Of a stretch of DNA of 14,273 nucleotides, positions 1-14,273 are shown piece by piece. Numbering within the stretch: the stretch's first letter is position 1; each line of letters starts with the position of its first letter. The stretch is from a candidate division WOR-3 bacterium (GTDB lineage Bacteria; Hydrothermota; Hydrothermia; LBFQ01; DSFT01): the NCBI GenBank assembly GCA_965649115.1, contig CBFGJN010000049.1, forward strand, positions 1-14,273, written 5' to 3'. The notes under the pieces were generated by a model. It was not told where the DNA came from. It saw only the letters and a program-made list of their open reading frames with translations, and did no database searches. Both the position numbers and the translations under genes were made by a program.

Positions 1-87
1 GTTATAGTAATTTGGCTGATTGAGGGGTTGATATGGGAGGGGATGAGTTAAAATATAGTGGGGGTATCCATAGGGAAGGTAGAGGGG

Positions 88-107
88 GAATTATTGGACA
101 AGGCAAA
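88..107 (+). repeat. Dispersed motif GAATTATTGGACAAGGCAAA (putative terminal inverted repeat of a MITE-like element), preceded by G-run-rich sequence
   Basis: 18/20 identical to 4098-4117; its core 91-105 matches the reverse complement of 4125-4139 at 14/15. Confidence 0.6.
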
Positions 108-148
108 AACATATAAAAATAGAGGTTTAAAATTTCAATCTTTATTTT

Positions 149-715
149 ATGAAGTACATTACTGAATTTAATTTTAGAAGAGGTTATATAATTTATCCTA
201 CGCTTGTAGTTGTTGTAGGAGTTTTTGATAAAAATTCAAGAGCAAACTTTATGTCTTGTGTTTGGAATACAGCTTTGTCATTTGAACCTCCCCTTTATGG
301 AGTTTCAATATCTCCAAAAAGAGCAACTCATGATTTAATTCTAAATAAAAAAGCATTTTCTGTATGTTTTTATCCATTTGAAAAATCAAAAGATGTTGAA
401 TTCTTTGGAACATATAGTTATAGAGATATTAATAAGTCAGAAAATATTAATTTAATTCAAGGTGTGAAAGTTGATGTTCCAATACCTCTTGATGCTTATG
501 CAGTTTTGGAATGTTCTCTATTTGATTATAAAGTTTATGGAGACCATACACTATTTGTAGGTGAAATTGTTGTTATTCATTATGATGAAAATTCAACTTA
601 TAATTTATTTGATATGCCTGCTTTGGATTTAAATAAGAAAAAGCCAGTTTTATATCTTGGAAATGGTGTTTATATAACTGTTAATGAAAAAACGATTTTG
701 AATTTAAGAAAATGA
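149..715 (+). CDS. Flavin reductase family protein (DIM6/NTAB-like)
   Basis: 188 aa; YPT-VVVV, LSFEPPLYGVSISPKRATH, LECSL and GDHTLFVGEIV motifs typical of flavin reductase-like proteins. Confidence 0.9.
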   Translation: MKYITEFNFRRGYIIYPTLVVVVGVFDKNSRANFMSCVWNTALSFEPPLYGVSISPKRATHDLILNKKAFSVCFYPFEKSKDVEFFGTYSYRDINKSENINLIQGVKVDVPIPLDAYAVLECSLFDYKVYGDHTLFVGEIVVIHYDENSTYNLFDMPALDLNKKKPVLYLGNGVYITVNEKTILNLRK

Positions 716-1902
716 AATTTATTAGAGACCCTTTATATGAAGATTTTATTATTATAGAAGATAACTTATTAAAAGTTGTTGAACATTATTCATTTCAAAG
801 GCTTAGAAGAATTTCTCAACTTGGACTTGTAAGCTATATTTATCCTGGTGCTACTCATACAAGATTTTCTCATTCACTTGGTGTTCTATACTTAATGGAA
901 GAAGCTATTAAAAATTTACAAATGAAAGGTTTTAGAATTGATAAAACGCTGGAATTTGCTCTTAAATTCACGGCTCTTGTTCATGATATTGGTCATAGTC
1001 CATTTTCACATGCTTTGGAAATGACAATTTTAAATAAGAAGCATGAAGACATAACAAAAATAATTATAGATAAAATTTTAAGAAATGTTGTTGGAAATGA
1101 AATATCAGAAATTGCTATTAAAATTATTGATAATTTATTTGAATTAAAGTTTGCTAATGAACTTATTAGCAGTCAATTAGATGTTGATAGACTTGATTAT
1201 ATAAGAAGAGATGCGTTTTTTTGTGGTGTTCATTATGGTTTAATTGATGTTTGGAGAATTTTAAAAACCTTAACAATTACAAATGATAATAGATTAGCAA
1301 TTGAGGAAAAAGGAAAGCATGCAGTTGAAGGATATTTAGTAGCAAGGTATTTAATGTACTGGTCAGTTTATTTTCATAAAACAAATTTGTCAATTCAAGC
1401 TATGTTATATAGTTTATTTAAAAGATTGAAAGATTTATTAGAAGAAGGGTATGAAATTCCATTAATTGATAAAATAAAAGTTCTTTTTGAAAGAGGTCTT
1501 GATAGTGATGAGGGACTTAAAGCATTTATTATGCTTGATGATAGCGATATATTTTATTTATTTAAACTATGGTCTGATTGCTCTGATAATGTTCTTTCGG
1601 ATTTATCAAGAAGAATTTTAAATAGGAAAATTTTTAAAGTTTATGATGAAGACTTAACAATTGATCAAATTGATGAAATTAAAAATAAATTATTAGAAAG
1701 TGGATTTGACCCAAAGTACTATCTTATTGAAAAGACTGCTATTGATACTGCATATGAGCCCTATAATGTAGATGGAGATGGAAGTATAAGAGTAATTTTA
1801 AAAAATGGAAATATAGTGGAAATTTCGCAATCATTACCAACTGATACCCTAAAAGCATTATCAAGACCAATTAAGAAGAAATTACTATTTGTTCCTTTTT
1901 AG
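712..1902 (+). CDS. HD-domain phosphohydrolase (SAMHD1/YwfO-like putative dNTP triphosphohydrolase)
   Basis: IRDPLY, FQRLRRISQLG, YPGATHTRFSHSLG, HDIGHSPFSH, DVDRLDYIRRD and MYWSVYFHK; ATGA overlap with the upstream gene. Confidence 0.92.
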   Translation: MKFIRDPLYEDFIIIEDNLLKVVEHYSFQRLRRISQLGLVSYIYPGATHTRFSHSLGVLYLMEEAIKNLQMKGFRIDKTLEFALKFTALVHDIGHSPFSHALEMTILNKKHEDITKIIIDKILRNVVGNEISEIAIKIIDNLFELKFANELISSQLDVDRLDYIRRDAFFCGVHYGLIDVWRILKTLTITNDNRLAIEEKGKHAVEGYLVARYLMYWSVYFHKTNLSIQAMLYSLFKRLKDLLEEGYEIPLIDKIKVLFERGLDSDEGLKAFIMLDDSDIFYLFKLWSDCSDNVLSDLSRRILNRKIFKVYDEDLTIDQIDEIKNKLLESGFDPKYYLIEKTAIDTAYEPYNVDGDGSIRVILKNGNIVEISQSLPTDTLKALSRPIKKKLLFVPF

Positions 1903-1903
1903 A

Positions 1904-2764
1904 TTATTGATTAAGGCTTCTTGAAAGGAAACCATCAGTTTCAAGAATATATTCAAATCCATTAATTGTATCAAAAACTTTAATATCATAGAAATAGAAT
2001 TTATTTTTAAACTTCCCTGTGCAACTCCTAAAAAATCCAGTTCCATCATTTTTAAATTTGCCATCAATACAAATCCTATTAAAATTTTTGTCAGAAATTC
2101 TTATATCAAACAAACTATCATCCCTATTAAAATTTTCTTTTAATTTTAGAATTGAATTTGAATCCAAGTTTAAAATCTCGTTTGACAAAAATAAGAGAAA
2201 CGTTCTTCTTGGATTTAGTTTTATCATTTGTAACATTTGCTTTATAGTATCATTAGTAAAGTTCCATCCAATTGGAACATTTATTGAAATACCATATTTG
2301 TTTTCAATAATTTTTTTCTTTTCATCGTCAATCCCAAAGTAAATTGCTCTTCTATATGCACTTTCAAGGACTCTAAATTTCAATATACTATCTATAAAAA
2401 ACTTATTTATATAAATTTTAAATTTTAAATCTTCTTCATTTTCTCCAAAAATTCCAATTATAAAATCACCCCTTCTATTTATATTTTCGTTATATCCAAC
2501 ATCATTATTTATGTATTTATAGAATTTAAAAAAATTTTTATCGGATTTTTTCAAAATTAAAATTAGGTTGTTAATCTCACTTAGATTATCTAATTTTTCT
2601 AACTTTATGAATTTATAGGAAAGTGTATCAAAACTGCTGATAAAAAAATTATAAATATCAAAACTTGGAGAGTAAATATAAAATTTATTCAAATCTTCAA
2701 TTTTAAGTTTTATTTCTTCCTTACAAGATAACAGAAACATTAATAATATAAAAATTCTTCTCAT
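1904..2764 (-). CDS. Predicted lipoprotein, possibly DUF4837-like
   Basis: N-terminus MRRIFILLMFLLS-C is a signal peptide II with lipobox; the KYGISINVPIGW segment recalls DUF4837 (family call uncertain). Confidence 0.6.
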   Translation of the reverse strand: MRRIFILLMFLLSCKEEIKLKIEDLNKFYIYSPSFDIYNFFISSFDTLSYKFIKLEKLDNLSEINNLILILKKSDKNFFKFYKYINNDVGYNENINRRGDFIIGIFGENEEDLKFKIYINKFFIDSILKFRVLESAYRRAIYFGIDDEKKKIIENKYGISINVPIGWNFTNDTIKQMLQMIKLNPRRTFLLFLSNEILNLDSNSILKLKENFNRDDSLFDIRISDKNFNRICIDGKFKNDGTGFFRSCTGKFKNKFYFYDIKVFDTINGFEYILETDGFLSRSLNQ

Positions 2765-2767
2765 TAT

Positions 2768-3502
2768 CTATGAGCCATTTTCCAATCTATAAGCTAGTAT
2801 TTGAGGTAAATCACTTTCCAAAATTTTCCTTTTTGTTTTTTGAACATCATAATCAACTCTAATAATTTCAAATGTAAAGCTATTTAAATCAAGAACAGCA
2901 AAGCTTGCTCGATAATCTCCATCTCTTGGTTGTCCAACACTTCCAGGATTAAGCATATATTGGTAGTTTTCATCTAATTTGTACTTTTCAAATGGATTAG
3001 GAATAATATGCTCAATATATGAAAATTTCTTTTTATAAATAGCAGGAATATGTGTATGACCAATTAATGTTATAAAATTGTCAAGGTATTGGAAGTAAAT
3101 TCTCGCATCATTAACATTTAAAATATATGTCCAATCAAGAGGATATTTGGGACAAGCATGGACAATATAAATATCTTTAAAGTTTTCTTCAAGTTTTAAG
3201 GAAGATAAAAAAATTTTATTTTCCTCTTCTAAAACACTTAATGTCCATATCATTGAACTTCTTGCTACTGGTGAAAAATTTTTAATTATGTTTTCATCAA
3301 TAACTGCATAATCATGATTTCCCATTACGATAATGTCAGCTTCTTTTTTTATAATTTCAACTACTTCATTAGGATTTGGTCCATAATTTATTAAATCTCC
3401 AAGACAAATAATTTTATCTATCTTTCTTTTTAAAATTTCTTTAAGAACAATTTCAAGAGCTTCAAGATTTCCATGAATATCCGATAAAATTGCTATTTTC
3501 AT
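2768..3502 (-). CDS. Metallophosphoesterase (calcineurin-like)
   Basis: SDIHGN, LGDLINYG, GNHD, GHTH and NPGSVGQPRDG motifs. Confidence 0.93.
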   Translation of the reverse strand: MKIAILSDIHGNLEALEIVLKEILKRKIDKIICLGDLINYGPNPNEVVEIIKKEADIIVMGNHDYAVIDENIIKNFSPVARSSMIWTLSVLEEENKIFLSSLKLEENFKDIYIVHACPKYPLDWTYILNVNDARIYFQYLDNFITLIGHTHIPAIYKKKFSYIEHIIPNPFEKYKLDENYQYMLNPGSVGQPRDGDYRASFAVLDLNSFTFEIIRVDYDVQKTKRKILESDLPQILAYRLENGS

Positions 3503-3957
3503 TCGTTTTCGGGAAGTGGAACTTGCGTCCTAATAAAGAAATCTTTTCTTAAAGGATGTCCTGGAAATTCGTCCCATAATAAAATCCTTTCTAAATTTGG
3601 ATGATTCTTAAATGTTATCCCAAACATATCATAAACTTCTCTTTCAAGCCAATTTGCACCTTTATAAATTGAGGTGATACTATCCACTTCTTCATTTTCA
3701 TCCACTTGAATTTTTACCCTAATTCTTTTATTTTCATCTAAGTTTCTTAAATGATAAACAACTTCAAATCTCTTTTCTTTTTTATTTAACCAATCAACAG
3801 CAGTTAAATCACAAAGCATCTTAAAATTAAAATCTTCATAAAGAATTCTAATAGCATCTAAAAGATGCTCTCTTTTTACAATAATAACAGGCATATCTAT
3901 GTTTTCTCTATATTCTAAGATAAAGTCTTTTAATTTTTCCAAGATTTCTTTAAGCAT
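3499..3957 (-). CDS. nuoC: NADH-quinone oxidoreductase subunit C
   Basis: LCDLTAVDW, RFEVVYHL, ANWLEREVYDMFGITFKNHPNLERIL and GHPLRKDF, the complex I 30 kDa subunit signature. Confidence 0.93.
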   Translation of the reverse strand: MLKEILEKLKDFILEYRENIDMPVIIVKREHLLDAIRILYEDFNFKMLCDLTAVDWLNKKEKRFEVVYHLRNLDENKRIRVKIQVDENEEVDSITSIYKGANWLEREVYDMFGITFKNHPNLERILLWDEFPGHPLRKDFFIRTQVPLPENE

Positions 3958-3964
3958 GGCTCGG

Positions 3965-3976
3965 AAATTTTAAAGC
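3965..3976 (-). promoter_or_regulatory. GCTTTAAAATTT putative -10 promoter element for nuoC
   Basis: Exact copy of the recurring 12-mer; TAAAAT core lies 9 nt before the ATG. Confidence 0.5.
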
Positions 3977-3996
3977 ATAAAAAGTTTTTGTAGCTC

Positions 3997-4115
3997 AAAT
4001 TATTGATTTTATGGGGGGTTTAACGGGGGGCGAAGTTATAAGCCGAAGGCTTAAATTCAGGGTGGGTGGGAAAAATATAGTAAAATAAATAGTTTTAGAA
4101 TTACTAGACAAGGCA
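3997..4115 (+). repeat. G-rich repeat copy A followed by putative right terminal repeat (4101-4115)
   Basis: 3997-4022 vs 4186-4211 match 23/26; 4036-4087 vs 4251-4302 match 43/52; hairpin TAAGCC-GAA-GGCTTA. Confidence 0.75.
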
Positions 4116-4124
4116 AATCAAATA

Positions 4125-4302
4125 TGCTTTGTCCAATAAATGATGTTAAGTGATTGATAATCAACAACTTGTAAAAAATTTTCTGAAATTATCGTTTTTA
4201 TAGGGGGTTTATTAAAGGGGGCGGTAGCCTCCTGGCGAAAAGTTGAGTATTTATAAGGCATAGCCTTATTTTCAGGGCGGGTGGGGAAAATATAGAAAAA
4301 TA
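4125..4302 (+). repeat. Putative left terminal repeat (4125-4139) followed by G-rich repeat copy B
   Basis: Direct repeat of copy A with an extra internal segment containing hairpin AGGGGGC-GGTA-GCCTCCT; hairpin TAAGGC-ATA-GCCTTA. Confidence 0.75.
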
Positions 4303-4352
4303 TATATTTAATTAAATATACAAAACACCTTTAAAATTATCAATATTAAATT

Positions 4353-5237
4353 GTGATTTATTATTATCTATCAAAAATTCATAGATTTTTTACAAAGCCT
4401 CAAAAACTAAATAAAAAAACTATTGCTATTGGTAATTTTTCCTTTGGAGGTTCAGGGAAAACACCATTTGTAATTTTTCTTTCAAATTATTTAAAACATT
4501 ACTATAAAATTGTAATTTTAAGTAGGGGCTATAAAAGAAAAGATAAAAATATTCAGATTATAAGAGATAGTAATATTGATGTCAAAATTGTTGGTGAAGA
4601 GCCTTATTTGATTCATTTGAAAACAGGTTTAAAAGTTATTGTTTATAAAGATAGACTTTTAGCTTCAAAATTAGCTATTGAATTATATAATCCTCATATT
4701 TTAATTTATGATGATGCACTTCAATACTGGAAAATAGATTTTGATTATAAAATTCTATTATTAGATTATAGATATTTAAAAGGTTGGAATGTTTTTCCAT
4801 TTGGTCTATTTAGAGAACCAATTAGTGAAATTAAGAGAATTGATTTTGTTATAGTTAATTTTAAGTTTGAAGAACCATTTGAAATTTTTGAGTTTATGGG
4901 AAAACCTGCAAGTTTTATAACATATAAAATTGTAAATAGACCTGATTTTAAAGATGTTGTTGGATTTTGTGGAATAGCAGATAGCAAAAGTTTTTATAAT
5001 TTGTTAAAAAAATTTTATAATGTTATCTATTTTAAATCGTTTGAAGACCACCACTATTATAGTGATAAGGAATTAAAATTATTAAGAAGTTTTAAACTTC
5101 CAATAATTACTACGCTTAAAGACTATGTAAAAATTCAAAATAAAGAAGGAATATATTATTTGGATATTGAAGTTGAAATGAAAGATTTTAATAGATTTGT
5201 TGATTTTTTAGGATTTCCTTTAAGCTTTAAAATTTGA
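4353..5237 (+). CDS. lpxK: Tetraacyldisaccharide 4'-kinase
   Basis: IGNFSFGGSGKTP P-loop, ILSRGYKR, GEEP, DDALQ, PFGLFREP, FCGIA, FEDHHYY and TTLKDYVK; GTG start, short N-terminus. Confidence 0.93.
   Translation: MIYYYLSKIHRFFTKPQKLNKKTIAIGNFSFGGSGKTPFVIFLSNYLKHYYKIVILSRGYKRKDKNIQIIRDSNIDVKIVGEEPYLIHLKTGLKVIVYKDRLLASKLAIELYNPHILIYDDALQYWKIDFDYKILLLDYRYLKGWNVFPFGLFREPISEIKRIDFVIVNFKFEEPFEIFEFMGKPASFITYKIVNRPDFKDVVGFCGIADSKSFYNLLKKFYNVIYFKSFEDHHYYSDKELKLLRSFKLPIITTLKDYVKIQNKEGIYYLDIEVEMKDFNRFVDFLGFPLSFKI
5224..5235 (+). promoter_or_regulatory. GCTTTAAAATTT putative -10 element (leaderless) for thiolase
   Basis: TAAAAT at 5228-5233 lies 6 nt before ATG 5240; no Shine-Dalgarno. Confidence 0.5.
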
Positions 5238-5239
5238 AA

Positions 5240-6409
5240 ATGCGTGTTGCTATATTAAGTGCAGTTAGGACACCCATAGGTAAAATTTTAGGTAATCTTT
5301 CAAAATTTAAGGCGGTTGAACTTGGAGCTATTGTTATTAGGGAAGCTATAAAAAGAGCTAATATAGAACCAGAAAATGTTGAACTTGTAATTATGGGACA
5401 AGTTTTACAGGGTGGAAACGGACAAAATCCAGCAAGACAATCAGCAATTTTAGGTGGTATTAAGAGTAATATTCCTGCCTTTACAATAAATATGGTTTGT
5501 GGTTCTGGTTTAAAAGCAATAATGTTAGGAGCACAGGCTATAAAGTCAGGTGATGCGGATATTGTGGTTGCAGGTGGTATGGAAAGTATGACAAATACTC
5601 CTCATGCTATTTATTTAAGAAATGGTATTAAATATGGAAATGTTGAAATGATTGATTTGATGATATATGATGGATTATCTTGTCAGTTTAATAATAATGT
5701 TCATATGGGTCATTTAGCGGAATACACTGCTGAAAAAGCTAATATAACAAGAGAAGAGATGGACCAATTAGCTTATGAAAGTCATATAAAAGCTATAAGA
5801 GCAATTGATAGTGGTTATTTTAAAGATGAAATTGTTCCTATTGAGATAGATGGAAAAATTATTGAAATAGATGAAACACCCAGAAGAGATACAAGTTTAG
5901 AAAAATTATTAAGCTTAAAACCTGTTTTTAAGAAAGATGGAAAGGTAACAGCAGGAAATGCACCACCTTTAAGTGATGGAGCAAGTGCTGTTGTTTTAAT
6001 ATCTGAAAGAAAACTTAAAGAATTAAATTTAAAACCATTAGCTTGGATTTTAGATTATACAGAATTCTTTACAGAACCAAAAGATCTATTTTTTGCACCA
6101 ATTGGAGCATTTAGAAAACTTATGAATAAATTAAATATAAAAGATATAAATGAATTTGATTTAATTGAATTAAATGAAGCATTTGCCAGTCAAGTTCTTG
6201 CAGATTATAAAGAATTGAGATGGGATTGGAATAAATTTAATGTTAATGGAGGTGCTATTGCGCTTGGTCATCCTATTGGTGCAAGTGGTGCAAGAATCCT
6301 TACGACACTAATTTATTCTTTAAGAAGGCTAAATAAAAGGCTTGGAATTGCAGGGCTTTGTCTTGGGGGTGGTGGAAGTGTTGCTATGGCTATTAGCACA
6401 GACGATTGA
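5240..6409 (+). CDS. Acetyl-CoA C-acetyltransferase (thiolase)
   Basis: AVRTPIG, QNPARQ, INMVCGSGL (catalytic Cys), AGGMESM, NEAF, GHPIGASG and LCLGGG. ATG 5240 preferred over TTG 5234. Confidence 0.95.
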   Translation: MRVAILSAVRTPIGKILGNLSKFKAVELGAIVIREAIKRANIEPENVELVIMGQVLQGGNGQNPARQSAILGGIKSNIPAFTINMVCGSGLKAIMLGAQAIKSGDADIVVAGGMESMTNTPHAIYLRNGIKYGNVEMIDLMIYDGLSCQFNNNVHMGHLAEYTAEKANITREEMDQLAYESHIKAIRAIDSGYFKDEIVPIEIDGKIIEIDETPRRDTSLEKLLSLKPVFKKDGKVTAGNAPPLSDGASAVVLISERKLKELNLKPLAWILDYTEFFTEPKDLFFAPIGAFRKLMNKLNIKDINEFDLIELNEAFASQVLADYKELRWDWNKFNVNGGAIALGHPIGASGARILTTLIYSLRRLNKRLGIAGLCLGGGGSVAMAISTDD

Positions 6410-7442
6410 AGACTATCAAAAACAGCTTGAACAAATAAATCAATTAATTTCTGAAAATCAAAAAAAATTAGATGAACTTCAAAACCAAGAAAAGAATTTA
6501 TTATTAGAAATTTCATTAATAAATACAAAAATTCAATTATATGAAGAAAAATTAGACATTTTGAATGAGCAAATTTATAAATTAAATAAGGAAATTGAGC
6601 TTTTGAATAAAAGGAAAGATGCTTTAAATCAAGAAATTAAAGAAACTAAAAGAAAACTAAATAAAACAGCAAAACTTCTATATAAAATTCCGAAACGAAG
6701 TATGTGGGAATTAATTTTAGGAACGGGTTCATTTTACGAATCTTATAGAGTACAGGTTAGTTTAATGTCAGTTTTAAGATATTATAAATTAACTGCTGAC
6801 AATTTGAAAGAAAAAGAAAGAAATTTAGAATATGTTAAACTTGAAATTGATAAAAATTTAAAATTGTTAGAGAAGAGTAGAGATGAGCAAAGAATAGCTT
6901 TAAGTGAATTGAATAATTTAAAAAATCAAAAGCAGATTTATCTTAATAAAATAAGACTTAATAAATCAGAAAAAATCGCATATTTAAATGAGCTTCAAAA
7001 GTCAAAGCAAAAACTTGAAAAGTTAATAAATGAACTTTCTAAAAAGAAGGTTGAAAAGAAATCTGGTTCTATTTCACTTATTATTCCTGTAAATGGTAAA
7101 ATTGTGAATGACTTTGGTTATGTTTATGATAATGTTTATGGAACGAGAATAAAAAATAATGGTATTGATATAAAAGCACCTAAAAATAGTCCTGTTAGGG
7201 CAGCAGAAAGTGGGGAAGTTGTTTATGTTGGATTTATTGAGGGTTATGGAAATATAATAATTATTGAACATTCGGGATTTTGGACAATATATAGTCAAAT
7301 TATTGGAATAAGTGTTAAGAAGGGTGATAAGGTTATAAAAGGACAACAAATTGCAAAAGTTGGTGATGAGTTATTTCACTTTGAATTAAGGTTAGGTAAG
7401 GAAGCAGTTGATCCAAAACCTTACTTTACATCACAATTTTAG
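6378..7442 (+). CDS. EnvC-like murein hydrolase activator (coiled coil plus degenerate M23/LytM domain)
   Basis: Long coiled coil, then NNGIDI..V.A.ESG.V..YGNIIIIEH..V.KG..I..VG..HFELR; Zn-site histidines degenerate (NNGID, YSQ, LFHFE). Start uncertain: ORF open from 6342, GTG 6378 follows GGGGGTGG. Confidence 0.85.
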   Translation: MLLWLLAQTIEDYQKQLEQINQLISENQKKLDELQNQEKNLLLEISLINTKIQLYEEKLDILNEQIYKLNKEIELLNKRKDALNQEIKETKRKLNKTAKLLYKIPKRSMWELILGTGSFYESYRVQVSLMSVLRYYKLTADNLKEKERNLEYVKLEIDKNLKLLEKSRDEQRIALSELNNLKNQKQIYLNKIRLNKSEKIAYLNELQKSKQKLEKLINELSKKKVEKKSGSISLIIPVNGKIVNDFGYVYDNVYGTRIKNNGIDIKAPKNSPVRAAESGEVVYVGFIEGYGNIIIIEHSGFWTIYSQIIGISVKKGDKVIKGQQIAKVGDELFHFELRLGKEAVDPKPYFTSQF

Positions 7443-7443
7443 T

Positions 7444-7809
7444 TTATTTTCTATCTATGGATATTTTTCCCGCACCAATTAAAGCGATTGTTAAATAAAT
7501 TATTAAAAATAAAATTGGTTTTTCTGCTTCTAAAATTGATTGTTTTAAAATGAAAATATGGAAAGATGAAGCAAATATGAAATTAATTGCAATAACGATA
7601 GCGGAAATTCTTGTAAGGAAACCGATCATTACAAATATAGCAAATAATGTTTCAGCACTTATTGAAGCCCAAGTAAAAATTTCTGGAAATGGAAGACCAA
7701 TTTTCTTAACTAAGAAGTAATGTGGTTTTTGGAGCTTAGGAATTCCATGAAATATAAGCAGAAGCAAACTTGGAAAAACCCTCAAAATAAAAATTCCAAT
7801 ATCCCTCAT
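7444..7809 (-). CDS. DoxX family membrane protein
   Basis: 121 aa, hydrophobic; LR...HGIPKL, AE...IGFLTRISA and GAGKISID motifs. Confidence 0.9.
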   Translation of the reverse strand: MRDIGIFILRVFPSLLLLIFHGIPKLQKPHYFLVKKIGLPFPEIFTWASISAETLFAIFVMIGFLTRISAIVIAINFIFASSFHIFILKQSILEAEKPILFLIIYLTIALIGAGKISIDRK

Positions 7810-7814
7810 CCTGA

Positions 7815-7836
7815 AAATTTTAAAGCTTTAAAATTT
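7815..7836. promoter_or_regulatory. Perfect 22-bp palindrome AAATTTTAAAGCTTTAAAATTT; putative bidirectional promoter
   Basis: Fills most of the 32-bp divergent gap; TAAAAT on each strand lies exactly 7 nt before the respective ATG. Confidence 0.6.
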
Positions 7837-7841
7837 ATAAT

Positions 7842-8624
7842 ATGAAAATTCTTCCAATAGAATTAGCAAAAGCTATTTTAAATCGTGAAACAGGTTTATT
7901 TATTTTTGAAAATTTGAAGAATGAATCAATAAGAGTTTTTTTGATAAATGGTGAAATTGTAAAAATTGACAGTTTATATGGAGAAGGAGAAAGTGAGATA
8001 GCAAGATTATTTTTGTGGGGTGAGGGTTATGTAATTAAAAGACCAATTCCAAAAGAATATGAGAATTTTATTCCTAATAAAAAATATAATCCGAATGGTT
8101 TTTTAAAAATTTTAATTGAAAGCATTAAGAAAGAAATTAAATTGAAAGAATTTGAAATATCAACAAATCAAATAATTTTTTATGGCTTTTTAAGTTTTTT
8201 AAACAACAATGCTCCATTTTTAGTATATAATAAGGATGAATGGATTGGATTTTCAAAAATTGTTGAAAGTCTCTCAAAAAGTATAAAAAATTCAACAGTT
8301 TTAATTTCAAATAAGTACTTGCTGTTCTTCTCAAATGATGTTGATTTTATATTTTCAGAAAATGGTTATATTGATTTTAATAAAGTTGATGAAGAAAATA
8401 TATTTGAACCATTTGATTATAAAGTTTTTGTTTTTGGTCCAGAAGAATATAAAAAGCTTATAATTCCATTTGAAAGAGAACCTTCATATAAAGGCTTATT
8501 TGAAAATTTAAAAATGGATGATTACACTATTGGTTTTTTCTTTAAGAACGATGAAGTTGATATTTTTATTAAAGACTTAAAAGAAGAATTCAAAAACTAT
8601 CCTAATTGTATATTATGGAAGTAG
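7842..8624 (+). CDS. Hypothetical protein with DUF4388/PATAN-like N-terminal domain
   Basis: RETGLFIF...VFLINGEIVKI...GESEIARLFLWGEGY resembles the DUF4388 pattern; the rest is unrecognised. Confidence 0.55.
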   Translation: MKILPIELAKAILNRETGLFIFENLKNESIRVFLINGEIVKIDSLYGEGESEIARLFLWGEGYVIKRPIPKEYENFIPNKKYNPNGFLKILIESIKKEIKLKEFEISTNQIIFYGFLSFLNNNAPFLVYNKDEWIGFSKIVESLSKSIKNSTVLISNKYLLFFSNDVDFIFSENGYIDFNKVDEENIFEPFDYKVFVFGPEEYKKLIIPFEREPSYKGLFENLKMDDYTIGFFFKNDEVDIFIKDLKEEFKNYPNCILWK

Positions 8625-9163
8625 AGGCAAAATTCTTAATTGATAATCCAGATAAATTAGAAAGCTTCTTAAATAATTTTGTAAAACCTATTGAACTTGA
8701 AATTGATGACATTTATTTTGATAATAATCAATTAAATCTCTTAAAAAAGTACAATTGTGCTTTTAGAATTAGAAAAGAAAATGAAAAATTTTACTTTACA
8801 ATAAAAAGGAAACTTCAAGATGATAGTAATTTATTTAAAAGAATTGAAATTGAAAAAGAAATACCAAAAGATATTTATGAAAAGCTTAAAAGAAGTGAAT
8901 TTTATTTTTATTTTGATGACATTGAATTAAAAATTTTTCCAATAATTGAAATTCTTTCAAAAAGAAAATTATATCTAATTGAAAATTTAAAAGTTTCAAT
9001 TGATAAGGTTATTTTTAATGATAGAACAACTATGAATTTTTTAGAAATAGAAGGAAATGAAAATGAGATATTAGAGTTTACCAACAATATAACAAAACAT
9101 TTTAATTTGATTGAATGGAAAATTTCAAAACTTGAAACAGCTTTAAAATTTTGGGACTTATAG
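8615..9163 (+). CDS. CYTH domain protein (class IV adenylate cyclase / triphosphate tunnel metalloenzyme)
   Basis: N-terminal ExExK (MEVEAKF), DIYFD, FRIR, TIK, R.EIE, KR..Y, SIDKV and FLEIE. ATG 8615 preferred over TTG 8606. Confidence 0.9.
   Translation: MEVEAKFLIDNPDKLESFLNNFVKPIELEIDDIYFDNNQLNLLKKYNCAFRIRKENEKFYFTIKRKLQDDSNLFKRIEIEKEIPKDIYEKLKRSEFYFYFDDIELKIFPIIEILSKRKLYLIENLKVSIDKVIFNDRTTMNFLEIEGNENEILEFTNNITKHFNLIEWKISKLETALKFWDL
9140..9151 (+). promoter_or_regulatory. GCTTTAAAATTT putative -10 element for the RT leader/ncRNA
   Basis: Exact 12-mer within the last codons of the CYTH gene; predicts a start near 9156, just before the structured element. Confidence 0.45.
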
Positions 9164-9240
9164 AAGGGGCGAATTTGAATTCTCTATAATCTTTTAACCT
9201 TCTGTGGGTTTAAACCCACAGAGGCGGTCCGCCCCTTCTA
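9161..9240 (+). ncRNA. Candidate RT-associated structured RNA (nested inverted repeats)
   Basis: Perfect 11-bp IR TAGAAGGGGCG (9161-9171) / CGCCCCTTCTA (9230-9240) enclosing the perfect 22-nt palindrome TCTGTGGGTTTAAACCCACAGA (9201-9222); GC-rich in AT-rich context; ends 6 nt before the RT ATG. Structure is seen; RNA function is inferred. Confidence 0.55.
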
Positions 9241-9246
9241 CATTAA

Positions 9247-10659
9247 ATGAATGATAAAAATTGGGCTTTTTCAAAGGATGACTTATTGGAATTAAAATCA
9301 TTATATGATAAAAAAATTGAAGAAGTAAAGGAATTTAGAACTTATTCCAAACCTCAAAAAAAGTTACTTTCAGATTATCAGAAAATTTGTCAAATTTTGA
9401 AATTTTTAGATGAACTCAAAGAAGAGGAATTTTTAAATAAATTGAATAAAGGAGAATTTAAATTTCAAATTGGAAGAGTTGGATATTTTACGAGTAAGTA
9501 CTTTTTAAAATCAAGGGTAGTTTTGAATTTAATTAGATTAAATAATAATCAGATAGATAAAAAATACATTGAAACTCAAATAGCCTTGAAACTAATTGCC
9601 AACAAGCTAATGAAAAATAAAATCGTTGAAAAGCCAAAAACAAGAAAGTCCGTTATTAGAAACTTAATTGAATTTTTGAGAAAAAACATAAATGAATCCG
9701 AGAATTTTTATCTAATAAGGGCTGATTTCAAAAGTTATACTTTAAATATAAGGAGAAATAAGGTTATAGAAATTTTAAGAAACAAGGATGTTCCTGATTT
9801 TATAATTAAAATGATTAAAGAATTTATAAATTATCCTTCAATTGAATCAAAAATTTTTAAAAACTATCCATTAGCTAAATTCTTTAATGAAATTGGCTAT
9901 CTTAGTGATTATTCTTTGGATGGGGATTATAAATGTATTTTAGGTTATGAAGGTATTTTATCAGGGACACCTTTAAGTAATGTTTTGGGCATGTTATACT
10001 TACAAGATTTTGATAATTTTATTAGTGAAAAGATAGTTTCAAACGGATTTTATGAAAGGTACTTTGATGATTTAATTATAATATCTTCGCCCAATCCAAA
10101 GGAAATTAAAAAACAAATAAACGATTATCTTTCAAATCTATATCAAATAAATAAAAAAGATATTGCAAGGATTTTTGATATTGGAGAAAATGGAAATTTA
10201 GGAAGAGTTCTTGAAAAAGGATTTGAATTCTTGGGATATAAGTTTCAGAAAGAAAATAATAGAATTAAAATTTCAATTAGATATAAAACCTTAAAGAAGT
10301 TTGCTTATAAGTTCATTTACGAACATAGAGTTATAGAAGGAAAGTACATTGAATGTCTGGTGGCTAAAAATTATTACTTGTTCTCTTGGTTAAATAGTTT
10401 TATTTTTATTAATGACCATAAACTTCTTGAAGAAATTTACAAAAAAATAATTCTTCCTAATATTTATTCAACATTAAAAAACTACTTAAAATTCCAAAGG
10501 AAAGATACAAGCGAAGATCATTTAAAAGGATATTTTAAAGAAATAAAAAAATTTTATAAACCTGCTTCAATTTTAAGAATTTTGAGAAAAGGAAATAAAC
10601 AAAAAATTATTGAAAAATTAAAAAATCTAAAAGTTCTAATTGAAGAAATAATTGGGTGA
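9247..10659 (+). CDS. Reverse transcriptase, Drt3a/UG3-like defence-associated RT (stand-alone)
   Basis: YLIRADFKSY (Asp160), GILSGTPLSNVLGMLYL, YERYFDDLIII (YxDD 272-275) and FEFLGYKF. Segments KTRKSVIRNLIEFL and KISIRYKTLKKF recall Drt3a. RT call firm, subfamily by eye only. Confidence 0.85.
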   Translation: MNDKNWAFSKDDLLELKSLYDKKIEEVKEFRTYSKPQKKLLSDYQKICQILKFLDELKEEEFLNKLNKGEFKFQIGRVGYFTSKYFLKSRVVLNLIRLNNNQIDKKYIETQIALKLIANKLMKNKIVEKPKTRKSVIRNLIEFLRKNINESENFYLIRADFKSYTLNIRRNKVIEILRNKDVPDFIIKMIKEFINYPSIESKIFKNYPLAKFFNEIGYLSDYSLDGDYKCILGYEGILSGTPLSNVLGMLYLQDFDNFISEKIVSNGFYERYFDDLIIISSPNPKEIKKQINDYLSNLYQINKKDIARIFDIGENGNLGRVLEKGFEFLGYKFQKENNRIKISIRYKTLKKFAYKFIYEHRVIEGKYIECLVAKNYYLFSWLNSFIFINDHKLLEEIYKKIILPNIYSTLKNYLKFQRKDTSEDHLKGYFKEIKKFYKPASILRILRKGNKQKIIEKLKNLKVLIEEIIG

Positions 10660-10661
10660 AA

Positions 10662-10779
10662 TTTAGAGTAAGAGTTTTGACTTTAAAAAATCCTATATTT
10701 TTAATAGAAACAGCATTTTGGAATTTATTTTTTGAAGTCATTTAACACCATTTACTAAACATAGCAGATTTTCGTTGCT
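10662..10779 (+). ncRNA. Candidate structured RNA or long stem-loop downstream of RT
   Basis: 14-bp stem TGACTTTAAAAAAT (10678-10691) / ATTTTTTGAAGTCA (10727-10740) with one G-U; weaker outer pairing 10662-10671 with 10752-10759; small hairpin 10763-10779. Confidence 0.35.
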
Positions 10780-10788
10780 TTAAAATTT
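10777..10788 (+). promoter_or_regulatory. GCTTTAAAATTT putative -10 element for hsdR
   Basis: Exact 12-mer; TAAAAT core lies 17 nt before ATG 10804. Confidence 0.45.
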
Positions 10789-10803
10789 TAGAACAAATGG
10801 ATT

Positions 10804-13317
10804 ATGCTTAATGAAGCTGATACAAGGGCAAAATTGATAGATGATAAATTAAGGGAAGCTCGTTGGACAGAAAATTTAATATCGCGTGAACTGACTATAA
10901 TGGAAGGTAAAATAATTGATGAATATGGAAATAGAGGGAAAGTATTAAGACCTGATTATATTCTATTTTTAGAGAACTATTTTCCAATAGCTGTTGTAGA
11001 AGCAAAAGCAGAATCAGAAGACCATAGATCTGGGATACAACGGGCAAAAAAATATGCAGAAATTCTTCAAGTACCATTTGCTTATTCAACAAATGGACAC
11101 AAAATTGAGGAATACGATTTTATAAATAAAAAACAAACAACTCTTGATAGATTTCCATCACCTGCTGAATTATGGGAAAGGTATTCTCTTTGGAAATTTG
11201 GAAGAGTTTTACCATTTGATAAGAACAAAAACCCGCTTCTTTATCCTTATAATATCTTTACGAATAAAAAGCCAAGGTATTATCAAATTGCTGCAGTAAG
11301 AAATGTAATTGAAGCATTTTTGAAAGGGCAAAAGCGTATACTACTAACTATGGCTACTGGCACGGGTAAGACGGAAGTTGCTTTTTGGGTAGTGTGGAAG
11401 TTATACAACACGGGTAAGATAAGGAGGGTGCTTTATGTTGCGGATAGAATTATGTTGAGAGATCAAGCTTATAATCGTTTTCAAGCTTTTGAGAGTAGTA
11501 GAGAAATAATTAAGGAAGGAAATGCTCCAAAAATAAGAGATATTTATTTTGCAACATATCAAAGTCTTTACTCTGAAAGAAATGGAAAAAGGCTTTATCA
11601 GGAATATGAGGAGAATTTCTTTGATATGATTATTATTGACGAGTGTCATAGGTCAGGTTATGGAAGGTGGAAGGAAATTCTTGATTATTTTAAAAATGCT
11701 GTTCATTTCGGTATGACCGCAACACCCAAGAGAGATGATAACATAGACACATATGCTTATTTCGGCAAGCCCGTATATGTTTATAGTTTAGGGCAGGGCA
11801 TAGAGGATGGATTTTTAGCCCCTTATAAGATCCACAAAATCTTTACAAACATAGACAAAAATGGTGGTATTTCTCTTAAAGATTTAGCAAGTGAAGGAGC
11901 GGCGATTGAGGTTCCACAAGGTTTAGAGGTAAAGGATTTTTATTCATTGGGAGATTTTGAAAAGGAAATTATACTACCTGATAGAACTGAAATGATGGTC
12001 AAAAAGTTAGCCGAGATATTAAGAATTTACGGACCTACTGAAAAAACGATAGTCTTTTGTGTAACAAAAGAACATGCTTTGGATGTTGTTAAGATATTAC
12101 AAAATGAACTTGGTAGAGATATTGCTTCCTTAGGAATAAATGCTGATGAATTCGTTGTTAGGGTTGTTGATGAGGAACCAAATGCAATAGAACTTGCCCG
12201 AAAAATGGCTGATCCTGAAAGTCGAACGCCAATAATAGCGGTTACAGTTGATCTTTTAAGTACAGGTATTGATATTCCGCCTGTAAAGAACATAGTTATA
12301 ATGAGACCCATTTCTTCCGAGGTTTTGTTTAAGCAAATTATTGGCAGGGGAAGTAGAATAAGCGAAAGTGTTGGTAAGTTCTTTTTTAGAATAATAGATT
12401 TTGTAAATGCTACTAGGCTTTTAGACCCATGGGATATTCCACCACAAGAGTATATCCCCGATACCCCAGAAGGTCCGTTTGATCATTTTATAAGGGGTAA
12501 GGTTGTAGATGAAGAGGATGGGACTCCAATCGCGAACGCGAGGATAACCGCAAAATTTGGGGTAAATATGGTTAAACCGGCAAGGACGGATGAAAATGGT
12601 GAATTTCTCATGGATGGTTGTCCTCGTTCATCTGTAAAGATCAGGGTTGAGGCTGGGGATTATAAAATGAGAGAGGTAAGCGTAAATCCAACCCCTTCAA
12701 AGGATAATGTTTCCGTAGTTATCGAACTAAAAAGGAAAAAACCAAAAGAAGGAAAGATAAGGGTTATGGGAATAGATGTTTATATAGAGGAAGAATTGTA
12801 TGTTGAGGTGGAAGGGGTAAAGTTAAACAGTGCCCAATATATTCAATATGCTAAGGAAAATTTTAGAAAAAAGGTTATAACCTTGGAGGATTTGAGGAAA
12901 ATTTGGATAAATGCGGCGAGTAGGAAAAGGTTTTTGGAGGAATTGAGGAAAAAGAGTATAAATCCAGAATTGATAGGGCAGATTATTAAAAGACCAGATG
13001 CGGATGCTTTTGATGTTATAGCCCATGTGGCCTTTGACGTCCCAATTTTGAGTAGGGATGATAGGGCAGTTGCATTGTTAAACAAAAAATATAATTTTAT
13101 AAATTCCTTTAATGAAACTGCTAGGAATGTTTTGCTTAATCTTATAGAAAAGTATAAACTTGGTGGTGTTGATGAAATTTCAGTTGATGCTCTCAAAACA
13201 CCAGATATTAATAGAAGTGTTGGCGGTTTAAAACAAATAATTAATTCTTTCGGAGGAAAGGAAAATCTTATAAAAACACTTGAAGAATTGATAAAAAGCC
13301 TTTACGATTTAGAGTAG
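10804..13317 (+). CDS. hsdR: Type I restriction enzyme R subunit (EcoAI/EcoEI-like) with inserted beta-sandwich domain
   Basis: NEADTR, PD...VVEAK nuclease motif, STNG, RYYQ, MATGTGKT, DECHR, MTATP, LLSTGID, FKQIIGRGSR, and an EcoEI-type C-terminus (DAFDVIAHVAFD...LSR). Confidence 0.95.
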   Translation: MLNEADTRAKLIDDKLREARWTENLISRELTIMEGKIIDEYGNRGKVLRPDYILFLENYFPIAVVEAKAESEDHRSGIQRAKKYAEILQVPFAYSTNGHKIEEYDFINKKQTTLDRFPSPAELWERYSLWKFGRVLPFDKNKNPLLYPYNIFTNKKPRYYQIAAVRNVIEAFLKGQKRILLTMATGTGKTEVAFWVVWKLYNTGKIRRVLYVADRIMLRDQAYNRFQAFESSREIIKEGNAPKIRDIYFATYQSLYSERNGKRLYQEYEENFFDMIIIDECHRSGYGRWKEILDYFKNAVHFGMTATPKRDDNIDTYAYFGKPVYVYSLGQGIEDGFLAPYKIHKIFTNIDKNGGISLKDLASEGAAIEVPQGLEVKDFYSLGDFEKEIILPDRTEMMVKKLAEILRIYGPTEKTIVFCVTKEHALDVVKILQNELGRDIASLGINADEFVVRVVDEEPNAIELARKMADPESRTPIIAVTVDLLSTGIDIPPVKNIVIMRPISSEVLFKQIIGRGSRISESVGKFFFRIIDFVNATRLLDPWDIPPQEYIPDTPEGPFDHFIRGKVVDEEDGTPIANARITAKFGVNMVKPARTDENGEFLMDGCPRSSVKIRVEAGDYKMREVSVNPTPSKDNVSVVIELKRKKPKEGKIRVMGIDVYIEEELYVEVEGVKLNSAQYIQYAKENFRKKVITLEDLRKIWINAASRKRFLEELRKKSINPELIGQIIKRPDADAFDVIAHVAFDVPILSRDDRAVALLNKKYNFINSFNETARNVLLNLIEKYKLGGVDEISVDALKTPDINRSVGGLKQIINSFGGKENLIKTLEELIKSLYDLE

Positions 13318-13327
13318 TGATTTTAAA

Positions 13328-14273
13328 ATGGATAGACAGACTTTAAAATCAAAATTTAAGCAAGCTTGCGATTTGTTAAGGAATGAAATTGCGTCTATAA
13401 ACTACATTGTTCAGCTATCTTGGATGCTTTTTCTGAAATTATATGATGATTTAGAGGATGAAAAGGAGATAGAAGCTGAATTAAAGGGTAATACATATCA
13501 AAGGAACATTCCTTCGCCATATCGCTGGAAGGATTGGGTTCATAGGGATTGGAGAAGTGAAGAACTTATAAACTTTGTAAATAATGATTTATTTCCTTTC
13601 CTTTCAAGTTTAAATGGAAATGATGAAAAAGCGTTAATATCCAAAATTTTTAGTGGAAGAGAGATTCAAAACTTTTTAAAAGATGGATATAAGTTAAGGG
13701 AAGTTGCATTCCTGCTTGATGAGTTAAAATTTACAAGTCAGGAAGATATTTATCTTATTTCTACACTATACGAGGAGCTTTTACCTGAAATAGGTGAAAT
13801 GGGTAAGTATGCGGGTGAGTATTACACACCAAGGCCTATTATAAGGCTAATGGTAAAAATCGTTAATCCAAAACTTGGCGAAAAGATATTAGACCCTTTT
13901 TTGGGTTCTGCGGGATTTCTTATTGAGAGTTATAGACATATTACAGAAGATAAAATTTTTACAACAAAAGACAAAGAGCTCTTAGATAATATGTTTTATG
14001 GTCAAGAAAAAAAGGATATTCCTTATCTCATAGGAGTAATGAATATTCTTTTGCATAATGTTCCCACAACCCACATTTATAAGGTTGATACATTTGCGGA
14101 AGATATTATGAATGTTTCTGAGAGAAATAAGTTTGATATAATCCTTACAAATCCGCCTTTTGGTGGTAAGTTTGATGAAAGGTATAAAAATAATTTTCCT
14201 ATTAAGAGTTCTGATACAGAACTTGTGGCTTTGCAGTATGTTATGAGGAAGTTGAAGAATGGAGGGAGAGCTG
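13328..14273 (+). CDS. hsdM: Type I R-M N6-adenine methyltransferase M subunit (3' truncated by window end; absent from ORF track)
   Basis: Translated by hand: MDRQTLKSKFKQACDLLR...QLSWMLFLK...YRWKDW...GEYYTPR...ILDPFLGSAGFL (motif I)...FDIILTNPPFGG (motif IV); begins 10 nt after the hsdR stop. Confidence 0.95.
   Translation, partial: MDRQTLKSKFKQACDLLRNEIASINYIVQLSWMLFLKLYDDLEDEKEIEAELKGNTYQRNIPSPYRWKDWVHRDWRSEELINFVNNDLFPFLSSLNGNDEKALISKIFSGREIQNFLKDGYKLREVAFLLDELKFTSQEDIYLISTLYEELLPEIGEMGKYAGEYYTPRPIIRLMVKIVNPKLGEKILDPFLGSAGFLIESYRHITEDKIFTTKDKELLDNMFYGQEKKDIPYLIGVMNILLHNVPTTHIYKVDTFAEDIMNVSERNKFDIILTNPPFGGKFDERYKNNFPIKSSDTELVALQYVMRKLKNGGRA

Follow-up and report, generated by a model that had tools for sequence, protein, structure and literature searches.

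The window, the whole stretch of 14,273 nt analyzed here from a hot-spring bacterium, carried on one strand a CYTH-domain gene, a promoter-like motif, a structured element, a reverse transcriptase (RT) gene, an AU-rich inverted repeat, and two type I restriction-modification (R-M) genes. The CYTH-domain gene (8606..9163, + strand) was a native neighbor according to Pfam and synteny, and the synteny with two congeneric genomes stopped at position 9152. The R-M genes hsdR (10804..13317, + strand) and hsdM (13328..14272, + strand, cut off at the window end), identified with Pfam and PADLOC, followed the RT on the same strand as the sequence-only reading had described, with a GC content of 0.31–0.38 vs. 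0.23–0.26 for the RT gene. The gaps beside the RT gene, of 83 and 144 nt, were too small for an ORF, in agreement with the earlier remarks that there was no room for an intron RNA and no adjacent effector ORF. Rfam returned no intron or retron RNA in the window and, at E ≤ 1, just one chance miRNA match, and ARAGORN added nothing specific.

The RT gene (9247..10659, + strand) encoded a 470-aa protein belonging to a class-2 UG/Abi-like clade that is not yet classified. A genuine, intact RT is present, as had been claimed: the YFDD motif was preserved at residues 272–275 (codons 10060–10071), and the motif A aspartate D160 together with D274 and D275 was invariant in an alignment of 18 family members. 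The ATG at 9247 was taken as the start because the N-terminal W-x-F of the family is conserved, and the C-terminal tails of the 18 aligned proteins shared no invariant Tyr, Ser, or Thr as a possible priming residue. The AF2 model displayed an RT fold (pLDDT 87.1), and structure comparison gave the highest whole-protein similarity to the group II intron RT GsI-IIC (Z 22.0), a DGR RT (21.2), and G2L4 (19.9), followed by DRT9 (17.3), DRT2 (15.0), and retron RTs (about 14). The best Foldseek matches included the G2L4 RT, and the nearest protein of solved structure by sequence was Drt2 (E 4.9e-12). Despite the structural likeness to group II intron, G2L4, and DGR enzymes, sequence profiles placed the RT with the UG groups. 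Unlike group II introns, the locus had short flanks and lacked an Rfam intron RNA, and the protein lacked a maturase or endonuclease domain; Pfam found no domain in it, including RVT_1 and GIIM. Unlike retrons, it had neither an Rfam retron RNA nor a match to a retron RT model among its 13 PADLOC matches. The ESM Atlas added nothing specific for the RT.

Profile comparison did not sustain the description of the protein as Drt3a-like. The best of the PADLOC models was RT_UG17 with 70.5 bits, spanning model positions 89–289 of 429, followed by Drt3a (66.9 bits) and RT_UG4 (65.3 bits), compared to 318–467 bits for full-length UG17 members and 262–431 bits for true Drt3a members on their own PADLOC models. 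The NCBIfam models scored 65.7 bits for Drt3a against a cut-off of 200 and 51.6 bits for Drt2 against a cut-off of 390, while the Drt9 model gave no match at E ≤ 0.01 for the RT protein and none genome-wide. An exhaustive profile search of 1.84 billion proteins yielded 14 full-length representatives at 50% identity (E ≤ 1.3e-114) and three fragments, with a steep drop to the next match at E 8.4e-15; these next-best matches were Drt3a, Drt2, UG17, and UG4 members scoring 262–570 bits on their own models. In a tree of 70 rows, the 18 family members formed a single clade (SH-aLRT 100) apart from UG17 (support 98), UG3, UG4, and UG2, with UG26, UG27, UG28, UG38, and UG39 references absent from the tree and those groups excluded through HMM blanks only. 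Judged from these sequence comparisons, the clade is equally distant from UG17, UG3, UG4, and UG2. The family agrees with the description of class-2 UG/Abi RTs (defined after Mestre et al. 2022) in having the RT domain alone and UG17, UG3, UG4, and UG2 as nearest relatives, the assignment being made by profile neighbors. The best reading of the PADLOC, profile search, and tree data is that the family represents a new clade, not classified before, within the class-2 UG/Abi (DRT-type) lineage. A description of the clade was not found in the literature on UG/DRT RTs, where members might be listed in the supplements to the UG and DRT10 papers. The PADLOC, NCBIfam, and Pfam models miss the clade or score it far under their thresholds.

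The RT gene occurred as one copy per genome and was carried by none of 60 related genomes searched, and disrupted copies were present in two lineages; such a patchy distribution with disrupted copies is as expected of a dispensable accessory gene. The family is known so far from hot-spring and hydrothermal samples.

Immediately upstream of the RT gene lay a conserved structured element of 78 nt (9162..9239, + strand), a candidate ncRNA or 5′ leader according to its fold and conservation. It was composed of a closing stem (9162–9171 with 9230–9239), a loop (9172–9198), an inner hairpin (9199–9209 with 9214–9224, loop 9210–9213), an AGAG motif (9220–9223), and a linker (9225–9229). Its predicted folding energy of −36.3 kcal/mol (z −4.45) was matched by 0 of 200 dinucleotide shuffles, so that the nested hairpin noticed upstream by the sequence-only reading held up. 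The element had a GC content of 0.42 vs. 0.20–0.26 in its flanks and was unique in its own genome by BLAST and covariance model. The same layout was identified in all ten relatives with upstream DNA, whose hosts ranged from 24 to 57% GC, and comprised a closing stem, a loop of 22–32 nt, an inner hairpin, and a motif reading AGAG or GTGA in a total of 57–81 nt; the mononucleotide-shuffle z was ≤ −3 in 8/10 loci. The element was always 5′ of the RT on the RT strand, 2–77 nt from the start codon.

Stem sequences varied between loci yet paired, with a mean of 3.7/7 bp in cross-pairing vs. 7/7 within a locus, and the observed total was reached in 0 of 20,000 permutations; as the stems were chosen from the folds, the complete pairing inside each locus is in part built in. 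In the subclade that includes the window, 83.3% of cells paired vs. 76.4% in shuffles (0/500 reaching the observed value) and ≤69.4% in slid controls. The short purine motif just 3′ of the inner hairpin, AGAG in 8 and GTGA in 3 of 11 elements, was kept where all else in the element had diverged. The AGAG motif was able to pair with upstream pyrimidines in several loci and may thus be structural instead of a template. A MAFFT alignment of the ten elements was not consistent with the structure. The covariance model R1, built on the window's subclade, gave significant E-values for that subclade only and placed L018, L011, and L020 at the right positions with E-values of 1.9–4.3, among noise. Short direct repeats of the A-B-A′ kind known from DRT10 were present in 10/10 loops (sum 45 vs. 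40.2 ± 2.9 in shuffles, P = 0.074), no more than composition predicts; this, and the restriction of the covariance model to one subclade instead of the family, were counted against the main reading of the module set out below.

The structured region proposed downstream of the RT fared differently. The AU-rich inverted repeat (about 10678..10740, + strand) folded within chance, both for 10672–10745 (z −1.65, 12/200 shuffles as good) and for 10655–10810 (z −0.75, 41/200 shuffles as good), and the relatives had unrelated DNA downstream of the RT. The repeat was rejected as an ncRNA or part of the module and lies outside it; conservation of the flanks among homologs, proposed earlier as a check, held upstream of the RT and failed downstream.

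The element would be transcribed from a promoter-like motif, GCTTTAAAATTTT, located at 9140..9152 (+ strand) within the 3′-terminal part of the CYTH gene. The motif had 122 copies in its own genome vs. 2 for the reversed control, and 55 of 117 copies (47%) had the start of a long ORF ≤10 nt downstream vs. 1% at random places, for which reason the 13-nt sequence was interpreted as promoter-like. Some copies directly preceded tRNA genes, and the same motif stood before the element in L012, L014, L015, and L022. A scan with the sigma-70 consensus was uninformative (18 sites vs. 12.6 expected) and identified no terminators. The genomic distribution of the motif suggests that the copy at 9140–9152 acts as a promoter, with a predicted transcript start a few bases past it and just before the element; the element is expected to exist as RNA.

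An unclassified branch of defense-type RTs combined with a conserved upstream folded RNA looks like a new minimal RNA-templated relative of the DRT systems and not like a form of DRT3. The module is best explained, with a probability of roughly 0.6, as an RT of a new class-2 UG clade and an upstream cis-encoded structured ncRNA forming a self-contained pair, to which a role in defense can be ascribed by analogy. The candidate RNA could alternatively be only a 5′ leader that regulates in cis or stabilizes the RT mRNA, such as an autoregulation site, a thermosensor, or a 5′-end protection hairpin in a thermophile, with the RT acting on other nucleic acids. This is doubtful, although the element forms the 5′ end of the RT's own transcription unit, ends of a separate ncRNA were not demonstrable, and the loop repeats stayed within chance. 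Within the subclade that includes the window, the start codon followed the stem by 2–7 nt (7 nt in the window) without a Shine-Dalgarno sequence, a spacing that weighs against the template reading and also fits a pure leader. In other subclades, however, the element was 23–77 nt from the start codon and was followed by a separate Shine-Dalgarno-like stretch, and start-codon occlusion is for this reason not a common feature. The retention of the purine motif by the inner hairpin despite divergence elsewhere also argues against a leader, as does the templating on adjacent ncRNAs reported for all characterized nearest relatives, DRT2, DRT3a, DRT9, and DRT10, in the available portions of the sources (PMC12632851; bioRxiv 10.64898/2026.05.04.722794).

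The pairing of an RT with a small folded RNA invites comparison with the characterized systems. In the available portions of the same two sources, class-2 UG RTs have adjacent ncRNAs with a confined template beside a stem-loop, and the adjacent structured ncRNA is the template in DRT2, DRT3a, DRT9, and DRT10 (PMC12632851; bioRxiv 10.64898/2026.05.04.722794). DRT10 consists of a UG17 RT, a SLATT protein, and an upstream ncRNA and produces a telomerase-like tandem-repeat cDNA. The locus resembles it in having a class-2 UG-type RT with RT_UG17 as the best PADLOC match, a structured candidate ncRNA upstream on the same strand in 10/10 loci, and a stable stem-loop adjoining single-stranded stretches as possible templates. 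It differs from DRT10 in the low RT_UG17 score and separate clade of its RT, in the lack of a SLATT gene in all loci of the family, and in an element of 57–81 nt with one inner hairpin compared to the 137-nt ncRNA with four small stem-loops described for DRT10 in the available part of PMC12632851.

DRT3 combines Drt3a (UG3) and Drt3b (UG8) with a downstream ncRNA containing an ACACAC template. Drt3a was among the nearest HMM neighbors of the RT, and the short conserved purine-rich motif beside the stem-loop recalls the conserved ACACAC loop. In contrast to DRT3, the RT remained under the Drt3a cut-off, Drt3b was not found, the candidate RNA was upstream instead of downstream of the RT, and ACACAC occurred neither in the element nor anywhere in 9140–9246 or 10660–10803. 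The earlier suggestion of a single-RT, ncRNA-dependent module unlike canonical DRT3 was thus retained for the upstream element and the absence of Drt3b, and abandoned for the downstream stem-loop.

DRT2 (a UG2 RT with an upstream ncRNA) and DRT9 (a UG28 RT with an ncRNA) share with the locus a single RT, a cis-encoded candidate ncRNA, and no dedicated effector gene. The RT nevertheless failed the Drt2 cut-off and was unmatched by Drt9, and the loops had no common U-tract like the DRT9 template, those of L010 and L011 lacking any. The DRT2 ncRNA is much larger than the element of this family. The architecture itself cannot be called new, since DRT2 and DRT9 are already systems of a single RT plus ncRNA in the available portions of their descriptions (PMC9226505; bioRxiv 10.64898/2026.10.08.757509).

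The genomic context of the family was mixed. Neighbors differed in each context, as evaluated with Pfam on 20 ORFs and PADLOC on 17 ORFs, and these ORFs included no shared neighbor gene, second RT, or SLATT beside the relatives, in line with the sequence-only reading of the window. The SLATT_5 model also gave no match in the window's own genome (94.5% complete), a weak blank because the model was silent in every control genome. Neither Drt8, Drt9, RT_UG38, nor Pfam RVT_1 matched in that genome, and, for the consistent absence of Drt3b proposed as a check, no Drt3b was found among the neighbor ORFs of any locus, in the own genome, or in the two MAGs with L010 and L011. The hsdR and hsdM of the window were not beside the RT in any relative; the hsdR that L018 carried at a distance of 2.3 kb was unrelated. 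The window's type I R-M genes adjoin the RT module and do not belong to it. The anti-phage function put forward earlier was weakened to a proposal from homology and from R-M genes nearby in two (the window and L018) of the roughly ten contexts, the rest being housekeeping genes, and this weak defense context speaks against the main reading.

A cellular role other than defense, such as DNA repair as in G2L4-type RTs, or a low-copy selfish retroelement would suit the mostly housekeeping contexts and the G2L4 RT among the best Foldseek matches, and the class-2 groups UG4 and UG27 are without defense enrichment in the available part of Mestre et al. (PMC9226505). Such a role is unlikely, as the sequence-profile neighbors are DRT groups, the gene is single copy without an Rfam intron or retron RNA, R-M genes adjoin it in two contexts, and its patchy distribution with decayed copies fits an accessory, defense-like gene. 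A remnant of DRT3 or DRT10 after loss of Drt3b or SLATT would explain why RT_UG17 and Drt3a were the best, albeit weak, HMM matches, but is highly improbable given scores far under those of true members, a separate clade with a support of 100, partner genes absent in all of the about ten contexts and Drt3b from the own genome and two MAGs, and intact, conserved catalytic residues.

In the proposed self-contained RT–ncRNA pair, the host-type promoter at 9140–9152 would give a transcript starting a few bases before 9162, as suggested by the genome-wide spacing of the motif. The 5′ end of this transcript is predicted to form the closing stem, loop, inner hairpin, and purine motif, consistent with the folding and its conservation with changed stems, and the RT would be translated from the same transcript. 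By analogy with DRT2, DRT3a, DRT9, and DRT10, the RT would bind the element RNA and probably synthesizes an ncRNA-templated cDNA by copying a short confined segment, the product probably being repetitive. As in DRT2 and DRT9, the cDNA may mediate abortive-infection-type phage defense without a dedicated effector gene.

With this locus, the class-2 UG RTs (DRT2, DRT3a, DRT9, DRT10), which are under study for the unusual DNA they make and as the bacterial kin of telomerase proposed in the available part of PMC12632851, gain a rare clade that is deeply separate, and its candidate RNA partner is far smaller than the published DRT10 ncRNA and is accompanied by no effector gene. If active, the pair would be a compact, probably heat-stable RT–RNA system for defining the minimal RNA features that set a template, and may serve as a programmable tool for repeat synthesis. 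A more tentative suggestion is that the pair is a minimal, effector-less, repeat-synthesizing RT of thermophiles with the RNA of about 60–80 nt as a stripped-down counterpart of the telomerase and DRT10 RNAs. The closing helix would then be the core-enclosing helix, the inner hairpin the template boundary, and the purine motif the template for a short pyrimidine-repeat DNA, e.g., poly-d(CT), as a parallel to the ACACAC template of DRT3a. If so, it would be the smallest natural RT–RNA repeat-adding enzyme known, and thermostable.

Two minor observations concern the borders of the locus. Low-depth DNA contigs (13 runs listed, none RNA) bridged the CYTH gene, element, and RT as well as the RT and hsdR; no empty site was found in these contigs, where listed joints with sides of 20–23 letters were not trusted. 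The promoter-like motif had a second copy at 10777..10789 (+ strand), recovered by the genome-wide motif count 14 nt before the hsdR start. The idea that the resulting 13-nt direct repeat marks a target-site duplication or an att site was rejected on the number of genome copies and their position near ORF starts; the second copy is likely the promoter of hsdR.

The locus represents a new reverse transcriptase (RT) clade with its own small type of non-coding RNA (ncRNA), the RNA being predicted. The RT is a 470-aa ORF at 9247-10659 (+) with YFDD at residues 272-275, the length and the intact YFDD being as the sequence-only reading had described. No domain was recognized in it by Pfam, and PADLOC gave weak, near-equal matches to RT_UG17 (70.5 bits), Drt3a (66.9), RT_UG4 (65.3), and Drt2 (45.7), with NCBIfam scores of 65.7 bits for Drt3a (cut-off 200) and 51.6 bits for Drt2 (cut-off 390). 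Word matching against 5.8 billion proteins identified seven relatives, and a profile built from them and run exhaustively over 1.84 billion representatives retrieved 14 full-length proteins at E <= 1.3e-114 plus three fragments, the first match beyond the family having an E of 8.4e-15. The longest family-level match was at most 533 aa and therefore no fused form was seen. Of the next-best matches, the 68 labelled by PADLOC were members of Drt2, Drt3a, UG17, and UG4, the full-length ones scoring 262-570 bits on their own PADLOC models.

Phylogenetic analysis with IQ-TREE (70 rows, quick search, SH-aLRT support only) placed the 18 RT-family members in a single clade (support 100, stem length 1.24) outside UG17 (98), Drt3a (93), UG4 (100), and Drt2 (100), with no resolved backbone between the groups. 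This tree covers only the groups retrieved by the search, UG26, UG27, UG28, UG38, and UG39 being absent from it and excluded for the RT solely by the lack of HMM matches. The label "Drt3a-like" was thus retained as a weak match (65.7-66.9 bits) and rejected as membership, given the cut-off and the separate, fully supported clade. A confident AF2 model (pLDDT 87.1, pTM 0.84) displayed a full RT fold, with structural similarity to group II intron RT (Z 22.0), DGR RT (Z 21.2), G2L4 (Z 19.9; also among the best Foldseek matches), DRT9 (Z 17.3), and DRT2 (Z 15.0); the closest solved structure by sequence profile was Drt2 (E 4.9e-12). Residues D160, D274, and D275 and 35 further positions were invariant among the 18 members, and the RT is an intact, conserved enzyme of a distinct class-2-like clade.

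The nested hairpin noticed upstream of the RT (9162-9239) was confirmed by folding of 9150-9260 (-36.3 kcal/mol, z -4.45), with none of 200 dinucleotide shuffles as stable. The same layout was found on the strand of the RT and directly 5' of it in every relative with upstream DNA, comprising loci L010, L011, L012, L014, L015 (with L016/L017), L018, L020, L022, and L024, and a partial element was present in L019 at the contig end. The element runs from a closing stem (7-17 bp) through a 5' loop (22-32 nt), an inner hairpin (3-11 bp), and a short linker to the 3' strand, and measures 57-81 nt overall in hosts of 24% to 57% GC. Each element folds alone into this layout (mononucleotide-shuffle z -1.4 to -7.5; <= -3 in 8/10). 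The stem sequences vary by locus, and the innermost 7 bp average 3.7/7 in cross-locus pairing; the within-locus value of 7/7 arises by construction because the stems were taken from the folds. None of 20,000 permutations attained the observed stem-pairing total, and each pair position showed 2-4 pair types. A model-fitted alignment of the five sequences in the window's subclade had 83.3% of cells paired, compared to 76.4% in shuffles (0/500 reaching 83.3%) and at most 69.4% in slid controls, with six pairs altered on both sides. The element is fixed 5' of the RT and its structure has been kept through sequence change. A short purine motif beside the inner hairpin (AGAG in 8/11 elements and GTGA in 3/11) was retained despite divergence of the remaining element sequence.

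The element occurs once in its own genome and has a GC content of 0.42 vs 0.20-0.26 in its flanks, a GC-rich island of the kind that structural RNAs typically form in AT-rich thermophiles. A variant-strain contig (run X5, record 11; window 9094-9528) carried nine differences, all at or beyond 9265 in the N-terminal coding part of the RT, and none in the promoter motif or element (9094-9264); as a single contig at depth 3, this no more than hints at constraint on the element. In L010, a GC-rich Aquificota MAG locus, a partial second copy (inner hairpin plus GAGAG) was present at 2630-2670, approximately 60 nt 5' of the full element.

A 13-mer at 9140-9152 is repeated at 10777-10789, and a direct repeat flanking the RT was considered and rejected, as the 13-mer has 122 exact genome copies vs 2 for a reversed control. 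This sequence, GCTTTAAAATTTT, is a promoter-like motif predicted to give near-leaderless transcripts, mostly leaderless genome-wide, based on its copy number, on the start of a long ORF within 10 nt 3' of 55/117 copies (1% for random places), and on some copies directly 5' of tRNA genes. The usual spacing to the start codon or tRNA 5' end is 4-8 nt, and TAT often precedes the motif. Copies in the window were located at 3964-3976(-), 5224-5236(+), 7814-7826(-), 7825-7837(+), 9140-9152(+), and 10777-10789(+). The motif lies directly before the element, and an identical one is found 5' of the element in L012, L014, L015, and L022. From this placement, transcription is predicted to start a few nucleotides 5' of the closing stem, so that the RT transcript would open with the element. 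The gap between stem and start codon is 2-7 nt in the window's subclade and 23-77 nt in other subclades.

No match to Drt3b, Drt8, Drt9, RT_UG38, or Pfam RVT_1 and no second copy of the RT was identified in its own genome, in agreement with the earlier claim of a single RT, and Drt3b was also absent from the L010 and L011 MAGs. SLATT_5 had no match in the genome, a weak negative because none of the control genomes gave a SLATT_5 match either. Searches with Rfam and ARAGORN yielded a chance miRNA match and no match, respectively. The gaps flanking the RT are only 83 and 144 nt and therefore hold no extra gene. Among 20 neighboring ORFs in relatives, Pfam identified no RT or SLATT; the products included Ham1, PFOR, Nuo subunits, ThrRS, metallophosphoesterase, polysaccharide deacetylase, asparaginase, an AIR-synthase-like protein, Fur, and others. 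PADLOC analysis of 17 neighboring ORFs gave just two matches, to a fragment of HsdR in L018 and, weakly, to PDC-S10. There is hence no conserved partner gene among the relatives' neighbors, and a defense context is present in two of about ten contexts.

In the published descriptions, the upstream ncRNA of DRT10 is 137 nt long, its A-B-A' template follows a stable stem-loop, and priming is by the protein (PMC12632851), DRT3a has an ACACAC loop beside a stem-loop and produces poly-d(TG) (bioRxiv 10.64898/2026.05.04.722794), and DRT2 and DRT9 consist of an RT and ncRNA with an effector gene absent (PMC9226505; 10.64898/2026.10.08.757509). The locus fell outside DRT3, DRT10, DRT2, and DRT9 by membership tests. 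It shares with DRT10 the upstream position of the ncRNA and with DRT2 and DRT9 the architecture of an RT and an RNA element (predicted here) without an effector gene. A single RT with ncRNA is thus already established, so that the proposal of a single RT with an upstream structured element distinct from DRT3 stood and its novelty as an architecture did not. No description of the clade was found in the literature covered, the UG papers' supplementary tables aside.

By analogy with characterized neighbors, the RT would bind the element RNA and may copy a confined segment beside the stem-loop into cDNA. Two segments could serve as the template, namely the AU-rich 5' loop and the purine motif on the 3' side of the inner hairpin. 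Every 5' loop contained A-B-A' repeats, at a level within chance (P = 0.074), and AGAG could pair with upstream pyrimidines in several loci. A defense role for the putative RT-element module would be plausible.

None of 60 related genomes, from congeneric ones to members of the same class, contained the RT gene, and a pattern-based scan of one genome per species (185,579 species) identified two loci, L010 and L011, both in Aquificota MAGs. A metagenome scan gave 23 loci, 13 at family level (L012-L024) and ten distant RTs, and a viral scan gave two distant RTs and no family-level match. Damaged RT copies occur in two lineages: L022 (1815-3150) has many frameshifts after about residue 180, and L015-L017 lack an in-frame start, with CTG as start codon and a stop or frameshift near codon 19 (L015:5940-6010). 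The upstream element was still intact in all of these.

The window is a complete contig of a 1.85 Mb genome (GC 27.6%, completeness 94.5%), and the sequencing runs containing it are labelled hot-spring metagenome. A conserved 260-aa ORF of unknown family and an overlapping CYTH-domain gene (8606-9163, +) lie 5' of the RT at 7842-9163 and form a conserved pair in two same-genus genomes (L038 and L039), with synteny starting at ~7820 and ending at 9152. The DNA 3' of CYTH differs in each of the three genomes, which therefore marks a variable locus. The CYTH protein had a weak PADLOC match to HEC-02B (E 0.006). The long structured stem-loop proposed downstream of the RT was not supported, being an AU-rich inverted repeat that folds within chance (z -0.75, 41/200 shuffles; core z -1.65, 12/200).

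On the 3' side, hsdR (10804-13317, +) and an hsdM cut off at the window end follow in the orientation of the RT, as first noted. These genes look like recent acquisitions and were probably acquired separately from the RT, because GC is 31-38% at 11000-13000 vs 23-26% across the RT (9000-10500) and 27.6% in the genome. Between the helicase part and the EcoEI_R_C domain of the type I R subunit, HsdR residues 563-645 (window 12490-12740) match PF13620 (E 4e-10), a beta-sandwich domain of CarboxypepD_reg-like type, which seemed an unusual insert.

Follow-up and report, generated by a model that had tools for sequence, protein, structure and literature searches.

DRT10 (UG17) comprises a reverse transcriptase (RT) together with a noncoding RNA (ncRNA) plus a SLATT protein, and it makes protein-primed tandem-repeat DNA. 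Class 2 of the UG/Abi RTs is defined as RTs without an additional known domain (PMC9226505). Published accounts describe class 2 DRTs as copying an ncRNA loop held between the bases of stems (10.64898/2026.06.29.735271; PMC13174585; PMC12489045). Drt3a, the UG3 RT of DRT3, is among the enzymes reported to be ncRNA-templated (PMC13174585).

An aromatic residue five positions after the first catalytic Asp (D+5) serves as the sugar gate of RTs. The position of F143 in the GsI-IIC RT is described as a conserved F/Y that is "present in all RTs" and that, stacked on the deoxyribose, keeps rNTPs out (10.1101/2021.05.13.443781). In DRT7, a Tyr is reported to serve as the gate (10.64898/2026.02.16.706125). 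Our literature search found no printed description of a gate-less UG/DRT-type RT; supplements of bioRxiv preprints, which possibly show such variation, lay outside that search. To our knowledge, the aromatic sugar gate is regarded as universal in RTs and has so far been removed by mutagenesis only.

The stretch of DNA analyzed here (the window; 14,273 nt, 28% G+C) encodes a member of an unclassified RT and ncRNA family near the class 2 DRTs. What sets this family apart is that it has lost the sugar gate that RTs otherwise universally have. A natural lineage that has all catalytic residues but a small gate residue provides a direct test of the gate's purpose in RT-based systems.

The reverse transcriptase and its relatives

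The RT gene (P0001; 9247..10659, forward strand) encodes 470 amino acids that form fingers, palm, and thumb with a helical C-terminal extension. The ORF is intact in the ORF analysis of the window, and database copies of the protein are named "hypothetical protein." The AlphaFold2 model, made from 18 family sequences, has a pLDDT of 92.4 and a pTM of 0.89. Its best structural matches are the GsI-IIC and G2L4 RTs, with which motifs A to C align. VIA-align superposes the model on GsI-IIC RT (6ar1_D) with a Z of 22.5 and an rmsd of 3.7 over 362 aligned residues, and Foldseek matches it to G2L4 RT (9d4s) at an E of 1e-10. Substrate-bound DRT9 (9vma) and DRT2 (9c0i) give Z values of 17.5 and 15.1 in VIA-align. 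Sequence searches of solved structures also return G2L4 RT (2.3e-5) and, with the family profile, Drt2 (9c0i; 4.9e-12). Judged from the model, the protein looks like a complete RT fold with the appearance of a working RT, and its activity is predicted. Unlike group II introns and retrons, the locus has no Rfam-matched intron or msr/msd RNA in the window and no Pfam maturase (GIIM) domain in the query protein. Pfam finds no domain beyond the RT in the query, and the model consists of the RT plus helices. The absence of an additional known domain fits the class 2 definition, and the closest relatives in sequence are class 2 groups.

Thirteen PADLOC RT models match the query. RT_UG17 is the best (3e-20) and Drt3a the second-best (5.4e-19); RT_UG4 matches at 1.2e-18 and Drt2 at 1.1e-12, and no PADLOC Drt9 hit appears at E up to 1. 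The query resembles DRT10/UG17 further in that the protein is an RT only, of similar size, with an ncRNA (a candidate one for the query) encoded upstream. In both, motif B is followed by ISN or LSN, and motif C has the form [FY]xDD. However, the query scores 70.5 bits against the UG17 model, whereas true UG17 members score 340-494 bits. The NCBIfam scores for Drt3a and Drt2, 65.7 and 51.6, fall well short of the respective cut-offs, 200 and 390. When 47 non-family hits were scanned with PADLOC, 42 fell into Drt2, UG17, Drt3a, and UG4 with about 250-530 bits, and five were unclassified. At about 70 bits, the query thus lies outside these four groups.

A maximum-likelihood tree of 53 sequences, obtained by a quick search, gives the family a branch to itself (SH-aLRT 100; length 1.48), in a clade separate from that of UG17. 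Drt3a is a weak sister in this tree, joining the family with an SH-aLRT of 78. Judged by the PADLOC 2023 and NCBIfam 2026 models, the family is outside every described UG group and near the class 2 UG/DRT RTs.

The family is small, unannotated, and of hot-spring bacteria. Among 5.8 billion proteins, a word-indexed search identified seven members, including the window's own. An exhaustive search of 1.84 billion representatives returned 14 proteins at E up to 1e-30. One is the window's own, and the other 13 are full-length relatives, of which the weakest has an E of 1.7e-43. Below them come three fragments and, after a gap, other RTs from 3e-7 onward. The set used below contains 18 distinct full-length family sequences gathered by protein search alone, with 30-51% identity to the query. 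The gene is sporadic: among 272 genomes from the phylum of the window, only the genome that contains the window has it. Three Aquificota metagenome-assembled genomes and 14 metagenome contigs carry it too, and most of the sequencing runs in which the window's sequence appears are hot-spring metagenomes. Because the query goes unseen by Pfam RVT_1 (PF00078; unmatched at E up to 0.1), the family represents a new RT and ncRNA module of thermophilic origin, possibly thermostable. A precomputed PF00078 hit exists for one distant member (P0008).

Residues of the nucleotide pocket

The three polymerase motifs lie between 9724 and 10071 on the forward strand, a range that runs from D160 through D275. 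Motif A reads D160-F-K-S-Y164-T165-L-N167-I168 (9724..9750), with the catalytic Asp and a Thr at D+5, the position of the aromatic steric gate elsewhere. Motif B reads G236-I-L-S239-G240 (9952..9966) and is the counterpart of G-x-P-Q-G in Drt2 and UG17. Motif C, Y-F-D274-D275 (residues 272-275; 10060..10071), holds the catalytic aspartate pair. These readings match those of a preliminary description of the locus exactly, including the intact YFDD. That description proposed that Thr165 and Ser239, as two pocket changes alongside three retained aspartates, point to altered substrate choice, possibly through the use of rNTPs or a restricted nucleotide range, and not to simple decay.

The catalytic core is conserved throughout the family. 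D160, F161, Y164, N167, G236, G240, R271, D274, and D275 are invariant in the 18 sequences, so all three aspartates are retained beyond the query, and the finger residues K88 and R90 are conserved. F328-L-G-Y331 (10228..10239, forward strand), which we take to be a primer-grip-like motif, is invariant in 18/18 members at all four residues. D160, R271, D274, D275, G236, G240, and the L-G of the primer grip are common to all outgroups as well.

Position D+5 separates the family from its relatives. The pocket alignment of 18 family sequences and 35 classed outgroup RTs has no gaps from the catalytic Asp to D+8. Within it, D+5 is Thr in 17 of the 18 family members and Ala in one, against F/Y in 34 of the 35 outgroup RTs and Gly in the remaining one (P0100, a UG26-like RT). 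A broader set of 98 non-family hits aligned to the profile gives the same picture, with F (41), Y (29), or G (1) at D+5 in the 71 that cover motif A. The HMMER alignment with G2L4 sets Y164-T165 opposite F-F, and the query's motif B also aligns with those of G2L4 and Drt2. By group, UG17 has an F/Y gate together with PQG in 7/7 sequences, whereas the query has neither; Drt2 has FF and PQG in 10/10; and Drt3a has F/Y at D+5 in 10/10, where the query has Thr. The universal F/Y gate is therefore absent from the family. Seventeen further members, in six clusters at 90% identity, all have Y-T. A Thr count of 16/17 among loci fetched with a pattern that itself contains Y-T is biased and was kept out of the evidence.

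Thr165 is, on these alignments, a family hallmark and exceptional among related RTs. The single Ala at D+5 suggests that the small size of the residue is kept and not its hydroxyl. Since Thr (17/18) and Ala (1/18) are the residues found down to about 30% identity, a small residue appears to be selected, not one particular side chain.

The second pocket change does not hold up equally well. Position 239 is Ser in the query only, and Pro (14), Thr (1), or Ala (2) in the other family members; Gln occurs in 0/18. Ser239 (codon TCA, read from the sequence at 9961-9963, forward strand) is, by this comparison, a strain-level variant private to the query. Gln is present at this position in 20 of the 35 outgroup RTs and in 48 of 96 sequences of the profile-aligned non-family set. 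By group, it is found in Drt2 (10/10) and UG17 (7/7), and it is largely lost in Drt3a (2/10) and present in 0/3 UG4 and 1/5 unclassified RTs. Ser239 says little because the Gln position varies both within the family and among related RTs. Of the two changes put forward as evidence, only the Thr is thus exceptional, the loss of Gln being common in the nearest RTs. Likewise, homologs conserve T165 but not S239. The case in which close homologs would keep F/Y and PQG is not what the alignment holds, as they have T or A at D+5 and no Gln.

Could the odd residues be assembly errors, or the protein a decaying or dead relic of an RT? Pfam RVT_1 misses the protein, and two metagenome copies (L008 and L015) have in-frame stops in the matched frame. 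However, the 18 sequences share the same catalytic and structural residues even at 30% identity, the ORF is intact, and the fold is predicted with confidence. Contigs from another sample (run X2) match 9699-10057 with no differing letter; those of run X4, which looks like X2's data, are identical as well. The Thr165 codon (ACT, 9739..9741, forward strand) also shows no difference in contigs of run X1, which possibly is the window's own source. Thr165 and Ser239 are not assembly slips, because the X2 and X4 contigs are identical over both codons. Together with the family-wide Thr, this rules out a sequencing error or private mutation for Thr165. A relic or an artifact is therefore very improbable, and the earlier judgment that the gene is not simply decaying is supported by the conservation of the Thr, the aspartates, and the primer grip to about 30% identity and by the complete RT fold. 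A contig joint linking 9448 and 10594, whose shorter arm has just 21 letters, was judged spurious.

Sugar selection

The ORF would encode an active polymerase of RT fold, from an unclassified lineage near the class 2 UG/DRT RTs. Throughout the family, the pocket lacks the aromatic residue that other RTs stack on the deoxyribose and that collides with a 2'-OH, and the small Thr or Ala would open the 2' side. The most probable effect is that discrimination against ribonucleotides would be weak or absent; given the NTP/dNTP ratios of cells, the product would then be RNA-containing or RNA and not pure DNA. We give a probability of roughly 45% to relaxed sugar discrimination arising from Thr165 alone in an ncRNA-paired polymerase, a reading for which we infer the activity, the template use, and the sugar effect.

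The use of rNTPs is suggested because gate mutants of other RTs gain rNTP incorporation. NTP binding and incorporation are reported to increase in MMLV F155V (PMC8857657). For rGTP, tcTERT Y256A is reported to have a kpol increased 1,490-fold and a Kd decreased 12-fold (PMC7274783). These mutants, together with hTERT Y717A and GsI-IIC F143A, resemble the family in having a small residue at the same motif A position. However, they were made in the laboratory, whereas here the small residue is a natural, family-wide state accompanied by changes at D+1, D+7, and D+10.

The mutants also set a limit on this analogy. In human telomerase, rNTPs are reported to inhibit translocation in both the wild-type and Y717A (PMC7274783). 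As gate mutants of other RTs extend RNA poorly, gate loss alone makes no RNA polymerase. It is unlikely that the family is an RT-derived, ncRNA-templated bacterial polymerase of RNA or mixed RNA/DNA, acting as a cellular RNA-dependent RNA polymerase, that gave up the gate in order to use ribonucleotides and is paired with its own small template RNA. The hot-spring hosts argue against relaxed sugar selection, RNA products being chemically less stable there. If ribonucleotides are used, the products of defense-type RTs would widen from DNA to RNA-containing polymers.

A different view is that the family performs ordinary DNA synthesis with a rebuilt pocket, as a divergent ncRNA-templated DRT-like RT in which the gate is Y164, F161, residue 238, or the insert that this family alone has between motifs A and B. 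Y164 or the family-specific F161 might fill the space and restore the gate, which would count against relaxed sugar selection. Motif A is remodeled as a block: F161 stands where other RTs have I/V (33/35 outgroups at D+1), N167 where they mostly have S, and R170 where they mostly have H, and with T165 these changes fit co-adapted packing. The spacing between D160 and G236 is about 75 residues, and the five short helices that the model places there could reach the pocket. In addition, the characterized class 2 relatives covered by the available reports all make DNA (PMC12632851; PMC12489045; PMC13174585). However, Y164 is not new. It is invariant in the family (18/18), and the outgroups have F/Y at D+4 in 34 of 35 cases (C in one); at the level of sequence, it is no family-specific compensation. 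The alignment has no indel from the Asp to D+8 that would shift the register, and F161, next to the catalytic Asp on the strand, would presumably face away from the pocket. A rebuilt pocket is possible, and we regard it as a tentative alternative to relaxed sugar discrimination.

The small residue may instead have been selected to weaken nucleotide binding. Lacking the stacking ring, the enzyme would have little affinity for unpaired or first nucleotides. The enzyme would be idle at basal dNTP levels, or would avoid non-templated addition, and would fire when nucleotide pools rise, for example during phage infection. GsI-IIC F143A is reported to keep templated extension at an about two-fold lower rate, to lose non-templated addition, to bind unpaired dNTPs more weakly, and to need high dNTP (10.1101/2021.05.13.443781). 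These effects may offer a selective reason for the small residue other than sugar selection. Similarly, DRT9 is described as activated by substrate concentration (PMC12489045). However, the argument is one of analogy, the sequence data do not separate it from any of the rival readings, and rNTP use would still be compatible with it. Selection for weak binding seems rather improbable as the explanation of the small residue.

The upstream RNA element and its surroundings

A structured RNA-like element of 80 nt (9161..9240, forward strand) lies directly upstream of the RT start. Its minimum free energy is -35.7 kcal/mol with a z-score of -6.46, and 0/200 shuffles fold as well; z-scores of this kind come from regions chosen for their stems and are hence biased. 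The outer helix is G+C-rich and 11 bp long, pairing 9161-9171 with 9230-9240; inside it lie 27 nt of A+U-rich single strand and an inner hairpin (about 9199-9224). In an unbiased test, the 170 nt that precede the RT were shuffled, and an outer-helix-type stem was reached in 0/300 cases.

Other loci have a like architecture with different stem sequences, located 1-74 nt upstream of the RT. Eight of 11 loci pass the unbiased test, with at most 1/300 shuffles reaching the stem, and three fail (L001, L013, and L015, with 91, 143, and 32 of 300 shuffles). The family resembles DRT2 and DRT9 in its two-part architecture, an RT with an upstream structured RNA and without a conserved protein partner. 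It differs from them in the RNA, which is much shorter in this family (60-86 nt). The sequence A-A-C-C is usual at the junction before the inner hairpin.

Searches for a shared signature of the element were negative. Rfam gives no match at the gathering score in the window. Alignment of the elements with MAFFT and RNAalifold yields only six outer-helix pairs and no usable consensus, so that the folds and shuffles of the individual loci are the basis for the structure. A scan of 8900-9400 for sigma-70 promoters and terminators finds nothing at the element, with four promoter-like sites against 3.3 expected and no terminators. Downstream of the RT, the intergenic region 10660-10803 has no unusual fold (z -0.24) and supports no 3' RNA; elsewhere in the family, the following gene directly adjoins that of the RT.

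The element is a candidate RT-associated ncRNA or template, and by analogy with class 2 DRTs its A+U-rich loop is most likely the template, if there is one, being the obvious candidate. The RT would work with this RNA, and the loop between the two helices would be copied, as in DRT2, DRT3a, DRT9, and DRT10. No template motif is identifiable in the loop, which weighs against the relaxed sugar reading with its ncRNA-paired polymerase. An A-B-A' direct repeat, as in DRT10, is likewise not supported in the RNA loops of 11 loci, where the longest repeats add up to 36, compared with 34.6 on average after shuffling (p 0.35).

No protein partner is conserved with the RT. A tblastn search with six window neighbors against all loci gave no hits, and the neighbors in homologous loci are housekeeping genes of many kinds. 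With a structured RNA upstream of the RT in these loci and neighbors that are not conserved, the conserved unit is the RNA element plus the RT. In contrast to DRT10/UG17, there is no adjacent SLATT gene: the domain is absent from the 14 scanned window proteins and from 26 neighbor proteins of 10 homologous loci. The window contains no second RT ORF (Drt3b/UG8), and the RT matches its genome only once. Directly downstream of the RT in the window are type I restriction-modification genes, hsdR (10804-13317) and hsdM (from 13328), and this neighborhood is the sole contextual hint at a role in anti-phage defense.

RNA-like element and its module

A predicted RNA-like element, consisting of a helix, an A+U-rich loop, and a hairpin, lies on the forward strand at positions 9161-9240 of the window, directly ahead of the reverse transcriptase (RT) ORF (9247-10659). 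The element is conserved 5' of the RT in the window and in homologous loci L001-L004, L006, L009, L010, L012, and L013. Its stem sequences vary from locus to locus, and the distance from its end to the RT start codon ranges from 1 to 74 nt. A search of Rfam returned no match for the element. A role as a 5'-UTR control element, masking the ribosome-binding region, is an equally possible reading.

In locus L002, from an Aquificota MAG, the RNA and RT are flanked by a NuoC/D gene on one side and a metallophosphoesterase gene on the other (3072-6950). A homologous domain pair is found in the window at 2768-3957, where its two members directly adjoin. Because the pair that flanks the module in L002 is contiguous here, the comparison suggests that the 1.6-kb RNA and RT module is a self-contained insertion.

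Sequences and genes around the module

The low-G+C loci share a box, GCTTTAAAATTTT, approximately 10-15 nt from the outer helix on its upstream side. It is located at 9139-9151 in the window, inside the CYTH ORF at its 3' end, and at the equivalent place in L004, L006, L009, and L015. The box may be a promoter driving the RNA; a sigma-70 promoter scan did not call the window copy.

Two forward-strand ORFs directly precede the module (7842-9163), encoding a 260-aa protein with no family match and a 185-aa protein with a CYTH domain (2.8e-12). Neither was found beside the RT in other loci. Downstream, at 10804-13317 on the forward strand, is the type I restriction subunit HsdR. Residues 563-645 of HsdR form a CarboxypepD_reg-like (prealbumin-fold) domain, flanked by the helicase and EcoEI_R_C domains.

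The RT family and its gate residue

Pfam RVT_1 misses the window RT, and database copies of its family are labelled only 'hypothetical protein'. The family has therefore been overlooked by standard annotation pipelines. P0100, an unrelated, weakly UG26-like RT (123 bits), has Gly at the steric-gate position (D-V-E-S-Y-G). Thus, loss of the gate may have had more than one origin among UG-type RTs.

In L004 and L005, a search for a full RT ORF opening with a common start codon gave none. Two metagenome copies appear interrupted, L008 by a stop within the matched frame and L015 by division into two ORFs instead of one. These cases may represent pseudogenes or assembly errors.
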